A stretch of DNA of 64,000 nucleotides from a virus, in IMG/VR virus record IMGVR_UViG_3300045988_114464, positions 1 through 64,000 of that record; one strand, 5' to 3'. How positions within the stretch are numbered: the first letter of the stretch is position 1; every line of letters begins with the position of its first letter. Positions 1-64,000 of the stretch are shown piece by piece. Position numbers and translations under genes: made by a program. Below the pieces are notes generated by a model that worked only from the letters and a program-made list of their open reading frames with translations, was not told the DNA's origin and searched no databases.

Positions 1-135
1 ATCCATACTTAAAGAAACAAATTTCGGGACGTGAGAGAAAGTAATTTTTATTTCTTCGTTGCGGACTTCTGCTTCTTTGTATTCCGCAGTTAAGCCTTGC
101 GCTTGTAAAGGTTCTCCCATAATCTTTCCGTTCAT
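1..135 (-). CDS. type-B small paralog, N-terminal fragment (continues beyond window start)
   Basis: ATG at 135. MNGKIMGEPLQAQGLTAEYKEAEVRNEEIKITFSHVPKFVSLS aligns with the N-terminus of 9346..9669 (MNAKVMKEFVEQKNGLTAEY...SFSQAPSFVSLT). Confidence 0.6.
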   Translation of the reverse strand, partial: MNGKIMGEPLQAQGLTAEYKEAEVRNEEIKITFSHVPKFVSLSMD

Positions 136-232
136 CTACTCTGCCCCCCCCAAGTCTCATTGAGGTTTGCATATTATACATATTGCTCAAATCCTTTCTG
201 AGAGCAATGAGAAGGAGGTGAAGGATAAAAAG
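136..232 (-). promoter_or_regulatory. G-tract leader element A
   Basis: Gene sense reads TTGCTCTCA-gaaaggat-TTGAGCAA hairpin, then ATGTATAATATGCAAACCTCAATGAGACTT-G8-CAGAGTAG-ATG. The plus-strand C8 is at 144-151, and the G run ends 8 nt before the start at 135. Confidence 0.7.
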
Positions 233-562
233 TCAAGACAAAGTGCCTAATTCAAGATACTTAAAATAGGGCGAAATTGAATTATTATAATAGTTTGCAA
301 CCTTGAAATGTCCCTCTCCGAAATAAAAATTTACCGAAGGACTATTTTCGTCAAAGCTCCCAAACGGGAACTCCACTACTTCCTTAAAAACACTCACTTT
401 ACCAATCATTACGCTGTTGTCGGTCATCATCAGCTTAAAATATAAACTTGCATCTGTTGTTGCAATTTTTACAACTGAGCTACCTTCTGCTACATCTTGA
501 TGAATAGCACTCTTAAAATGAATTGTTCCTTCTACACCCTTACCAGTTACAATCCCATCCAT
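233..562 (-). CDS. type-A small paralog (MDGIVTGK...YLELGTLS)
   Basis: 109-aa ORF. It shares the family N-terminus M-N/D-G/A-I-V and the C-terminal LE.GTL motif with 8964..9323 and 30648..31043. Confidence 0.7.
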   Translation of the reverse strand: MDGIVTGKGVEGTIHFKSAIHQDVAEGSSVVKIATTDASLYFKLMMTDNSVMIGKVSVFKEVVEFPFGSFDENSPSVNFYFGEGHFKVANYYNNSISPYFKYLELGTLS

Positions 563-720
563 CAGCCGACACTTCCCTTCATGCCAGCCATCTCATTGCT
601 CATATTAAATTTTAGGAGAATGCTAACGCATTGCCCCCCCCAGTCGAAACTGAGGTTGACTGAATGTTAAACATAATGTTCTCCTTTTTGTGTAGTTATA
701 TTTGAGCAATGAGTAGAGGG
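563..720 (-). promoter_or_regulatory. G-tract leader element B with mini-ORF 612..674
   Basis: AAAAAGGAG-6nt-ATG mini-ORF encoding MFNIQSTSVSTGGGNALAFS. C8 at 634-641. Bracketed by the 11-bp inverted repeat CTCATTGCTCA (592-602) / TGAGCAATGAG (703-713). Confidence 0.8.
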
Positions 721-1065
721 TTATTCTAATAATCCAAAATCCACCGAGGAAATATACAAAGACAGATTATTATTGTTAAAACCCAGACCAACATTTTCTA
801 TTCCTTCATTATTAGTATAACTTATGCTAAACGAAGGAGACCAGTCGCCTGAACTATTTCTAAAAGTAAAATAATTAGTACCTCTTAAAGTTTCATACTT
901 AAAAATGCTAATTTGTCCATATAAATCAACGATTTTAACATATGGTGCAATCCTGTCTATAAGAAAGTTAATATGGAACGTATTTAACGCATCGTCTTTA
1001 TATGATTTTTTACTCATGAATGTCAAAGCATTAGCAGTAAATGGCTTATTAACAATCCCATTCAT
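721..1065 (-). CDS. type-A small paralog (MNGIVNKP...SSVDFGLLE)
   Basis: 114-aa ORF with the family N-terminus. KIVDLYG resembles HLKIVDIDG and FLKIVDKL in other members. Confidence 0.7.
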   Translation of the reverse strand: MNGIVNKPFTANALTFMSKKSYKDDALNTFHINFLIDRIAPYVKIVDLYGQISIFKYETLRGTNYFTFRNSSGDWSPSFSISYTNNEGIENVGLGFNNNNLSLYISSVDFGLLE

Positions 1066-1217
1066 ACAGTCACCTGCTTTCGGTGACTCACATTGCTCAA
1101 ATATTCAGTTGTTAGGGAGTTATTGCCCCCCCAAGTGAAGCATAAGTTCACTCAGAGAAAACTTGATACGCATGGTATCACTCCTTGTTGTTTAATTGAG
1201 CAACGTGTGTGATGTAA
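1066..1217 (-). promoter_or_regulatory. G-tract leader element C with mini-ORF 1120..1173
   Basis: CAAGGAG-7nt-ATG mini-ORF encoding MRIKFSLSELMLHLGGQ. C7 at 1126-1132. Inverted repeat TTGCTCAA 1093-1100 / TTGAGCAA 1196-1203. GTCACC-gaaagca-GGTGAC hairpin just before the main ATG. Confidence 0.8.
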
Positions 1218-1583
1218 TTAGGATTTTAGATAGATGGCACAGCCACCTTGATTATAACCGTCACTTCTGGTAACTCTTATAGTGTCTGAATCGGTATCAA
1301 TAGTAATTTCTGTAATAGAAATGCTATCAATATTATGAGATTCTTCAAAAGACAAACGAGTAAAAGTTTTTGAAATTTTATTTACTTCAAAAATTGCTAA
1401 ACCCCAATAATAATAATCATAATTATTAGAATACCCGCTCATTACAATCATTTTAGAAATATCGGGGCTATATTGTTGATAAGCTGGGGTTTCATCATTG
1501 TGCTTAAATGCTATTATATTAGCAATATTATCAGCCGATAAATCAATTCCGACTTCAGCCAGCTTATTCACAATCCCATTCAT
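1218..1583 (-). CDS. type-A small paralog (MNGIVNKL...)
   Basis: ATG at 1583 preceded by AAGGGGG; the track used a GTG one codon upstream. Family N-terminus. Confidence 0.7.
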   Translation of the reverse strand: MNGIVNKLAEVGIDLSADNIANIIAFKHNDETPAYQQYSPDISKMIVMSGYSNNYDYYYWGLAIFEVNKISKTFTRLSFEESHNIDSISITEITIDTDSDTIRVTRSDGYNQGGCAIYLKS

Positions 1584-1752
1584 CACATGACCCCCTTACT
1601 TGCGTATAGGAGGTTGCCAATCCTGTTGCTCAAAGGAAAGGCGTTAATGACCATTAGAAGGTCAGAAGAACGCCCCCCCAAGTTAAAGCGAAGGTTCATA
1701 AATTTGTTCTCCTTTGTTTAATTTTGAGCAACATTAGATGGGTTAGATTGAT
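1584..1752 (-). promoter_or_regulatory. G-tract leader element D with mini-ORF 1583..1699 (currently stop/start-coupled)
   Basis: CAAAGGAG-9nt-ATG 38-codon mini-ORF (MNLRFNLGGRSS...ASKGVM). Its TGA (1583-1585) overlaps the main ATG as TGATG. C7 at 1673-1679. Inverted repeat TTGCTCAAA 1626-1634 / TTTGAGCAA 1723-1731. Confidence 0.8.
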
Positions 1753-2142
1753 TTATCCAAACACATAATAATGAACATTTTTTATTTGAGGGCTTTGATT
1801 ATTCAAATGAAAAGTTATTTTATTGTTTGAATAATCATAGTTCAAATTTTCTATGTCTATAGAAGAATATCGCACATAAGTTGGGTTGTCACCATCATAT
1901 TCATAAAGTCTATATGAAAACCCCGAAGTTGAGTTGAGTGGAATGAATTGAACAAATTGCGCTCTAATTAGCATAGATGACGGATTTGGAATAACCACTA
2001 CTGCCATCACTTGTGCGTCTGTTGGTAATGATTGAAAATCAAAAATAGGAAGTGATACTTCATGAATGTTACTTGAATAACTACCTTCAAATGAAAAACA
2101 TTTGTTTTGATTTACAAGTACAGGATTCACGACACCGTTCAT
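1753..2142 (-). CDS. type-A small paralog (MNGVVNPV...)
   Basis: ATG at 2142 preceded by AAGGGGGTGG. Lies 19 nt downstream of the type-B ORF 2162..2329, the same B-then-A pairing seen at 9346/8964. Confidence 0.65.
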   Translation of the reverse strand: MNGVVNPVLVNQNKCFSFEGSYSSNIHEVSLPIFDFQSLPTDAQVMAVVVIPNPSSMLIRAQFVQFIPLNSTSGFSYRLYEYDGDNPTYVRYSSIDIENLNYDYSNNKITFHLNNQSPQIKNVHYYVFG

Positions 2143-2161
2143 CAAGCCACCCCCTTAGGAG

Positions 2162-2329
2162 TTAACCGAAAGCTGTTAAAATATATCGAGTGCTTGATTG
2201 AACACCGTATACATATGCACGAATATAGTTGTCTGTGTAAGTGTAGTAGATGTCTGAAACATTTCCTATTATCGAACCCATGAGTCCTTTCTGAACTTGT
2301 GCAGGTTCTTGAATAATCTTTCCATCCAT
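2162..2329 (-). CDS. type-B small paralog, short form (55 aa), not in ORF track
   Basis: MDGKIIQEPAQVQKGLMGS... resembles MNGKIMGEPLQAQGL (1..135) and MNAKVMKEFVEQKNGL (9346..9669). SD is GGGAGGTGG. The track instead lists an overlapping 2142..2372 ORF in another frame. Confidence 0.55.
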   Translation of the reverse strand: MDGKIIQEPAQVQKGLMGSIIGNVSDIYYTYTDNYIRAYVYGVQSSTRYILTAFG

Positions 2330-2443
2330 TAGTACGCCACCTCCCGATGTTGCTCAACCGAGAGGTAAGCATCGGTGGGCTTACTTGGCGTATGCCCCCC
2401 CCCAGTTGCGGGGAGTTTTAGTCTTAATCATATGTATTTCTCC
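2330..2443 (-). promoter_or_regulatory. G-tract leader element E with mini-ORF 2381..2431
   Basis: TAAGGAG-8nt-ATG mini-ORF encoding MIKTKTPRNWGGAYAK. C9 at 2395-2403. Only the downstream TTGAGCAA half of the repeat is present (plus-strand TTGCTCAA, about 2350-2357). Confidence 0.75.
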
Positions 2444-2872
2444 TTACATATTGTCTACAATTTCATGCATCTTATCTTCTAAATGAATTGCAACGAACGA
2501 TAGTAACGCCCACGCAAAGCAAAAGAATAGATTGCACTGTCCAAAAAAGAAGGTAAATGGTAAATGGCTGTAGTCCCACACACCCATGTGTAAGATATTG
2601 TTCAGCACTACACCAGTCAATCCTTCAAGAACCGTGATAACCACAGTTCCAATTACTACTTGTTGCCATTGCTTGAATTGGCGCTTTCCTTCGTTTAGCA
2701 GTCCTACAATGACGAAACATAAGCCGCCGAGAACTGCCATAGTCCAGTTGGTTGGTTTACCCTTCCAGATGGTTTCGATGGCGAAGTAAAGCATACCTCC
2801 CATCACACCAAACAGCGCATGAACAAGTATTGAATTTAGTTTATGCTTCATGCTCATAATAATATTCCCCAA
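2444..2872 (-). CDS. integral membrane protein
   Basis: Four hydrophobic segments: ALFGVMGGMLYFAI, MAVLGGLCFVIVGLL, VVIGTVVITVLEGLTGVVL, FFCFAWALLSFVAI. Confidence 0.6.
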   Translation of the reverse strand: MGNIIMSMKHKLNSILVHALFGVMGGMLYFAIETIWKGKPTNWTMAVLGGLCFVIVGLLNEGKRQFKQWQQVVIGTVVITVLEGLTGVVLNNILHMGVWDYSHLPFTFFFGQCNLFFCFAWALLSFVAIHLEDKMHEIVDNM

Positions 2873-3551
2873 ATAATTCTTTCGCTTTATTTTGATAAGC
2901 TATTGACGCTTCTTCAGGAGTGTCAAAACTTCCTAAATGATAAGTAATTTTATTATGAGTAATTATCGCAATATATCGAGAACCTTTCTTTTGCACCCCT
3001 GTAAAACCCGAAGTATTATCACTTCGTTTCTTGCGATTCCAGTCATTTTGTTGTAACGAACAAATTCTTAAATTAGCTTTACGATTATCAGAAGGGTTAT
3101 GGTTTATATGGTCTACAAATTCTTTACTGTTTGATGGCTTCATTATCATTCTATGTAACTGTTTGAATTGTGCATTCGAGTCACCTGTAATAACATAACC
3201 TTTATTATTCATTACCCAACAAAAATCTTTTATTAAATCATAATCTTCCAAATCAAAATAAAAGGGAATATTTTGTTGATTTGTATAACCGATTCCAAAA
3301 TCACCTGATAAATCGTATTTATTATAAAGTTTGTTCTTACTTCTTGCCAATTCTTTTCTAAGACAACCGCACGATTGTTTTGTACCATCTCTTAGATAAG
3401 CACCGTCAACAATAATGCCTTTTTTACCGCAAGAACAATCACATTCCCAACGTGAGCGTGATTGACCAGAAGGCAAATAACGGTTCGATACTCTTCTTAT
3501 GACTTTTAACCGATTAAAAGTCATACCTGTCAAATCTTTAACTTTACCCAT
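2841..3551 (-). CDS. HNH homing endonuclease with AP2-like DNA-binding domain
   Basis: HINHNPSDNRKANLRICSLQQN (HNH) and GFTGVQKKGSRYIAIITHNKITYHLGSFDTPEEASIAYQNKAKELFGEY (AP2-like). Cys cluster WECDCSCG...CGC. Paralog of 5829..6584. Confidence 0.75.
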   Translation of the reverse strand: MGKVKDLTGMTFNRLKVIRRVSNRYLPSGQSRSRWECDCSCGKKGIIVDGAYLRDGTKQSCGCLRKELARSKNKLYNKYDLSGDFGIGYTNQQNIPFYFDLEDYDLIKDFCWVMNNKGYVITGDSNAQFKQLHRMIMKPSNSKEFVDHINHNPSDNRKANLRICSLQQNDWNRKKRSDNTSGFTGVQKKGSRYIAIITHNKITYHLGSFDTPEEASIAYQNKAKELFGEYYYEHEA

Positions 3552-4233
3552 TTAGTTTAGTTAAAACAGCTTCAATTTGCGCTGAAGCAGAAGATAGAAT
3601 AGATTCATATTGTTCTTGATAATTTGAAGGCAGTTGTGTATTCAAAATAATTGAACGAATTGTTTCTTTATCTTTGCTTTCGTTGACCCACTTTTTTAGC
3701 AAATTACATTTAGTTGTTAGAGCAGTAATTTTTTGCTCCATTGCTACATAAAGCGATACAATATCAGCCTTTGGATAAATCGCACATTCCTTGCCGTCAG
3801 CGTGATAAGGATATTCCTCAACGCCCATAACAACTGCATTGAAGATGTTGCCAATATTGGCTTGGTCGTTTGCTGTTAGGCTGAAATGTTCATCGCCGTA
3901 AGAAGTCTTAACGTCAACGCCAGCATAAATAGTCTGCTCAGTAGCATCATTGAGTGACTTAATAGCTTCTGCACGAACTTCTTCGATAGTCGGTTCGTAT
4001 GGTGTTGGCTCAACTTCTTCGTCTACATTGATATGAACAGCGTTACCTGTACACTTCCATACCTTGTAATCAGCCTTTTCATATGCTACCAGTAGCTTGC
4101 CATCATCAGAAGTGAACATTAGTTCGTTACCAAGTTCAATATCGTGATTGCCGTTAAGATACATGGTACATACCTTATCGTTCAGCATACCAGTTACATT
4201 GTTATATGTCTTGCCATTAGTTAGTAGTTTCAT
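3544..4233 (-). CDS. hypothetical protein (tail-fibre-associated by position only)
   Basis: 229-aa ORF whose start overlaps the stop of 4233..4631. No motif recognised. Confidence 0.5.
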   Translation of the reverse strand: MKLLTNGKTYNNVTGMLNDKVCTMYLNGNHDIELGNELMFTSDDGKLLVAYEKADYKVWKCTGNAVHINVDEEVEPTPYEPTIEEVRAEAIKSLNDATEQTIYAGVDVKTSYGDEHFSLTANDQANIGNIFNAVVMGVEEYPYHADGKECAIYPKADIVSLYVAMEQKITALTTKCNLLKKWVNESKDKETIRSIILNTQLPSNYQEQYESILSSASAQIEAVLTKLNG

Positions 4234-4631
4234 TACTGCACCTCACCTACAACTTGAACAACAAACCCTGATTGTGGAGCAGAATTACCGCTTGTAGTAA
4301 GAGTTAGTGTGTTATTGCCTGTCTGACCATAATCTGCAAGCAGAGCGAACGCGGCTTTTTCATTTGCCGCTGTTGCTGAGTCAGAAGATGGTAGAAGATA
4401 AATGATTGGCTGATAGCGCATTGTTTCAGCAAGACCTTGAATAGTCTGCGTCTGCTTGTAAACACTGCCTTGCTGTGTCCAGCCAGCTTTCGTAAAGGTT
4501 GCAGTACCGAACACTGTTTTACCAACTTCAAGGTTGGTTCGTGCTCCCAGCGCCGTAGTAGCGCCAGTACCGCCATCGGGGATTGAAACTGGGGTGGAAA
4601 TGCCCTGTCCCAGTATACCGCCAAAACCCAT
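4233..4631 (-). CDS. short tail-fibre-like protein
   Basis: The N-terminal SIPDGGTGATTALGARTNLEV resembles the GGTGA.T...AR.NLG motif common at N-termini of phage tail-fibre proteins. Has its own consensus promoter. Confidence 0.45.
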   Translation of the reverse strand: MGFGGILGQGISTPVSIPDGGTGATTALGARTNLEVGKTVFGTATFTKAGWTQQGSVYKQTQTIQGLAETMRYQPIIYLLPSSDSATAANEKAAFALLADYGQTGNNTLTLTTSGNSAPQSGFVVQVVGEVQ

Positions 4632-4687
4632 ACTTTGTCACTTCCTTTTCTATAAATTTAGGCGAATCTCTCGCCTTTGATATTAGC

Positions 4688-4716
4688 ATTATACCACATC
4701 CTTATACACTTGTCAA
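4688..4716 (-). promoter_or_regulatory. sigma-70-type promoter
   Basis: Minus sense: TTGACA (4711-4716), 17 nt, TATAAT (4688-4693), upstream of 4233..4631. Confidence 0.7.
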
Positions 4717-4738
4717 GGGGTAAATTGTAAATAATTTG

Positions 4739-5878
4739 TTAATTATTCAGAATATCAATCGTCCGCGCTTCATACAGCTTTTGCCATGTCTGAAAATCGT
4801 GGTCTACTGCATTTTCCTTGCGCTCAAGCAGACCCAAGCTGTCCCACACAACATCAACTTGTGCAAGACCAGACCATAGTTCAGCTTGCTTCATAATTTT
4901 GTTGTTCCATTGCTCAAACTCTGCATCTGTACCGCCAGTAGCATCATTATCTACAATAAGGACAACATGATTAACGCCCAACTTTAGCAGTTGATTCCTA
5001 CGCTGTAAGCCAAGCTGTGAGCCAAACATAGCGACTGCCGTTGATTGTGAGCCAAGAAAACTATGCAATTTAAGCACAGCTTTCTCACTTTCGGCAATCA
5101 TTACAGTACCAGTACGCTCTATTTCATATTGGTTCTGTGCCAATCCATATAGAACCGCGTTAGTAGGGAACTTATAGATAGTGCCATCCAACAGTTGCAA
5201 AGGTCGATATTTACCATTTATTGCATTTTCACCCCAATACCTACAGCGAATCCCTACTAAATCATAGTTTTCATTAAACACAGGAATGGTCGTTCCCCAT
5301 TCTCGCCCATACCAACCGATACGAAACAAGGCTTGTGTTTCTTCACTTATACCCTCATCCACCCATGCTTGACACGGTGTATTGGGTATAGCGTCAAGAA
5401 TAGATGCGTCATAAGTTGGCAATAAACTACCGCCGTTTCGCACTGTAATGAACTTCTCAAGTCCAGACCAATCCGTGATATTGGGGTTGGCTACACGCTG
5501 AACTTGAGAAGATTCAATACCAGTAACGTCAAGAATGTAATTTACTGCGTCTACGAAAGAACAAGGTTGCTTTAGTAGAGATAATCGTGTTTGAACAAGA
5601 GAAATAATATCATAACTTCTTGATGCAGTATAACCACAATAAACATCAGTGTCTTTATAATAAACCAATTTTCCCGCTGACCCTTTATACGGGTCTACGT
5701 TTTTATCTCCTGTCCACCATTGAATTTCTGTTTTGTTTTCATAATACATTGGAATACCAAGAGATTTAAGAATTTTCTTATGGTTTTCACATGATAAAGA
5801 AGATTTTAATAATTTGGTATTTATCTTTTTATATCCCATATTCTTCAAACATAAAACTTTGTCCAGCAAAATCGCCAA
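4739..5878 (-). CDS. DNA primase (Toprim domain)
   Basis: MIAESEKAVLKL (Toprim Glu) and VVLIVDNDATGG (DxD). The start is uncertain; an alternative ATG at 5839 gives MGYKKINTK. Confidence 0.6.
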   Translation of the reverse strand: MAILLDKVLCLKNMGYKKINTKLLKSSLSCENHKKILKSLGIPMYYENKTEIQWWTGDKNVDPYKGSAGKLVYYKDTDVYCGYTASRSYDIISLVQTRLSLLKQPCSFVDAVNYILDVTGIESSQVQRVANPNITDWSGLEKFITVRNGGSLLPTYDASILDAIPNTPCQAWVDEGISEETQALFRIGWYGREWGTTIPVFNENYDLVGIRCRYWGENAINGKYRPLQLLDGTIYKFPTNAVLYGLAQNQYEIERTGTVMIAESEKAVLKLHSFLGSQSTAVAMFGSQLGLQRRNQLLKLGVNHVVLIVDNDATGGTDAEFEQWNNKIMKQAELWSGLAQVDVVWDSLGLLERKENAVDHDFQTWQKLYEARTIDILNN

Positions 5879-6584
5879 ACAATTCTTTTTCTTTTTTCAA
5901 TCTGGCAATTATAGCTTCTTCTTTTGTCTCATAATAACCCAAATTATAATATACTTTATCATATTCAATAAACGCGCCCCATTTATTGCAATTTTTATGA
6001 AAAAACACACCTATTATTCCCGATTTTCCTTGGGGTACTTTTCGATTCCAAGAATTTTCTTTAGGCAAGCATTTTCTTAAATTTTCTTTTTTGTTATTTT
6101 TTATGTTACCGTCTATGTGGTCAACAACAACTGATTCATTTGTAAGAGGAAAACTTTGTTTTTCAACTCCCATTACAAAACGATGAAAAGCTACTCTTTC
6201 ACCTTTGGTCAAAGAAAATAAATACCCATGACCATCTTCAGTCCAACAATAATCTTTAATTTTATTATAATCTTCATAATCAAAATAAAAAATATTGTTG
6301 CTATTGCTTGCGTATAAAAAACAATTATTTTTATCGGACAAATTATAAATATTATTTTTACGATGGTTTAATATTGTGCTTTCTTTCTGCAAGCATCCGC
6401 ATGATTGTGTAATTCCTTTTAATAAATTTCCAGAACTAATTTTTTTTATGGTGCGCTTTTCACAATCACATTGGCAAAGCCACATAGTCTTTTGTTGTCC
6501 TTTAGGGCTGACATAATTTTCCGCTCGTTCAAGAACTGTTAAACGTCCAAATTGTCGCCCAGTTAAATCCTTAAAATTACCCAT
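5829..6584 (-). CDS. HNH homing endonuclease with AP2-like domain (paralog of 2841..3551)
   Basis: VDHIDGNIKNNKKENLRKCLPKENS (HNH) and GIIGVFFHKNCNKWGAFIEYDKVYYNLGYYETKEEAIIARLKKEKELFG (AP2-like). N-terminus MGNFKDLTGRQFGRLTV parallels MGKVKDLTGMTFNRLKV. Confidence 0.75.
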   Translation of the reverse strand: MGNFKDLTGRQFGRLTVLERAENYVSPKGQQKTMWLCQCDCEKRTIKKISSGNLLKGITQSCGCLQKESTILNHRKNNIYNLSDKNNCFLYASNSNNIFYFDYEDYNKIKDYCWTEDGHGYLFSLTKGERVAFHRFVMGVEKQSFPLTNESVVVDHIDGNIKNNKKENLRKCLPKENSWNRKVPQGKSGIIGVFFHKNCNKWGAFIEYDKVYYNLGYYETKEEAIIARLKKEKELFGDFAGQSFMFEEYGI

Positions 6585-6603
6585 ATCAGCCCGTCTCCTT
6601 TAC

Positions 6604-7020
6604 TTACTCGATTTCTGCTTCGTAATATCCTGAGGCTACATAGAAGTGAATCCCATCGTCCGCGTTAATTGCAAACAGAATAGAATTGCCACAAGCGACA
6701 GACTTTAGTGATTCATCTGGGTGAGCAAGGAAATAATCAATGGCTTCACGAATCCAATCGTTAATCTCTTGGTCACTCTGCTGAACACCGCCATTAAAAT
6801 CATAAAAATCTTCTGGAAAACGCGGTGGGTTGTTCAGCGAGAATGTTTCTGCACAAAAACCATTACATTCAGGACAAATCACATATGCGTTGTTGTGAAT
6901 ATCGCGCTGTACATCATCACTATCGTACTCAAATTCACAACCACAAATAGGACAAGTTACACGCTTTGTTACAATTTCGCGTGCGGTACTCTTAGTATCA
7001 CCGTGCTTAATTACCTTCAT
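6604..7020 (-). CDS. zinc-ribbon protein
   Basis: CPICGC...CPECNG pairs. Start chosen at the ATG 6 nt after AGGAGG (MKVIKHGD). Confidence 0.55.
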   Translation of the reverse strand: MKVIKHGDTKSTAREIVTKRVTCPICGCEFEYDSDDVQRDIHNNAYVICPECNGFCAETFSLNNPPRFPEDFYDFNGGVQQSDQEINDWIREAIDYFLAHPDESLKSVACGNSILFAINADDGIHFYVASGYYEAEIE

Positions 7021-8134
7021 TTTCATCCTCCTGTTCTTCTTGCGAAATGCCATAGGTTACAATAAATTCCTTTACTGCCTTGGCAAATTCATCAATCTCG
7101 GCTTGTGTAGTAGGGGTAACACCACCATCAAAACTTAGTCGAATACATTCGCTTGCTTCTTTTTCAGAATAACCAGCGTGCATTAGTACGCGATAACGCT
7201 CCTTACCATCTTCACATGAACTGTGTCCTACGCCAATATAAATCCTCTTACTTGCGAGAAAAACCTGCAATGCGTCAGCGTATACACCGTTGATACGAAG
7301 GCACACAATATCAGTGATGTAATCTTCTGCGCCAGATAGAGCCATTGTACTGTACTTAACGCCTTGCTCAAATAGTGCATTTCTAACAGCGTTATCCCAT
7401 TCTTCTGTACAGCGATGATTATAATGCACTACACTACGCATAAGTGCATAAGCTGTACTTGTTGCACCAGCAACGTCAGGAGTACCGATATAATCAATAC
7501 CATTCAGCCATTCATTAAATCGGTCACTTACCCAAATAAAGCCTTGACCCTTTTCGCCATGAAATTTGTGAGCACTTGCGATAACGCAATCACAGAAATC
7601 TTCAAGATGCTCTGGAATGTCATACTTGCCAATGCTTGCGGTCATATCACAAACAAAAAAGCCGTTAAGTTCTCGCGTCACAGTGCCAATATCAGCAACA
7701 GGAAAAACTTCACCAGTGATATTAGAGACAAGCTGACAAAATGTGATAGGTGTCCTATTAAGACAACAATCTTTTACCACTTTTTTATCGCACAGTTCTT
7801 CAATATTATAAGCAAACACTGGATTGCTGGCAATACATTCGTGCTCATAGGGTGAACTCATCATACGATAATTCTTGTCTGGAACATCGTCATCGTCAAA
7901 GGCTTCAACCCAAGCGTCAGCAATCCTATCAAATAGATACTTAAACATCTTGCTTGCCGTACCGCCAAACACAACCTTGCCAGAACTTACACCAAGGGAA
8001 TGCTTTACGCTATTTTCTGCGTTAAATAGCGCTTCACGGCTCTCAGCACCATAAGGCGTGTTAGCGTTCAACCAAGAACAACTATAAGACGGGTACTTAG
8101 GGAAAGTGGTAGCCGCACTATCAAGATAAATCAT
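7007..8134 (-). CDS. class V aminotransferase / cysteine desulfurase-like PLP enzyme
   Basis: N-terminal IYLDSAATT and SAHKFHGEKG (SxHK PLP-lysine motif); about 375 aa. Confidence 0.6.
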   Translation of the reverse strand: MIYLDSAATTFPKYPSYSCSWLNANTPYGAESREALFNAENSVKHSLGVSSGKVVFGGTASKMFKYLFDRIADAWVEAFDDDDVPDKNYRMMSSPYEHECIASNPVFAYNIEELCDKKVVKDCCLNRTPITFCQLVSNITGEVFPVADIGTVTRELNGFFVCDMTASIGKYDIPEHLEDFCDCVIASAHKFHGEKGQGFIWVSDRFNEWLNGIDYIGTPDVAGATSTAYALMRSVVHYNHRCTEEWDNAVRNALFEQGVKYSTMALSGAEDYITDIVCLRINGVYADALQVFLASKRIYIGVGHSSCEDGKERYRVLMHAGYSEKEASECIRLSFDGGVTPTTQAEIDEFAKAVKEFIVTYGISQEEQEDENEGN

Positions 8135-8340
8135 TCGTCATCACCTCGTGTATTCAGTTCAATAAACAAATCAGCAAGAACCATAACTACAATATTAACG
8201 CCCCAGAAGATAACGCTGAAGCCCATTTCTATGGAAGATACATTAACAGACAAACTCTCTGTTTGCATTGCCATATCAGCCAGTTGGTACGCTGTTCTAA
8301 TACAGCCTATAAGCAGATAAATTAAAACAAAAAACCACAT
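8131..8340 (-). CDS. small membrane protein
   Basis: Two hydrophobic segments (MWFFVLIYLLIGCI, FSVIFWGVNIVVMVLADLFI). Start and stop overlap the neighbouring genes. Confidence 0.5.
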   Translation of the reverse strand: MWFFVLIYLLIGCIRTAYQLADMAMQTESLSVNVSSIEMGFSVIFWGVNIVVMVLADLFIELNTRGDDE

Positions 8341-8705
8341 TATTCGTTTTCTCCTAAATCCCTAATCATACAAAGTTGCTTGATATGCTTTACACCGTCC
8401 CTGTTAATAATGTCAATAAAATATGAATAGAACCAAATTTGGTGATTGTATTCGTAAGTGTACAAGAAGTGAATACTACCGTCTGCGGCAGTTACACTTT
8501 CGCTTGCCAGTAGCTTTCCGTTTCTATCCAGAACTTCGGGTGGCATGATAAGGTGAATCTGCTGTTCAGTGTAAACACGAGTTTCACCATCATCATAAGT
8601 AATCGTATACTTAATAACAGGCGAACTCATGCAATCAATATCAACAATCGTGCCAATACCATATGGTGTAGCTACACTACAACAATTTTCATAACGAACG
8701 TTCAT
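8340..8705 (-). CDS. hypothetical protein
   Basis: 121-aa ORF lying tightly against its neighbours. Confidence 0.5.
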   Translation of the reverse strand: MNVRYENCCSVATPYGIGTIVDIDCMSSPVIKYTITYDDGETRVYTEQQIHLIMPPEVLDRNGKLLASESVTAADGSIHFLYTYEYNHQIWFYSYFIDIINRDGVKHIKQLCMIRDLGENE

Positions 8706-8706
8706 A

Positions 8707-8871
8707 TTACTGCTCCTTTCTCCAATTAAACCAAGTTACATATCCCCAGCCACACGTTGCAATACCCCATAGAGTGCCAAGTAGAATTTGATTTAGTTGA
8801 AACTTCATGATTGTTTCTAACAGTGTGGCAATGAAGCCAGCCAATGATAGAACCCTTAGTGCGATTTTCAT
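8707..8871 (-). CDS. small membrane protein (not in ORF track)
   Basis: AAGGAGG SD followed by MKIALRVLSLAGFIATLLE...GIATCGWGYVTWFNWRKEQ. Confidence 0.45.
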   Translation of the reverse strand: MKIALRVLSLAGFIATLLETIMKFQLNQILLGTLWGIATCGWGYVTWFNWRKEQ

Positions 8872-8897
8872 AATTAGACCTCCTTAATATAATAGGA

Positions 8898-8946
8898 AAC
8901 GCTGTTCCTTTGTGATTATTGTATCACAGGAACAGCGTTTTGTCAA
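8898..8946 (-). promoter_or_regulatory. promoter with overlapping 12-bp inverted-repeat operator
   Basis: Minus sense: TTGACA (8941-8946), 17 nt, TACAAT (8918-8923). The perfect inverted repeat AACGCTGTTCCT (8898-8909) / AGGAACAGCGTT (8928-8939) brackets the -10. Confidence 0.6.
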
Positions 8947-8963
8947 TAAGGAATTATGAAATT

Positions 8964-9323
8964 TTATTGTAAAGTTCCAACTTCAAGCGCACTTACATAA
9001 TTATATAGCGTATAGTCAGCACCGTCATAAATAAATGAAACGTAATCGCTACCTGATGTTGCGATATAACCGTTACCTTGTGGACTTCCATCACTATTAT
9101 AACAATATACTAAAGTGCCTGTTCTTGAATAACTTCCCAATACGCTAATTTTAAGAAATGTAATATTTCCATCAATGTCTACAATTTTAAGATGACATTT
9201 TGAAACTTCTTCAGAAGTTAAACTTTTGTCAGAATAATCTTGTGATAAACTCATTGAATATAACTTTTTCCAAGTCATACTTCCAATGGGTGCTTCTTGC
9301 TTACCAGAAATAATTGCGTTCAT
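8964..9323 (-). CDS. type-A small paralog (MNAIISGKQEAPIGS...ALEVGTLQ)
   Basis: Clear similarity to 30648..31043 (MDAIVSGKVEKPEGS, FLKIVD, SLEIGTL). Confidence 0.7.
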   Translation of the reverse strand: MNAIISGKQEAPIGSMTWKKLYSMSLSQDYSDKSLTSEEVSKCHLKIVDIDGNITFLKISVLGSYSRTGTLVYCYNSDGSPQGNGYIATSGSDYVSFIYDGADYTLYNYVSALEVGTLQ

Positions 9324-9345
9324 GCAATCACCCCTTTTCTGGTGT

Positions 9346-9669
9346 TTAGAAGAAGCCTACTGCGAAAACCTTGCTTGCATTGACTGAAGATAATTTTATA
9401 TTTTTCCCAGAAAATTTTACATAAAATGAACTGGTTTGTGAACTTTCCAAAGCGTAATACACATAGCAATTGTCTGGAAACCATGCTATATTCGCGCTGT
9501 ATGCTGTATTTGAAGTGTACTTTTGAGGACTCCAAAGTGTTAGGCTTACAAAACTCGGCGCTTGGGAAAAAGAAAGCGTGACTTCTTGTTGATAGACTGC
9601 TTTTTCGAGATACTCTGCCGTCAGCCCGTTTTTCTGCTCTACAAATTCCTTCATTACTTTTGCATTCAT
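9346..9669 (-). CDS. type-B small paralog (full length)
   Basis: MNAKVMKEFVEQKNGLTAEY...; homologous to the fragment 1..135. Followed 22 nt later by its type-A partner. Confidence 0.65.
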   Translation of the reverse strand: MNAKVMKEFVEQKNGLTAEYLEKAVYQQEVTLSFSQAPSFVSLTLWSPQKYTSNTAYSANIAWFPDNCYVYYALESSQTSSFYVKFSGKNIKLSSVNASKVFAVGFF

Positions 9670-9809
9670 TTAATCTGCCCCCCCCAACTCGCGCCAAGGT
9701 TGACAGATTACAGCTTACATCACCGTGTAAGCCCCCCCCAAGTGAAGCGGAGGTTTGGTAAATTGAACATATAAATGTCCTCCTTTAATTTATATTATGA
9801 GGAAATTCC
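9670..9809 (-). promoter_or_regulatory. double G-tract leader element F (F2 with mini-ORF 9720..9770, then F1)
   Basis: AAAGGAGG-8nt-ATG mini-ORF encoding MFNLPNLRFTWGGLTR. C8 at 9732-9739 (F2) and C8 at 9678-9685 (F1). F1 reads GTTGGGGGGGGCAGATTAA-ATG, like element A. Confidence 0.75.
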
Positions 9810-11348
9810 TCACTTTAACTTAGGTTTTGGAATTGATACAAATTTATTGTAAGAATCACATACAAAGAAATCAGTATTACGCATAGTACCCATGTCAAAA
9901 TAATGAAATATCTTGAGTTTACGGTCTTGATATTCGCCAAATCGTGACTTGTAAATATAGGTGATACGATTAGGAACAAGTGTACTGTTTAGACCCTTTT
10001 CCTTTTGGTGCTTAATAAACGGCTCTACCAGCTTCATTTCCTTGTTGCGGTCTTTAGCTGGTAAGATAACACAGCCAAAGTCAACCTTGGTTCTTGAAGC
10101 CTTAGAAGAAGAAATACAGCTTTCGTCAGGGAAATCTAATTGCTTCTCATTGCCATTGGTTTGCGTCATTGTAAGCAAGCCAACATTGTACTTCTCTGCG
10201 TATGCTTTAAGGTCTGTTGCCAGTCCTCGTAGTGCCATATCTTCACGCGCTTGTACACCTGTATTTGCACGATACTCCATAGACAATGCGCTGTTAAGCA
10301 TCATGTAGTCGAAACAGCCGTACACTGCGCCATATCCTTCTACACACTCTTTAATCTTACGGTCGATATTAGCCGATGTAAAATCAGGCATATCAATCAA
10401 TCTAAGGTCGCAGTTCTTGATAATCTCTGCGGCTTTGATAACTCGCTTGCGCTCTTCTTCAGTACACTTACCCATAGTGATTGTGTTTGAAGGCACATTG
10501 GCTACACACGCAAGAAACATAGGTTGCATTTCTGTACGCTGTGCTAACTCAGTGTGGATAAAGAATCCTGCGCCTTGATAATTGGGATTGGGGATAAAGT
10601 CTTGCGCTTCATCGTCCCACATTTGGTCTACGCAAAGACCGCAAATATCGGCTACTGCCATTCTGGACTTTCCAACTCCCGAGGGCATTGACCGCATAAA
10701 CAAGTGTCCACGATTAAATCCATGCGCTAATTCCGTTTGATAAGGTGAATACAAGAACGCGCCATAAGACGGCTTTTCATCAAACTCAGCAAGCAATCCT
10801 TCAATATCTTCGCCTACTGTCATTTCTTCGCGCACATACTTGCTATCGTACTTTGTTCTTAGGCTATTTGCTTTATATTCAACAGCATTAAGAATCTGCT
10901 CAATAGTCAGCTTTTCCAGCTTTGCACGTTCATCGGATTCATTGCCAAGCGTATCATAAAATTCTTTAATATCCATGCCTTGTTCATCAAGTTCTCTTAG
11001 CAAAGCAAACTTGCGGATAACAGAATAATAATATTCATAGTTATCTGGGTTTGCCAATTCCTTTACCGTGTAAATAAAATCAAGATAATTGTTGTCTCGA
11101 CAAATCTCCATTTGTGGAACATGATTCTGAAGTACAGATTCAATTTCAACTTCTGTAATTTCGCCTACGCCACTTCTTGCCAACTTTGCAATGCACACAA
11201 AGATGACTTGATGAAAGTTTGATGGAGCAAATGTGGCTTTATCCAACGGATATTCTGGTAATGACAGCAACTGTGGTCGCTTCATTAAACTGCCAAGCAT
11301 CAATGATGCAAGGTTTACATCATAAAGTTCCATCGGAATCAACCCCAA
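9810..11348 (-). CDS. DnaB-like replicative helicase
   Basis: Walker A SMPSGVGKSR within a RecA-like C-terminal half; helical N-terminal domain; about 510 aa. The true start is probably an internal ATG (MELYDVN). Confidence 0.65.
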   Translation of the reverse strand: MGLIPMELYDVNLASLMLGSLMKRPQLLSLPEYPLDKATFAPSNFHQVIFVCIAKLARSGVGEITEVEIESVLQNHVPQMEICRDNNYLDFIYTVKELANPDNYEYYYSVIRKFALLRELDEQGMDIKEFYDTLGNESDERAKLEKLTIEQILNAVEYKANSLRTKYDSKYVREEMTVGEDIEGLLAEFDEKPSYGAFLYSPYQTELAHGFNRGHLFMRSMPSGVGKSRMAVADICGLCVDQMWDDEAQDFIPNPNYQGAGFFIHTELAQRTEMQPMFLACVANVPSNTITMGKCTEEERKRVIKAAEIIKNCDLRLIDMPDFTSANIDRKIKECVEGYGAVYGCFDYMMLNSALSMEYRANTGVQAREDMALRGLATDLKAYAEKYNVGLLTMTQTNGNEKQLDFPDESCISSSKASRTKVDFGCVILPAKDRNKEMKLVEPFIKHQKEKGLNSTLVPNRITYIYKSRFGEYQDRKLKIFHYFDMGTMRNTDFFVCDSYNKFVSIPKPKLK

Positions 11349-11421
11349 TCTGCTTTGTCATTTACTGCTATCAAAAAAGCAATAGCAATGATTAAAATAA
11401 ACCATTTTGCCATTTCTGTCA

Positions 11422-11991
11422 TTAAAAATCAACTGCCTTCACATTGTAGTTAGTTCGGTTTCCATCTCGCTCGATTTCTACAGTTTCTTCTTCGGGCAGA
11501 ACAAACGTCTTATTTGCCTTCAGCTTTTCCATGAACTGATAAAACGGCTCAATATATCGAGGGAAAAACTGTGTCAAGCTAATCTTCGGGTCGAACTGGT
11601 GATTATCATACATCAGTGCATATACTATTATACCACGAAGCTGAGAATAGTCAAGACCAAATTTCTCCATATAGTTGCTGGCTTGACGTTGCCACAATGG
11701 GAAGTTACGGCAATCTTCTGGATATGTTACGTTAAGCAAATCCAAGAACTTACGATATTCACCATCACCATTATCTCGCATATCTTTTTGGCGTTGCTTC
11801 TCTTCGCGCTTTTGTCGTGCTTTTTCTTCACGCGCTCTTGCTTTGGTTTCGTCTTGAATTTGACGTTCTTCTGCCTTGGCAAGTAAGTATGCGTCATAGC
11901 ACTCTTGACTGCAAAAATGGTTCGTTTTATAACGCTTACCATTATATCGCTGACCTCTGGGGATGTCTACCCCACATACGTCACAAGTCAC
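11422..11991 (-). CDS. hypothetical protein with N-terminal zinc finger
   Basis: CDVCG...CSQEC, a charged coiled segment, then a C-terminal globular part. Confidence 0.5.
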   Translation of the reverse strand: MTCDVCGVDIPRGQRYNGKRYKTNHFCSQECYDAYLLAKAEERQIQDETKARAREEKARQKREEKQRQKDMRDNGDGEYRKFLDLLNVTYPEDCRNFPLWQRQASNYMEKFGLDYSQLRGIIVYALMYDNHQFDPKISLTQFFPRYIEPFYQFMEKLKANKTFVLPEEETVEIERDGNRTNYNVKAVDF

Positions 11992-12079
11992 ATTTGTTCA
12001 CCTCCAATACAAAGACCGTAGCTATCTCTAACCACGGTCTTAGTATATCACATATTTATCAGTTTGTCAAGAAAAATTT

Positions 12080-13132
12080 TTAATCTTCTACAATAATTCC
12101 CATATCACAAGCAAAAGTTACAAGCTGATTATAGATATTCTCAAGTTCAACGAGATTGTCATTAGTGCATTCGCTAATCTTGTGACCTTCACCAAGTTCA
12201 ACGGCAATAACTTCCTTAACCTTCTCTGGATACTTATGACCAACAGCGGCGAAGTAAGGCTTAATCATGGCAATCCATGTATCCTTGTCATAGCCGTCAT
12301 GGCTTTCAGTCCAATCAGACAGTTCAGCGCCTTCTTCCTTTGCGGAACGCTCAATAGCCTTAGTAATGGCTTCTTCAAGTCCCTTTGCGGTAAACGGCTT
12401 AATGTAAGTCTGTACAGCATAACGAGAACGAGCGAATACGGTCTTTGTCTGCTTGCAAATAGCAGTAGAAGGAATTACATCACCATTTTCATCAATACCG
12501 TTTGGCTTCAAGTAGAAACAGAAATCGCAAATATCACGGACAAAACGAGTAGAGGACTTGATATTATTAGTGCCCTTTGGCTGAGTAAATTCAAACTTCT
12601 CGCCAGAAATCTCGTCAGCGACTTCAATCTTTTCTTCGTGACCAATAAATACAACTGTATAGCCAACAGAACATAGACGGTTAATCTGTGTGCGAAAATC
12701 CTTACGATAAATAGAATAGCCATTCTGCTTACCAGTAATCTCACTTAGGTCGCGTACACCAAATTCTTGACAAACAGAATTTTCAGCCAATTCTACAAGG
12801 TTTTCAACGGGGTCAATAACGATTGTCTGGAATTTACGTTGCATAATCTTCCAAGATTCAATTTTTTCTCCCTTGTTCTCTGGGTCATCAATCAGCTTAT
12901 CATTGACAAGCTGATTGATAAAATCCTTAAATACACTCCAACGAGTGACTGGGGTCTTATAACATTTTACACCATTACCACCCGGCTCAAGCATAAGCAA
13001 TAGTGGCTTGGGAAGTTTAGAACAAACATAGCTTTTGCCTGTACCATTTGTTCCGTATAGGTAAATTTTCTGACCCTTAATAGAACCAACGATTGATTCT
13101 TCTTTAAGGTCTAATAGATTAACTTTAGCCAT
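12080..13132 (-). CDS. AAA/RecA-like ATPase (Sak4/AAA_24-like)
   Basis: Walker A LYGTNGTGKS and Walker B TIVIDPVE; located in the replication/recombination block. Confidence 0.6.
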   Translation of the reverse strand: MAKVNLLDLKEESIVGSIKGQKIYLYGTNGTGKSYVCSKLPKPLLLMLEPGGNGVKCYKTPVTRWSVFKDFINQLVNDKLIDDPENKGEKIESWKIMQRKFQTIVIDPVENLVELAENSVCQEFGVRDLSEITGKQNGYSIYRKDFRTQINRLCSVGYTVVFIGHEEKIEVADEISGEKFEFTQPKGTNNIKSSTRFVRDICDFCFYLKPNGIDENGDVIPSTAICKQTKTVFARSRYAVQTYIKPFTAKGLEEAITKAIERSAKEEGAELSDWTESHDGYDKDTWIAMIKPYFAAVGHKYPEKVKEVIAVELGEGHKISECTNDNLVELENIYNQLVTFACDMGIIVED

Positions 13133-13149
13133 TGGGATTCACCTCTTGA

Positions 13150-14265
13150 TTAAAACTCAATGTTATCAATGTCGTATGGGTCGCCATCTGGTACTGGGTC
13201 TGCAATCGGCTTCTCCTTCTGAGCGGATGCAACTGCCTTTGCCTTGGCACGAGCCTTGCTACTGTTGAATGCAGAATTGCCAGAGGTAGGAGCGCTATTC
13301 TGCTGTGGCTTGCCCTTAATTGCTTCAGCTTCAAGTGCTTCAACCTTTTCCTTACGAACCTTTAGAGCCGCCTTAATGATTTCTGGGTCAAGCCACATAG
13401 TATCAATAGCGACTTCATCGCCCTCTTCATCAGTATAGGTCTTTTCTTCTGGCTCTTCGACCTGCATTGGGTCAATCTCACGCAGTACCATAATACTACG
13501 GTACATAGAGTTATTGTTCTCGGACGGGTCATCGCCAGTACGAGCCTTCTTGCCAATAACACGACCCTTAGTAGGCTTCTTAACTTCGACCTGCTGACCC
13601 ATAGCATTAACAAGTTCCATCTTTAGATTAGAACGAGTCTGTGCTGGCTCAAAAGCGTCAAAATCGCTGTCACCTTCAAGGATAAGTTCGCCCGCATCTT
13701 CATCGGTGGTAATCTCAATCGGGAATACCTCGCCATTATAAGTAACGCCAAGCATCTTAATTAGCGCACGACCAGTTTCTTCATCGTTTACAATCTCAGG
13801 AGCAACCTTAGTTACAAAACCGTTCTTTAGATTGATATTGAAGAAATCTTCTACATCGTCTGGTACGTTAGTAGATGCAGAACGAATGCTGTAACGCAGA
13901 GAATAACCTGCCTTCTTTTCCTTGTAAGAAGGATAATCGTTCGGCTGAATCTCGCCCTTAATACGGACACGAGTAGCAGGGATATTGGAATTGCCGTTAA
14001 TCATCGGATTCCATTCCATCATGGATTGTGCCATACCCCACTGACGCGCTTCACTGCCATCAAAACCGACAGAAGGGAAGTATGCTCGAAGGGTAGTAAT
14101 CAGATTATTGGTCTTAATTGCTACAGTGCCACGGACTACCTGACATGGTACGGTTTCCTGACCGTGGTTAATCTTCTGCGTACCGTCAACCAGTTCAAGT
14201 TTTAACTCGCTTACAGTTCCCACACAAGCAAATACAAAATCGGTCTTATTTAGTGTCGTTTCCAT
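13150..14265 (-). CDS. putative single-stranded DNA-binding protein
   Basis: The acidic C-terminal tip DPYDIDNIEF resembles SSB tails. Sits next to the ATPase. No other motif recognised. Confidence 0.35.
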   Translation of the reverse strand: METTLNKTDFVFACVGTVSELKLELVDGTQKINHGQETVPCQVVRGTVAIKTNNLITTLRAYFPSVGFDGSEARQWGMAQSMMEWNPMINGNSNIPATRVRIKGEIQPNDYPSYKEKKAGYSLRYSIRSASTNVPDDVEDFFNINLKNGFVTKVAPEIVNDEETGRALIKMLGVTYNGEVFPIEITTDEDAGELILEGDSDFDAFEPAQTRSNLKMELVNAMGQQVEVKKPTKGRVIGKKARTGDDPSENNNSMYRSIMVLREIDPMQVEEPEEKTYTDEEGDEVAIDTMWLDPEIIKAALKVRKEKVEALEAEAIKGKPQQNSAPTSGNSAFNSSKARAKAKAVASAQKEKPIADPVPDGDPYDIDNIEF

Positions 14266-14322
14266 AAATAAATCTCCTTATTAAATAAATGAAAATAAAT
14301 ATTATAAGCGGGTTAAACCCGA

Positions 14323-14574
14323 TTATTTCTTGTTTGCGATAATATCTTCAATAGAATCCATCGCTTCAAGCGTCTTGCTATCCATACTTAGCTTCTTCTG
14401 AATACGTTCAGCTTCAGCGTTAAAATATTCAATAGCGTCCTTCTTATTCATCTTGTTGGCAATGCGCTTAGAAGCAATCATCGCCGCACAATAGCCAATA
14501 AGAATACCAATGTTGCGCTGTTCAGTGAAACGCTTGGTTAGTTCTTCCTTGAGTACAGTCTGAAAATCGTCCAT
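14323..14574 (-). CDS. hypothetical protein
   Basis: 83-aa ORF. Confidence 0.45.
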   Translation of the reverse strand: MDDFQTVLKEELTKRFTEQRNIGILIGYCAAMIASKRIANKMNKKDAIEYFNAEAERIQKKLSMDSKTLEAMDSIEDIIANKK

Positions 14575-15185
14575 TACTGCACCTTCTTTAGACCCTTTCG
14601 GTCAATAAGAAAATACTTCTTGTTCTGTTCATTAACAATTAGATAGACTTCCTTAGTCTGCTCAAAAACAGCGGAATCAACAACACGAAATGTGCCAGAA
14701 TCATAATTTGACAGTCTCCCGCCCCAATCAAGAAGAATATCATTTGCCAACTTTGTATTACCTAAGTCGCGCTGTGCATTGGCAAACGTAACAATCCAAT
14801 CACGAGCCGTTGGGTAACACCAACCGTGGTCTACTACTGTTACCTTATCAGTAACCAAAATCTCGTCCTTATGCTCAAGGTAATCGTTCAGTACCCAACC
14901 AGCGTCAAACTTATCGTCTGGATGGCACTTGTAACTCTTGCTCTTATCGCGGTTTTTCCCGTAGAAATGCACCGCATCTTCAAAGCCAACAGGAGTGATA
15001 AGGGTTTCATTGCCGTTAATCGTCACCATATAAGTGCCTTCAATTTCATTGGGTGTTTTGTTCTTGTCCATTGTTTTTACCTCCGTTTTGTTGTCTGTGT
15101 TATTTTTGCGTGGATAAACTCTAAGCAACGTATCGTCATACCATGATTCACACCATTCTTCGTAAAGTTTCATCCATTCTTTCAT
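14574..15185 (-). CDS. hypothetical protein
   Basis: 203-aa ORF with start and stop overlapping its neighbours. Confidence 0.5.
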   Translation of the reverse strand: MKEWMKLYEEWCESWYDDTLLRVYPRKNNTDNKTEVKTMDKNKTPNEIEGTYMVTINGNETLITPVGFEDAVHFYGKNRDKSKSYKCHPDDKFDAGWVLNDYLEHKDEILVTDKVTVVDHGWCYPTARDWIVTFANAQRDLGNTKLANDILLDWGGRLSNYDSGTFRVVDSAVFEQTKEVYLIVNEQNKKYFLIDRKGLKKVQ

Positions 15186-16021
15186 TAGAACACCAGTCCC
15201 TTCATAGCTTCGTTAATCTGAGCCTGTTCATGCTTAATGTAACGAGTAGTAGTAGCGATAGAATTATGCCCCAACATTGCACTAATAGTTGCTACACCTA
15301 CGCCATTAGCATTAGCAATAGTAGCCGCTCCCGCTCTAAGCGCATGATTAGTGATTTCATTCCAGAACGGAATGCCAGCACGCTTTGCAGTCAGCTTCAG
15401 CATCTTGTTAAGATTGCTATTATCAAGATGTTCACCACGCTCAGAAGTGAACAAATACTCACCGTCTGCACGCTCAAACTTGATATAGTTATCAATGCTT
15501 TCCTTTGCCTGTTCGTTGACGTAAATCGTGCGTTCCTTCGCACCCTTACCGAGAATAACAATCTGATTATCAATCATGTTATTGTAGTCCTCAAAAGTGA
15601 TGGAAGTCAACTCGCTGAAACGAAGTCCAGTAGAGCAATACAGAGCAATAACTGCAATATCTCTGAACTTTTTGCAGTTGTGAAGCATCTTGCTTACATC
15701 TTCTGCGGAGATATAATGCTTTTCCTTATTCTTAATCTTAGGAGAAGTAAGGTCAAGAGCAGGATTCTCATTGATAACCTTGGCAGAAGTCAGAAACTTG
15801 AAGTAATTCCTAACTGCACTAATCTGGATGTTCATGGACGCGGTAGACAGATTGCTGATAGACGCTTTCCATGCAGTCAAGTCGAGAAAAGAGATTTCTT
15901 CGACAGGCTTATTAACGAATGCCAGCATCTTATCTACATAAAGCAGATAGTTCTTGATGGTGTTTGCAGATTTCTTGTCTGCAACCAAAGAAGCCTTATA
16001 ATACTCGTTAATGTTAGTCAT
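15185..16021 (-). CDS. tyrosine recombinase / integrase (XerC/D-like)
   Basis: LYCSTGLRFSEL (catalytic Arg), HALRAGAATIA (HxxR) and LGHNSIATTTRYI (His...Tyr). Start is the ATG after GGAGAG (MTNINEYY). Confidence 0.8.
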   Translation of the reverse strand: MTNINEYYKASLVADKKSANTIKNYLLYVDKMLAFVNKPVEEISFLDLTAWKASISNLSTASMNIQISAVRNYFKFLTSAKVINENPALDLTSPKIKNKEKHYISAEDVSKMLHNCKKFRDIAVIALYCSTGLRFSELTSITFEDYNNMIDNQIVILGKGAKERTIYVNEQAKESIDNYIKFERADGEYLFTSERGEHLDNSNLNKMLKLTAKRAGIPFWNEITNHALRAGAATIANANGVGVATISAMLGHNSIATTTRYIKHEQAQINEAMKGLVF

Positions 16022-16084
16022 TGAAATCTCTCCTTCGTTTCTTGATGTGCTTATTGTAACACGGCACAAGCCAAAAGTCAATAG

Positions 16085-16141
16085 GTTTTTTCAAAAAATC
16101 AGAAAAGAATTTCCCACCCTCGGCAGGTATGAGGGTGGGAA
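16085..16141 (-). terminator. rho-independent terminator after the tRNA cluster
   Basis: 11-bp stem TTCCCACCCTC/GAGGGTGGGAA (16111-16141), followed in minus sense by a T-rich tract. Confidence 0.6.
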
Positions 16142-16199
16142 TTAAAATGGAGGTGAAAACCATGAAAGGCAAATGCCTTTCTTATGGCACAGATATGGG

Positions 16200-16274
16200 T
16201 GGCACAAGACTTAGGACTTTAACCTAAACGAACAGTTTTGGAGACTGTCATGCTAACAATTACATCAGTCTTGC
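16200..16274 (-). tRNA. tRNA-Trp (CCA)
   Basis: Hand-folded cloverleaf: acceptor GCAAGAC/GTCTTGT, anticodon stem ACAGT/ACTGT, loop CTCCAAA, T arm TTAGG-TTAAAGT-CCTAA, encoded CCA. Confidence 0.75.
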
Positions 16275-16277
16275 GTA

Positions 16278-16352
16278 TGGAGCGCTATGGCGTAATCGAA
16301 ACGCCATCTTCAGTTTGGAAAACTGAGGTTCTTACCATTAAACTAATAGCGC
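16278..16352 (-). tRNA. tRNA-Gly (UCC)
   Basis: Acceptor GCGCTAT/ATAGCGC, anticodon stem TCAGT/ACTGA, loop TTTCCAA, T arm GGCGT-TTCGATT-ACGCC, encoded CCA. Confidence 0.8.
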
Positions 16353-16468
16353 AAATCGCCCCGCGACCAAAAGGTACGTCATGCGCGCTTGACTTGTTTT
16401 CCACTGGGAATCGCAGTACAGTCATGGGCTAAACCGCAATAAGCGTGAACTTAACAAACGGGGAACAC

Positions 16469-16544
16469 TGGCAGGGATGGTGTGATTCGGACACACGAAT
16501 GTCGGCTTCAAAGACCGATGCCTTGACCGCTTGGCTACACCCCT
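16469..16544 (-). tRNA. tRNA-Gln (UUG)
   Basis: Acceptor AGGGGTG/CATCCCT, anticodon stem TCGGT/GCCGA, loop CTTTGAA, T arm GTGTG-TCCGAAT-CACAC, encoded CCA. Confidence 0.75.
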
Positions 16545-16701
16545 ATATTTCTCCTACGCTGACGAGACGCAGGAGAGAAATTAAATTGTATGCCGACACG
16601 TTTGAGCGTGTCTATTAAATTGTTTGTCTGCCGTACCAGACGGTGTGTGTGAGTGGAGTTTTTGCTCACGGACAATAAAATTTACCTTGTACGGAAGGCA
16701 T

Positions 16702-16777
16702 TGGTCTACCATCGCAGGCTCGAACTGCGGACTTCTTGATTAAAAGTCAAGTGCTCTACCAACTGAGCTAATGGTAG
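16702..16777 (-). tRNA. tRNA-Lys (UUU)
   Basis: Acceptor CTACCAT/ATGGTAG, D arm GCTC-AGTTGGTA-GAGC, anticodon stem CTTGA/TCAAG, loop CTTTTAA, T arm CGCAG-TTCGAGC-CTGCG, encoded CCA. Confidence 0.85.
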
Positions 16778-16945
16778 ATTTGATTGGGGCATATGCCCCA
16801 TCACTTATCGCAGATTGTAACGGTCTACACCGCGCATATTCTTCTGCATCTCAAGGTTTGCTTCATACAGACCACGGAAGAAATGCTTGATATTGCTCTT
16901 AACGCCCATTGGTTTCACTTCCTTTCTGATTACTTTAGTATTATA

Positions 16946-17575
16946 TCACATAACAACTAAGTTGTCAAGTGCTTTTTTAACTTTATTTTTCATTTCTTCT
17001 CGCTCTTTCTTAGAGTCATATCTCATGCGACAATAAGGGCGAGTGCCTTCTCTGTAATGTTTCTGCAAAATTCGTATTTGCTTATTTACCATTTCTTTAG
17101 AAACATCTAACTTATCAGCCACTTCTTGACACGTTTTACATTCTGTTAGCTTTGCGTATATGACTTTAAGCATAGCAGTCGAAGCATACTCGATAAACCA
17201 ATCAGCCCAATCTTTACCAGCAACATATTCTTCATTCTTTGCGCCACTGTCAATAACAGCTTCAAGCGGTACATCTTCATTATAGACGGTTTTAACTTCA
17301 GTGTTCAATGAAATAACACGACTATCATTGCGCTTCTTTGCTAACTGAGTGCGCTTTGCCTTTTTTACTTCATTGTGCATACAGTAATAAGCAAATGTAC
17401 TAAAGCGGTTACTGCCATCATAAGCCATACCAGCCTTGCACAAACCAATAGCACAAATGTCATACCATGTGTTGAAGTCAAGTTTATACTTTGTTAAGAA
17501 GCCGTAGATTAAATCGTGATTATCTTCGACTAATTTCTTCTGCTCAGTATTTAATTTGATATTTGGCTTGCTCAT
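16946..17575 (-). CDS. sigma-70 family sigma factor
   Basis: Region 2-like DLIYGFL...DICAIGLCKAGMAYDGSNRFSTFAYYCMHNEVKK and a region 4-like HTH TCQEVADKLDVSKEMVNKQIRILQK. Confidence 0.7.
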   Translation of the reverse strand: MSKPNIKLNTEQKKLVEDNHDLIYGFLTKYKLDFNTWYDICAIGLCKAGMAYDGSNRFSTFAYYCMHNEVKKAKRTQLAKKRNDSRVISLNTEVKTVYNEDVPLEAVIDSGAKNEEYVAGKDWADWFIEYASTAMLKVIYAKLTECKTCQEVADKLDVSKEMVNKQIRILQKHYREGTRPYCRMRYDSKKEREEMKNKVKKALDNLVVM

Positions 17576-17774
17576 AACAGTTGTTTCCTTTAGTTTGAAA
17601 TAATGGAGCGAATGACGGGTACTGCCCCCGCGTCCTCAGTTTGGGAAACTGAAATTCTACTATTGAACTACATCCGCATATGATAACAGGGAATGAGTTA
17701 GAAAGAAGGTATGTCAAAAGAAGGAGAAAAAATCTCATTCCCTGCTATTTATTTATATTTGTTATGCTTAGAAG

Positions 17775-17912
17775 TTATCGCTTAAACTTCGGCAGAAGAT
17801 TATGATTTGCGTCCTCAAGCATATTCTGCACTGCAAGGTCATACTTCTGCTTCTCGGTCATAGGCTTGTTCTTCTTTTCGTTTTCCTTTGCTCGGCGGTT
17901 ATTCTTTGCCAT
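17775..17912 (-). CDS. small basic protein (not in ORF track)
   Basis: AAAGGA SD followed by MAKNNRRAKENEKKNKPMTEKQKYDLAVQNMLEDANHNLLPKFKR. Confidence 0.35.
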   Translation of the reverse strand: MAKNNRRAKENEKKNKPMTEKQKYDLAVQNMLEDANHNLLPKFKR

Positions 17913-17934
17913 TTTCGTTTCGTTCCTTTCAAAA

Positions 17935-18591
17935 TCAGTTTACAAGGTATACATTTCTATATTGAACTCCCCAACTATCTGCTTGACCATAGCCAACCAG
18001 TAAGTCGAAGCGATTCGACCCTTTAATTGCCCCACCACAATCCTGTGCTGACACATATCCTACACCTTCGATATAGAACTTTGTGCCATATCGCCAATAG
18101 GATGGGTCAATAGCTACAATAGACCACTCATTACCAGCAAGGCTACGACCTGTTGCTGTCAATGTGCTACCGCCATTCTCTGACGGACTTGGCGTATATG
18201 CAGTAATTTTGAACTTGCCTAAAAGTCTCCCTTTAGAGTTCTCTTGAGCCTTCTTCTTAGCTTCTTCTTCAGCCTTACGCTTTGCTTCTGCTTCGCGTTC
18301 AGCCTTGAGAGCCTTGTTATAATCTTCTGTTAGTGCTACTACGGTTTCATTATGCTCATCCCACTTATCCTTGGCATGGAGAATAATGAAATCGTCCTCT
18401 TCTGCTCCCAGTGTTCTTGCACATTCAGCAAGCTGGTGAGCAGTGTTTCGCATTGTGATTGCTTCATCGAGATTGGATTTAATCTCCGCACTTGTTTGCG
18501 TCTGGCTTGAAGCAAAAGCCGATGTAGAAAGACATACACCAACCATCACTACGGTAGCGAAACTTTTTGTTAGTTTGTTTCCAAACTGCAT
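17935..18591 (-). CDS. secreted 3D-domain protein (cell-wall-active candidate)
   Basis: Signal peptide VVMVGVCLSTSAFA, a coiled EAK-rich linker, and a C-terminal FKITAYTPSPSENGGSTLTATG...VAIDPSYWRYGTKFYIEGVGYVSAQDCGGAIKGSNRFDLLVG that matches the 3D-domain pattern. Confidence 0.7.
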   Translation of the reverse strand: MQFGNKLTKSFATVVMVGVCLSTSAFASSQTQTSAEIKSNLDEAITMRNTAHQLAECARTLGAEEDDFIILHAKDKWDEHNETVVALTEDYNKALKAEREAEAKRKAEEEAKKKAQENSKGRLLGKFKITAYTPSPSENGGSTLTATGRSLAGNEWSIVAIDPSYWRYGTKFYIEGVGYVSAQDCGGAIKGSNRFDLLVGYGQADSWGVQYRNVYLVN

Positions 18592-18642
18592 TGGTATCGC
18601 GTCCTTTCGCTTATTTTGGTTTTTGTTTTAGCCCTTTTGGGC

Positions 18643-18716
18643 TGGTGGTTCGGGTGAATCCTGACATCACAATCTGCGGTTATGAGCCGCATCGTTTTCC
18701 TTTAGCGTACCGAACC
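18643..18716 (-). tRNA. tRNA-like, anticodon CAU (Met/Ile2), atypical D and T arms
   Basis: Perfect acceptor GGTTCGG/CCGAACC plus ACCA; anticodon stem TGCGG/CCGCA with loop CTCATAA. The D stem has only 2-3 bp and the T stem has a mismatch. Confidence 0.45.
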
Positions 18717-19263
18717 ATATATCGAGGGCATATTGCCCTCAGTATGTTATTTTGTTGAATGCTTTTTAGAGCAATCATATTCATAAAGCCAAGATTCATA
18801 GTCCTTGCTATGGTCATACTGATAACCCATGATACTTACCTCCTTCGTTTCACTTAAACATTCTACCACGACCTTTCGCCGTTGTCAAGTATGATTTTTA
18901 ATTATTGTGCTCTAAAAACCGCATCTACTCAAGCACTTGAATTTCCCCACACATCCGTCTCCAAGACAGAACTTGCCATTGCACCTCGGATAGTACAACT
19001 ACGACTATCAGTTCCGATGCTGACAGTATGAAATTCGTTACCGTTTTTTCTGCGAGTAAATCGCTGTGTTTGACTTCGCAGGACTTGAACCTGTAACTCA
19101 CTTACTTTCGCAAAGCGTGTTCCCTATTACACCATCAGTCAATATAAACCGTCTTTATTCATCAAACCTGCGGCAACAGGTAACGGTTGTGATGATTATT
19201 TTTGAAAGGAGTCGTGCTTCTGGTAGTAGAAGCACATGAAAAAATGAAAAAGATGTGGTCTAT

Positions 19264-19959
19264 TTAATCTTCTAACCCATAAACATTAAACCACGTTTGA
19301 TGTGATTTTCTTGTTTTGGTTAAGTCTTGTTTTCTTCTTCTAATAAACTCAACAACCATTTCTTTTGAATATTTTCTTAAAAGCATATTGATTGTATTTG
19401 TTCCGAGATTCAAAACATCAGCCCATTCTCGACCTGTATGTTCCTCTTCGTCTACTTTTAAGATTTTGGTTGTTGATTTGTATTTAGAATTATCGCTACC
19501 TGTAATCCATCGACAATTCTCAGGACAATAATCTTTAGATTCGTCAATACGGTCAATCGTTAAACCTTTTTGGTAGCCATTTGCCAAAGCCCATTGTTCA
19601 AACGAAAGTCTGTTTTCTAACCATTCTTCACAAATTTTAATACCCTTTTTGCCATACCATCGGTATGCTCTATCTTCTGGATTGTAGCATCTGGTAACAA
19701 TACCGTTAAAAATATGTTGCAGTCTTTTATTACTCCAACGATAATCACCTATATAATATTTTTTATTGTTTATTGTCACACAATGCTTGCATTGTCGAGG
19801 AATTTTAATATGCCTATATTGCATATCAGTTTCCCAGCCACATTCAACACATCTAACATGATACATTGTATGTCCATCATTTGATTTGAAATCACATTTA
19901 TACATGATTTCAAAAATACTTTGTACTGTTCCAACACAGTTCTTTTCTTGTTCTGTCAT
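19264..19959 (-). CDS. HNH homing endonuclease (free-standing)
   Basis: DRIDESKDYCPENCRWITGSDNSKY (HNH_3-like), N-terminal Cys clusters CVECGW...CKHC, and a C-terminal helix-turn-helix-like REWADVLNLGTNTINMLLRK. Confidence 0.6.
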   Translation of the reverse strand: MTEQEKNCVGTVQSIFEIMYKCDFKSNDGHTMYHVRCVECGWETDMQYRHIKIPRQCKHCVTINNKKYYIGDYRWSNKRLQHIFNGIVTRCYNPEDRAYRWYGKKGIKICEEWLENRLSFEQWALANGYQKGLTIDRIDESKDYCPENCRWITGSDNSKYKSTTKILKVDEEEHTGREWADVLNLGTNTINMLLRKYSKEMVVEFIRRRKQDLTKTRKSHQTWFNVYGLED

Positions 19960-20057
19960 AATTTCCGTCCTTAAATTATATTTTATAATCAAGGCTCAAT
20001 AAAGGCGGTATTGTTATCTCAACAAATAGCTAATTTGTTGCTACCCTTGATTATAAT

Positions 20058-20142
20058 TGGTAGGGGATGTGGGATGTGCGCCCACACGCCTTTCGGCACG
20101 AGTTTTTGGGACTCGCGAGTCTACTGGTTCCTCCAATCCCCC
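20058..20142 (-). tRNA. tRNA-Leu (CAA), class II with long variable arm
   Basis: Acceptor GGGGGAT/ATCCCCT, D arm GAG-GAACCAGTAGA-CTC, anticodon stem CGAGT/ACTCG with loop CCCAAAA (C33 is unusual), variable arm TGCC-GAAA-GGCG, T arm GTGGG-CGCACAT-CCCAC, ACCA. Confidence 0.65.
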
Positions 20143-20772
20143 ATATTCATTTTATATTTTCCACGGCATAGCCCATCACCGTGGTAGGGGTCTATTGGCT
20201 ATCAAAATACCCTTTGTGTAATTCTCTTGATTACCAGTCATCCCAATTCTTCATCTCAAAGAGAGTCAAGCATTATGGGATTAGCTTGATTTAATTTCAA
20301 ATTCTTATTTTTTGAAGAGTACGCTGACCAACTAACAAAGAACTTGAAGTGCTGTTCATCTCTGAACTGTTTATATTGTACCACACATTTTACTGTGTGT
20401 CAATACCTTTTTGAAAAATTTCTTTTTCAATTTTCCAGACGATGTGTCCAGACCTATATGTTTGACAATCATATCATATATTATACCATATATTTTTTGA
20501 TTTGTCAACCCTAAATTTGAATTTTGGATGAAAAATTTTGAATTTGAATTTTCCTGCTCGTTTTTCGATTTCGATTATCTAATTCATTTCTGCAATAAGA
20601 ATCTCAATTTCGATTTTCCAGCTATCAATTTCAATTTGAAATCTGGAACTCAAATCTCGATTTCAATTTTGCAATTATTTGTTTTTGAAACAGAACCAAA
20701 TAGCGTAAATAGTGATAATCATGCAAGTAATAAAACAAGCGAAGCACAATCCTTTAAGAAACATTAACTCTG

Positions 20773-21129
20773 TCATGTTGATTCCTCCTCTGGAAAGATG
20801 ACTTGAACTGTGACGTAAGCATTGAGAATCTTGAGCGTCACCGTATTAGAATTGTGCTCTTGCTCTAAAACTGATAACGTTTCTGTTATCGCGCCAAACA
20901 TCCGTGCAATATCAAATTCGTTTACATCGGGAAACAAGTCTGGATGATTGTTTATGTCAATATTGCAGTCTGTCATCATTGCTCGAATCCAACGATTTAA
21001 TTCATGGATGTCCATGTTTGCGTATCTTCGCACTGAACTCATTGCAATGTTCAGTCTTGTTTCCAAGCAATGACCGCACTGTAATATCATATCTGTTAGC
21101 CATCTCGTCACCTCCTTGACTGTGACCAT
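20773..21129 (-). CDS. hypothetical protein
   Basis: 118-aa ORF. Confidence 0.45.
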   Translation of the reverse strand: MVTVKEVTRWLTDMILQCGHCLETRLNIAMSSVRRYANMDIHELNRWIRAMMTDCNIDINNHPDLFPDVNEFDIARMFGAITETLSVLEQEHNSNTVTLKILNAYVTVQVIFPEEEST

Positions 21130-21164
21130 TGTATCACACCGTCACCAACTTGTCAACAACTTTT

Positions 21165-21314
21165 TCAAAAGAAAACAATCTTTAGCCACATCACTTTATC
21201 CACGATATTGGCTATTGTCAGTATCAGCATAGACGCTACAATGAACGATGACACAATCAGCCGTGCTACGTCCGCAGTATACATATCTTTCAGCGTTCTT
21301 AACTTTCTTTTCAT
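21165..21314 (-). CDS. small membrane protein (not in ORF track)
   Basis: AGGAGAATG SD followed by MKRKLRTLKDMYTADVARLIVSSFIVASMLILTIANIV... Confidence 0.4.
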   Translation of the reverse strand: MKRKLRTLKDMYTADVARLIVSSFIVASMLILTIANIVDKVMWLKIVFF

Positions 21315-21705
21315 GCGCTACATTCTCCTTTCTATCCTATCAGCCGTGAAAAATATATCCATACGCTAACCATCCCACACGCGATTCTGCCGTCTGTCAC
21401 ACAAGGAATAACCGTAGTACGAACCAAAGTATTAACTATTATATGAATAATATATATAATCAGAATTGAATTACTAATTAACTGATAACAATACCATCTA
21501 TTATTCATATGTATAGCGGGGGATTTTTCGCGTTCGCATAATGCGCGTGACCATCACCATATATAGGTGTGTATATGTGGGGAAAATTTTAATCTCGCGT
21601 AATGCGCGAAGGCTCTCCCCACCTTGCGGGAAAATTCCAAATCCTGTAAACTCTGGGGATTTTTGGAAAAACTTTAGCGATTTAACGCTTTAACACGCTA
21701 AAACC

Positions 21706-21790
21706 CTGTATTCCTATCGGAATTTCCTCAATCCCCTGCACTCCTATAGGAATTATCGGAAACTTTAATTCCCTGTATTCCTATAGGAAA
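21706..21790. promoter_or_regulatory. three CTGTATTCCTATAGGAA-type palindromic sites
   Basis: TTCCTATCGGAA 21711-21722, CTCCTATAGGAA 21741-21752, TTCCTATAGGAA 21778-21789. The same palindrome recurs at 28781-28792. Confidence 0.6.
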
Positions 21791-21944
21791 CACACCATAC
21801 AGAACCAACGACAAAAAGAAAAAGCGCAAAACCTAAACACTGAATAATCAGCGAATAAAGTTTTGCGCTTGCCGTGTCTTTTCCCTTGTGGGTAAGTGTC
21901 GCATATGCTGGAATTTAACCTTGTTCAATTTACTTGTCTATTGT

Positions 21945-21980
21945 ACCACAAAAAAAGAGCGCTTGTCAAGCGCTCTCTTT
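21945..21980 (-). terminator. rho-independent terminator
   Basis: AGAGCGCTTG-tca-AGCGCTCT stem (21956-21976), followed in minus sense by T7. Confidence 0.75.
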
Positions 21981-21986
21981 GAATTT

Positions 21987-22154
21987 TTATCGGTATTCAA
22001 TAACGAGTGTTTCGCCGTTATCTTCTACCAATAACACCGGAAGATTTTCCAGTGCTTGCGCTTGCGATTTTGCCATATAACGCAAATCGCTTTTCAGAAT
22101 CGCCCTATCTTCAAAAATAAGGCGTTTCCAATTCGGGAAATCTTTTACTTTCAT
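21987..22154 (-). CDS. hypothetical small protein (not in ORF track)
   Basis: TAGGAGGTG SD followed by MKVKDFPNWKRLIFEDRAILKSDLRYMAKSQAQALENLPVLLVEDNGETLVIEYR. Confidence 0.5.
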   Translation of the reverse strand: MKVKDFPNWKRLIFEDRAILKSDLRYMAKSQAQALENLPVLLVEDNGETLVIEYR

Positions 22155-22739
22155 TTTGTTTCACCTCCTATATATAATATATCACACTCAATAACATTTG
22201 TCAAAACATTTATTAAAATATATTGCACAAAAACTTTTTCAAATTTTGTTCATTATACCCTTGACTTTTTCATACTTTAACAGACTAAAGCAAAATGGGT
22301 ATCCTTCCCCTCCCCTCACTTGTGGCTTTCTCGGTACTGCCATTTCGCTAACCATTTTTTATTGTATCTATATTATAGCACTTTCGCGGCGTTTTACAAT
22401 AGGCAAACTGCACAAATTATCGTTTTCTTTTTGTGCGTTTTCCGTTCGTCCTTTGCTCCGCTCCTTCTCCGCTTCTGCTCCTGCTCTGCATATCCATAAC
22501 ATAACGATAAACGCACGAGAACGCGCTTAAAATCGTTTGTAAGCTGTTAGCCGTATAACTTAACCTTAAACGCCTAAAACGCAATATAGCGCATTCTCAG
22601 CCAATTATACTATATAGCTTTATAATCGGCTCAGAACGCGCCACAAGCGCACGAACGGGTAAAACCTATAAACATACGTCAGACCAACTAAAAACGATTA
22701 TAACGCATTCTCGTACCAAAGAAAGCATTTAAACGGCTA

Positions 22740-22781
22740 AAAACAGGCAAAAGAAAAGAACGGTTATCAAACCGTTCTTTT
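22740..22781 (-). terminator. rho-independent terminator overlapping the stop of 22767..23027
   Basis: AAAAGAACGGTT-atca-AACCGTTCTTTT (22754-22781), followed in minus sense by a T-rich run. Confidence 0.7.
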
Positions 22782-23027
22782 ACCTAAATATTCTTTTACT
22801 AATTCTGTTCCCATTCCCTTATATTTTTGCGGTTTACATTCATCCATTGCGTATTGTTCCGCGTTTGCTATAATATTCATAGCTTCATTTATTGAAATAA
22901 AGCCGCGTTCGCAATTATGAAGTGCGTTTTGAATACGTCTATTATAAAATTGTCCACAAACACTATTATATAAAAACGGATTATTTGCAAGCCTATAGTT
23001 TGCATACTCTTTAATAAATCTTTTCAT
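22767..23027 (-). CDS. hypothetical protein
   Basis: 86-aa ORF. Confidence 0.5.
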   Translation of the reverse strand: MKRFIKEYANYRLANNPFLYNSVCGQFYNRRIQNALHNCERGFISINEAMNIIANAEQYAMDECKPQKYKGMGTELVKEYLGKRTV

Positions 23028-23554
23028 CTTTCAAACCTCCTCGACAAGTAAAATCGTGATTTCGGGATTCCAAACAAAATTAAAGTATTCTTCCCACGAG
23101 TCAAAAAAGCCATCGTTCAAAGTGCCCTTCAAAGTCCACATAGCATAAACTTTATTCATTGTTTACACCTCCACCAATTCAAAAATATCTTCAAACTTTA
23201 CCGCGCTTGTATCATCGCCATAATCATAATTGATTTTTGCGTATTCGTGCGCCTTCGTGAACGTGTCGAACAATTCGCCCGTCTGCTTATCCTTCAACAT
23301 CTTGAAAATCTCCCTTCAAAAGTCGTTTGCTTTTGTTTACGTCTATAATTATATCATTTGTCCGCCCAAAGTCAAGAATTTTCCGCTAAAAATCTTCCGT
23401 CATTCTGCACAAATAAAAACTTTAATTTTGTTTATTTTGACATTGAATTTTCTTGACTTTAGCGTTATAATTATGTTAGTTTGGAAGAGCATTATATAAA
23501 AAAAGAAAACGGAACATAGAAAAAGCTGGAAGTTATGCGCTCCCAGCTTTTTGT

Positions 23555-24091
23555 TTACTTGTTCATAAGTCTTGTCAACTTTGCAAACTGTTCATGATTA
23601 GTATTAGATAAAATTGCGATAGAAACATCTAAATTCATATAAACACACATTGTAAAAATAGTGTTTCTTAAATATGCTTTGCCAAATGTACACCATCGAA
23701 TAGGCTTGACATATTTTTCATCATATGCGAACAGCTTTTCGCCGTCTGTAAAAGCGTAAATTGTGCGCCATGCATCTTCTGCGCTAACGCCAGTATAGTA
23801 CAGCGAACCATCTTCTAATGTTGGCATAAATTCCGCTATTGTCTGCTCACTCTTAACGCAATAATCGCCCAAACACCTAACGCAAAAATTGCCGCCAGCG
23901 ATAAAATTAAACGTTTCTTGCAGAAAATCAATCATATTTTCGCGGACAACGGCAAAACTTGCAATAAATTCGCCGTTAGAAAAATAAATAGTTGCATCCT
24001 TGCGCTGAATATATACTTTCCTCTGTTTCGTCTCCTTCTTCGCCAACTTGATATAATATTCAAGAACTTTTTCAGCACTCATCTTTTTCAT
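23555..24091 (-). CDS. hypothetical protein
   Basis: 178-aa ORF preceded by conserved leader copy 1. Confidence 0.5.
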   Translation of the reverse strand: MKKMSAEKVLEYYIKLAKKETKQRKVYIQRKDATIYFSNGEFIASFAVVRENMIDFLQETFNFIAGGNFCVRCLGDYCVKSEQTIAEFMPTLEDGSLYYTGVSAEDAWRTIYAFTDGEKLFAYDEKYVKPIRWCTFGKAYLRNTIFTMCVYMNLDVSIAILSNTNHEQFAKLTRLMNK

Positions 24092-24130
24092 TTTTCAACA
24101 CTCCATTTCAAATTTGTTCCCGTGTGGTAT

Positions 24131-24166
24131 GGTTGCGGACTTTTTAAGGGTAAATCCGCGAGAACC
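24131..24166 (-). promoter_or_regulatory. conserved leader hairpin, copy 1
   Basis: GGTT-ctc-GCGGA...TCCGC-AACC in minus sense, inside an approximately 85-nt repeat shared with 25638-25723. Confidence 0.6.
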
Positions 24167-24175
24167 TTTGAAACG

Positions 24176-24736
24176 TTAGAAAGTGGTATCTAATACCAGA
24201 TAATACAAATCATTATTTTCATTCTTGAAGCTATCTTTTGCAAGATTCTTTCGTACTTCTTCAATAGCTTTTTTATAGTTTGTAAATGCTGTTTTAGCAT
24301 TTTCTTTTTGCTTTTTCAAATCTTCAAGCCGATTCGCCAGATATTCGATACGGTTTGCAATTGCTTCTTTAATATCCTCCATATCATAAATATAAATCTG
24401 ATTCAACATTGTGATTTTAGGCGCAAGATTTTCTGGTTTGCGTGTCGGCTTGTCACTGTTGCTCATATACTTTACAATTTCGTAACAGGAAATTGTATCT
24501 TTAATATATCCCGTATTCCGTGTGCAAGCATAAATTTCAAGTTCATTTTCGTGTGCTTGCATTGCGTAAGGATTAGGAACAAATTTTGCGCCTTTAAAAT
24601 TCTTGCTCATGTTCTTAAACGGCGTGCCGTCTTTCTTTGTCGGAAATGTCACGTTCTGCCACGCTTCAAGAAATGCGCCAGTTTCCGCAATTCTCTTGTC
24701 CATTTCCTTTTCGATATCCTCAATATTACGATACAT
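24176..24736 (-). CDS. hypothetical protein
   Basis: 186-aa ORF. Confidence 0.5.
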   Translation of the reverse strand: MYRNIEDIEKEMDKRIAETGAFLEAWQNVTFPTKKDGTPFKNMSKNFKGAKFVPNPYAMQAHENELEIYACTRNTGYIKDTISCYEIVKYMSNSDKPTRKPENLAPKITMLNQIYIYDMEDIKEAIANRIEYLANRLEDLKKQKENAKTAFTNYKKAIEEVRKNLAKDSFKNENNDLYYLVLDTTF

Positions 24737-24951
24737 ATAAAAAACTTCCTTTCAAAAACCGTTTGCCTTTCGACAATACTAATATATCACATTTGCGCTA
24801 TCTTGTCAAGCTAAAACTTCGATAATCTCAATATCTCTTTCAATGGTTTCCGCTCCATCGAAAAAGTCAAAATAAACCGTATTGTTTAAGATTTGAAAGT
24901 GCTTCACTTTTTCAAGTCGAACAATGCTAATTTCATCCCGAAAAATAACCG

Positions 24952-25212
24952 TCATGCTTCTACCTCCATTTTATCCACCTGTTTTTCTGTCCATAGCCAA
25001 CAACTAATTAAACCGTTGCGCGTCCATAGCTTGCAATTATGTTTTGACGGCTCACCCTTGCGAGGTCTATAACCTTGCGCTACCCAAAAGCCGTAAGTCC
25101 CCAATTTGAGGGAAGAGGGAATTTTGTTCTCCCTCTTATACTTCTCAAGCAAAAGCGCGTTTAACATTGTTTTCGTTTGTCTTGTCATGCCAATACCTCT
25201 TAACCGTAGCAT
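24952..25212 (-). CDS. hypothetical protein
   Basis: 86-aa ORF. An internal start giving MTRQTKTML is likely. Confidence 0.45.
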   Translation of the reverse strand: MLRLRGIGMTRQTKTMLNALLLEKYKRENKIPSSLKLGTYGFWVAQGYRPRKGEPSKHNCKLWTRNGLISCWLWTEKQVDKMEVEA

Positions 25213-25637
25213 TCGACAAGATAAATCTTTGTGCCATCAGGCTTGAGATATTCGCCCGCACACATCAGACAATCACGCATCGCGCTTTCTCCCATTCCGT
25301 CACATCCAACACTAAAGCGCATTCCCGCACGGCGCAAAGCGGATTCAAGAGCTGCGCTTGCTCTATGATAACCGTAACCGCCAGCCTTGCCAGCACCACG
25401 AGCAGACCCACAAGTATTATAATAATCATTATCATAATACCGAACATTCAGCCAAACCGAAGCGTAGTGGCAATTATCAGTTGCACCGAGTCGAGCGTCT
25501 ACCAACTCGACCATTTCACCATTTACAACGGTTACAACCTTGTAACCGTTGTAAAAGTGCTTTTCTTCGCGGTCACGGTATGCACGGGGCATATCCTGCG
25601 AGGGTACGAACGAAACAATCTTGTTTTCCATTTCCAT
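25200..25637 (-). CDS. hypothetical protein
   Basis: 145-aa ORF preceded by conserved leader copy 2. Confidence 0.5.
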   Translation of the reverse strand: MEMENKIVSFVPSQDMPRAYRDREEKHFYNGYKVVTVVNGEMVELVDARLGATDNCHYASVWLNVRYYDNDYYNTCGSARGAGKAGGYGYHRASAALESALRRAGMRFSVGCDGMGESAMRDCLMCAGEYLKPDGTKIYLVECYG

Positions 25638-25679
25638 TTTTCAACACTCCATTTCAAATTGTTTACGCTTTGCGCGTAT

Positions 25680-25715
25680 GGTTACGGACTTTTTAAGGAT
25701 AAATCCGTTAGAACC
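25680..25715 (-). promoter_or_regulatory. conserved leader hairpin, copy 2
   Basis: Same hairpin as copy 1, with a compensatory pair change (GCGGA/TCCGC becomes ACGGA/TCCGT). Confidence 0.6.
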
Positions 25716-25723
25716 TTTAAGCC

Positions 25724-25960
25724 TTAACCGAAAATAAAAACTGCGCTTGTGCGTGCCGTAATTGCGTAAAGCGTGCCACTGTTACGACCTTGCAACAACA
25801 TTCCGTTGCATCCATATACGCCAGCAGAATAGCCAACCTGCCGTAACCAACCTTCTTTCTTTTCCAGTTCCTCCCGCACGTTGTTGTCTGCGTTCGTGAT
25901 GTTCTCCGCGATTCCATCAGTTACCATTGCGCGAAGCTGTTTCTGTGTGTACTTAGTCAT
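25724..25960 (-). CDS. hypothetical protein
   Basis: 78-aa ORF. Confidence 0.5.
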   Translation of the reverse strand: MTKYTQKQLRAMVTDGIAENITNADNNVREELEKKEGWLRQVGYSAGVYGCNGMLLQGRNSGTLYAITARTSAVFIFG

Positions 25961-25989
25961 TTTGAATTGCTTCCTTCAAATTGTCGGTT

Positions 25990-26226
25990 TTATAATGCGG
26001 AATATTCTTTTTTATTCATTCCGCAAAATGCTTTAATGTGCTTTCCCGTTGTAACCGTCCAGCCGTTCCAATGCTTTACAAGTTCGCCGTTTGGCTTTCT
26101 CGAAATAATTTTAGTATTGTAAGAAAACAGCGTTTCCGTGCCGTCATCGCTAACTTCGACTACCGCTTTACAGCCGAAAGACTTTTGATTCTGCTCCGCT
26201 GTCGGCATAAGATAATATTTTTTCAT
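25990..26226 (-). CDS. hypothetical protein
   Basis: 78-aa ORF. Confidence 0.5.
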   Translation of the reverse strand: MKKYYLMPTAEQNQKSFGCKAVVEVSDDGTETLFSYNTKIISRKPNGELVKHWNGWTVTTGKHIKAFCGMNKKEYSAL

Positions 26227-26307
26227 TTTTATTTGCTCCTTTCAAAAAGCACCTTGTTTGTTTGTGATACTAATATAACATTTTTGTTTTAACTTGTCAA
26301 GTGTTAT

Positions 26308-26514
26308 TTACAAAATATATTCGCCTGTTTTTAACGATTGCGGTATTAACTGTGCATAATCTGGATGACTTACAAATTTTACATATTTCAATATATATTT
26401 CTCTGCATTGTTTAATTCCTCTTCGTCCATTTCATTCGCATCTTTCAAATCAAGTTTGAATTTTTGTGAAACATTATTTATAACATCCTCAATCGGATAA
26501 TATTTTTTACTCAT
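26308..26514 (-). CDS. hypothetical protein (start re-called)
   Basis: ATG at 26514 after GGAGA (MSKKYYPIEDV). The 5' part of the track ORF overlaps 26534..26701 in another frame. Confidence 0.45.
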   Translation of the reverse strand: MSKKYYPIEDVINNVSQKFKLDLKDANEMDEEELNNAEKYILKYVKFVSHPDYAQLIPQSLKTGEYIL

Positions 26515-26533
26515 GATATTTCTCCATTGCTCC

Positions 26534-26701
26534 TTAATTAGCGCATTTTTCGCTATCTTTATAAATTTTATACGCTTGCCCGTTCCATGTCCAAACATCA
26601 AAACTTTCATGTTCGTTAAATAAATAACGCTCTTCTTCCCAAGTGCCTAAACTTTCGATTTTGGCAATGGTTTCTATATCTTTTCTGTCTACGGTTCGCA
26701 T
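26534..26701 (-). CDS. hypothetical small protein (not in ORF track)
   Basis: MRTVDRKDIETIAKIESLGTWEEERYLFNEHESFDVWTWNGQAYKIYKDSEKCAN. The ATG follows the upstream TGA stop after 2 nt. Confidence 0.4.
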   Translation of the reverse strand: MRTVDRKDIETIAKIESLGTWEEERYLFNEHESFDVWTWNGQAYKIYKDSEKCAN

Positions 26702-26703
26702 TT

Positions 26704-26943
26704 TCATTTTGCGTTGCTCCTTTTCTTTGTAATAATTCTTTTTGCTTTGATAACTATTTCATTGTTATCGAATTTAGTAAGTCCAGCGTTTATAATACTA
26801 ATTGCATTTACACAGTCAATATTATATTCTCTTAAATCTTGACTAAAAATTTTCATATACAAAACGCCATTGCTAAAAAAACATTCTTTATCTTTTATTT
26901 TTTCAAAAGCAATTTCGTTTTCTTTCTTGTATTCTATAAGCAT
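26704..26943 (-). CDS. hypothetical protein
   Basis: 79-aa ORF. Confidence 0.5.
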   Translation of the reverse strand: MLIEYKKENEIAFEKIKDKECFFSNGVLYMKIFSQDLREYNIDCVNAISIINAGLTKFDNNEIVIKAKRIITKKRSNAK

Positions 26944-27102
26944 GTTATTTTTCGCTCCTTCGCTTTAGCTTGTCCTAATAATAACACACGTTCCGCAATC
27001 CGTCAACCATTTTCAATCACAATTTTCTAATTTTGTATATATTGTTTAAATTTCGATATAAACTCAATGGATATATAGCAAAACTGCATAAATAAGCAAT
27101 AG

Positions 27103-27131
27103 ACACGAAAAAAGAGGGCTTTAGCGCCCTC
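27103..27131 (-). terminator. rho-independent terminator
   Basis: GAGGGC-tttagc-GCCCTC stem, followed in minus sense by T6. Confidence 0.6.
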
Positions 27132-27267
27132 TTCTTCTCGCCTTACGTGCTCTTGTCTGCCTTGCGTGCTCCTCTACTTTACACATAAGCAGTACACAAG
27201 TAACAACGGCAATCATAACGGGAACACCGACCATCAAACGGTCAGCCAAACTAAACCAATCAAACAT
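27121..27267 (-). CDS. small membrane protein (not in ORF track)
   Basis: AAGGGAAGG SD followed by MFDWFSLADRLMVGVPVMIAVVTCVLLMCKVEEHARQTRARKARRRGR. Confidence 0.4.
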   Translation of the reverse strand: MFDWFSLADRLMVGVPVMIAVVTCVLLMCKVEEHARQTRARKARRRGR

Positions 27268-27282
27268 AATGTATACCTTCCC

Positions 27283-27570
27283 TTAGTCCATTGCAACCGC
27301 AATCAATACGCGGTCATCCTCGATGTTATCAGTTCCCATGTCTTCAAATACGACAGCATACAAACGGCTTGCATCTAAAGTGCCATACACTCCCCAAACG
27401 TTACCATCTTCAGTTTGAAGGTAACATAAGCCTTTATCTTGCGGCACTACTTCTACGGCGTGCTCAATCCGCAAATTGTCATCACTCCAAACAATGGGAG
27501 CGGTAGAGGTAGGAACGTTGCCTGCAAGTAACGCAGAAATAAGAGAAGCACAGATACCAAAATTTAACAT
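27283..27570 (-). CDS. small secreted protein
   Basis: N-terminal signal-like MLNFGICASLISALLAGNV. Confidence 0.5.
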   Translation of the reverse strand: MLNFGICASLISALLAGNVPTSTAPIVWSDDNLRIEHAVEVVPQDKGLCYLQTEDGNVWGVYGTLDASRLYAVVFEDMGTDNIEDDRVLIAVAMD

Positions 27571-27739
27571 GATTGATTGACTCCTTTCAAAAGTCGGTAT
27601 TTTGTTTATTGCCTTTTCCCTTTCGGCATACTAAGTATAACATAACACAAGCCACAACACAAGACTTTTTTCTTCATCAGATTATACAAATTCATCATTG
27701 CTCATTTGTGCATTATTTCATACTATATAATACATAATA

Positions 27740-28460
27740 GAGAACGTATACTATTTTAGTATACTTTACATCCGACCGCTCAAGACTTCCAATTCCTGTA
27801 AATAACTTGTCAATAGCAATCTTATACAAAACGACCTAATCAATCTTGTGTACTTTACCTATTGACAGAAAATAAACGATAACTCATATCATTAAGCAAT
27901 AGGATAGGTTATAATCGGCTCAGAATCGCCCAGAATCGCTTTTCAATGCCAAACGTAAAACTATAAGCCGACTTTCTAAAAATCGACGCTGACGCGATTT
28001 GTCAAAACCAGCGCTTTAATTTTGTATACTTTGCCTATTGATTGTGCAAATTCCGTGCTATTTAGTAAACATATACAAAAGCAGTCTTATATCTTTGTTA
28101 CTATTGCACAAGCGACTGAAGATATAGAACATCATGAATGATAATAAACATTTGAATATATGAATGTGCAATATGATATTCGATATTCAATATCATACAC
28201 GATATATAATAACTATACAAAGGCAATGCATACGATATGGATACACTTTATCAAACTAAAATCTACTATTGAAGTATACAATTCTAATAATGAATACTGT
28301 TTTAGTATACAATAATCATATACTAAATGAGTATATGTTTACTGATATAGTGCGCTTTACTATGATAACACTACACTTAACTAAAGTATACTATAGTTGT
28401 ACACATTGACGCGCTGATGCTATAGTATACTATACGAGTATATGATAAATGTATACAAGA
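27740..28460. repeat. cluster of AGTATAC(T) iteron-like motifs in an ORF-free region
   Basis: At least 10 copies or near-copies, for example GTATACTattttAGTATAC at 27746-27765, others near 28273, 28304, 28385, 28424 and 28451, and two more near 29240-29260. Confidence 0.65.
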
Positions 28461-28470
28461 TAAGTAGACA

Positions 28471-28655
28471 TTGAAGGGAGGAAGGGAGCGAGTGGATATA
28501 TATACAATATGATGAATAAAGAGAAGGTGATGAGATGATGATATATGATGATGATTGAAGGTGGTTTATGATGTTATATGATATAGAGATGAATACTATA
28601 TAGGAAGGGAGGAAGGGAGGGAGAAAGGGGAAAGTGAAGGGAAAAGTGCGGGATT
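28471..28655. other. C-depleted purine-rich block
   Basis: About 185 nt containing only 4 C by hand count (GAAGGGAGGAAGGGAG...GGAAGGGAGGAAGGGAGGGAGAAAGGGGAAAG). Confidence 0.8.
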
Positions 28656-28730
28656 TATACCAGAAAAGAAAAAAATCGTAATATACACACGCGAGAAGTT
28701 ACAAAAACAAGGCTTTTCCAGCAGTTGTCA

Positions 28731-28795
28731 TATTCCTTGTATTCCGATAGGTTTAGTAGGAATTGCTTTATATTCCAGGTTTCCTATAGGAATAT
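28731..28795. promoter_or_regulatory. TATTCC/GGAATA site cluster including the perfect palindrome TTCCTATAGGAA
   Basis: TATTCCTTGTATTCCGATAGG...TAGGAATTG...TATTCCAGGTTTCCTATAGGAATATAGG. The palindrome is at 28781-28792. Confidence 0.6.
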
Positions 28796-28920
28796 AGGGG
28801 GAGGGTATTAGATTTACCATATAATCACAATTAGTCGGTGCTGATTGGTAACATTTTCCATTCTGTAGAGGGGGTAAATTCTGGATGAAGAACCATTTTT
28901 TGGAACTTTTTTCGGCATTA

Positions 28921-29110
28921 GTCCTCACCATCACACCACCCCTAATCACTCCCATTTCCACCATATTTTACCACCCCTTTCCCTCCTCTTTCCCCTCCAT
29001 TCATCCCTCTTCCTTCTCCATCCCCACACCCATCCACCAGCCGTCCCTTTCCGTTCCAATCGGTCATTTTCGCCATTTTCAACCCTTCAAATTTCCCCTT
29101 AAAATTCCGT
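28921..29110. other. G-depleted pyrimidine-rich block
   Basis: About 190 nt with 8 G by hand count, and only 1 G in the first approximately 110 nt (CACCATCACACCACCCCTAATCACTCCC...CCCTCCTCTTTCCCCTCC). Confidence 0.8.
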
Positions 29111-29367
29111 CACATTTTTATAGGGAGTTTTCACCTATATTCACACATTTTTATAGGGACTTCAAAAAAGTTAATAAAATGTTTACAATTTGTTCATATT
29201 GTTGTAATAAGTTTGTGATAGCGTTATAATGTGCGTCAAAGTATACCAAAATAGTATATATTCAGATTGCACTAAGCTGTACTAATTTACGTTGTTTAGA
29301 CAATAAAAATATACCTAAAATTATTCGTGGTTTTTCATGAGTTTTAAGGAGTAATAGAACCGTTAAG

Positions 29368-29491
29368 AATTTTTGGACAAAAAATGTATATATAACAAGG
29401 GCTATGATATATATACAAAAAATGTCCAAAAATTAAAATGGCTTTAGCCAGTATAGGTAATACGACATATTTTGTCTTATGTCCAAAAATT
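29368..29491 (+). promoter_or_regulatory. three copies of the 12-mer TGTCCAAAAATT (one inverted)
   Basis: AATTTTTGGACA at 29368-29379 (inverted); ATGTCCAAAAATT at 29422-29434 and 29479-29491. Confidence 0.55.
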
Positions 29492-30606
29492 TAGAAGGGG
29501 GCTTCTATGTGAGAGAACCAAAAAAGAATCCAATAGAAAGTATGAAAGGAGAAGAATTAGAAAAGTTTATTAGTAACTTGAGAAAGATACAAGGTCAGCC
29601 GTTATCTTATTCTAAACTATGTGAAGCATTGAATTTGCCGAAGAAGTCCAGTAATTCTAAAACAGCGCAATTAAATGACCTAAAGGTTATCTGTAATTTT
29701 GATATTAGTTCCAGCCCAACTCGATATACTATTACAGAAGTATTTAGCTATTTGCAACCGTGTATGGATTTCTTAAATTCTAATGTCATGCGGATTCAGT
29801 TGTCTATGGAATCAGCGCTCTTTCAAGCGTTCTTAAATAACAATGGCAAGAGCCTGTATCTATCTAACATGGAGTTGCTAAAGACCGTTGGAGCAGTTAA
29901 TGAAAATTTCGCTTACTGTATCGACTATAAGGCGCTAAACAAAATTGATAAGAACCTGCTTTATATGTCGGATATGGTTATGCCTGTTTATCGTTTGCTA
30001 TCAGTTTGGGTTAAAAGAAAGATTGAAAAGATGGTTATTCGTGGGACGTTCCATACAGGATTTGGCTTTAGGCTATATCGTTATCATAGAGGGCAGTATG
30101 GTATGTATATAACCAAGCATGATGTGCCGAGAGAAACCGAACTAAATAAAGAATGTATGGCGCTGTTCAATCAAGCCGTTAATCATTGTTTGCCAAGAAG
30201 TTGGGGAGGGGAATGGGTTTCAATCAAGACTTGGGAAAACTTTGAGAAGTATCTTGATGAAATTACACAAAAATACTTTGAAGGCAAAGGCGATTATTAT
30301 AAACTTCGGCGCATCACTGTCTATGAGCCGTCTAAAGATGAATGGATTTTACAACAGCTAAAAAATGTGAATGAGCAACTCAATGCTTTACAAGAAGTCA
30401 ATAGCAAGTCGAAATCAAAGATTCTTACAGGTAAACATATCGGTATTACTTATGATAAGCAAGGTGACGAAGTAATTGATAGCGACTTTACTATTATGCA
30501 ACGCGATAAATTTGTAGATTATAATATTGACCTGCATCCACCTGTTATTTTCAAAGAAGTGCTGAAGCAGATTAACTATTTAGAGTCGCTAAAAGAAAAG
30601 AAATAA
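29479..30606 (+). CDS. hypothetical protein, the only plus-strand gene inside the early block (DNA-binding/initiator candidate)
   Basis: 375-aa ORF. A better start is the GTG at 29509, 7 nt after AAGGGGG (MREPKKNP). There is an HTH-like stretch LSYSKLCEALNLPKKS. Function is not recognised. Confidence 0.55.
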   Translation: MSKNLEGGFYVREPKKNPIESMKGEELEKFISNLRKIQGQPLSYSKLCEALNLPKKSSNSKTAQLNDLKVICNFDISSSPTRYTITEVFSYLQPCMDFLNSNVMRIQLSMESALFQAFLNNNGKSLYLSNMELLKTVGAVNENFAYCIDYKALNKIDKNLLYMSDMVMPVYRLLSVWVKRKIEKMVIRGTFHTGFGFRLYRYHRGQYGMYITKHDVPRETELNKECMALFNQAVNHCLPRSWGGEWVSIKTWENFEKYLDEITQKYFEGKGDYYKLRRITVYEPSKDEWILQQLKNVNEQLNALQEVNSKSKSKILTGKHIGITYDKQGDEVIDSDFTIMQRDKFVDYNIDLHPPVIFKEVLKQINYLESLKEKK

Positions 30607-30615
30607 ACAAAAGAA

Positions 30616-30643
30616 AAAGACCTTGATATTACTCAAGGTCTTT
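30616..30643. terminator. bidirectional terminator between convergent genes
   Basis: AAAGACCTTGA-tattac-TCAAGGTCTTT flanked by A-run and T-run. Confidence 0.7.
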
Positions 30644-30647
30644 ATTG

Positions 30648-31043
30648 TTAAGTTGTTTCAAGTGTTCCTATTTCTAATGAACTAATACAGTTATTTATAT
30701 CACTTAAAGTATTATTTAGCTTAAATGCTAAGTGCCATCCATTATATGAGTAATAACAACTAATTGCTGTTCCATATCCAGCGTCCCCATATCCAGAAGC
30801 ATTGCCATCATGCAAGTAAAAAGCAGGGATGGTAACTGTATTAGAATAAGAAGGTAAGTGGTTTATCGCAATTAAAATTATAGATTGTAGTTTATCTACA
30901 ATTTTCAAAAAATGTGTATCATAATCATGTTCTGAAATTAGTATTTCATCATATGTGGAAACAAATTTATAATTATTGTTTACCTTAAACACGCCCAAAC
31001 TTCCTTCTGGCTTTTCAACCTTACCACTCACAATAGCATCCAT
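30648..31043 (-). CDS. type-A small paralog (MDAIVSGKVEKPEGS...SLEIGTLETT)
   Basis: ATG at 31043; the track used a TTG two codons upstream. Closest relative is 8964..9323. Confidence 0.7.
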   Translation of the reverse strand: MDAIVSGKVEKPEGSLGVFKVNNNYKFVSTYDEILISEHDYDTHFLKIVDKLQSIILIAINHLPSYSNTVTIPAFYLHDGNASGYGDAGYGTAISCYYSYNGWHLAFKLNNTLSDINNCISSLEIGTLETT

Positions 31044-31147
31044 CAGCAATCACCACCTTTCGGCAGTTGATTACTTAACCAATGCCCCCCCCAAGTGGCG
31101 AGGTAGTTTGATAATGCTAAATGTTCTCATAGGGAACACTCCTTTTC
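31044..31147 (-). promoter_or_regulatory. G-tract leader element G with mini-ORF 31071..31130
   Basis: AAAAGGAG-8nt-ATG mini-ORF encoding MRTFSIIKLPRHLGGALVK. C8 at 31085-31092. Confidence 0.8.
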
Positions 31148-31555
31148 TTAGTCTATTACCATTATTTCGACTTCAACTCTGGGACGCTTTGGGTCAACTT
31201 GAAATTCATGTTCAAACCCTACCACGTTCTTCCAGCCGTCATTATCAATGATATGAAACCTAACCAAAGCATCTTCGATAACTTTCATTCCAAAAGAGCA
31301 TATATTTGACTTATCTCGTGCTTGATTAGGCTCATACCAATGATATATGATATAAACGCTTAAATGCTCCAAGCTATCTAAAGGCTTGAAATATCGCTTT
31401 ATCTTGTTTTCCCAAGATTGCTTAAAACTCTGAGCAGTTGAACTTCCTTGATAGCATTGAGCGATATAAGCGTTAAGCGAAGGCAAAATAAACGGTATTG
31501 TGATTTTATATGAATTATCTTTAAGATGAACGCAATCAGGGCGATAGCTCATCAT
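31148..31555 (-). CDS. rusA: RusA-like Holliday junction resolvase
   Basis: IPFILPSLNAY, ARDKSNICSFGMKVIEDALVRFHIIDNDGW and PRVEVEI match the RusA pattern; about 130 aa. Confidence 0.6.
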   Translation of the reverse strand: MMSYRPDCVHLKDNSYKITIPFILPSLNAYIAQCYQGSSTAQSFKQSWENKIKRYFKPLDSLEHLSVYIIYHWYEPNQARDKSNICSFGMKVIEDALVRFHIIDNDGWKNVVGFEHEFQVDPKRPRVEVEIMVID

Positions 31556-31563
31556 AATTCTCC

Positions 31564-31902
31564 TTATTCAGCAAGTTCGCCAGCATCTTCATGCGCTTCA
31601 GCTTCGCCAGTTGGCGCTTCGTCAGCGCTCTTATCTTCAATAGTAAGCATTAGCTTAACATACTTGCCATCTTCGCGTCTCCACTGATAACCACTACCCG
31701 TATCTTCATTCTCAATCTGAGCAAAAAGATAATCGCGTACAGCTTGGATAGCTTCAGAAGTCATGTCATGTGGGTCTACCCACTTATCGTTTTCTACTGT
31801 ACCACCGACAATTACTGGAATAGTCTTATCTTCGTTATTGATGGAAGTACAAATCAGCTTAAATTCCTGCTTGGTTTCTTCGGCAATCTTCTTCTTAGCC
31901 AT
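31564..31902 (-). CDS. hypothetical acidic protein
   Basis: 112-aa ORF with an acidic C-terminus. Confidence 0.5.
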   Translation of the reverse strand: MAKKKIAEETKQEFKLICTSINNEDKTIPVIVGGTVENDKWVDPHDMTSEAIQAVRDYLFAQIENEDTGSGYQWRREDGKYVKLMLTIEDKSADEAPTGEAEAHEDAGELAE

Positions 31903-31920
31903 AGTAATTTCTCCTTTATG

Positions 31921-32199
31921 TTAATTCTTTTTATGGATATTTCTCATTCGTTCAGCCATCTGTGCCTTTTGTTCTTCAGTGAACTCGCGCTTAATTGGTG
32001 GCTTCGGTGCTCTGAACCAACTTAGCGGTACATGAGCGTAAATATAATTGCCATCGTCCTTAACAATAGTTACTTCGTTTGGATGGCTTTCAGCTAACTT
32101 ACGAAGTTGGTTCATAAACTTGCGTTCGCTTGTCCCATACTCCATATATTCATGGTCACTGTCGCGTAAGACATTTGTTTCAAAATTATATTTAGCCAT
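31921..32199 (-). CDS. hypothetical protein
   Basis: Start re-called at the ATG at 32199 (MAKYNFETN). Confidence 0.5.
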   Translation of the reverse strand: MAKYNFETNVLRDSDHEYMEYGTSERKFMNQLRKLAESHPNEVTIVKDDGNYIYAHVPLSWFRAPKPPIKREFTEEQKAQMAERMRNIHKKN

Positions 32200-32350
32200 T
32201 AGCAACTTCCTTCTTTTCTTCAACAACTACATTGTATGTACCACACTGACACTTCTTGCCACAACATTGACACTTATCTTTCTTAGTGAAAGCATATAGC
32301 TTATCAGCCAGCATATCGTTAGCGCAAGTTGAACATAGAATCATTCGCAT
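32192..32350 (-). CDS. small Cys-rich protein (not in ORF track)
   Basis: AAAAAGGAGA SD followed by MRMILCSTCANDMLADKLYAFTKKDKCQCCGKKCQCGTYNVVVEEKKEVANG. Confidence 0.45.
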   Translation of the reverse strand: MRMILCSTCANDMLADKLYAFTKKDKCQCCGKKCQCGTYNVVVEEKKEVANG

Positions 32351-32352
32351 AG

Positions 32353-32676
32353 TTAATTCTCCTTTTTATTAAAAAGTGTCTTAGTTGGTAAATGACCAGT
32401 TTTAACTGTTAACATAGGATTTTCAACATCTGATTCAGCAATCATTGCGTCAATTTTTTCCTTGTGCTCAAGATAATCAATCAACTTGGCGAGATACCAT
32501 TGCGCTTTCCGAACATCCTCCAAGCCGTTTTTAGCTTCGTATCTCCAAAGATACTTGATTACATTTGCCACACATACAGCTTCAAGTCCAGTCTTATTTA
32601 CTGTTGCCGATTCAAGAGCGTCAATACATTCGACTTTACCTTGCTTATAGTGCGAAGGGTTGATAGCGTCTGCCAT
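32353..32676 (-). CDS. DUF3310-family phage protein
   Basis: INPSHYKQGKVECIDA...NVIKYLWRYEAKNGLEDVRKAQWYL matches the family pattern as I remember it. Confidence 0.55.
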   Translation of the reverse strand: MADAINPSHYKQGKVECIDALESATVNKTGLEAVCVANVIKYLWRYEAKNGLEDVRKAQWYLAKLIDYLEHKEKIDAMIAESDVENPMLTVKTGHLPTKTLFNKKEN

Positions 32677-32770
32677 AGCTTAGACCTCCTTATGTCTTTG
32701 TTTTTATTGTATCACAATTTAGGCAAAAAGTCAATAATTAAATTGTGAACAAATTGTTAATAAAGTTAAT

Positions 32771-34096
32771 CTATACTCGTTTAGGATGTTCTTTGTATTT
32801 GGGGTATAAATCATAATTATAAGCCGTGTCATATTGCCAAGTAAATCCACCGCAGTGTTTATATTTACCTGTACAGCATTTTTGGATATTTTGTGCCAGT
32901 ATGCCTGTTTCAAACGAAGCTGAAGAAGCGTCAAGATAGTGAGTATTTGTTTCGACACAATATACTGGTGTACTACCTTTTATTGGTTTGTTTATAATAG
33001 CTTGAATTTCTTCAAGTTCTAATTGAGAGTATTCGTCATAAAACATCCATTTTAAGTATTGTCCTTCGGCAAATCCAGCATATTCGCTTTTGTGTTCGGC
33101 ACAATTTCTAATAGAATCGCTGAATTTGATATTAGCGTAATCTCTTGCTTCTACCTGTGTTTTATAAATTTTTCCTGTGTTTAAGCATACAATAGGTGGG
33201 TTGACATTAGTCCATCGTTGGACAATAATTTCTGTGATAGTTTCATTTGTAAGTTCTTCATAGTCGTTAATATAAATAAAAATTTGCCCGTAAGTAGTTT
33301 TTTTATCGCCACGGCAACTGCCAGCAACAAGACTATAGGGAATATCGTAATATTCGCTGGCTTTTGAAGGATTGTCAAAAATTTTACCATCAATCAAATT
33401 CATGACAGGGTTAAATTTAAGGCTTTGTAGATAATTCGCGTGTTGCTTTTTTCTATCTTCAAAAAGTTGTTGATAATCTTCAAGAGACTTAGATTTATCA
33501 TATTTTTCCCAAAACAAAGGAGCGCCTTCAATATTTTTGCCCGCAGTCCATTGTCGGCTATTTGTTTCAAATATATGAGATATATTTCGTTCATGGCAAC
33601 CTGTGCATCCTTGTTTGGTCTTTTCTTCTCCTGCAATGGTTAAAGACGGAAAAATCTCTAAGGTGTTTAAGCAAATAACAGGAATGTTTACAGATAGATT
33701 TGCTCTATCGTGATGTTTTCCATAAAAACTATTGTTCTTCCCCTTTCTTGTTTCAGAAAAAAGTTGTTTGGTTTCTTCGCTATGATGCCTACCAAACATA
33801 GGCGCACTACCGCCGATTGAAAGATTATATCCAATCTTAGGGTCACGAGCATGATATTTGTCAATTAGTTCAATTTCTTTTTGAAAGGCTTCTTCTTGAG
33901 TTAGGCCTTCAATCAAAATTTCTTTTATGAAATTATTTTCGCCATATTTTTGAATAGCATGATGCAAACGAGGGTTGCCTTTATATCCATACCCACTTTG
34001 CCATCTTTCTTTTAGAGTTCGTGAAGTGATGCCTATATATATTAAACCGTTGTGTTTATCGGTATATTTGTATACCTTCCAAGTGTTGTTGCACAT
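32771..34096 (-). CDS. GIY-YIG homing endonuclease with NUMOD-like repeats
   Basis: VYKYTDKHNGLIYIGITSRTLKERWQSGYGY...N (GIY-YIG core), then repeated PMFGRHHSEETK / GKNNSFYGKHH modules. Confidence 0.75.
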   Translation of the reverse strand: MCNNTWKVYKYTDKHNGLIYIGITSRTLKERWQSGYGYKGNPRLHHAIQKYGENNFIKEILIEGLTQEEAFQKEIELIDKYHARDPKIGYNLSIGGSAPMFGRHHSEETKQLFSETRKGKNNSFYGKHHDRANLSVNIPVICLNTLEIFPSLTIAGEEKTKQGCTGCHERNISHIFETNSRQWTAGKNIEGAPLFWEKYDKSKSLEDYQQLFEDRKKQHANYLQSLKFNPVMNLIDGKIFDNPSKASEYYDIPYSLVAGSCRGDKKTTYGQIFIYINDYEELTNETITEIIVQRWTNVNPPIVCLNTGKIYKTQVEARDYANIKFSDSIRNCAEHKSEYAGFAEGQYLKWMFYDEYSQLELEEIQAIINKPIKGSTPVYCVETNTHYLDASSASFETGILAQNIQKCCTGKYKHCGGFTWQYDTAYNYDLYPKYKEHPKRV

Positions 34097-34422
34097 AATA
34101 TCCTCCTATGCAATAATCCTTAAAATCGAGTAGAAGAATTATTCTACCTATTTATTATTATACTACAAAAGGATAAAAATGTCAACTCAAAAATTGACAA
34201 AATTGGACACCAATATTTATATTTGTGTGGTAAGCACGATTTCTTAAAGACAGTGTAGCACACTGCTGACTTGAAGTCAATAGTAATCATTGGCTAAAGC
34301 ACGAAATTTTTTATTTAAGTAGCAACGGTAGTGAAAAAGTTTATCTGCGGAAAGGTAAGAAGGAAAATTGTAGTCGAAAGCAAAGGAAACAACTGTTGTG
34401 TAAAAGAAATAAGTGAAGGGGG

Positions 34423-34451
34423 TTGACGAAAGTGTAGAAGAGCGGTATAAT
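34423..34451 (+). promoter_or_regulatory. sigma-70-type promoter
   Basis: TTGACG (34423-34428), 17 nt, TATAAT (34446-34451). Confidence 0.6.
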
Positions 34452-34507
34452 TAAAGCGCAGAAATTAGCAAGTTTGGCTAAACCGAAACGAACCTTTTCT
34501 TTTATTT

Positions 34508-34610
34508 AATTTTCTTTTAGTTATAAAAAACCATTTTATCTATATATAAGTCCTGCTTACGCAGTCCTTATATATATCTAAAGCCGTTATTTTATAACTA
34601 AAAGAAAATT
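34508..34610. repeat. 103-bp palindromic element with perfect 21-bp arms
   Basis: AATTTTCTTTTAGTTATAAAA (34508-34528) / TTTTATAACTAAAAGAAAATT (34590-34610). The inner part is an imperfect palindrome centred on CTGCTTACGCAG. Confidence 0.8.
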
Positions 34611-34807
34611 TTCCAAGCGTTAATTACTTTAGTGATTTAACGCTTTAGTACGTTAAAGTGTATACGCAGTTAATCTCTGATTAACGTAGTACATATATAT
34701 TATAATATATTTATATATTATAATCGCGTGCGCGTAGCACATATTTGTTAAAAAGTCAAGACCTAAATTGTAAATAATTTGTGAACAAAATATGAACGGA
34801 GTATGAC

Positions 34808-34836
34808 TTGACTTTTTTGTAAAAATGTGCTACAAT
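34808..34836 (+). promoter_or_regulatory. sigma-70-type promoter of the rightward operon
   Basis: TTGACT (34808-34813), 17 nt, TACAAT (34831-34836). Confidence 0.65.
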
Positions 34837-34870
34837 AGTTATAATAAATAATAGAATCGAGGTGAGAGAG

Positions 34871-35050
34871 ATGGCTTGGACAGAAATGAGTTATAACAGA
34901 AATTTTTTTGATGACACACTTGACGAAGATACAATTTGTCATAAGAAGTCATTAAGTGAATCATATACTTTGCGCTTACAGAAACGACAAGAGATGGAAA
35001 GTAAGCGTCAAGAGCGACTAAAGAAGAAGTACAAGGGTGAGCAACAATGA
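34871..35050 (+). CDS. hypothetical small protein
   Basis: GAGGTGAG SD followed by MAWTEMSYNRNFF.... The stop overlaps the next start. Confidence 0.5.
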   Translation: MAWTEMSYNRNFFDDTLDEDTICHKKSLSESYTLRLQKRQEMESKRQERLKKKYKGEQQ

Positions 35051-37671
35051 GCCTAACAAATCAAATTCATGCTTATTCGGTGGGTACGGACGCATTTTAT
35101 GATGAATCTGAGCAATTTATTCATAAGCGTTTATTGAAACTGTATAAGCTACGAGCAGTTAATCGCAAGTATAAAGAAAAAGAAACTGAATATTCATGGG
35201 GTACAGCGTGTATCAATCGAGTAATCAAGAAAGAAAAAGAACAACTTGAACAATTACTCAATAAGCGTCTGGAAAGCACTGAACCGCGCACAATGAATCC
35301 AGAAGTTTTGAAGGATAAAAATGTTATTTCATTGTTTGTTAGTTCGCTTACTCGTGCTATTGGAATTGAACACAATCAGTTGTCTGAAGATATTTTTGTT
35401 ATCAGCGTTTATTTCTTTCAAGTATTTCATAACATTGTTCGTGATGGGTTTATATATAATGGAGAAAAATATATTTTTCTTACGGCTTCGGCAGGACAAA
35501 TACGCACAAAGAAAGCGGTTTTTATAAAAGAATCGACTTTTAATCGTATTAAGATGCGAATGATGTGCGGACTAACCGTTGAAGAAATCAACGAAGCTGG
35601 TGGCACAAATGAGAATAAGTTTCTTGCTTATCTTGCTCTTGGTAATTCTGCTACAGATGTTTGGGAAGATTTTGATATTGATAAGTCGATTGTAGTCGAT
35701 GACTTTGAAACAGAAATTCAAACTGAAGTTGACCACATTTCTGCTGATTATAGCATTAAGCGTGAAGTTACTGGTACAGTAATTCCTCACATGGATGGTT
35801 GTGGAATAATGTTGGATAAACCTACGAGAATGGTTCGCGCTCCGTGGATTAAAGGCTTGCTTGTGCATTTTCCTTTTGACAAGTTTATTCAAGAAAAATG
35901 TGACGGCAAAGCAATAGTAACTGATATTTACGGTCAAGACCATGATATTCTTGCTGAAGATATTCGATATATTTTCACAAAAAGCCAGTTTAAGATGTAT
36001 AAGTTTTATCAATCATGGGAAGATTACAAGCAAAAGTTTAAGCAATATCGTTGTGAAGCGTGCTATTGTAATATGGAAGAACAAGATATTCCTCGCGCCA
36101 GAATCAATTATCAGATGCTTCAAACGCTTACTGATATGACCGATGAAGAAATTGCTACATTGACCAAAGAGACAGTTGAAGAAATTGCAGCTATTGGTAA
36201 TGATTTTCAAACTTCTATGAAATTGATTGGCGCAACTTCATATAACAAAAATCCAAGTTATGTGCAAGAAGCGTTAATGATTTATCCAGAACTTATGCGT
36301 GACCAGTATAGCCGTGATATTTTGAAAGAAACTAAAAAGAGTTTGATTAAGCAAGCAAAATCAGGGCGGTTAAGAGTGAATGGCAAATATCTCTTTTTAT
36401 CTCCTGACCTATATGCGTTTTGTGAATGGCTGTTTCTTAATGAAGTGAACCCAAAAGGATTGCTTCAAGACGGCGAAGTGTTTACTACGCAGTTTAGTAA
36501 TGGTGATGAAGTTGCTTGTTTGAGAAGTCCGCATTTGTATCGTGAATGGGCGATTCGCAAAAATGTAAAGAATGAAGATTTGAACAAGTGGTTTGGGGAA
36601 ACGAAATGTGTGTATACCAGTTGTCATGATTTGATTTCAAGGATTCTTCAATTTGATGTGGACGGAGACAAGAGTTTGGTCATTAAAGACAAATTGTTGA
36701 CTTCTATAGCAAAACGTAATATGGCAGGAATTTGCACACTTTCTTATGATTTGAAGAAAGCAAAGGTTGGCGCTATCTCTCCTGACAATATTTACCATAG
36801 TATGACCAAGGCTTATACAGGTGGTAATATTGGTGTAATTAGTAATCAGATTACAAAAGTATGGAATAGTCCTAATTTAACAAAAGATTATGATAGCGCT
36901 CTAAAGACAGTAAAGTTGTTTACTTATATCAATAATCAAGTAATCGACTATGCTAAGACGCTGTGGAAAGTTGACCCACCTTTTGAAGTTGAAGAAATGA
37001 TGAAACGATATACCAAAGCGAAACCACCATATTTTTTCATTTATGCTAAAGACAAGAAGAAATCACAAGTAGAACCGCCAAACAATTCTACCATGAATCG
37101 TATTTGTCAGTCAATCCCCAATAATCGAGTTAAGTTTGCGAAAATGTGTGATAATTTTGATTATCGTATGTTGATGAATCTTGATTATGGTTTTAGTATT
37201 AGTGAAGATAATCAGATAATTGAAAGATATAACTATTGGAATCGACACCAATATTTGTTTAATACTGAAGCTGAAAATGCAAAGCAAGAAGATATGTATA
37301 TGTTTCAACAAATTCGTAAACATATTCTTGCAGAAACTAACGAAGATATTAACGTGGTAGTTAATACGTTGGTCATGTATCTTTACACTATTAAAACAAA
37401 CAACATGAAGAAAACATTATGGGCTTCTTTTGGTGATATACTTGTTGAAAATCTGAAAAAGAATACGGCAAGTCTTGGTAAGGTTTGTGAAGAATGCGGA
37501 GATAGATTTATTTCATTGCAAAGTAATCATCGGTTCTGTTCTGATGAATGTTGTAAGAAAGCAAGAGCTAAAAGATTAAAGCAAAAGCGCAAGTTTTGTA
37601 CGCTCGTTCAGAGCGAAAAAGTTGCAAATATCGAAGATATTTCTCAAAATAAACAAAATAGTGTAGATTAA
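35047..37671 (+). CDS. YonO-like single-subunit two-barrel RNA polymerase (candidate)
   Basis: 874 aa. ILQFDVDGDK (about 36652-36669) fits the DbDGD metal-binding motif of two-barrel RNAPs and RdRPs. ACLRSPHLYREWA (about 36523-36540) upstream of it resembles the R-N/S-P-x-x-H motif of that family. C-terminal zinc ribbon CEECG...CSDEC. Confidence 0.5.
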   Translation: MSLTNQIHAYSVGTDAFYDESEQFIHKRLLKLYKLRAVNRKYKEKETEYSWGTACINRVIKKEKEQLEQLLNKRLESTEPRTMNPEVLKDKNVISLFVSSLTRAIGIEHNQLSEDIFVISVYFFQVFHNIVRDGFIYNGEKYIFLTASAGQIRTKKAVFIKESTFNRIKMRMMCGLTVEEINEAGGTNENKFLAYLALGNSATDVWEDFDIDKSIVVDDFETEIQTEVDHISADYSIKREVTGTVIPHMDGCGIMLDKPTRMVRAPWIKGLLVHFPFDKFIQEKCDGKAIVTDIYGQDHDILAEDIRYIFTKSQFKMYKFYQSWEDYKQKFKQYRCEACYCNMEEQDIPRARINYQMLQTLTDMTDEEIATLTKETVEEIAAIGNDFQTSMKLIGATSYNKNPSYVQEALMIYPELMRDQYSRDILKETKKSLIKQAKSGRLRVNGKYLFLSPDLYAFCEWLFLNEVNPKGLLQDGEVFTTQFSNGDEVACLRSPHLYREWAIRKNVKNEDLNKWFGETKCVYTSCHDLISRILQFDVDGDKSLVIKDKLLTSIAKRNMAGICTLSYDLKKAKVGAISPDNIYHSMTKAYTGGNIGVISNQITKVWNSPNLTKDYDSALKTVKLFTYINNQVIDYAKTLWKVDPPFEVEEMMKRYTKAKPPYFFIYAKDKKKSQVEPPNNSTMNRICQSIPNNRVKFAKMCDNFDYRMLMNLDYGFSISEDNQIIERYNYWNRHQYLFNTEAENAKQEDMYMFQQIRKHILAETNEDINVVVNTLVMYLYTIKTNNMKKTLWASFGDILVENLKKNTASLGKVCEECGDRFISLQSNHRFCSDECCKKARAKRLKQKRKFCTLVQSEKVANIEDISQNKQNSVD

Positions 37672-37730
37672 AATTGCAAAAACGCATTTTATCTTTTTTG
37701 AAAGCGCGTCTATTATGGAGAGAAATACGG

Positions 37731-37786
37731 GATTCCTCCGATGGGCGGGTATATAAATTGGGGTTTAGCCCGCCCATTGAGGAATC
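37731..37786 (+). other. strong intergenic hairpin
   Basis: GATTCCTC-cg-ATGGGCGGG (37731-37749) pairs with CCCGCCCAT-tg-AGGAATC (37769-37786). No T-run follows. Confidence 0.7.
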
Positions 37787-37807
37787 ATCAACGAAAGGAA
37801 AATAACA

Positions 37808-39007
37808 ATGGAACGACAGGAAACGCAGTCTTATCTTGCTTTCGTTGAAGAAGCAACTAAGGCTCTGCAAAATGATGAAATTTCTTACACTGAATGGTGT
37901 AAAGCGATTGTTGGTGAAAAGATTTATTCTGACGAAACCCTAAGACGATGCGCTGTGCTGTTTGGTGAATTTTTAGAGCGACTTGACGCAGATGAGATTA
38001 AAACTCTAAATGACGAAGATAGAGTTAATCGTCTTATTGAAGCAAAAGAAGAATTAGTTAAGGAACGGAAGAAAATTCAAAGCGCTAATCTTGAACACCA
38101 AGAATATTATCGCAAGGTTGCTCGACACGAACTTCTTGACGAAATGATTGTAGACGCGATTAAGCGCCTTGAGCCAGTTAAGATTAAACACGAACATTTT
38201 ACCAAGCCTTCTAAAAGTACAGGCGTTCTTGTGCTTGCTGATGAACACTTTGATTCAACGTTTGTACTCAAAGGGTTAAATGGTGAGATTATCAACGCTT
38301 ACGACAAGGAAATTTTCAAAGAACGTATGTGGCGATTGCTTTCTATGATTGAAAGCGATAACTTTGATTATGACGAACTGCTGATTGTTAGTTGTGGGGA
38401 TGCAATCGAAAATGTCCTCCGCATGGGTAGTTTGCAAAAGTTGCGTTCTAATGTTGTAGATGCAGTTATTGAATTTTCTGAGTTTATGTCACAATGGCTT
38501 ATTGTTGTTCAAGAAAAGTTGAAAGTTCCAGTGAAATTTGCTATTATTTCTGGCAATCACGATGTTAATAGAATTTTAACTCAGCCAGCCGTATTCCCAG
38601 AAGAAACGTTTGCTAAGATTATTCATAAGTTTATTGAAATGCGTCTTGAAGGGTGTAAACCAGATATTACAGTAGAACCGTATGGCGATGTATACTTTAC
38701 TTGTTTATATGGTAATAATCTACTGTTTGCTCATGGCGAAACAAATAATCTTATTGAATTGGCAAATTATTATGAGAATTTCTATGATATTCAGATTGAT
38801 TGCTTGTATGCTGGTCATCTTCATAGAAGCGAAACTAAGCCAGCGGGTGTTGGTTATATGGGCGACCGCGAAGTGATTCGTGTACCGTCTACTGTAGGCA
38901 CTGACCCTTATGCCAAGAGTATTCAAAAGCATAGTCGTGCTGGCGTTTACTTTGCCGTGTATAATGAAAACGGCAGAGATTTAAGCAAAATTTATTATTT
39001 GAATTAA
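37808..39007 (+). CDS. metallophosphoesterase
   Basis: Motifs SCGDAIEN, ISGNHDVN, FAHGE and AGHLHR. Confidence 0.7.
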   Translation: MERQETQSYLAFVEEATKALQNDEISYTEWCKAIVGEKIYSDETLRRCAVLFGEFLERLDADEIKTLNDEDRVNRLIEAKEELVKERKKIQSANLEHQEYYRKVARHELLDEMIVDAIKRLEPVKIKHEHFTKPSKSTGVLVLADEHFDSTFVLKGLNGEIINAYDKEIFKERMWRLLSMIESDNFDYDELLIVSCGDAIENVLRMGSLQKLRSNVVDAVIEFSEFMSQWLIVVQEKLKVPVKFAIISGNHDVNRILTQPAVFPEETFAKIIHKFIEMRLEGCKPDITVEPYGDVYFTCLYGNNLLFAHGETNNLIELANYYENFYDIQIDCLYAGHLHRSETKPAGVGYMGDREVIRVPSTVGTDPYAKSIQKHSRAGVYFAVYNENGRDLSKIYYLN

Positions 39008-39183
39008 ACAAAGTAATCTGGCATAGGATATGTTAGATTGTAGAATAAACAACGTAAGGAGGTCACTACTTTTGTCCACTTGTGAAATTTTCACTAAAGC
39101 ATGAAAGGAGTTGGTCTTGGGCGTAAGCCTTATCTCGGTGTAAGTCGTTCTTCGACACGATACTGCACAGCGTTGGAAAAAAC

Positions 39184-39219
39184 AGGGCGGGAGCAATAGT
39201 TCCTGCCCTTGTTATTTTG
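39184..39219 (+). terminator. rho-independent terminator
   Basis: AGGGCGGGA-gcaatagt-TCCTGCCCT stem followed by TGTTATTTT. Confidence 0.6.
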
Positions 39220-39238
39220 AAAGAAAGGAAAATTTGAA

Positions 39239-40150
39239 ATGGCAACTACACCTCCAAAACAGTTACGCAGAACAGACCGATGTTGTCCTATTTGCGGAAC
39301 TGTTAAGTTAGCGAACTATTTCAATGAAAGTCCTGCCCCATATCACGATAAGTATATTCCTATTTGTCGTAACTGTTGCAATATACTGTTAAAGAGATAT
39401 ATTGCTGAAACGAAAAGTGAAGCCGCGGGCTTGTGGTTACTGTTAGCCCAAGTAAATATTCCATTTATCAATGAAATTTATGAGAAAGCTATTCTTAGGC
39501 TTCAAGACGCTTCTACAAAGAAGCCAAGTTTATTTGTGACATATCTTAGCTTTATGGCACAATGGAATGAACCGTATACTGGTTTTTTGCAGTCTACCAA
39601 TATGCTGACTGATTTTCTAAAGACGGTTGAAGTAGAAGCGGAAAAAATTCGCACCGAACAAAAACCGCTGAAGAATATGAAGGAAGAAATTGAGAAGTGG
39701 GGTAAATTTACAGGAGTTGACGGCAAAATTGACAGAGATTCTTATGATTTTTTGAATAGAACCTTTGATGAGTATACCGCCGATATTCTTGAAATGGACA
39801 CTAACTTAATGAATCGTTACCGCGATTTGTGCAAATGCGAATTGCGTTTGCGTAAAGCTAATGAATCGGGTGACGGTGCTGAGATTAGTAAAGCACAAGA
39901 TGCTTTGAACAAACAATTGGCTCTATTAAAGCTAAATGATTTCCAATCTAAGAACATTAGCGATGAGCAGAAGGCTTTTGAAAAGAAAGTCGCTATGATT
40001 GAATATAGCAAACCTGCTGAGTGTGAAGATTTACAGAAATATCTTGACATGGTAGGTTACGAGAAAGAAAAAGCAATGCTAAAGCGTTCTCTTAGAAATG
40101 CTGTAACTGGTTCTCGTGAATATCCTGATGTAACATTGCAGGAGGGATAA
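39239..40150 (+). CDS. terminase small subunit candidate
   Basis: Lies immediately upstream of the large terminase. Has an N-terminal zinc finger CCPICG...CRNCC. Assigned by position only. Confidence 0.35.
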   Translation: MATTPPKQLRRTDRCCPICGTVKLANYFNESPAPYHDKYIPICRNCCNILLKRYIAETKSEAAGLWLLLAQVNIPFINEIYEKAILRLQDASTKKPSLFVTYLSFMAQWNEPYTGFLQSTNMLTDFLKTVEVEAEKIRTEQKPLKNMKEEIEKWGKFTGVDGKIDRDSYDFLNRTFDEYTADILEMDTNLMNRYRDLCKCELRLRKANESGDGAEISKAQDALNKQLALLKLNDFQSKNISDEQKAFEKKVAMIEYSKPAECEDLQKYLDMVGYEKEKAMLKRSLRNAVTGSREYPDVTLQEG

Positions 40151-40151
40151 T

Positions 40152-42017
40152 ATGGGAAATAGCTTACCAGCTATGGGCGGTATTCGCCGTAAGTTTATGG
40201 CAAAAGAACTCCGAGGAACAGTTAGTGGTGCTGACTTGCTTGAGAAAGAGCAAGAAGAAAAAGTAATTGAATGGGACACATTATTTAGACGTAATTGGGA
40301 TATATACGCAGAATTTTATCTTGGTATTGGTCTAAAGCCATATCAGCGTGAAGCGTTGCATGAGATTGGCACATCCGATGTGTTCTTTTGGCGTGCTGGG
40401 CGTGGTGGTGCAAAGTCATTTATTACTGCTCTTGCCGCAATTTGTAAACTGATGCTTTATCCAAACTGTTGGATTGTTGTTACTGCTTCTACTATTGACC
40501 AAGCAAATAAAATTGTAGAAGATAAGATATTGAGCGAATTGGTTAAAAAATTATCACCATATTTGTTGTATCTTTATGAAAAGCAGTGGCTTGTTATTAC
40601 TAAACCACAAGACGGCTATAAGATTGAAAATACGCTGAACAATAGTGTATTGCGTGTTCTTGCTCCTGTTGAGTCCAGCCGTGGTGTGCGTTCAAATTTC
40701 ACAATTTATGACGAAGTGGCTATTATGAAGAAGGCGAGTATCGACCAAATCTTTGATGGTATGCTTTATCCGCGTCAACCAGTATTTTTGAATAACAATC
40801 CAGAATATGCAAACAACCCACGTTGGCTTGAAGAATCAAAGGCTATTTATCTAACTTCTTCCAAATATAAATATCAATGGTGGTATGGACTTTGGAAGGA
40901 ATGTGTTAAAGGTTGGTTTGATGATAAAAAGACAGTGTTCAATGTTTTTGCTTCAGACTTTTTCGATAATATTGATAATGGTCTAAAGACATGGGGCGAC
41001 TATCGCCGTGCTAAAAAGACTACGGAAGAATTTTCTTTCCGTATGGAGTATCTTAATGAAGCAATAGGTGAAAATGAACACGCCTATTTTACCATTCAGC
41101 AATTCAAAGAAAACCAAACGCTTGAAAAAGCATTTGTTCCTCCAACAAATATCGAAGTTATAACTCAAACCGCGCCTTACAATCCACCGAAGGGCGAAGA
41201 TGAAGTACGCTTGATTCTTGTTGACTACGCATTTGCTAATACAGTAAAGGGTGCTGGTCGAAAAGCAAACGACAATACGATTATTATTTGTATGTCTTTG
41301 CATTGGAAAGAGAATCATTTTGAGCGTCATGTTGATTATATTCAAGGTTGGGAGGCTTCTGATTCCACTGGTGCAGTAAATCGTATTCGTGAATTATATT
41401 GGGACTATCAAACCGACTATATTGTTGATGACCAACAATCTGGCGGTGAAGTAATTTATAATTTATTTACTCAACCTTGGGAACATCCAGAAAGAGGACG
41501 TGCATGGAATAGTCATGGTTTTACTATCAGTGATAAAACTGAATATGTTTCAGCAGTGGCTATTGATAGTAAAATTGAAGATTATAAAATGCGTACAGTT
41601 GACCCGCACGCTATCCCTTGTATTATTCCTGTTAAGGGTTCTTCAACACTTAACGATATTGTGTGGAAAGAAATGCGCCGTCAGCTTGAGTATGGTAATG
41701 TTAAGTTCTTGATTGACACTAACGATTTCCAAGAAACTTTAGTTGACAATGGCGAATATTTCAAAATGACTTCTGAACAGTATGGCGTTGCTTGTGCTCC
41801 ATACAATCATACAGAAGAATTGATAAAAGAAGCAGTAAACCTTAAAGCTGAGTTTAAGCAAGATAAGGTGCGTCTTTCTGAGCCGTTAAACGGTACAAAA
41901 GACCGTATTGTTGCTTTAGCCTATGGTAATTATATTGCTACTTTAATTGAAAACAGATGGAATAAAGATATAGCACAAGATGAATTTGATATTGATTCAA
42001 TTCAGCTTGTGTGGTGA
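40152..42017 (+). CDS. terL: terminase large subunit
   Basis: Walker A WRAGRGGAKS and Walker B FTIYDEVA, with a C-terminal nuclease-sized half; 621 aa. Confidence 0.8.
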   Translation: MGNSLPAMGGIRRKFMAKELRGTVSGADLLEKEQEEKVIEWDTLFRRNWDIYAEFYLGIGLKPYQREALHEIGTSDVFFWRAGRGGAKSFITALAAICKLMLYPNCWIVVTASTIDQANKIVEDKILSELVKKLSPYLLYLYEKQWLVITKPQDGYKIENTLNNSVLRVLAPVESSRGVRSNFTIYDEVAIMKKASIDQIFDGMLYPRQPVFLNNNPEYANNPRWLEESKAIYLTSSKYKYQWWYGLWKECVKGWFDDKKTVFNVFASDFFDNIDNGLKTWGDYRRAKKTTEEFSFRMEYLNEAIGENEHAYFTIQQFKENQTLEKAFVPPTNIEVITQTAPYNPPKGEDEVRLILVDYAFANTVKGAGRKANDNTIIICMSLHWKENHFERHVDYIQGWEASDSTGAVNRIRELYWDYQTDYIVDDQQSGGEVIYNLFTQPWEHPERGRAWNSHGFTISDKTEYVSAVAIDSKIEDYKMRTVDPHAIPCIIPVKGSSTLNDIVWKEMRRQLEYGNVKFLIDTNDFQETLVDNGEYFKMTSEQYGVACAPYNHTEELIKEAVNLKAEFKQDKVRLSEPLNGTKDRIVALAYGNYIATLIENRWNKDIAQDEFDIDSIQLVW

Positions 42018-42040
42018 TTATTAAAGAAAGGAGGATTTGA

Positions 42041-43621
42041 TTGGCAGATTCTATTTCAAAACAGGACGTACAGGACGTCATTGATTTTGCACAAGCCATT
42101 GCCGCTATGTCAGGTGAATATGGTATGTATTCTCCAATGATGAGTAATCAACTATTGCAAAATCTAAACAACAATCCTCGTATTCCTTCGCTTGAATCTA
42201 TTCAACAAGCATTATCATCTTATAAAGAAGATGCTGGCACGTTGCAATCCTTTATGGATTTTATGAATAACTATGATATGGTATTTAAGCGTACTTTATA
42301 TAGTTATGCGAATGTGCTTGCTTTTGACTTATCTATGACTTGTACTAATGCTTATTCTCAGCAAGATTACAATTCTAAAGAATACGAAGAAGATAAGAAG
42401 CGAGTATATGATTTTCTTGACAAGTTTAAGTATAAAGACGAGTTTAGAAAATGTGTAGTTGAAGTTCTACTACATGGTGCTTACTTTACTTGGTTTAGAA
42501 AGACTAAGTGGAAGAATCAAGGTATGAAATATGCGCTACAAATAATGCCGCAACAATATTGTATGCTCACAGGATATTGGGAGAAAGGTTTGCTATATGA
42601 CTTTGATTACAGCTATTTCCTAAATCCCGGTGTTGATATTGAAGGATTTGACCCTTCTATGGCTAAGATGTATCGTCAAATGTTTATTGATGGCGATGGT
42701 AGATTGTATAATTATCGTCCTACTCAACCGTTAAATAGACGTACTGGTAAATATGCTTATTGGGGACAGACTTCCCCTGAGGATGGTTCGTGGGTTTTTA
42801 AGCAAAATCCAGAGAACTTTAATACTACGCCATATCTTGCTCCTTTCTTGAAAGACGCTATTACTTCTGCCGAAATCCAGAAGTTACAGCGAGATAAGGA
42901 TATTATTGGTGCTTCAGCTATTCTCGCGGGTGAGATTCGATTGTTCGATAGTGCAAAATCTCAAAAAGCTAATCAATTTGCTATCGACCCAAAAACCCTT
43001 GGTGGTTTTATGGCAAAGGCAAAGGCTGGTCTTGGCAATTTGCTAAAGATTGCGGCGCTACCGCTTGAAAATACCAAATTCTATCAGTTCGTTGATAGCA
43101 ATAGCGATATGTATGAAAATACGCTTGCTACTACCGCTGGCGTTGGCTCTGGTATCAGTCGTGTTATTTATTCGTCTGACCGAATGAGTAATGCTGAAAT
43201 CGAAGCAGGTATTATTGACCAATATAATACTATGAAGCCACTGTATTATCAATTTGAGAATTTTCTTGATTTCTTTGTTAATAAGTTGACAAAGAAATAT
43301 AAATTCCATTTTACTTTTGATGGATGCTCTTATCCATTTGAACGTGAGAAACGATTTGATAAACTAACCAAGATGGCTGATAAAGGTTTGGTTATGAATG
43401 CTTCACAATGGGCTTCGGCTATTGGCGTTGAACCACAAGTATTTGAACGTAGCCTTGCGGAAAGTAAGTACACGGGCTGGGTTGAAGAATATAGCCAGTT
43501 GCTTATGAATGTTAATACGGCTAATACTGGTAGTACTGGTGAAAGTGGCAGACCCAAGAAAGAAGATGGAGATTTGTCCGATTCGGGCGAATTGAATAGA
43601 GATAGTGAGGAAGGTATCTAA
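42041..43621 (+). CDS. portal protein
   Basis: 526 aa, located directly after terL, with an acidic C-terminus. Assigned by position and size. Confidence 0.55.
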   Translation: MADSISKQDVQDVIDFAQAIAAMSGEYGMYSPMMSNQLLQNLNNNPRIPSLESIQQALSSYKEDAGTLQSFMDFMNNYDMVFKRTLYSYANVLAFDLSMTCTNAYSQQDYNSKEYEEDKKRVYDFLDKFKYKDEFRKCVVEVLLHGAYFTWFRKTKWKNQGMKYALQIMPQQYCMLTGYWEKGLLYDFDYSYFLNPGVDIEGFDPSMAKMYRQMFIDGDGRLYNYRPTQPLNRRTGKYAYWGQTSPEDGSWVFKQNPENFNTTPYLAPFLKDAITSAEIQKLQRDKDIIGASAILAGEIRLFDSAKSQKANQFAIDPKTLGGFMAKAKAGLGNLLKIAALPLENTKFYQFVDSNSDMYENTLATTAGVGSGISRVIYSSDRMSNAEIEAGIIDQYNTMKPLYYQFENFLDFFVNKLTKKYKFHFTFDGCSYPFEREKRFDKLTKMADKGLVMNASQWASAIGVEPQVFERSLAESKYTGWVEEYSQLLMNVNTANTGSTGESGRPKKEDGDLSDSGELNRDSEEGI

Positions 43622-44124
43622 TGATTGTAACACAAAAAACACAAGACGCTGTTGAACAGCTTATTGGTCAAGCATTTTTTATGAATCGCAAGATTGACCG
43701 TATGGTTAGTGTGTTGGGTGTTAAATTTGCGTTTAATCAAACGTCAAGTTTGATTCATCTTAATATCGCTCATTATTTTCCGCTTGTAGCGGATGTTCTG
43801 GGCGAGAAATGCCTTGAACGCTATAATATTCCAGTATACTATCCTGCTACGCCAGAAGGCAATGAAGATTATCAACTGCCAAGCGAAATTATTCATCGTC
43901 TTGAAGAACTACTACTTGAATATCAAACTATGCTTATGGGCGCTTGTAAAGTGGCTCAAAACAATAACGATATTCATGTTTATGCAGATTTGCTTGAAGT
44001 ATTAAAAGAGTTTAATGTGTATGTTGAGCAAGGTATACTGCTTGTTGATAAGATTGATGCTTATGGCAATGTTCAAGCATTTGACCATGATATTAACAAA
44101 TTCTGGATTTTAGGAGAAAAGTAA
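43621..44124 (+). CDS. hypothetical protein
   Basis: 167-aa ORF with a start/stop overlap. Confidence 0.5.
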   Translation: MIVTQKTQDAVEQLIGQAFFMNRKIDRMVSVLGVKFAFNQTSSLIHLNIAHYFPLVADVLGEKCLERYNIPVYYPATPEGNEDYQLPSEIIHRLEELLLEYQTMLMGACKVAQNNNDIHVYADLLEVLKEFNVYVEQGILLVDKIDAYGNVQAFDHDINKFWILGEK

Positions 44125-44125
44125 T

Positions 44126-44308
44126 ATGTGCAGAATCGGTGAGCCTTCAGATTTATCATTATATAAATATACTGATGACCCAAATATTATTCTAAGAGTA
44201 CACCAAGCAGGATTCCCCCCAGAGTGGAAAGATTTTTCTGGTGTTGTATATTGGCGTATTACTAATAAGTTGATTAAGGCGTTAAAGAAACACAATATCG
44301 ACCTTTAA
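44126..44308 (+). CDS. hypothetical small protein
   Basis: 60-aa ORF. Confidence 0.4.
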   Translation: MCRIGEPSDLSLYKYTDDPNIILRVHQAGFPPEWKDFSGVVYWRITNKLIKALKKHNIDL

Positions 44309-44350
44309 GCCTTGATATAATCTTAAAACAGAAGGAGGTGAGTCAGAATA

Positions 44351-46174
44351 TTGGAAAAGAAATATACTTTCGCGGTAGACGATATTCAGCGTATTCAAGC
44401 TGACGATTATGCAGAAGATGAGTTTTGTTTGGCGCGTCTTGGCTTTCTAAGCACACGCCCTAATGCTCATGGACTAATTATTTCTGAAGAAGTGCTTCGT
44501 GAATCTGCGCCAACCATTCTCAATAAATGGCTTGTGGCAGATATGACCGCAGTATATGACGCTTCTACTCACACTGATAAAGAACAGATTGTCGGACGCA
44601 TTCCAGACAATCAAGAAGTAGAATTTGTTGAAGATGAAGATGGCTATCTACGAGCATATGTAGATGTAGTTATTAGTAAAATCTACGCTAAGAATTTTTG
44701 CGAAATGTTTGAACGAAACAACAATCGTTCAGTTAGTGTGGAAATGATTACTTGGGGAACTGAAGAAAATGAAAATGACCTTGTAGGCTTTCGTATTGTA
44801 GGCTGTACTGTTTTGGGTCAGTCAGTTAGTCCCAGTTGTCCTCAATCGGATATTACTTTTACACGCTTTTCAGCCGAAGAAGCTGATAGTTTCTTTGCAC
44901 AAGCTATTGGTGGACTCACCGATTTAACTAAATTTGTGAATGAAAGGAAACGCGCTATGGCTGATAAATCTTACAAAGTAGATAAGTCCAAAGAAGCTAT
45001 GTCGGACGATAATTGGGGTTCTGTTGACAAGACTTCAATGCGTAATAAGATTATGGACGCTTCTAACAAATCCAGTCTTGTAAAATCAGTTTACGCACTG
45101 GTTGAGAGTGGATGGGAAGAATCTCCATCCGAACATCTTAAATATCCAATTATGCAGTTAAAGGGCGACACGTTTGTTTATAATCGTGGTGCGCTATCTT
45201 CTGCGCTTGGGTACGCTAAAAAAGAAGAAGAAACCGCAGTAGTTTCTAAAATTGAAAAGATTTATAAGAAACTTGGTCTTGACTCTGAAGGAAAGGAGGA
45301 AACCGAGAAAATGTCTAAGGAAATTAAATTTGCCGCTGTTAACCTTGACAATCTATGGAGCGCTTTGCGCTCTGCTATGAATGACCATTCTTGGTATTAT
45401 TATATTGACGGTATTTATGAAGAAGATAATCAGAAGTTCGCTATTATTATTGATGACAGAGATGCAGTTAAGAAATATCGTCTTGATTTTAATTACACAG
45501 AAGATGGTCTAACCGTTGCTGATGAAATCACTGAAGTAAAGGTTGATTTTGTTCCTACTGAGAACATAAAGAAGTTTGCCGAACCAGAGAACGCCGAAGA
45601 AGTCAAAAAGTGCGCCGAGCCTGAGAAAAAGGAAGGCGAAGATGGCGATGACGGCAAGGACAATAAGAAGAACGCAGACGGTAAAGCCGAAGGTGAAGAG
45701 GGCGATGATAACGAAAAGAAGAAGCTATCAGACCCAGAGCCAGCAAAAATGTCTGTAGAAGAAATGGAAAAGAAACTTGCTGAACTCCAAAATGATGTTG
45801 AAGAAAAAGAAAACATCATTATGGAAAAGGATAAGAAGCTATCTGAGCAAGAAGCAGAACTTTCCGACCTTCGTGAGTTCAAGGCTGGTATTGAGAAGGA
45901 AGGTCTTTCTAAGGATGTTGAGAAGGTAATGGCAGACGTTAAGGACTTTATTGATAACACTAAGTTTGCCGAACTGCGCGAAGAAGGTCTTGCTTGTGAT
46001 ACTACCAATTTTGATGCGTGGTCTAACAAGGTTAAGGCTACTTGCTTCTCTGCTATTCAGAAGAAGGGGCTAAAGAAGCAGACCAATACTGTTTGGTCTT
46101 TCTCTGCACCAACCGAAACTGAATCGAATGTACCGACCGATTTTTGGTCACAAATGAAATCAAAATATAACTAA
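44351..46174 (+). CDS. prohead protease / scaffold fusion candidate
   Basis: Globular N-terminal third, then a long acidic coiled-coil region (EKKEGEDGDDGKDNKK..., EEMEKKLAELQNDVEEKE). Located between the portal and capsid genes. Confidence 0.4.
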   Translation: MEKKYTFAVDDIQRIQADDYAEDEFCLARLGFLSTRPNAHGLIISEEVLRESAPTILNKWLVADMTAVYDASTHTDKEQIVGRIPDNQEVEFVEDEDGYLRAYVDVVISKIYAKNFCEMFERNNNRSVSVEMITWGTEENENDLVGFRIVGCTVLGQSVSPSCPQSDITFTRFSAEEADSFFAQAIGGLTDLTKFVNERKRAMADKSYKVDKSKEAMSDDNWGSVDKTSMRNKIMDASNKSSLVKSVYALVESGWEESPSEHLKYPIMQLKGDTFVYNRGALSSALGYAKKEEETAVVSKIEKIYKKLGLDSEGKEETEKMSKEIKFAAVNLDNLWSALRSAMNDHSWYYYIDGIYEEDNQKFAIIIDDRDAVKKYRLDFNYTEDGLTVADEITEVKVDFVPTENIKKFAEPENAEEVKKCAEPEKKEGEDGDDGKDNKKNADGKAEGEEGDDNEKKKLSDPEPAKMSVEEMEKKLAELQNDVEEKENIIMEKDKKLSEQEAELSDLREFKAGIEKEGLSKDVEKVMADVKDFIDNTKFAELREEGLACDTTNFDAWSNKVKATCFSAIQKKGLKKQTNTVWSFSAPTETESNVPTDFWSQMKSKYN

Positions 46175-46194
46175 GTAAAGGAGATTAGATAATT

Positions 46195-46746
46195 ATGGCT
46201 ATGAATCATGCTATTCTTGATGGTAGTTCTACCATGTACTGGGATAATGATGCCCTAAACATGGCTGGCGTTTGCGCTACCACCGACCTCGATAATGGTC
46301 AGCTTGTTACCCTAAAGAAGATTAACCGTGTTACTGGCACTGGTGCAGTGGAGGGCTTTGAGTACGAAGTAGCTCCTGCTGAAGCTGGCGCTGACAACGT
46401 ATGGATTGTTGCATCCCCAGAAGTGGGCTATGACCTTGAGTCTCAGCTTCACGATGACCCGCGTTACTTCTTCAATCCGAAGGGTAAGGCAATGTCTGTT
46501 AAGGCTCTTATGGGCGGTGTAGACGTAATTAAGGTAACTAAGGAAGTATTTGCCGCTAACGCACTTCCTGTTGCTAGCGATGTTGATAAGTTTATTCCTG
46601 TTGCCGCTGATGGTAAGTATGGTGCTGTACAGGCAGAAGCACCCGCTTCTGGCGCTTATTTCCGTGTAGAAGGCTTTGGCGCTTTCACTTGCGGTATGGA
46701 AGAAGTACCTGCTGTATACCTTCGTTGTATGGCAAATTATCACTAA
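46195..46746 (+). CDS. head-associated protein (decoration/auxiliary candidate)
   Basis: 183 aa, immediately upstream of the capsid gene. Assigned by position only. Confidence 0.3.
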   Translation: MAMNHAILDGSSTMYWDNDALNMAGVCATTDLDNGQLVTLKKINRVTGTGAVEGFEYEVAPAEAGADNVWIVASPEVGYDLESQLHDDPRYFFNPKGKAMSVKALMGGVDVIKVTKEVFAANALPVASDVDKFIPVAADGKYGAVQAEAPASGAYFRVEGFGAFTCGMEEVPAVYLRCMANYH

Positions 46747-46767
46747 TTGAAAGGAGAGTAGATATAT

Positions 46768-47697
46768 ATGATTATGAATCCTGAACTCGTAAAGTTTGCG
46801 GCTGATTCTCAGACTGGTTTCTATGATGCTGCTATGCGCTATTTCTGCGATGGCGAAAAGACCGCAGATAACAAGGAACTAATGCACAAGGCTTTTATGG
46901 CTGAAGTAGAGCACAAGTCTCACTTTGCTCGTGAAGGTCTTGACGTTAATGCTTGGATTGGCAACCCGTCTGTTTCTTGGGCGGCAATGAGTATCGTTGA
47001 CTCCACCATCCGTGCAATTATTCCTGTGACCATTCTACCACACTTTAATCTATTTGCTGATTTCCGCACCCAAGGCTTTGGTGATATTACCAAGTTTACT
47101 ATTCAGCCACGTTCTTTCTATGTTGTTTCTAAGGGCGGTCGTGCGGAACGTACTTCTTTCCGTCAGAGAAAGTTCAATTCTGATGTTACTCTGACCCCAG
47201 AAGAGCACATTATTACTATCTTTGAGAAGATGTATAATGTACTGTCTGGTCGTGTAAACATTGCTGACTTCATGGCATGGGTAATGCTGTCTGTTCAGAC
47301 CGAGATGTACACTGACGCTCTGATTGCTCTGAACGGCGGTCTTGCTACCATTCCAAACGGTTCTCTGAATGTAAACGGCGCATTTGACATGAAAACTCTT
47401 GTTAAGATGTGCGAAACTGTTCAGTACCGTAACGGTGGCGTAAAGCCGATTATTGCTGGCTCTGCAACCGCTCTAATGAACGTACTACCAGATTCTACTT
47501 CTGGCTATCGTATGAACGTAGATGGTGAAGGCAATGGTTCTATCGAACTACTCCGCAATATTATGGGTTACACCGTAATGAAGCTGGATAATGCTGTTAC
47601 TAAGGCTGGTGAACTGATTCTGCCTGATGATAAGATTTATGTTATTAGCCCATCTCAGGATAAGCTACTGAAGGGTGACTTATGCCCTGCTTGTTAA
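46768..47697 (+). CDS. major capsid protein, exon 1 (the ORF reads on into the intron)
   Basis: 309-aa ORF in the capsid position. Its last few codons (about 47677-47697) are probably intronic. Confidence 0.55.
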   Translation: MIMNPELVKFAADSQTGFYDAAMRYFCDGEKTADNKELMHKAFMAEVEHKSHFAREGLDVNAWIGNPSVSWAAMSIVDSTIRAIIPVTILPHFNLFADFRTQGFGDITKFTIQPRSFYVVSKGGRAERTSFRQRKFNSDVTLTPEEHIITIFEKMYNVLSGRVNIADFMAWVMLSVQTEMYTDALIALNGGLATIPNGSLNVNGAFDMKTLVKMCETVQYRNGGVKPIIAGSATALMNVLPDSTSGYRMNVDGEGNGSIELLRNIMGYTVMKLDNAVTKAGELILPDDKIYVISPSQDKLLKGDLCPAC

Positions 47698-48997
47698 GTG
47701 ATTAGCAAGTATTTTGCGTTAAATGCTTTGAATCCCTAAAGCCTACAAAACTCAAACAGTAATTGGAAACGATAAGCTGTGTAGTTACGAAAGTAGAAAA
47801 AATTTGTAGGATATTCATAAGGTTAAATCCTAAGTGAATGTAAATGGGTCTTTAGCAAGGAATGTCCTAAGTATAATATTGACTATTATTGCAAAGTATG
47901 CTATAATATATTATATATGGAAAACCTTCAACGATTATCTCCTTATGGGAGAGTAGGCTACAAGCTAATGGTAGTCGAAAAATGCAACTCTTATACATTA
48001 TAAAAATTTTTAAGAAAGGAGGGAAAAATATGTTAGTCCCCAATCAATATATTACTGTTAATTGGCATCCAAGAAATAAAGTACATTTGGAAAGTAAAGG
48101 ATATATTTACACACACATTGGTCTACCTGTTCAAGTTAAAGTTGAAGATATGATGGCAGGTTCAAAATGCAGAGTAAAAGTACAATGCGATTATTGTGGA
48201 AAAATATATACCAAGGTATATAAAGATTATTTTGCTCAAAGACAAAACGGAAAAGATTGTTGCGCTAAATGTGCTTCTAAAAAGCGAGGAGAAACCAATC
48301 AAGAATTGTATGGCGGTAATGCTCCTGCTTGTTCTCCTAAAGTTGTAGAGAAAATGCAAAAATCTTGTTTAGATAAATATGGCGTTAAAGTGCCTTCTAA
48401 ATCGTCAAAGGTAAAGGCAAAAATGAGAGAAGTTAATATGGAACGATACGGTTTCCCTGTTCCATGCCAAAATCCAAGTGTACGCGCTAAATTTATTGAA
48501 ACAAATCAAAAGCGACATGGTGGTAATGGAAGTCAATGCAATCCAGAAGTTCGTAAGAAAACCATGCAATCTTTTATAAAACATGGTACGATTTGTTCTT
48601 CTGAACCAGAACGCGAAATGGTTAAAAAATTACAAAAGCTATATGGTTCTCAGAATTGCTTTCCACAATATTTGCTTGATAAAATTGTGTTTGATTGTTT
48701 GGTTATTGTTAATGGTGTCAAAATTGATGTAGAATTTGATGGAAAATATTGGCACAAAGACAAACACAAAGATATTCGGAGAGATTATTACAGTTTTTCT
48801 CAAGGATATAAAGTATTACGCTTTAGTGGGGATAACGATGCCCCTACTGAAGAGCAAATTCAACAAGGAATAGACTTTTTGGTGACAACCACTCACCGCC
48901 ATTTAATTATTGATGTATAAGATGAAGATATAATCTGGACTCATATGAAAGTATGAGAAGTTTAATTTATAGGGGATTAAACTGGACGGACGTTGCG
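47680..48997 (+). mobile_element. group I-like intron 1 carrying a homing endonuclease gene (boundaries approximate)
   Basis: Splits the capsid ORF. Its noncoding blocks 47717-47790, 47843-47876 and 47917-47982 are homologous to blocks in intron 2. Internal promoter TTGACT 47879-47884 / TATAAT 47902-47907. Confidence 0.65.
48030..48920 (+). CDS. intron-encoded homing endonuclease (Vsr/DUF559-like C-terminal nuclease)
   Basis: AAAGGAGGG SD. C-terminal KIDVEFDGKYWHKDKHKDIRRDYYSFSQGYKVLRFSG. Repeated modules of about 30 aa of the type YG..P.QNP.V..K. Paralog of 53588..54505. Confidence 0.7.
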   Translation: MLVPNQYITVNWHPRNKVHLESKGYIYTHIGLPVQVKVEDMMAGSKCRVKVQCDYCGKIYTKVYKDYFAQRQNGKDCCAKCASKKRGETNQELYGGNAPACSPKVVEKMQKSCLDKYGVKVPSKSSKVKAKMREVNMERYGFPVPCQNPSVRAKFIETNQKRHGGNGSQCNPEVRKKTMQSFIKHGTICSSEPEREMVKKLQKLYGSQNCFPQYLLDKIVFDCLVIVNGVKIDVEFDGKYWHKDKHKDIRRDYYSFSQGYKVLRFSGDNDAPTEEQIQQGIDFLVTTTHRHLIIDV

Positions 48998-49156
48998 AAT
49001 CCGTTTGAACACACTCGTGTAATGACTACAACCCTATCTAATTCTAACCAGTTCTACGATAATGCAGACCTAACTACTAACTTTACTCAGCGAGTAGAAT
49101 GGGGCTTCATGTTCGCAACTTCTGCATACGCAGGTGTCTACACTATCAACCAGTAA
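48953..49156 (+). CDS. major capsid protein, exon 2 (the true exon probably starts near 48998)
   Basis: This frame is open from 48926. The C-terminal ...NPFEHTRVMTTTLSNSNQFYDNADLTTNFTQRVEWGFMFATSAYAGVYTINQ has no SD or start context of its own. Confidence 0.5.
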   Translation: MRSLIYRGLNWTDVANPFEHTRVMTTTLSNSNQFYDNADLTTNFTQRVEWGFMFATSAYAGVYTINQ

Positions 49157-49198
49157 TAATTGGTAATCGAAATTAAAGGAACGAAAGGAAAATATAAA

Positions 49199-49834
49199 AT
49201 GGCTGAAACTAAGTCCACTGGGCGTGGTCGTCCAAAGAAGGTAGAATCTACTGAAATTGAAGCGCAAGCGCAGATGCAAAATGTAGAAGCTGAAAATGAC
49301 GCGCTAAAGAAGGAACTTACAGACATTAAGGCTCAAATGCAACTGCTGATGAGTTCTATGACTGCGCCTTCTGTGCCAACTCCTACTAAGAAAAATGAAC
49401 GTCTTATTCGTATCGTTAATATGACTAATGGTATGGCGGTGCTTCGTGGTTCTACTATTTGGAAGATTGACGGTCAGTTTAATTACCAAGATTTCTTGGA
49501 AACCGAAGCAAGTATTATTGTTGCTAATATGAGTAATATGGTACGTTCTGGTAGTATCTATATTGACGATGAACAGTTCCGTGCAGACCACAATCTAACG
49601 GACATTTATCGTTATCTACTTAGCAAAGACCAACTGCAACATCTACTGGATAATGACCCAAAGTATGCTATTGAAGCATATAAGGGCGCTAATGACAATC
49701 AGAAGCAGATTATTCTTGATATGATTTGTGATAAGTTGGATAAGGGGCAAGAAGTTGATGGTAATATTCTTATCACTCTGTCTAAGCTAAGTGGCAAGGA
49801 CTTGCTTGAAATGCAAAATGCCAAGGAGGAATAA
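49199..49834 (+). CDS. hypothetical protein with AT-hook-like N-terminus
   Basis: MAETKSTGRGRPKKVE. Start re-called at the ATG after AAAGGAA. Confidence 0.5.
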   Translation: MAETKSTGRGRPKKVESTEIEAQAQMQNVEAENDALKKELTDIKAQMQLLMSSMTAPSVPTPTKKNERLIRIVNMTNGMAVLRGSTIWKIDGQFNYQDFLETEASIIVANMSNMVRSGSIYIDDEQFRADHNLTDIYRYLLSKDQLQHLLDNDPKYAIEAYKGANDNQKQIILDMICDKLDKGQEVDGNILITLSKLSGKDLLEMQNAKEE

Positions 49835-49837
49835 CCA

Positions 49838-50275
49838 ATGGGTACTCCTTTTGACCGTGTAGAAGATTTGGCTACACGAAAAGTACATGACTGGAAACTT
49901 GGCAAAATCTATAATCGGTCACTTGAAGGATACAATGCTTGGTGTGATGGCTTTCTGTTAAATGCTATTCCAAACTTTGCCAATGATTGTTGGCAAAGTT
50001 TGGAATACAATGAAGAAACTCGTGAGTTTGTATCTGACCTTACACCTACTGAGATTGATATTCTTGCTTGTTTTTGGGTGCTTGAATGGTGGGAACGTGA
50101 AACAAATGATTCGGCGCAAAACGCCGCAAAAATGCAAACATCTTCGTTTAGTACACATTCTCCTGCACAGCATATGAAGGAAGAACAAGTGATTATCAAC
50201 ACAAAGCGTGAATCAGCATATCAGAAAATCAATGATTATCTGGTGCAAGACCTTGATAAGATTGGAGGTCTATAA
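49838..50275 (+). CDS. head-completion/neck module protein (by position)
   Basis: 145-aa ORF. Confidence 0.4.
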   Translation: MGTPFDRVEDLATRKVHDWKLGKIYNRSLEGYNAWCDGFLLNAIPNFANDCWQSLEYNEETREFVSDLTPTEIDILACFWVLEWWERETNDSAQNAAKMQTSSFSTHSPAQHMKEEQVIINTKRESAYQKINDYLVQDLDKIGGL

Positions 50276-50523
50276 TGGATAGAATTGATGAAATCTTCAA
50301 TGTGCTTGTTCAATATGAAAAGGCGATTGATGATAATGATACTTCTGCTACGCTGGATTCTTACCTTAGTTATGTAGATAAGCTATATGTACGGTATTTT
50401 GGTCAGAACCATAGCGATATTAGTGCTTATCTAAAAGGATTGTATTTACTGGGTGCAGACGCACATCATGATACTGTAAAACGAGTAGTATTTGATATTA
50501 TCCATATTCTTGAAAAGGAGTGA
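50275..50523 (+). CDS. hypothetical protein (neck module by position)
   Basis: 82-aa ORF. Confidence 0.4.
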   Translation: MDRIDEIFNVLVQYEKAIDDNDTSATLDSYLSYVDKLYVRYFGQNHSDISAYLKGLYLLGADAHHDTVKRVVFDIIHILEKE

Positions 50524-50527
50524 GCCA

Positions 50528-51796
50528 ATGGCTAACAAATTTTTTGAGAATGAAATGGCTATGGGTATGTGTATGACTCCCAATGACGCATATAGAGGGG
50601 TACAACAAGCCTTTATTGATGACCAGTGGGAAAATACTGCTGTCGAAACCATTGTAGAAGAACAAGATTACATTGGTGCAGATACCTACCATAAAGTTCA
50701 TGTGTGGATGAATAAGGTTATTGGCACTACCACTACTTTTATGAAGAATGGTACTGATTATCGTTCACTAATGTACAGAGAGTTAGATTACTTTCCAGAG
50801 CGCGGTACTTATTTTAAGTATGATAACAACTACTGGATTTCTGATTTCGTAAATCCTTCTGATGGTGTAGTGGGCGGCAATACTATTCGCCGTTGCACTA
50901 ACTTTCTCAGAATTATCGACCCAGAAAACGGCTCAATCTTTACTGTTCCATGTGTACTTGATTACGATATGACTTCACCTTCAGTGCAAGTATCAAACGC
51001 CATTATTACACCAAATAACCATGCGATTGTTATTGTTCAAGCCAATCCAGATACTATGCGTTTGTTTACATACAATAAACGTTTTATTATTGGTGGGCGT
51101 GCGTTCAAATTAACCGCATATCAAAATGCGCTAATGGCAAACGTAGAAGAAAAAGAACCAACTATTCTTTATCTTGATTTGTCACTCGATGAGTTGCATG
51201 ACGGTGATGATTTGGTACATCAAGTAGCTAACAATGGCGCTTATGATTACGCTGTAGTTCTCAATCATTCTGACTTTGCCGTTCCTGATGCTATTGAATC
51301 GCTTGATATTGTGGCTTGCGTTACTCTTAATGGTGAGCAAGTTGACAGACCTATGGTATGGAGTTCAAGTGACACTGCTGTTATCACAGTTAATGGCGGA
51401 AAATTACAAGTTGTTGGGAAAGGTGTAACCACTATTAAGGCACAGCTTAAAGGTAATTATGATGTTTACGCTGAAGTTAAAGTTACAGTTGCCGATAAAC
51501 AAGAGATTGTTCCAGTTGTAACAATGGAAAACGCATTCGATAGTATTAGGCAGTTTGAAGTTAAGCACGCACAATTTAGCGTCAATGGCGAAAAGCTAAC
51601 TAATCTTATATGTACACTGGATAAGGGTGTGACCAATAATAAGGTTTTACGTCTATCCAGTGATGGGACAATTATGACTATTGAATGTATCAATCCATCA
51701 AAAGACGTACAGACATTGTATGTTGAAGGTGATACAGAGAGTTACGGTCATGTATCAGCACAATTTAATATTAAAGCACTCAGTATGATGGGGTAA
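50528..51796 (+). CDS. structural protein with C-terminal Ig-like (Big_2-type) domain(s)
   Basis: Start after AAAAGGAG. VWSSSDTAVITVNGGKLQVVGKGVTTIKAQLKGNYDVYAEVKVTVA fits the Big_2 pattern. Confidence 0.5.
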   Translation: MANKFFENEMAMGMCMTPNDAYRGVQQAFIDDQWENTAVETIVEEQDYIGADTYHKVHVWMNKVIGTTTTFMKNGTDYRSLMYRELDYFPERGTYFKYDNNYWISDFVNPSDGVVGGNTIRRCTNFLRIIDPENGSIFTVPCVLDYDMTSPSVQVSNAIITPNNHAIVIVQANPDTMRLFTYNKRFIIGGRAFKLTAYQNALMANVEEKEPTILYLDLSLDELHDGDDLVHQVANNGAYDYAVVLNHSDFAVPDAIESLDIVACVTLNGEQVDRPMVWSSSDTAVITVNGGKLQVVGKGVTTIKAQLKGNYDVYAEVKVTVADKQEIVPVVTMENAFDSIRQFEVKHAQFSVNGEKLTNLICTLDKGVTNNKVLRLSSDGTIMTIECINPSKDVQTLYVEGDTESYGHVSAQFNIKALSMMG

Positions 51797-51805
51797 GGTG
51801 ATAAT

Positions 51806-52372
51806 ATGTATAACAGTATGAAAGCGTTACCTCAAATTCCATATAACATTTTAACGTATTTGGCAAAAAACGATGAAATTATCTGGAAACTGCTAAAGTA
51901 TAATAGCTACGATGCTTTAAGCAAACCAGACCTTACTTTTGCAGAGAAGTTAAACCTTATTTGGAAAACTGGGGCACAAGCAGATTATAGCATCTTTCTT
52001 ACTCCCCTTGTGGAAGATGTTATGGCTGAAAGCAAGTGTATTTTGAAAATTTATGATTATTATATTCATGCCAAAGAATTGTATGTGGCAACACCAGTAT
52101 ATGCGTTTGATTTCTTGTATGGCGGTCAAATGTCTTTGGTAGAATATGAAAATATTCCTGTATCTCGTGGAGATTTGTTTATTCACCGCGCTATGGCTGT
52201 GCTTAATGGCGCATATGTAGCGGGTATTGGTAAACTAACCTTTAGTGATGATATGTCAAGATACAATCTTGCACGAAGCACTATAGGAAATAGTAAAACA
52301 TTTACAGGCGTTCAACTTTATATGAGTACGCTTGTGGGCGATTCTGGTAAGGATGTTGCTTGTGGCGATTGA
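51806..52372 (+). CDS. hypothetical structural-module protein
   Basis: 188-aa ORF. Confidence 0.45.
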   Translation: MYNSMKALPQIPYNILTYLAKNDEIIWKLLKYNSYDALSKPDLTFAEKLNLIWKTGAQADYSIFLTPLVEDVMAESKCILKIYDYYIHAKELYVATPVYAFDFLYGGQMSLVEYENIPVSRGDLFIHRAMAVLNGAYVAGIGKLTFSDDMSRYNLARSTIGNSKTFTGVQLYMSTLVGDSGKDVACGD

Positions 52373-53195
52373 TTTACAATACCTCAAAGAAGTATATTTT
52401 GCTTACGATGAACCAGTCCCCTATAAATGTAAGGGGGGTAACACTATTAACATTATTCCTGTTGATGTAAAACATGGGCTTGTTTTTCAATCCAGTGTTG
52501 ATATTATAGCATTTGACAAAAATAGTGTCAATGATGCAAAGGTAATTTCTATGAGTTATCTTGAGTTTATTATTGGTATGATGGCTGAAGCGCCAGTTTT
52601 TGTCCAAAAGTTTGTCAATATTTTGAAACTTTGTTTAGGGTTAGAGCATCCTGCGATAACTTTTAATGAACAAACTAACAAGCCGTTAATAGTGGATGAA
52701 GAAGCAGGAATAAAAATTACTCACAAAGATTTTGAAGATATTCGGAGAATTATTCTCTACCAGAATATTCCAAAATATGATGATGAGTATATTAACCCAG
52801 ACTTGAAAAAAGCAATGGAAGAAACTGATAGGCTGAGAAACAAAGATATTGATATGCCGACTTTTGAGCGAAAGTGTGCAATTATTACGGCTCATTGTGG
52901 CTTATCCAAGAAAGAACAGCTTGAGATGACGTTACGTTCTCATATTATGCTTTTTGACGAAGTTTGCGGCGAAATTGAATTTACAACGGTTCGTCCCGTG
53001 GCACTTTTTGGTGGCAAGGGTAATGAACTTGAACATTGGATTTTCCATAAAAAGAAGGGTAAATTCGATGGATACATTACAGAGAAAGACCAGCTTGTTA
53101 AGCAGATGGGTGGTGAAGGTAGCTTCACTAATGCGTCTACTGATACAAGTCGTGGTGATTCTCTGGAACAATTATTTAATCAAGGAGGAAATTAA
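52332..53195 (+). CDS. hypothetical structural-module protein (start uncertain; GTG at 52362 is possible)
   Basis: 287-aa ORF. Confidence 0.45.
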   Translation: MWAILVRMLLVAIDLQYLKEVYFAYDEPVPYKCKGGNTINIIPVDVKHGLVFQSSVDIIAFDKNSVNDAKVISMSYLEFIIGMMAEAPVFVQKFVNILKLCLGLEHPAITFNEQTNKPLIVDEEAGIKITHKDFEDIRRIILYQNIPKYDDEYINPDLKKAMEETDRLRNKDIDMPTFERKCAIITAHCGLSKKEQLEMTLRSHIMLFDEVCGEIEFTTVRPVALFGGKGNELEHWIFHKKKGKFDGYITEKDQLVKQMGGEGSFTNASTDTSRGDSLEQLFNQGGN

Positions 53196-53198
53196 AGT

Positions 53199-53417
53199 AT
53201 GGCTTCTGCTAATATTTTCACCGCTGGCCCTGCTCGTGCGCTGTTTTTCTACGGTCAGGACTTGATTGGTGTTGGTACTACTCTAAGTGATACCACTTTC
53301 GATTCTTCTATCACCGCCGAGGAAGTACGCGGTGGTCAGGGCAACCTGCTCTACGGTCAATACTTCCATGATTCTTCACTGACCGTTTCTATTACCGATG
53401 TAACTTGCATTGCTTAA
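53199..53417 (+). CDS. major tail (tube) protein candidate, exon 1
   Basis: 72-aa ORF ending just inside noncoding sequence homologous to intron 1. The protein continues in 54720..55604. Confidence 0.5.
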   Translation: MASANIFTAGPARALFFYGQDLIGVGTTLSDTTFDSSITAEEVRGGQGNLLYGQYFHDSSLTVSITDVTCIA

Positions 53418-54717
53418 TTGGTGACAATTAAGTACCGAGTGTTTAATGCTTTGAAAATGCCCTAAAGCCCTTTTACCCAAACAGTAGTTGGAAACAACAA
53501 GCTGAGTGGTTATAAAAAGTAAAGGGATTGATTTTATTGACTTTTAAGTATTATTATGATATAATATAAGAAAGGGGATGATAAAATTTGCTGTTAAAAG
53601 ATAATTTAGTTGAAATGAAATGGCATCCAACTAATAGAGTTAAATATGCAACTCGTGGTTATAAATTTACCGCTTTTGGCGAAAAGTTTTATGCAAAAGC
53701 GAGTGATGTACTTGAGTTAAGTAGTGGTGCTAAAATTCCTGTGCAATGCGATTATTGTGGCAAAATTTATTATCCTACTTCTCGTAATTATGAGAAATCA
53801 CAGTTACGAAAAGAGAAAGATTGTTGTGTTGCTTGTAAAGGTAAAGAAATTCGCGCAACCGTACAAAAGAAATATGGTGTTAATAATGTAGTAGAGTTGG
53901 ATGAAGTACGCATGAAGATGAAAGAAACTTGTCTTTCAAAATATGGTACTTCTTCTCCGCTTGAGAATAAAGAAATTTTTCAGAAAACACAAGATAGTTT
54001 TAATTCTCATTATGGAACAGAAAACGGTATTAAAGATTTGCGTTCTGTTCCAGAAATTGCTACAAGAATTGAGAATACTAATATTTCTAAGTATGGTGGC
54101 AAAGCACCAATATGCTCTTCTAAAATTAGGAACAAAATCAACCAAACAATGTATGAAAACGGAACTTGCAAAACTTCAGAAAAACAACTGTTATTGAATC
54201 AAATGGTAATTGATTTATACGGTAATTCTGAGTTGAATTATCCTTGCGATAAAGTGTCTTTGGATTGCATGACGATTGTCAATGGAATTAAAATTGACAT
54301 TGAATATGATGGTTGGTATTGGCATAAAGACAAACAAGAAGAAGATAAGCGCAGAGATTTCTTTGTAGAGTCTAAAGGTTATAAAGTTATTCGCTTTATA
54401 GCTTATGAAAACAGACTCCCTACCGAAGAAGAATTACGCAACGCAATTCATAAAATTACAACAACAAGTAGAAAATTTACTAAAGTCAAATTAAATAAAA
54501 TCTAATGGGTAGTTTAGCAGGGAAAGTCCTAAGTCTATAAAGATATGGAAAACCCCCAACGACTATCTCTTGGCGAGAGAGTAAGCTACAAGCTAATGGT
54601 AGCTGAAAAATCCTCCCCTCTTTGTAGAGGTGAACAAATAGTCTGAACATCTATCGAAAAGATAGAGCAGTTCTTTAAGAACGGCATAGGGAGTTGCGTC
54701 CTTATGTGAACATATTG
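53406..54717 (+). mobile_element. group I-like intron 2 carrying a homing endonuclease gene (boundaries approximate)
   Basis: Blocks 53441-53515, 54506-54540 and 54545-54612 are homologous to intron 1. Internal promoter TTGACT 53537-53542 / TATAAT 53560-53565. The endonuclease gene sits between block i and block ii, unlike in intron 1. Confidence 0.65.
53588..54505 (+). CDS. intron-encoded homing endonuclease (paralog of 48030..48920)
   Basis: MLLKDNLVEMKWHPTNRVKY parallels MLVPNQYITVNWHPRNKVHL. C-terminal KIDIEYDGWYWHKDKQEEDKRRDFFVESKGYKVIRF. Confidence 0.7.
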   Translation: MLLKDNLVEMKWHPTNRVKYATRGYKFTAFGEKFYAKASDVLELSSGAKIPVQCDYCGKIYYPTSRNYEKSQLRKEKDCCVACKGKEIRATVQKKYGVNNVVELDEVRMKMKETCLSKYGTSSPLENKEIFQKTQDSFNSHYGTENGIKDLRSVPEIATRIENTNISKYGGKAPICSSKIRNKINQTMYENGTCKTSEKQLLLNQMVIDLYGNSELNYPCDKVSLDCMTIVNGIKIDIEYDGWYWHKDKQEEDKRRDFFVESKGYKVIRFIAYENRLPTEEELRNAIHKITTTSRKFTKVKLNKI

Positions 54718-54719
54718 CA

Positions 54720-55604
54720 ATGTTTAATCTTCAGTACGTTGCCGCAAACCTTGGTGTAAACCTTGAGCAAGGCGGTCTATCCGTAACTGAAGAAGAACTA
54801 ACTGTTGGCGCAGTTGGTGGCGCAGTAACACTAACTAACAAGCCAATCGCATTCTCTGGTTCTTATATCGGCTGGTATAAGAAGCCTTCTGACGCTGATT
54901 GGACTATTGGTACTATTGACGCTGACCAGAAGAAGATGAATATTGCTGGTGCAAAGGAAAATGAGCACTATTGTGTTAAGTATTTCTATCAGAATGAGAA
55001 CGCTAAGTCTATTACTATTAAGGCTCAGTTCGTTCCAAAGGTGCTACACCTTGTTCTGATTAACGACCTATTCTCTGGTTCTACCGCTGATGTAGCGGCT
55101 TCTACTTCTAAGTATGGTCGTCTAATTACCGATATTCCTCAGTTCCAACTCGATGGCGCACAAAATCTGGCATGGGCGGCAGCTTCTGCGGCAACCGTTT
55201 CTCTGTCTGGTAAGGCACTGGCATATTCTGATACCGAGTCTTGCGAAGTAGACCCAGTATACGGTACTATGACTCAAGAGATTTTTGGCGCTAAGTGGCA
55301 GGATGATGTTGTAGCACTCGCTTGCGAGAACGCTGAGATTGACCTTGCTGAATCTGGTACTGAAACTCTGATTGTTCGTGCGGTATTCGGTGGCGCAATT
55401 GCTTCTCAGCGCAAGGAAAACTCCAACTTTACCTTTGCTATTGTAGATGCCCCTGCTTCTACTGCAACTGGTACTACTGTTGGTGCTAATACTGGTATTG
55501 TAACTGCTGGTACTACTGCTGGCACTGCTGTAATTTCTATTACACTTACCAATTATCCGAACGTACCACCCGCATACGCTACCGTAACCGTAACTGTTGG
55601 TTAA
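54720..55604 (+). CDS. major tail (tube) protein candidate, exon 2, with C-terminal Ig-like domain
   Basis: This frame is open from 54690. (M)FNLQYVAANLG... and the C-terminal FTFAIVDAPASTATGTTVGANTGIVTAGTTAGTAVISITLTN...ATVTVTV look Big_2-like. Confidence 0.5.
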   Translation: MFNLQYVAANLGVNLEQGGLSVTEEELTVGAVGGAVTLTNKPIAFSGSYIGWYKKPSDADWTIGTIDADQKKMNIAGAKENEHYCVKYFYQNENAKSITIKAQFVPKVLHLVLINDLFSGSTADVAASTSKYGRLITDIPQFQLDGAQNLAWAAASAATVSLSGKALAYSDTESCEVDPVYGTMTQEIFGAKWQDDVVALACENAEIDLAESGTETLIVRAVFGGAIASQRKENSNFTFAIVDAPASTATGTTVGANTGIVTAGTTAGTAVISITLTNYPNVPPAYATVTVTVG

Positions 55605-55664
55605 TCTGAATAGGGAGGAAGGTTATTCCTTTCTCCCTATTTTTTCATAACAGGAGGTAACATT

Positions 55665-55961
55665 ATGTGTGAATATACTAATGGTAATTTGTGCAAAGTT
55701 ACCAATTCTGTTTGTCCTTATATGATGTACTGCGAAAAAATTCAAGGATATAAGCCGTCAAGATATATGCCTGACGATTGTCCACAAAAGATAAAAGCCC
55801 AAATTCCTGCTGGCTATCGCAGAGTTATTCAAGAACGAAAAGGCAAACTTTATATTGAAATTGGAGAACAAGCAGTTATTGTTCCAAATCCTTTTGACCA
55901 CGTTCCACTTTATGTCAAAGCGACAAAATTAAAGAATGGAACATGGCGATTAAAGGAATGA
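55665..55961 (+). CDS. small Cys-rich protein
   Basis: 98-aa ORF with C..C..C...C in its N-terminal part. Confidence 0.45.
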   Translation: MCEYTNGNLCKVTNSVCPYMMYCEKIQGYKPSRYMPDDCPQKIKAQIPAGYRRVIQERKGKLYIEIGEQAVIVPNPFDHVPLYVKATKLKNGTWRLKE

Positions 55962-55976
55962 TGGGAGGGTTGCTAA

Positions 55977-56357
55977 ATGGCAGATGACATCGGTATCTTA
56001 TATCATAAGGTGAACGACCTGTCTGAACGAGTGACAGAATTAGAAAGCACCCGACCGTTTATGCAGGAAATGATAGAGAGAGAAATTAAAGTAAGTGAAA
56101 AATTAGATGCTACTCTTGACGCTGTTCAGTTGTCTATGGTGCAAATGAATGTAAAGATGGACGAACAATCAAAGGCGATTGAAATGTTGCAGAAAAATTC
56201 TGCGGAGTCTAATAAAAAATTAAACAATCGACTTGACGACCTTGAAGAAAGAGGACAATTTGATTTCTTAACTTATATTAAAACAAATTTGCCAACAATT
56301 ATTCTTACTGGTATAGTTGTTGGTGCTTATGTTGCAAAACATTTTAATCTCTTGTAA
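55977..56357 (+). CDS. coiled-coil protein with C-terminal transmembrane anchor
   Basis: C-terminal LPTIILTGIVVGAYVAKHF. Confidence 0.5.
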   Translation: MADDIGILYHKVNDLSERVTELESTRPFMQEMIEREIKVSEKLDATLDAVQLSMVQMNVKMDEQSKAIEMLQKNSAESNKKLNNRLDDLEERGQFDFLTYIKTNLPTIILTGIVVGAYVAKHFNLL

Positions 56358-56380
56358 TGAAAGAAAGGAACTAAAAGGAA

Positions 56381-56803
56381 ATGGCAATTATTCCAGAAAA
56401 AGAAACTACATATCTTGATAAGTACGGTGTTACCGTCAATCGTTATCTGACTTATGCTCAGATTCAGCAAATTGCTGAATCAACTATGAAATTCCATACT
56501 TGGGCTGAACGTCAACAGAATATTGATATGCTAATTCTTGTTCATGCTACGGATATGACCGTTGAAGAAATTGAGAAGCATACACATGACGAACTTTTGC
56601 AGTGTAGCCTTATTGATGAAGTAATGTTTCATGTTGACAACGTTTATAGGATTTATGACGCTCTTGAATATCATGAATCTACTCAGCGTGCGCTTGCTCA
56701 AATTCTTGGGGAAATCAACAAGTTTATGGATACACCTGTTGGGAAGAATGTAGTGCAGAAATTTGCACGCAAGGCAATGAACGATGGCGATAACAAGCAT
56801 TGA
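56381..56803 (+). CDS. tail assembly chaperone candidate (by position)
   Basis: 140-aa ORF upstream of the tape measure gene. Confidence 0.35.
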   Translation: MAIIPEKETTYLDKYGVTVNRYLTYAQIQQIAESTMKFHTWAERQQNIDMLILVHATDMTVEEIEKHTHDELLQCSLIDEVMFHVDNVYRIYDALEYHESTQRALAQILGEINKFMDTPVGKNVVQKFARKAMNDGDNKH

Positions 56804-57233
56804 AGCCTTAATGTCAATATGCGCTCCTGCAATTCAAAGCGCGTTAAAGTATACAGTGGAAAAGATTAAAGAAAAGAATGAGCAAGTTGTTAATCAGATA
56901 GTATATGCTGTTTATTCACCTCAAATGTATCCTCGTACTTTTGAATTACGAGAAGCATGGAAAGGCGAAGCCAATGCTTCTGGTGCAAGCGGTCATGCAA
57001 CGTTTGAATATGACCCAAGCAAGATTAGTGCTCATTCTAATTTAACTGACGAAGCTGTTCCTTATTTGGCAGAAATTGTATATCAAGGTCTGGCGGGTAA
57101 GATTTACGGTGAAGGCGCTTGGACACAGGCTCGTGACGCATGGCAAGCCCTATTAGACGCTTGTAGTGAAGATGCTATTAAAGAATGGTTTTATCAAGGC
57201 TGTAGACAAGCAGGATTGCCAATAGAAAGATAA
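56784..57233 (+). CDS. hypothetical protein (second chaperone-position ORF)
   Basis: Overlaps the previous ORF by 20 nt in the +1 frame. I could not identify a slippery site. Confidence 0.35.
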   Translation: MAITSIEALMSICAPAIQSALKYTVEKIKEKNEQVVNQIVYAVYSPQMYPRTFELREAWKGEANASGASGHATFEYDPSKISAHSNLTDEAVPYLAEIVYQGLAGKIYGEGAWTQARDAWQALLDACSEDAIKEWFYQGCRQAGLPIER

Positions 57234-57264
57234 AATAAGGTATAGTACAGAATTGAGGATAACT

Positions 57265-57798
57265 ATGGTTTATTGTGGTATTGATGCTTCAACCACTGCG
57301 GTAGGGTGGAGTATATTCAATGGTACTGACCTTATTGATTATGGGTGCTTTAGACCTAATGGTGATGATTGGCGCGACCGCACTCAGCAAATCGCGCCTT
57401 TCATTAAGCAACTATTAGAAAAGTATCATGTTAATAAGGTGATATTAGAAGATGTTCCTTTAATGGGTAAGCGAGGTAATAAAACCTTGGTTATCCTTGG
57501 TGCTGTGCAAGGAATGTTATTAGGAGTAACATCTTCTATGAATATTCCTACCGAGTTTATTTTACCAAGCGCGTGGAGAAGTCCGATTGGACTTTTTGAT
57601 GGTACGAAAGCTGGTACTCGTAGGGATGAAATGAAAAGAAAGTCAATAGAAAAAGCAAATGAACGATTCGGTCTTGAACTAAAGTGGGTGTCGCCTTGTA
57701 GTAAGAAGAACGATGACGATATTGCTGACGCTATTCTGGTAGCATACTCACAGATAAGCAAAGTTCGCTTTGTCAAAAACCCAAAAGTGAAGGAGTGA
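57265..57798 (+). CDS. ruvC: RuvC-like Holliday junction resolvase
   Basis: VYCGIDASTTAVGWSIF, VILEDVP and NDDDIADAILVAY give the catalytic acidic residues in RuvC order. Confidence 0.65.
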   Translation: MVYCGIDASTTAVGWSIFNGTDLIDYGCFRPNGDDWRDRTQQIAPFIKQLLEKYHVNKVILEDVPLMGKRGNKTLVILGAVQGMLLGVTSSMNIPTEFILPSAWRSPIGLFDGTKAGTRRDEMKRKSIEKANERFGLELKWVSPCSKKNDDDIADAILVAYSQISKVRFVKNPKVKE

Positions 57799-57802
57799 GT
57801 TT

Positions 57803-58384
57803 ATGGCAGATTTTAAGATTTCTATTGATACTGAATTAAAAACTTCGCAAATTGATTCACAAATTAGTGAAATAAAATCTAAACTTGAAAATGCGGTTAA
57901 GGATGTTCCTTTAAGTATTAACTTAAATCAAGTAAATAATCAGATTGATGATTTACAAACACGTTTAAGAACCGCGTTTGACAATATCAACGCAAACGTC
58001 AACTTCGGCAATGCTACACAACAAGCAGAGCAATTAGGGCAAAACTTGAGAACTGCTGGTGATAACTTTAATAGTATCGGTAGTGGCGGTGGTGGTAATA
58101 ATGCAAATAACCAATTATTGCAATTAACACAAGGTGCTCAAAATGCTTCTGAGCAAATTCGTGAAACAGCGACCGCAGTTGAAGAATCTACGCTTTCTTA
58201 TCAAGAGTGGAACGTTGTTCTAAACGCTTGTATTGATACTATTAAAAGTTTTGCAGAACAAACTTTTGAAATGGACTCTGCTCTTACAGATTTTAAGAAA
58301 GTATCTGATTTAAGCGGAGATAGTCTAAATCAATATGTAGATAAATTACAAGACCTTGGTTCTACCGTTGCTCGTACTGGCTAA
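57803..58384 (+). CDS. tape measure protein, exon 1
   Basis: Coiled N-terminal 190 aa ending ...LQDLGSTVART(G). Continues at about 58966 in another frame. Confidence 0.7.
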   Translation: MADFKISIDTELKTSQIDSQISEIKSKLENAVKDVPLSINLNQVNNQIDDLQTRLRTAFDNINANVNFGNATQQAEQLGQNLRTAGDNFNSIGSGGGGNNANNQLLQLTQGAQNASEQIRETATAVEESTLSYQEWNVVLNACIDTIKSFAEQTFEMDSALTDFKKVSDLSGDSLNQYVDKLQDLGSTVARTG

Positions 58385-58965
58385 TAATAACCAGAGTGTA
58401 TAGATGGTAAATATGCACTGAGAAGTGTTCAAAACCCTTGAAAGCCTAAGAGCCTTACTACCACAACATAAGGATGAGATACGCCTAAGTGTGACGGTAT
58501 GGAAACTCAAAAAACAGTAAGGATGATATATGGTGGAAACGCCTAAGTATTGATATAAATATTGTATAGTGTTGATATAAAAATGTCAATAGTGTAAAGT
58601 ATTTATATAAAATGGCAGTTTGGGCGCGAAGTCCTGATGAGGGATGTGTCAACAGAGTAAAAGTTCACTTCCCTCCAAAATATATAGGGAAAAGAAGTAT
58701 TCGGGCTGTAAGAGAAATCTTATAGAATTATCTTGACAACGCTAAATAATATGATATAATAGGCTTATAAAAGGAGTTGAATATCATGGAGATTATTAAG
58801 ACGTTGGCTGAATGTTTTGCCGTTCAGTGTTTCTTCTGGCTTATTGGCGGTACGGTTAATTATTTCCGTACTGGCAAGTTCTTTATTGTACATTATAAGG
58901 CACAAAGGAATGATGAAAAATCTAAGGAGATTTATTCTAAAAGCTGGTGGGATAAAAGATAACTG
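58379..58965 (+). mobile_element. group I-like intron 3 with a small ORF (boundaries approximate)
   Basis: About 590 nt of noncoding sequence plus ORF between two halves of one tape measure gene. Internal promoter TTGACA 58733-58738 / TATAAT 58755-58760. Confidence 0.55.
58786..58962 (+). CDS. intron-borne small ORF (58 aa, hydrophobic N-terminus)
   Basis: AAAAGGAG SD followed by MEIIKTLAECFAVQCFFWLIGG.... No nuclease motif recognised. Confidence 0.4.
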   Translation: MEIIKTLAECFAVQCFFWLIGGTVNYFRTGKFFIVHYKAQRNDEKSKEIYSKSWWDKR

Positions 58966-61900
58966 TCGGAAATGGTAGAAGGTGCGACTGAGTTCCGCAA
59001 AAACTCTTTCAATGATGAAGATTCTGCGAACTTAGCGCAAGTTTCAGCTATGTTTCAAAACGTAGCGGATGAATCACTATCTGCTGGTGATTCTGCTTCG
59101 TTTATTATCGCACAAATGAAAGCGTTTGGCATTGAAGCTGACAATGCCATCCATATCGTAGACGCGGTGAACGCCGTTTCTAACAATTTTGCGGTTTCAT
59201 CTGGCGACCTCGCTACGAACCTTGGTAATATGTCTGCCGCACTTGCAGTAGGTAATAATACATTTGAGCAGTCTTTGGCAATGCTTACGGGTATTACCGA
59301 AGTTACTCGTAATGCGTCTAAGGGTAGCCGTGCGTTGGTGTCCGTGCAGAGCCGTCTTAACCAAGTCGTTGATGAAAGTTCAAGCACAGGTCAAAAATTA
59401 ACTAATTGGTATAATGACCATAATATTGCGATTTATGACCAAGAAGGCGAATTAAGAAGTCTGTATGAAATCTTAGGTGACGTTTCTAAACAGTGGGACG
59501 GACTATCTAAGAATGAGCAGTCTTATTTTCTAAACATACAAGCGGGTGCAAATCAGTCTCAGAACCTTGCTTCACTTCTCTCAAACTGGGATTCTGTAGT
59601 AAAGGCTCAAGATGTAGCACTTAATTCCGCAGGTTCAGCCGCAAAGGAAAATACGGCATATATGGACAGCCTTGAGTCCAAGGTTGCGGCTCTAAAGGCT
59701 TCTTTCCAAGAACTTGCTAACGCTGTAATTACCAAAGAAATGGTATCAGAAGTGTTGAATTTGGTCAACGCTTTTACTAAACTTGCTGATACTGGTGTAG
59801 GTAGAGCAATTATTAAATTTGCGCTATTCTCTACTACCATGAGAGCGGCTTCTGCTATTTTTGGCAATACGGCAAGAGTATTGCTTCAGATGTTCACAGG
59901 CATGAGCACTGGACAAAGAACCATTACTGAGTTGATGAATGCTGGCGGTAGAATTGGTTCGATATTCACCAATTTGATGGGTATTTTTAACGATGTTCGT
60001 ATGTCTGCTTCTGGTATGGCTGGACCGATGACAGCTTCTTCCAGTGCGTTGTCAGGAATGGCTTCATCTGCACTTTCGGCTCTTACTTCGCTAAATCCAC
60101 TTGCGATTGGCATAGGTGCTGTTGTTGCCGCTGGCGCTGGGCTTGCAATAGCTATTAAACATTATGCTAATGAAGAAAAGAATCTTCAGAAGTCAGTAGA
60201 CGAACATAAAAATTCTGTTAGTGATATTCAAAGTCAAATTGACGAATACAATTCGACCCTTGAATCTAACAAACAACGTCTTGAAGAAATCAATTCCTTA
60301 AAGGGTACTTCAAAGTGGAATGGCGAACTTGAAAATGAAGCAAACACGCTTGAACGCCAAAATACTCTTATCGAAAGACAGATTACTCTACAAGAGCAAA
60401 AGCTAAAGGCAGAGCAAGCCGCACTTTGGCAAGAACAATCTAAGTTGTTTGATAAGCAGTATGGCGATAAAATGCGCTATACTACAAAGCAACAAAATCT
60501 TCGTGGTGAAGAAGTATCTGTTACTCTTACTGGCGAAAAAGCCTATAAACAAAAATTAACAGATTTACAAACAACTATCCATAAGTTTACACAAACACAA
60601 AATCTTGATTATAAAGAAGCCGCTACTGAAGCTGAAAGTTCGATTCTATCAATTATTTCTGAACTTGAAGAATATAAAGAAGCGGCTGTATCTGCTGGCG
60701 ATACTACTAAAGCTGATTACATTCAATCTTTAATTGATTTGGCTGAAGCCAGTGATTCTGTAAGCGGTGGTACTATTGGTGATGCACTTGACGGCGATTC
60801 AAAAGCAATGGAGAACGCCGCCGATAAAGCAGAACAATTACACGACCGTATAGTAAATCTTGCACAAGATTTGGGAACAACTGTTGCTCAACTTGGCATT
60901 AAAGCTAAAGACGCTTTTTCTACAGAAGAATGGTTGGAAAAACTTGACCCATCTTCTTTGAACAATCTTGAGCAAATACTAAATCTGATAGGCGACCGTG
61001 CGGGTTGGCTTGGCTCACAGCTTAGCAATATGTCAACAGAAGAAACCGTCACTTATCTATCAGAAGTTATGCGCCGATTTACTGGTGCTGTGCAAGACGC
61101 TACTGGCGCTTATGATGAATTTGACAAGGCTTTAGAAACAGATTTTGCAAAGCCTTTGCAACAAATGAATGAAATGGCTGACTACATTGAGCAGTCAGAT
61201 AAACATGGCATTCAGAATATGCAAGCGTATAACAAGGCTTTGGAAGGCGTATACGGTACAACTGATAAGAATATTATTGCGCTTCAAGACCAGAAAGCCG
61301 CTATGTCGGATTTCCGTACAACTACGGTTGAAACGGCTACTGCTCTTGATAATATGAAAGCCTACTATGATTCAGCGGGTAATTTCTTAGGCGATAAACT
61401 TCTTAAAAATATTGAGCAAATTTCCAAAAACAAGGACAAGTTTGGCGACCTTGTTAATTTTGAGAAATTTGATGACGGCACTTTCAAAGTAGCTGTTAAG
61501 GATTTTGGCGACCTTGCGGACGCTCTTGGTATAACTCAGCCAATGTTGAGCAGTTTTATGGAAGCCCTTGGTGGTTCTGTAGACTTCCAAATGGGGGACA
61601 CCTTAAATGCCGCTCAAGCCGCTATTCAAGATATTCATGACGCTGTTTCTAATACAGATGCAGGTGGTATTTCAGACCTACTAAATAAACTTGGTAGTGC
61701 TGACCCCACGAATATTAAGAATAGAGTGCAAGATTTACAAGCGCTTAATGATAAACTTAATGACCTTTCATCCTATACAAATGTACCTTTTGATTTTGAC
61801 TTTAGTAAATTAGAAGGTCAAGATTTTACTGATGCCGCAAAGCAAGTTGAAGGTTACGCAAATGCACTTAAAACCTTTACTACGGATTCTGGTTCTTGGG

Positions 61901-64000
61901 ATTTAAGTGGTACTATTGACAAGGTTAATAGTGCGCTTAAAGACGCAAGTAAAGGTACTAAAATCGAACTTGATGGTAATAACATTAAGTTTGAGTCGGA
62001 AGATGCAGTCAATGAACTAAAGAGCCAAATCGAAGATGCCTTTGATGGTATGGACTTTGAAGATATTGTCAAAACTGATGCGGGCAAGAGCATACTTGCT
62101 AATCTTTTTGACGGTATGGAAATTGACGCTGACCAAGCGGGCGATGTAGGTAAAGATTTCGCTGACGCAGTAACCGAAGCTATTCAAGACCAATTAAACA
62201 CCACTCAAATCGCACTTAACGGTATTGGTGCTGAAGTCAAGGGCGAGTTAGGTTATCAAGTTGACGAAGGCATGAACGCTGTTCAAGAATCTGGTCAACG
62301 AACTGCTGATTGGTTCTCTAATAGCTTTGCGCCACAAGTACAGCAAGGTGTTCAGAGCGCTATGTCTGGTGCAGAACAATCCGCACAAAATAGCGTAAGT
62401 GTTCTACAAGGCATATTCTCTAACATGAATATTGCTGACCCAATGCAACAAGTTCAGCAAGGTATTCAAAACGTCAACGGCGAAGTTAATAACTTTAGTG
62501 CTGGTAACATGACAAGTCAGCTTGGTGAAGTTGGCACTGCCGCAGGGCAAGCAGGAGATAAATCTGAAGAAGCTAAAACTAAGGCTCAACAACTGAGTCA
62601 AGTTTCTATGTCGAACTTTATCACTGGTATGGTGAATGGCGCAAGTTCGGCTTCTGCGCTATCTTCTATTGCTTCTACTGCTTATAACAATGCTTCTAAG
62701 TTAAATACTACCTTTACTACCGTATTTAAGGCTGATACTTCTCAGTGGAAAGTTCCTTCTCTTCCTACGGGAGTAAAGAAGGCTGTGGGTCAAATTCCAG
62801 CTTATGCCAACGGTAAAATGGATGACCTTTCTGGCACTCAACCAATGCGTTCTCAATCCTCTAAGATTGCGCTCGTTGGTGAGGAAGGCGCAGAGTTCCG
62901 TATTACTGCTGATGGCAGAAAAGAACTTCTTGGTAAGAATGGTGCAGAATTTGTCAAGGTAAATAAGGGTGATACCATTATTCCTGCGAATGTTACTGAT
63001 ATGATTCGCAAGGGACAACTTCAAGGGTATGAAGCGGGCAAATTTGGTGGTAGAACTTCTGTTTCTGGTTCTGGTGTAAGCAATGGCAATCATACTATTC
63101 ATGTTGGCAAAACCGAAAGTCGATATGTTGGTGCGACCAGTAGTAGCACTAAGGCTACTCATGCTAATACTAAGGCGACTAATGCCAATACTTCTGCTAA
63201 GTCTGCTAACGCTTCTGCAAGTTCCAAAGCCGCTGAAGCAACAGACGAACTAACAGACGCACAGAAAAAGCAGAAAGAAGCCTTTGAAGAAGCTAACGAT
63301 GTAACCGAACACCATATTTTCTTGCGTGAAAAACAAGGCGCTTCTTACGCTGAACTCATTAAGATGAGTAAGGCTTATCAGAAGCAACTTAATAAGCAAG
63401 CAAATTGGTGGAGAAGCCAAGGGTTTAACGATGATTCTGAAGAAATCCGCAAAATCCAAAAGGATTGGTGGGGACTTCAAGATGACATAACTTCCTATCA
63501 AGAAAAGGCTTTTGACGAACGCTATCAGAAATCCAAAGATTACATTGATGACCGTAATGACCTTGAAGATTGGGGTGCTGACTCCGAAATTGAAGCATGG
63601 CATCGTGTTGAAAAGTGGATGGATGAATGGTATGCTCGTGGCGAGATTAGCTACAAGTATTACCTTGAAAAGCGTAAAGAAGCCACAAAAAAAGCCGCCG
63701 AAGCTGAAAAGAAGGCTTGGGAAGAAGCTAAAAAGTCTCAGATTAAAGAACTTGAAGATTGGCAAGACGTTTACGAAGATTTGTTTGACCTTGTAGCTGA
63801 CAAGGCTCAAGAAGAAATCGACAAACTGAACGAACAACGCGATACCGTTGAAAAATATTGGGACGATAAAATTGACGCGCTTGAAAAGGCGAACGATGAA
63901 CTTGACGACCAGATTGAAAAGGAAGAAGCACTTGACGCTTTGGCTCGTGCTCGTTCCACTAAAGTCATGGTTTATCAGAATGGTCGATTCCAATATATCA
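58966..64000 (+). CDS. tape measure protein, exon 2 (partial; absent from the ORF track)
   Basis: I read frame 1 codon by codon from 58963 to 64000 and found no stop. NLAQVSAMFQNVADESLSAGDSASFIIAQMKAFG...AVSNNFAVSSGDLATNLGNMSAALAVGNN...GITEVTRNASKGSRAL is the TP901-type tape measure core, followed by hydrophobic segments and long coiled coil. Confidence 0.85.

What the first reader, a model, noticed from the sequence alone, without database searches (positions are those of the whole stretch)
46768..49156. Major capsid gene split by a group I-like intron carrying a Vsr/DUF559-like homing endonuclease
The capsid-position ORF ends at 47697. A 297-codon endonuclease gene follows. Then a 67-codon ORF with no SD supplies a plausible capsid C-terminus ending in ...AGVYTINQ. 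The roughly 330 nt before the endonuclease gene and 80 nt after it are noncoding and share three conserved blocks with the insertion in the tail gene. Those shared blocks must be intronic, so they limit the splice sites. The 5' splice site lies at about 47676-47690 and the 3' splice site at or just after GTTGCG (48992-48997). I could not fix the exact junction by eye.
Basis: partly seen in the sequence, partly recalled or inferred. Interest (0 to 1): 0.7.

Follow-up and report, generated by a model that had tools for sequence, protein, structure and literature searches.

The report
Self-splicing intron splits phage capsid gene
The major capsid gene of this gut phage is interrupted by a 1.3-kb mobile group I intron that carries its own homing endonuclease; this is a known kind of element, but it belongs to a rare ribozyme lineage that appears to splice one base upstream of the usual site.

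Summary
The 3' splice site was misplaced by 20 nt.

- **Host gene.** Exon 1 (46768-47675) and exon 2 (49018-49156) join into a 348-aa capsid protein. AlphaFold/Foldseek of its 97%-identical homologue P0001 gives an HK97 fold. The spliced ORF is colinear, without gaps, with about 300 intron-less homologues of 346-350 aa. The closest is 97% identical, and its DNA reads AAAGGGTGTAATG across the junction.
- **Intron.** It spans 47676-49017 (1342 nt). It has a td-like IA2 group I architecture: P1-P9.2, with P7.1/P7.2 and a P5abc-like extension. In 19 relatives, 96.5% of cells pair and 34 of 45 pairs show compensatory changes. Rfam RF00028 stays below threshold (25.9 bits).
- **Endonuclease.** The gene (48030-48920) lies in the P8 loop. 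It is an EDxHD/Vsr-like enzyme, like I-Bth0305I.
- **GUUGCG.** This is the conserved P9.2 loop, not the 3' splice site.
- **Family.** More than 50 of 65 viral-contig loci matching a family-core pattern carry the intron, at 3 or more capsid sites and 6 tail-tube sites.
- **Splice-site shift.** Restoring the reading frame requires splicing after a G. The wobble U is then the first intron base. This was shown experimentally for group B IStrons, whose ribozyme is 79% identical to an ORF-less family member.

Verdict: a new member of a known kind.

The parts
46768..47675 (+). Capsid gene exon 1: 302 codons plus the first two bases (GG) of Gly303.
   Evidence: ORF list. Alignment to intron-less homologues ends at ...SQDKLLKG. 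DNA comparison with the intron-less allele L006. The spliced ORF has the same length as the L006 gene, 1047 nt.
47676..49017 (+). Group I intron, IA2/td-like of the group B IStron ribozyme type, 1342 nt. It starts with the U of the U.G wobble and ends with the terminal G. By this locus alone the boundaries could also be 47677-49018.
   Evidence: Homologue-defined gap. Covariation of P2, P3, P7, P7.1, P7.2, P8 and P9. RNAalifold gives P4, P5, P5a-c, P6 and P6a. Sub-threshold RF00028 hit on J8/7-P7-P9. The family-wide U...G rule. Published precedent in PMC4227781.
47672..47688 (+). P1. Exon AGGG (47672-75) plus intron U47676 pair with the internal guide GCCCU (47684-88). U47676.G47684 closes a 7-nt loop. 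Part of that loop (47680-83) together with G47684 can pair with UGUAA (49018-22) as P10.
   Evidence: Read from the sequence. The same layout appears in the family members listed. P10 pairing follows the loop sequence in 11 of 13 junctions read by eye.
47688..47711 (+). P2 hairpin: UGCUUGUUAA, loop GUGA, UUAGCAAGUA.
   Evidence: All 10 pairs show compensatory changes; 98% of cells pair (helix 1).
47714..47720 (+). P3 5' strand UUGCGUU. It pairs with AAUGCAA at 47981-47987.
   Evidence: Long-range helix; 4 of 7 pairs compensatory, 97% paired (helix 2).
47722..47927 (+). P4-P6 domain. It contains P4 UGCU/AGCA; P5 CCC/GGG; P5a 47742-49/47803-10; two GAAA-capped hairpins (47762-73, 47785-96) and an A-rich stretch; a receptor-like hairpin (47813-39); and P6/P6a (47858-75/47912-27).
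   Evidence: RNAalifold consensus of 14 members; 17 of 32 pairs compensatory. Coordinates.
47879..47907 (+). Promoter-like site in the P6a loop: TTGACT, 17 nt, TATAAT with an upstream TG (11 of 12 matches). It lies about 120 nt upstream of the endonuclease gene.
   Evidence: Consensus scan. The same motif sits just 5' of the second endonuclease gene at 53537-53565 and is retained in ORF-less relatives. Its function is inferred.
47928..47987 (+). J6/7 and P7 5' strand (UCAAC GAUUAU, 47928-38); P7.1 (47939-51); P7.2 (47956-76); P3 3' strand (47981-87).
   Evidence: helices 3-5. P7 varies as GAUUAU/AUAAUC, GACUAU/AUAGUC and GAAUAU/AUAUUC. Coordinates.
47990..48921 (+). P8: CUUAUAC (47990-96) pairs with GUAUAAG (48915-21). 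The endonuclease gene fills the P8 loop, and its stop codon lies inside the 3' strand.
   Evidence: helix 6 (5 of 5 pairs compensatory). Coordinates.
48030..48920 (+). Homing endonuclease gene, 296 aa. N-terminal region with a Cys cluster (CDYC...CxxC), central YG repeats (DUF7487), and a C-terminal EDxHD/Vsr-like nuclease domain (DUF559). The Shine-Dalgarno sequence AAGGAGG is at 48016-22.
   Evidence: Pfam DUF7487 (5.6e-15) and DUF559 (1.2e-6). PHROG 12131, homing endonuclease. Profile hit to 3R3P, I-Bth0305I, E 8e-4. D233, E235, D237, H242 and D248 are invariant in 12 relatives.
48922..49017 (+). J8/7 and P7 3' strand (AUGAAGAUAUAAUC, 48922-35); P9 (48940-57, GAAA loop); P9.1 (48960-82); P9.2 (48986-49004, with GUUGCG in its loop); 3' tail UUGAACACACUCG ending in the terminal G49017.
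   Evidence: Rfam alignment of the J8/7-P7-P9 consensus. helix 7. The tail is conserved in relatives. It is homologous to the validated 3' end of the phage K lysK intron.
49018..49156 (+). Capsid gene exon 2: the third base of Gly303, 45 codons (VMTTTLSN...VYTINQ) and the stop codon.

Best explanation
**What it is.** The HK97-fold major capsid gene is interrupted at codon 303 by a mobile, self-splicing group I intron of the IA2 (td-like) class.

**How it works (splicing inferred, not shown here).**
- The pre-mRNA folds into the P1-P9.2 ribozyme.
- Exon bases AGGG pair with the guide GCCCU.
- Guanosine-initiated transesterification removes 47676-49017.
- The result is AAG GG|U GUA AUG, a 348-aa capsid protein.

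**Mobility (inferred).** The P8 loop holds a gene for an EDxHD/Vsr-like homing endonuclease. It has its own ribosome-binding site and probably its own promoter in the P6a loop. The enzyme is expected to cut intron-less capsid alleles of co-infecting relatives, so the intron is copied in by repair. Relatives that differ only in having or lacking the intron fit this.

**Lineage.** The ribozyme belongs to the same lineage as group B IStrons. The last exon base is G, and the U of the conserved U.G wobble is the first intron base. In that lineage this shift has been shown by RT-PCR.
For: 1. **Single-ORF homologues.** 308 homologues were found; all but a few of those listed are 342-351 aa, and 12 aligned ones cross the gap without an insertion. 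The junction reads ...KLLKG|VMTT.
2. **Colinearity.** The spliced ORF has exactly the length of the intron-less gene in L006, at 94.7% nt identity and with no gaps.
3. **Capsid identity.** An AlphaFold model of the 97%-identical homologue P0001 (pLDDT 78) matches only HK97-fold capsids and encapsulins among the 50 listed top hits. The homologue in Enterocloster phage PMBT24 is annotated as major capsid protein.
4. **RNA structure.** Of 45 proposed pairs, 96.5% of cells pair, against about 40% when partners are slid. 34 pairs show compensatory change, and 0 of 500 shuffles reach this. An independent RNAalifold run gives the P4-P6 domain.
5. **Rfam.** The model aligns the J8/7-P7-P9 consensus GAUGAAGAUAUAAUCUG.
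6. **Endonuclease.**
7. **Splice-site rule.**
   - Every family junction examined (about 15 distinct introns at 9 insertion sites) is compatible with an intron of the form U...G preceded by an exon G.
   - Five informative codons restore the conserved residue only that way: ITD|A, W|A, LIGV|G, LLG|R and SKG|A.
   - PMC4227781 reports the same shift and proves it for BcISt1.
   - An ORF-less family member is 78.8% identical to the IStron ribozyme of phage c-st.
Against: - No RNA data were available, so splicing itself is inferred.
- RF00028 does not reach its gathering score, even for ORF-less relatives (25.9-33 bits against 50).
- At the capsid locus the sequence GUG is repeated at both junctions. 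The exact bond therefore cannot be fixed from this locus alone.
- The canonical rule (cleavage 3' of the wobble U) would predict 47676|47677. A related, validated intron (phage K lysK) is canonical.
- The wobble pair is conserved, and is even replaced by C.A in two lineages. One would expect that of the true cleavage-site pair.
- Endonuclease activity and promoter use are untested.
Confidence: 0.9

Rival explanations
1. It is the same intron, but with canonical chemistry at the 5' end. Cleavage occurs 3' of the wobble U (47676|47677) and the 3' splice site is one base after the conserved G (49018|49019). The capsid protein would be identical. In other members the junction codon would change.
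For: The U.G pair is universal at group I 5' splice sites. It is conserved here, and two lineages replace it with the isosteric C.A. The related phage K lysK intron is canonical. P10 pairing fits this register equally well.
Against: - The intron would end in U, C or G rather than the universal G, while the base before it is G in every junction read (12 tallied by hand).
- Conserved Ala, Gly and Arg residues would become Val, Val and Cys at five independent sites.
- Intron-less alleles read GCA where this model needs GUA.
- BcISt1 was shown experimentally to splice after G (PMC4227781).
Confidence: 0.07
2. There is no splicing. The capsid protein is made as two separately translated polypeptides (309 aa and 67 aa), with a free-standing endonuclease gene inserted between them.
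For: Both pieces are open reading frames, and the second begins with an ATG.
Against: - The second ORF has no ribosome-binding site.
- Its first 22 codons are conserved as RNA (P9.1, P9.2 and tail) in introns that sit in unrelated genes.
- Nearly all listed homologues are single ORFs; the shorter ones inspected are N-terminally short calls or genes cut by a family intron.
- Relatives are split at other positions by the same element.
- The flanks form a covarying ribozyme.
Confidence: 0.01
3. The intron is decayed and no longer splices, so the capsid gene is a pseudogene in a defective prophage or a misassembled contig.
For: RF00028 is below threshold. No expression data were available.
Against: - Every core helix is intact in the window copy, and the endonuclease keeps all invariant catalytic residues.
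- Between the window and L006, exon 2 has 26 nucleotide differences but only 4 amino-acid changes, so it is under purifying selection in frame.
- The same intron at the same site occurs in two further assemblies, L001 and L004.
Confidence: 0.02

Closest known systems
Group B IStron ribozymes: BcISt1 of Bacillus cereus, and CbISt3/CbISt4 of Clostridium botulinum phage c-st (Tourasse et al. 2014, PMC4227781)
   Same: - IA2 ribozyme with P7.1/P7.2 and P9.1/P9.2.
- Inserted after GG-ending sites (AGGG, UGGG, GAGG).
- The last exon base is G, and the U of the U.G pair is the first intron base, directly followed by a loop.
- 78.8% nucleotide identity between an ORF-less family member and the c-st element.
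   Different: - There is no IS607 transposase module. The passenger here is an EDxHD homing endonuclease, in P8 or in the P5 extension, or there is no ORF at all.
- The 3' ends read ...UCG, ...UUG or ...AGG rather than the reported CGG.
- The hosts are phage capsid and tail-tube genes at fixed, conserved sites, as expected for homing rather than transposition.
Phage T4 td and Staphylococcus phage K lysK introns (IA2, td-like)
   Same: P1-P2 layout: GGGU, a loop, GCCCUG, then a GUGA- or GUA-capped P2. The J8/7-P7 consensus and the P9.2 plus 3' tail are shared. A homing endonuclease ORF sits in a peripheral loop, and the introns lie in phage protein-coding genes (the td sequence is from my own knowledge).
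   Different: - td and lysK splice canonically after the U (for lysK).
- Their endonucleases are GIY-YIG (I-TevI) or HNH, not EDxHD.
- The family here has a large P5abc-like extension with GAAA loops and receptor-like motifs.
I-Bth0305I, the prototype of the EDxHD homing endonuclease family (Taylor et al. 2011, PMC3239194; PDB 3R3P)
   Same: It has a C-terminal Vsr-like catalytic domain with the E/D/H/D motif. It has an N-terminal repeat region thought to bind DNA. It is encoded inside a phage group I intron; there the ORF interrupts P5, as in the window's tail-tube intron.
   Different: Similarity is weak outside the catalytic core (E 0.067 with the single sequence, 8e-4 with the profile). 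The proteins here add a Cys-cluster N-terminal module and 3-7 YG repeats (DUF7487). The target is a capsid gene, not recA.
Capsid and tail gene introns of Cluster J mycobacteriophages (LittleE, BAKA; PMC3706429) and of lactococcal phage Tuc2009
   Same: Group I introns interrupt the major capsid gene and a tail gene of related phages, and the two introns share sequence. One carries an endonuclease gene. Splicing was shown by RT-PCR.
   Different: The ribozyme lineage is unrelated. The exon ends canonically in U. The endonuclease is LAGLIDADG-like or HNH-like and lies on the opposite strand.

Membership tests
Group I intron (Rfam RF00028) | Covariance-model score at or above the curated gathering score (50 bits). 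| tested here: not met
   25.9 bits (E 4e-4 in the 1.65-kb search) for 48822-48957. 26.4 bits for the tail-tube intron. 33 bits for an ORF-less relative. The model covers IA2 introns with large insertions poorly, so this lowers the formal call but not the structural one.
Group I intron | A conserved core of paired regions P3-P8, with the long-range helices P3 and P7 forming the double pseudoknot, plus P4-P6. | tested here: met
   P3 (7 bp) and P7 (6 bp) are long-range helices with compensatory changes. P8, P4, P5 and P6 are present. 96.5% of cells pair, against about 40% when partners are slid.
Group I intron | The intron ends in G (the terminal guanosine), and there is a conserved G-C pair in P7 for guanosine binding. 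| tested here: met
   G49017. G occupies this position in every family junction read (12 tallied by hand). The first P7 pair is G-C in 19 of 19 sequences. Binding itself was not tested.
Group I intron | The 5' exon ends in U, which pairs with G of the internal guide. | tested here: not met
   Frame restoration puts the U.G pair one base inside the intron, so the last exon base is G47675. At this locus alone the result is ambiguous. The same exception is documented for group B IStrons (PMC4227781).
Group I intron | Guanosine-dependent self-splicing. | not testable with these tools
   No RNA or biochemical data were available.
Subgroup IA2 (td-like) | Extra hairpins P7.1 and P7.2 between P7 and the 3' strand of P3, and an extended P9 with P9.1 and P9.2. 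| tested here: met
   P7.1 has 4 of 4 pairs compensatory and P7.2 has 6 of 6. P9.1 and P9.2 were read from the sequence and are conserved in relatives.
Group B IStron | An IA2 ribozyme inserted after a GG-ending site, with the 5' splice site shifted by one base. | tested here: met
   Targets are AGGG, UGGG, GGGG, GAGG, GUGG (one site, GAUG, does not end in GG). For the shift. Identity to the c-st element is 78.8%.
Group B IStron | An IS607-type transposase module (ORF A/ORF B) fused to the 3' part of the intron. | tested here: not met
   The only ORF is an EDxHD endonuclease. No transposase is present. This is therefore a relative of the ribozyme, not an IStron.
EDxHD homing endonuclease | A Vsr-like catalytic domain with conserved E, D, H and D residues. 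| tested here: met
   DUF559 scores 28.7 bits against a cutoff of 20.6. The profile hits 3R3P at E 8e-4. D233, E235, D237, H242 and D248 are invariant.
EDxHD homing endonuclease | Site-specific cleavage of the intron-less allele next to the insertion site. | not testable with these tools
   Only indirect support: close relatives occur with and without the intron.
HK97-fold major capsid protein (Pfam PF27364, YonB) | An HK97 fold, and a position in the head module. | tested here: met
   All 50 listed Foldseek hits are phage/satellite/GTA capsids or encapsulins, all HK97-fold, with probability 1.0. The precomputed Pfam family is YonB. A YonD_N protein lies upstream. The local Pfam copy gave no hit.

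The most novel reading that the evidence does not exclude
The window's introns belong to a large, undescribed branch of the group B IStron ribozyme lineage. This branch travels with EDxHD homing endonucleases instead of IS607. It has colonised at least nine conserved sites in the capsid and tail-tube genes of roughly 100-kb phages from human-gut and other metagenomes. All members cleave 5' of the wobble U. If that holds, the one-base shift is a stable, widespread property of a ribozyme lineage and not a peculiarity of transposon chimeras. The endonuclease-free members of about 380-450 nt (for example L043 and L013) would then be compact substrates for working out how a group I ribozyme chooses a bond next to the wobble pair rather than after it.
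Probability: 0.7. Interest if true: 0.55.

Novelty: new member of a known kind. Interest (0 to 1): 0.42.

Why it matters
- **Annotation.** Gene callers truncate this capsid at 309 aa, and they truncate many relatives in the same way. Protein clusters such as P0065 (307 aa, 58 members) are such truncations. The correct product is 348 aa.
- **Biology.** The locus links three things that have been described separately: capsid and tail introns in phages, EDxHD homing endonucleases, and the shifted 5' splice site of group B IStrons.
- **Scale.** This ribozyme lineage is common in uncultured phage contigs, many from one large metagenome dataset, whose nearest isolates infect gut Clostridia, and it has invaded many sites in two essential structural genes.
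- **Open question.** The lineage supplies small natural substrates for an open mechanistic question: how the 5' splice site is selected one base upstream of the U.G pair.
- **Limit.** It does not reveal a new kind of element.

Tried and rejected
Joining 47694 or 47676 to 48998 gives a protein with 13 or 7 extra residues that no aligned homologue has.
2. **Fully canonical splicing.** I enumerated every combination of a 5' site after a U and a 3' site after a G near the junctions. None restores the homologue sequence. Using the wobble U together with the conserved terminal G adds one base and runs into a stop codon (capsid: AAG GGU UGU AAU GAC ... UAA). This holds for all family members examined.
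3. **Programmed frameshifting or hopping** to absorb the extra base. Rejected, because no uniform rule works across sites.
4. **Rfam.** The gathering threshold gave nothing for the intron. The permissive mode gave only the 3' third. ORF-less relatives also stay below threshold.
5. **Local Pfam** scans of the capsid and tube proteins gave no family. The names YonB and YomU_Tube come from precomputed annotation.
6. **Exact look-up** of the spliced capsid and of both candidate tube proteins found nothing, so no transcript-derived evidence was obtained.
7. **Near-identity search** of the locus in the phage collection found only a 190-nt intron match in an unannotated faecal contig.
8. **A local GCUUU/AAAGC hairpin** as an alternative to P4 was considered. 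The columns are invariant, so it cannot be tested. RNAalifold prefers P4 UGCU/AGCA.
Full report
**1. What is in the sequence**

The region holds three ORFs on the + strand.
- 46768..47697 is 309 aa.
- 47982/48030..48920 is 296 aa from the ATG at 48030. That ATG is preceded by AAGGAGG at 48016-22, and it matches the ML(K/V)xNQ start of relatives.
- 48953..49156 is 67 aa and has no ribosome-binding site.

The first ORF matches PHROG 4088 over profile positions 4-286 of 332, so about 46 positions are missing. The middle ORF matches Pfam DUF7487 and DUF559, and PHROG 12131 "homing endonuclease".

**2. The host gene is one gene, and it is the major capsid gene**

- A search with the joined exons returned 308 homologues. 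Nearly all of those listed are single proteins of 342-351 aa that cover 98-100% of the query.
- Twelve of them, including one 97% identical (P0001), align straight across the gap as ...SPSQDKLLKG|VMTTTLSNSN.... They lack the 13 residues (DLCPACNPFEHTR) that my first guess at the junction had included.
- The DNA of the intron-less allele (L006) reads CTACTAAAGGGTGTAATGACC.
- Splicing 47675 to 49018 gives an ORF of exactly the same length as the L006 gene (1047 nt), with 94.7% nucleotide identity and no gaps. In exon 2 there are 26 nucleotide differences but only 4 amino-acid changes, so exon 2 is translated in this frame.
- An AlphaFold model of P0001 (mean pLDDT 78) matches only HK97-fold capsids and encapsulins among the 50 listed top hits.
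- The nearest isolated phages are the roughly 100-kb Enterocloster bolteae phages (36-39% identity). In PMBT24 the homologue is annotated as major capsid protein.
- Precomputed Pfam names place the module with Bacillus SPbeta-like structural genes: YonB for the capsid, YonD_N upstream, and YomU_Tube for the downstream split gene.

**3. The insertion is a group I intron**

Rfam's RF00028 does not reach its gathering score. It scores 25.9 bits for 48822-48957 (E 4e-4 in the local search), and it aligns the J8/7-P7-P9 consensus GAUGAAGAUAUAAUCUG...GAAA. A second sub-threshold hit (26.4 bits) lies in the downstream gene.

I therefore tested the structure comparatively.
- A conserved core pattern (TGCTTTGAA N1-5 CCCTAAAGC) matched 65 loci in viral contigs; about 50 of them show the family's 5' layout, and the rest look like chance matches in coding sequence.
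- For 19 distinct members I aligned the guide-P2-P3 segment, the P7-P7.1-P7.2-P3'-P8 segment, and the P8'-J8/7-P7'-P9 segment. I then counted a hand-drawn structure on that alignment.
- 96.5% of cells form standard pairs, against 37-44% when the partners are slid by 1-3 columns.
- 34 of 45 pairs show changes on both sides, and none of 500 shuffles reaches the observed values.
- This includes the long-range helices P3 (UUGCGUU 47714-20 with AAUGCAA 47981-87) and P7. P7 occurs as GAUUAU/AUAAUC, GACUAU/AUAGUC and GAAUAU/AUAUUC.
- An independent RNAalifold run on the middle segment of 14 members predicted P4, P5, a covarying P5a, two GAAA-capped hairpins, a receptor-like hairpin, and P6/P6a. 17 of 32 pairs were compensatory.
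- P7.1/P7.2 and P9.1/P9.2 place the intron in the IA2 (td-like) class.

**4.

- GUUGCG is the conserved loop of P9.2 (ACGGA/UCCGU, 48986-49004).
- After it comes a further conserved single-stranded tail: UUUGAACACACUCG here, UGUGAACAUAUUG in the tube intron, and similar in relatives.
- The 3' splice site is after G49017, 20 nt downstream of GTTGCG.
- The stop codon at 47695, and the residues DLCPAC before it, are intron (P1 loop, guide and P2).

**5. The exact bond, and a one-base oddity**

P1 is td-like. Exon AGGG plus U47676 pairs with GCCCU (47684-88). The U.G wobble closes a 7-nt loop, and P2 follows directly.

The canonical rules conflict here.
- Cleavage after the wobble U, combined with ligation after the terminal G, would leave one base too many.
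- The capsid message would read AAG GGU UGU AAU GAC ... UAA, which ends in a stop.

I found the same conflict in every family member whose junction I could define with intron-less capsid or tube proteins. These cover three sites in capsid genes (W|A, SKG|G, KG|V) and six in tube genes.

Only two readings restore the frame:
- the intron is U...G and the last exon base is G; or
- the 5' site is canonical and the 3' site lies one base after the G.

The second would give Val, Val, Val, Cys and Val.
- The intron-less tube allele reads GAC GCA ATG.
- W71 and A72 are invariant in 26 capsids.
- The base before the variable one is G in every junction read (12 tallied by hand).
- It corresponds to the terminal G of the phage K lysK intron. 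That intron shares the P1/P2 layout and the 3' tail, and it is canonical (ACGGGU|AAAUAAAUUGCCCUG ... AAUAAUCG|GAUGGA).

An unrelated group I intron in the tube gene of L018 is also fully canonical under the same analysis. The method is therefore not biased towards a shift.

**6. The oddity is already described**

Tourasse et al. 2014 (PMC4227781) report the following for group B IStrons (BcISt1, and CbISt3/4 of Clostridium botulinum phage c-st, among others).
- The last exon base is G.
- The U belongs to the element.
- The U-G pair is shifted by one base pair relative to the splice site and is directly followed by a loop.
- RT-PCR shows that BcISt1 splices after a G.

The family here has the same target motif and the same P1 layout. 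An ORF-less member is 78.8% identical (E 5e-38) to the c-st element, which is followed there by IS transposase genes.

I therefore place the capsid intron at 47676-49017. At this locus GUG occurs at both junctions, so the mature mRNA and protein are the same under either reading.

One observation remains unexplained. The wobble is replaced by C.A in two lineages (L042/L059 and L048). This suggests that the pair is still under selection for wobble geometry, even though it lies 3' of the cleaved bond.

**7. The endonuclease and mobility**

- The 296-aa protein has an N-terminal Cys cluster, central YG repeats (DUF7487) and a C-terminal DUF559 domain.
- A profile of 12 family members hits the catalytic domain of I-Bth0305I (3R3P) at E 8e-4. 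D233, E235, D237, H242 and D248 are invariant.
- That enzyme is the prototype of the EDxHD family and cuts next to its intron's insertion site (PMC3239194).
- The gene sits in the P8 loop. Its last codons and its stop codon form the 3' strand of P8.
- In the tube intron the paralogue (36% identity) sits in the P5 extension instead, immediately before the P5 3' strand.
- Both introns carry an 11/12 match to a sigma-70 promoter with an extended -10 (47879-47907 and 53537-53565). ORF-less relatives keep it. Its use is inferred.
- Close relatives occur with the intron at the same site (L001, L004) and without it (L006). That fits recent gain or loss.

**8. Comparison and verdict**

Introns in phage capsid and tail genes, including related introns in the two genes, are already known: Cluster J mycobacteriophages, and Tuc2009 (PMC3706429). 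EDxHD endonucleases and the shifted splice site are also known. What is new:
- their combination;
- the size of this family in uncultured phage contigs;
- the number of sites it occupies in two structural genes.

I rate the finding as a correct call of an ordinary kind of element, with a wrong 3' boundary. It is a new member of a known kind. The added interest comes from the splice-site shift, which remains mechanistically unexplained.

Noticed in passing
window 53401-54717 (exons 53199-53400 and 54718-55604): There is a second intron of the same family, 1317 nt, in the tail-tube gene (PF27173, YomU_Tube). It splits Asp67|Ala68 as GAU G|CA. Its 305-aa EDxHD endonuclease gene (53588-54505) sits in the P5 extension, not in the P8 loop as in the capsid intron.
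   Followed up: yes
window 47879-47907 and 53537-53565: Both introns contain a near-consensus sigma-70 promoter (TTGACT, 17 nt, TATAAT, with an upstream TG). In the capsid intron it lies in the P6a loop. In the tube intron it lies directly 5' of the endonuclease gene. ORF-less relatives (L019, L033) keep the P6a copy.
   Followed up: partly
L035 (IMGVR_UViG_3300045988_139345), minus strand, family core motifs at reverse-strand offsets 8727 and 9977: Two introns of the family lie in one tail-tube gene, separated by a micro-exon of only 10 nt (AUAUCAGAGG).
   Followed up: partly
L042/L059 and L048, 5' junctions: The U.G wobble next to the splice site is replaced by C.A: GGG C ... A CCC. These are two independent double changes that keep wobble geometry. 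That is unexpected if the pair lies inside the intron.
   Followed up: partly
L076 (Clostridium phage c-st, AP008983.1 126364-130376): A 79%-identical ribozyme core is followed by IS transposase genes OrfA and OrfB. This is presumably one of the two c-st IStrons (CbISt3/CbISt4) published by Tourasse et al.; which one was not checked. Staphylococcus (Silviavirus, Kayvirus) and Enterococcus myophages also hold cores that are 70-77% identical.
   Followed up: partly
L005 6008-7280 (289-kb IMG/VR contig 3300035498_000877): Three group I introns lie in tandem within 1.3 kb. RF00028 scores 34.6, 38.1 and 55.2 bits.
   Followed up: no
window 16203-17677, minus strand: A cluster of five tRNA genes (Rfam tRNA, 49-69 bits).
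   Followed up: no
window 47762-47839 and 47858-47927: The P4-P6 domain has two GAAA-capped hairpins, an A-rich stretch, and two motifs resembling the 11-nt GAAA tetraloop receptor (UAAGG/UAUGG ... CCUAAG). P9 also ends in GAAA. This points to tertiary contacts of the P5abc type, which would be unusual for an IA2 intron.
   Followed up: no
L033 1211-1323: A drum RNA (RF02958) scores above its gathering score (52.9 bits) in a related phage contig.
   Followed up: no
Protein clusters P0065 (307 aa, 58 members) and P0076 (300 aa): These database 'proteins' are capsid genes truncated by family introns. P0065 ends ...KLVKG+NKIAA, read from the intron. P0076 begins with intron-derived ...NPCEHIA before AFAIID.
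   Followed up: yes

What the first reader, a model, noticed from the sequence alone, without database searches (positions are those of the whole stretch)
53199..55604. Tail tube gene split by a second, homologous intron whose endonuclease gene sits in a different loop
Exon 1 (72 codons) and exon 2 (from about 54699-54723) flank 1.3 kb. The intron core blocks match intron 1: 53441-53515 matches 47717-47790, 54506-54540 matches 47843-47876, and 54545-54612 matches 47917-47982. In this intron the paralogous endonuclease gene lies between block i and block ii. In intron 1 it lies after block iii. Each endonuclease gene has its own perfect TTGACT-17-TATAAT promoter inside the intron. This arrangement suggests either that the endonuclease genes invaded related introns independently or that the gene moved within an intron. 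It also shows the intron spreading to a second structural gene in the same genome.
Basis: partly seen in the sequence, partly recalled or inferred. Interest (0 to 1): 0.72.

Follow-up and report, generated by a model that had tools for sequence, protein, structure and literature searches.

The report
Mobile intron splitting phage tail gene
The major tail (tube) gene of this gut phage is interrupted by a 1.3-kb self-splicing-type group I intron that carries its own homing endonuclease gene. This is a familiar kind of selfish element, with one oddity in where its family appears to be cut out of the RNA.

Summary
Window 53401-54717 is a group I intron (IA-type, with P7.1/P7.2) inserted exactly between codons 67 and 69 of the major tail protein gene. 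Near-identical phages carry the same gene uninterrupted.

Its core is homologous to the intron in the capsid gene (47676-49017). Its endonuclease gene and promoter sit in a peripheral hairpin of the P5 extension. In the capsid intron, and in most of about 13 relatives I recovered, the endonuclease gene is in the P8 loop and its promoter in the P6a loop. A third placement, after P9.2, also exists.

The two window introns are mosaic members of a larger family, not copies of each other. Related phages carry either intron alone.

The kind is well known. Examples are Twort orf142 (a tail tube gene with three introns), phage K, cluster J mycobacteriophages and I-Bth0305I.

One point is unexplained. 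In every family member whose junction can be judged, the inserted DNA begins with the U that pairs with the guide G and ends in G. The 5' exon therefore ends in G (G-C pair), not the canonical U of a U·G wobble. This needs RNA data.

The parts
53199..53400 (+). Major tail (tube) protein exon 1: 67 codons plus the first base of codon 68
   Evidence: Intron-less alleles L003, L005 and others read ...ATT ACT GAT GCA ATG TTT. PMBT24 major tail protein aligns across the junction.
53401..54717 (+). Group I intron 2 (1317 nt), in the register that ends in G
   Evidence: Exact insertion relative to intron-less alleles. Partial RF00028 match at 54469-54667, 26.4 bits, E 3e-4. Family covariation.
53396..53412 (+). 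P1: exon CGAUG plus intron U53401, paired with the guide GCAUUG (53407-53412)
   Evidence: Read from the sequence. The guide covaries with exon sequence across 13 insertion types.
53413..53432 (+). P2 hairpin with a GUGA loop
   Evidence: 8 of 8 pairs with double-sided changes across the family (helix 1).
53437..53526 (+).
   Evidence: The Rfam alignment of an ORF-less relative assigns the same helices.
53530..53544 (+). P5 arm B, 5' strand. It pairs with 54482-54502. The loop holds the promoter and the endonuclease gene.
   Evidence: Read from the sequence (GAUUUUAUUGACUUU / AAAGUCAAAUUAAAUAAAAUC). Relatives have a short hairpin here (helix 11).
53537..53565 (+). Sigma-70-like promoter TTGACT-17-TATAAT with a TG extension
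   Evidence: This is a consensus match only.
53588..54505 (+). Homing endonuclease gene 2 (305 aa, TTG start). Vsr-like, EDxHD-type.
   Evidence: Pfam DUF7487 and DUF559. PHROG 12131, homing endonuclease. Profile hit to 3r3p (I-Bth0305I), E 8.5e-5.
54482..54502 (+). P5 arm B, 3' strand. It overlaps the last codons of the endonuclease gene.
   Evidence: Read from the sequence.
54507..54706 (+).
54707..54717 (+). 3' tail UGAACAUAUUG ending in the terminal G (omega-G, 54717)
   Evidence: GAA.A is invariant in the family.
54718..55604 (+). Major tail protein exon 2
46768..47675 (+). Major capsid protein exon 1
   Evidence: Intron-less alleles L021 and L022 read ...AAG GGT GTA ATG ACT. PMBT24 capsid protein alignment.
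47676..49017 (+). Group I intron 1. An equally possible register is 47678-49019.
47879..47907 (+). Promoter in the P6a loop of intron 1
   Evidence: The same placement occurs in L007, L009, L014, L017, L025 and L041a.
48030..48920 (+). Homing endonuclease gene 1 (296 aa), in the P8 loop
   Evidence: P8 is CUUAUACA/UGUAUAAG, read from the sequence.
49018..49156 (+). Major capsid protein exon 2

Best explanation
Window 53401-54717 is a mobile group I intron of the IA type (it has P7.1 and P7.2) inserted in the major tail (tube) protein gene.

Inferred mechanism: the late transcript folds into the P1-P9 ribozyme and the intron is removed, giving ...SITD-A-MFNLQY.... This is the same protein that intron-less relatives encode.

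The intron carries a cassette of a sigma-70-type promoter, a ribosome-binding site and a 305-aa Vsr-like (EDxHD-type) homing endonuclease gene. The cassette sits in the loop of a peripheral hairpin (arm B) of the P5 extension.

Inferred: the endonuclease cuts intron-less alleles during mixed infection, and repair copies the intron in.

The element belongs to a mosaic family common in human-gut phages and related to introns of Enterococcus and Staphylococcus Herelleviridae. Within the family the endonuclease gene occupies at least three positions: P5 arm B, the P8 loop, and a hairpin after P9.2. The capsid-gene intron of the same window is a P8-loop member.
For: Split gene:
- Enterocloster phage homologs match across the junction in one piece.
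- Nine IMG/VR alleles, up to 99% identical, are uninterrupted and differ from the window by an exact 1317-nt insertion.

Mobility:
- Contig 116681 has intron 2 but not intron 1.
- Contigs 099236 and 102473 have intron 1 but not intron 2.
- The window has both.
- L025 and L043 are natural endonuclease-deletion derivatives of L049.

Fold:
- On 12 family cores, 93.6% of cells are paired against at most 43% when partners are slid.
- 46 of 73 pairs change on both sides.
- 0 of 500 shuffles reach the observed value. This includes the P3/P7 pseudoknot.
- RF00028 matches: 26 bits in the window; 44.9 bits, E 4e-10, full length, in an ORF-less family member; 93.7 bits in a related intron.

Endonuclease:
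- DUF559, PHROG homing endonuclease, profile hit to I-Bth0305I.
- E239, D241, H246 and D253 are invariant.

Endonuclease positions.
Against: - No RNA evidence of splicing is available.
- The window copies score below the Rfam gathering threshold. This is expected with a 1-kb ORF inside.
- The junction register that restores the protein puts G, not U, at the end of the 5' exon. This is atypical for group I introns.
- Promoter and endonuclease activity are inferred from sequence only.
Confidence: 0.9

Rival explanations
1. Origin A. A promoter-plus-endonuclease cassette invaded arm B of an ORF-less, promoter-less core independently of the P8-loop endonuclease genes.
For: In intron 2 and L024 the promoter and gene are contiguous, and the P6a loop lacks the promoter insertion that the other members carry. 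ORF-less cores exist (L031, L038). Endonuclease 2 is no closer to endonuclease 1 (35%) than to the post-P9.2 gene of L041a (37%). The I-Bth0305I gene also interrupts P5 of its intron (PMC3239194).
Against: All the endonucleases are one family with the same domain order. A donor with a free-standing cassette was not found.
Confidence: 0.45
2. Origin B. The endonuclease gene moved from the P8 loop to arm B within one intron lineage, or recombination between family members reshuffled cores and genes.
For: The family is mosaic. Intron 1 and L017 are 99% identical in P3-P5 but 69% in P4'-P3', and their endonucleases are 33% identical. L027 has its promoter next to the gene inside L8, an intermediate cassette form.
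Against: No intermediate was found with remnants of a gene in both loops. P8 of intron 2 is a clean 5-bp hairpin.
Confidence: 0.4
3. The block similarity is an intergenic repeat, and the 72-aa and 294-aa ORFs are separate genes with no splicing.
For: Gene callers list them separately. The 72-aa ORF is on 402 contigs.
Against: Homologs are contiguous across the junction. The last 5 codons of the 72-aa ORF are absent from every intron-less allele. The fold is supported by covariation.
Confidence: 0.02

Closest known systems
Staphylococcus phage Twort orf142 introns and Silviavirus/Kayvirus introns (IA2, Herelleviridae)
   Same: These are group I introns in a tail tube gene. Twort orf142, with three introns, is the tail tube gene (PMC11878797). 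Silviavirus CIFT_MFB_MRSA28 has four annotated Intron_gpI features there. The cores are 70-77% identical to intron 2 over P6-P9 or P3-P8. They share P7.1/P7.2, a P2 with a GNRA-type loop, and the P9.2-GAA tail.
   Different: The host proteins are a myovirus tube versus a siphovirus major tail protein, with no detectable sequence relation. The K/Twort endonucleases are HNH by my own recollection; this was not tested here. K lys-I1 and Silviavirus introns 1 and 2 have the canonical exonic wobble U.
Cluster J mycobacteriophage capsid and tail introns (Pope 2013, PMC3706429)
   Same: Related group I introns sit in a capsid gene and a tail gene of one phage group. One has a homing endonuclease gene and one has none. 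They show presence/absence polymorphism among relatives, and splicing was shown by RT-PCR.
   Different: The intron lineage and endonuclease family differ. There the two introns are in different phages. Here both are in one genome and both carry an endonuclease gene.
I-Bth0305I intron in recA of Bacillus phage 0305phi8-36 (EDxHD family, PDB 3R3P)
   Same: The homing endonuclease has a Vsr-like catalytic domain, and the ORF interrupts P5 of a phage group I intron. Profile match E 8.5e-5.
   Different: The N-terminal region here is a Cys4 motif plus DUF7487 repeats, rather than the two NUMOD2 motifs described for I-Bth0305I. Identity is low.
T4 td, nrdB and nrdD (sunY) introns
   Same: One genome holds several related IA2 introns, each with an endonuclease ORF looped out of a peripheral element and with internal promoters (own knowledge; reviewed in PMC2988022, listed).
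   Different: The T4 ORFs are GIY-YIG or HNH and sit in nucleotide-metabolism genes.

Membership tests
Group I intron (Rfam RF00028) | Conserved core P3-P9, including the P3/P7 pseudoknot | tested here: met
   Covariation on 12 family cores: P3 has 4 of 7 pairs with double-sided changes. P7 occurs as GACUA/UAGUC, GAUUA/UAAUC and GAAUA/UAUUC. 93.6% of cells are paired.
Group I intron (Rfam RF00028) | Score at or above the Rfam gathering threshold (50 bits) | tested here: not met
   The window copies score 26.4 and 25.9 bits as partial matches, because a 0.9-kb ORF splits the model. An ORF-less family member scores 44.9 bits, E 4e-10. A related intron scores 93.7 bits.
Group I intron (Rfam RF00028) | The intron ends in G (omega-G) | tested here: met
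   One register gives a terminal G in all 13 insertion types.
Group I intron (Rfam RF00028) | The last base of the 5' exon is U, paired with G of the guide (U·G wobble) | tested here: not met
   In the register that ends in G and restores the reading frame, the last exon base is G paired with C. The U·G pair is at intron position +1. This is a DNA-level inference. The RNA ends are not known.
Group I intron (Rfam RF00028) | Self-splicing with guanosine | not testable with these tools
   No RNA data. The metagenome scan found only an intron-less DNA allele.
Subgroup IA (IA2-like) | Extra helices P7.1 and P7.2 between P7 and P3' | tested here: met
   P7.1 has 5 of 5 pairs with double-sided changes (helix 15). 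The P7.2 hairpin is present in all members.
EDxHD (Vsr-like) homing endonucleases | Vsr-like catalytic domain | tested here: met
   Pfam DUF559, E 6e-6 and 1e-6, above the cut-off. The profile of 9 family endonucleases hits 3r3p, E 8.5e-5.
EDxHD (Vsr-like) homing endonucleases | Conserved E, D, H and D catalytic residues | tested here: met
   E239, D241, H246 and D253 are invariant in alignment A1 (IDvEyDGxyWHkD...D). The motif definition is from PMC3239194.
EDxHD (Vsr-like) homing endonucleases | N-terminal NUMOD-type DNA-binding modules | not tested
   Pfam reports DUF7487 repeats, and the alignment shows invariant Cys54, Cys57, Cys80 and Cys83. No NUMOD model was run.
EDxHD (Vsr-like) homing endonucleases | Cleaves the intron-less allele near the insertion site | not testable with these tools
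   Only indirect evidence: intron presence/absence among phages that are at least 98% identical.

The most novel reading that the evidence does not exclude
This whole intron family is excised one nucleotide upstream of the conserved U·G wobble. The family comprises the gut-phage members plus the tail-tube intron of cultured Enterococcus phages such as EF1TV and phiEF24C and a Kayvirus tail-lysin intron. On this reading the 5' exon ends in a G-C pair and the wobble U is the first intron base. That would be a family-wide departure from the near-universal group I rule that the wobble U is the last exon base. Relatives with the same P1 design (phage K lys-I1, Silviavirus tail-tube introns) obey the rule.
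Probability: 0.5. Interest if true: 0.7.

Novelty: new member of a known kind. Interest (0 to 1): 0.4.

Why it matters
As given, the finding is a clean and correct annotation. Two essential virion genes of an uncultured gut phage must be read across introns. Gene callers currently split them into fragments, and the 72-aa fragment is on record from 402 contigs.

The wider family shows homing endonuclease genes changing position within one ribozyme scaffold. It also makes the major tail gene an intron hot spot, with at least six insertion sites. This parallels Twort orf142 in an unrelated tail protein.

The only part that could interest RNA specialists is the apparent G|U 5' junction. If real, it bears on how P1 docking fixes the cleavage site, and it can be tested in cultured Enterococcus phages.

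Tried and rejected
- The Rfam gathering scan of the window found no intron. Only the permissive scans found partial matches.
- For five, and later thirteen, insertion types I enumerated every in-frame pairing of a U-ending 5' exon with a G-ending intron. Only the L009/L007 type allows a fully canonical pair, and that pair changes a conserved Gly to Val. Canonical 5' and canonical 3' sites together add one base and run into stop codons.
- A metagenome scan for GATGYAATG..., intended to catch a ligated transcript with U in place of C, returned one intron-less DNA allele.
- An exact look-up of the ligated tail and capsid proteins, and of the Ala-to-Val variant, found none in the collection.
- Literature searches for a described non-U 5' splice site gave nothing usable.
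- NCBIfam gave no hit for the endonucleases.
- Searching the window with the endonucleases and the core blocks found no third copy.

Full report
**Context.** The region 44-57 kb of the window is a phage virion module. It is syntenic with Enterocloster phages PMBT24 and CB457P1: scaffold-like protein, a 183-aa protein, capsid protein, five small proteins, then the major tail protein, with the tape measure further downstream. No phage in GenBank is close at the DNA level.

**The gene is split.**
- A tblastn search with exon 1 joined to exon 2 hits six Enterocloster phages in one uninterrupted piece across the junction.
- The PMBT24 major tail protein reads ...ITLTD|AMFRLEY.... The window has ...SITD at 53388-53399 and AMFNLQY at 54717-54737.
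- In IMG/VR, nine alleles of the gene (58-99% identical) are uninterrupted and read ...ATT ACT GAT GCA ATG TTT....
- The window reads ...ACC GAT G[TAACTTGC...ACATATTG]CA ATG TTT....
- The insertion is therefore exact. It is 1317 nt at 53401-54717 if it ends in G.
- The capsid gene behaves the same way. Intron-less alleles read AAG GGT GTA ATG ACT. The window has a 1342-nt insertion at 47676-49017, or 47678-49019 in an equally possible register.

**The insertion is a group I intron.**
- Permissive Rfam scans give partial RF00028 matches. One is at 54469-54667 (P6 to P9, 26.4 bits, E 3e-4). The other is at 48822-48957. The gathering scan finds nothing, as expected when a 0.9-kb ORF splits the model.
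- I searched IMG/VR for the P4-P5 motif and recovered 27 loci of the same intron family.
- One locus lacks an ORF inside its core and matches RF00028 end to end at 44.9 bits, E 4e-10. A related intron in the same contig scores 93.7 bits.
- I deleted the endonuclease genes from 12 representative family members, aligned them and wrote down the helices P2 to P9.2, with P7 as a pseudoknot.
- On that alignment, 93.6% of cells form standard pairs, against 36-43% when partners are slid by 1-3 columns.
- 46 of 73 pairs show changes on both sides. No shuffle out of 500 reaches the observed covariation.
- P3 reads UUGCGUU/AAUGCAA, GAGUGUU/AAUCCUC, UUGGGUU/AAUCCAA, CUGUGUU/AAUACAG, CCGUGUU/AAUACGG and CAACGUU/AAUGUUG.
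- P7.1 and P7.2 between P7 and P3' place the family in subgroup IA.

**Homology of the two window introns.** By segment, the two cores are 64% identical in P3-P5, 81% in P4'-P3' and 58% in J8/7-P9.2. Each has closer relatives elsewhere.
- Intron 2 is closest to L024, which is at the same site in a diverged phage (83-89%).
- Intron 1 is 99% identical to L017 in P3-P5 but only 69% in the middle segment. It is 89-90% identical to L027 in the P3-P5 and middle segments.
- The family is therefore mosaic, and the two window introns are not copies of one another.
- Near-identical phages carry intron 1 only (contigs 099236, 102473), intron 2 only (116681), or a different tail-gene intron (122291).

**Where the endonuclease genes sit.** In intron 2 the P5 helix (CCC/GGG) carries two arms. 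Arm A is conserved. Arm B is a short hairpin in most relatives (47815-47840 in intron 1).
- In intron 2, arm B is a long stem (53530-53544 with 54482-54502). Its loop holds the promoter (53537-53565), a ribosome-binding site and the 305-aa ORF. The 3' strand of the stem is the end of the coding sequence.
- P6a and P8 of intron 2 are small hairpins.
- In intron 1 and in L007, L009, L014, L017, L018, L027, L045 and L047 the ORF is in the P8 loop. Its stop codon lies in the 3' strand of P8.
- In intron 1, L007, L009, L014 and L017 the promoter is an insertion in the P6a loop. L027 instead has its promoter beside the gene inside L8.
- In L041a and L049 the ORF lies in a hairpin after P9.2, while the P6a-loop promoter is kept.
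- L025 and L043 are L049 with the ORF cleanly deleted.

**The endonucleases.**
- Both window proteins match Pfam DUF7487 and DUF559 and PHROG 12131, 'homing endonuclease'.
- A profile of nine family members hits the catalytic domain of I-Bth0305I (3r3p) at E 8.5e-5.
- E239, D241, H246 and D253 are invariant. This fits the EDxHD motif defined by Taylor et al. 2011. Those authors also report that the I-Bth0305I ORF interrupts P5.
- Endonucleases at the same target site are 59-69% identical. All other pairs are 26-41% identical, irrespective of loop position. The data do not decide between independent cassette invasion and relocation.

**What is known already.**
- The nearest described introns by blastn are in Enterococcus and Staphylococcus Herelleviridae.
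- In Enterococcus phage EF1TV the match lies in the tail tube gene.
- A Silviavirus has four annotated group I introns in its tail tube gene.
- Twort orf142, the classic three-intron gene, encodes the tail tube protein.
- Cluster J mycobacteriophages have related introns in capsid and tail genes, with RT-PCR proof of splicing.
- The finding is a new member of a known kind.

**An unexplained point.** I compared intron-containing and intron-less alleles, or used reading frame and protein homology where no intron-less allele was at hand. This covered 13 insertion types: intron 1, intron 2, L024, L009, L007, L017, L018, L027, L031, L025/L049, L041a, EF1TV and the SapYZU04 tail-lysin intron.
- In every case the inserted DNA begins with a U that pairs with the G at the 5' end of the guide sequence, and it ends in G.
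- The exon base before it is always G, paired with C.
- Examples: CCGAUG|UAACUUGCAUUG...AUAUUG|CAAUG (intron 2); AAGGG|UGACUUAUGCCCU...CACUCG|UGUAAUG (intron 1); CGAUGG|UAAAAU...GCCA...AUUAGG|CGCAC (L017); ACGCAG|UAAGAU...GCUGUG...AACUG|UUCACA (EF1TV).
- If the wobble U were exonic, as the group I rule says, and the terminal G were used, the mRNA would carry one extra base and run into stop codons.
- If the wobble U were exonic and the 3' cut were one base later, the terminal base would be U, C or G, and conserved residues would change: Ala to Val in TDAMF, Arg to Cys where homologs have K/Q/R, and Gly to Val.
- The base after the terminal G matches the intron-less allele in 7 of 8 comparisons, so it is exon DNA.
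- As controls, the same reasoning gives canonical junctions for phage K lys-I1 (ACGGGU|AAAU...AAUCG|GAUGGA) and for Silviavirus tail-tube introns 1 and 2.
- I conclude that the DNA insertion is [U...G]. If the RNA is cut at the same places, this family has G-C rather than U·G at the 5' splice site. That step is inference, and only RNA end mapping can settle it.

**Further observations on the family.**
- The major tail gene of these phages carries family introns at six or more sites.
- The 72-aa exon-1-plus-intron ORF is on record from 402 contigs, so intron 2 is common in human-gut data.

**Verdict.** It is a new member of a known kind with moderate interest. The splice register is the one lead that could turn out to be unusual.

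Noticed in passing
L031 (IMG/VR contig 3300045988_139345), segment around the motif hit; the sequence printed: Two family introns in the tail gene appear to be separated by a 10-nt mini-exon (...UUUGAAGAAUCUCG|AUAUCAGAGG|UAAAUAAUCGCCUU...). The upstream sequence has the P9.2-GUUGCG-GAA tail of another intron.
   Followed up: partly
L025 and L043 versus L049: This is a natural clean deletion of the endonuclease ORF. The first 13 nt of the gene are fused to its last 8 nt (ATGTTGTTATCAA|TGGTATAA). The intron core and the P6a-loop promoter are left intact.
   Followed up: partly
L041: 5085-5478 and 10028-10354: One contig carries two introns. The first is a family member near the 5' end of the tail gene (after MQKFLAG), with its endonuclease gene after P9.2. 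The second scores 93.7 bits on Rfam and lies in another gene. It is followed by a short ORF with an ...IEYDGEQHF... Vsr-like motif.
   Followed up: partly
L053 (Enterococcus phage EF1TV, MK268686: 55435-56250): The annotated 'putative structural protein' (130 aa) is exon 1 of the tail tube gene. An ORF-less intron of about 385 nt follows, then an 11-codon exon 2 (FTYLTSAKVK*). Both are unannotated in the record. The intron-less EfV12-phi1 encodes 140 aa in one piece.
   Followed up: yes
window 47671-47688 and L025 5' junction: Intron 1 (capsid gene) and the L025/L049 tail-gene intron share the same exon-guide pairing (AAGGG|U with GCCCU), although they sit in different genes. Insertion sites covary with the guide across the family. 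This is compatible with site choice or selection through P1 pairing.
   Followed up: partly
window 16203-17677, minus strand: Five tRNA genes form a cluster (Rfam, 49-69 bits).
   Followed up: no
window 53199-53414: The exact 72-aa ORF (exon 1 plus five intron codons) is on record from 402 contigs, and GenBank names it only as a hypothetical protein (DAH10697.1). The exact 294-aa downstream ORF is on record from just 2 contigs.
   Followed up: partly
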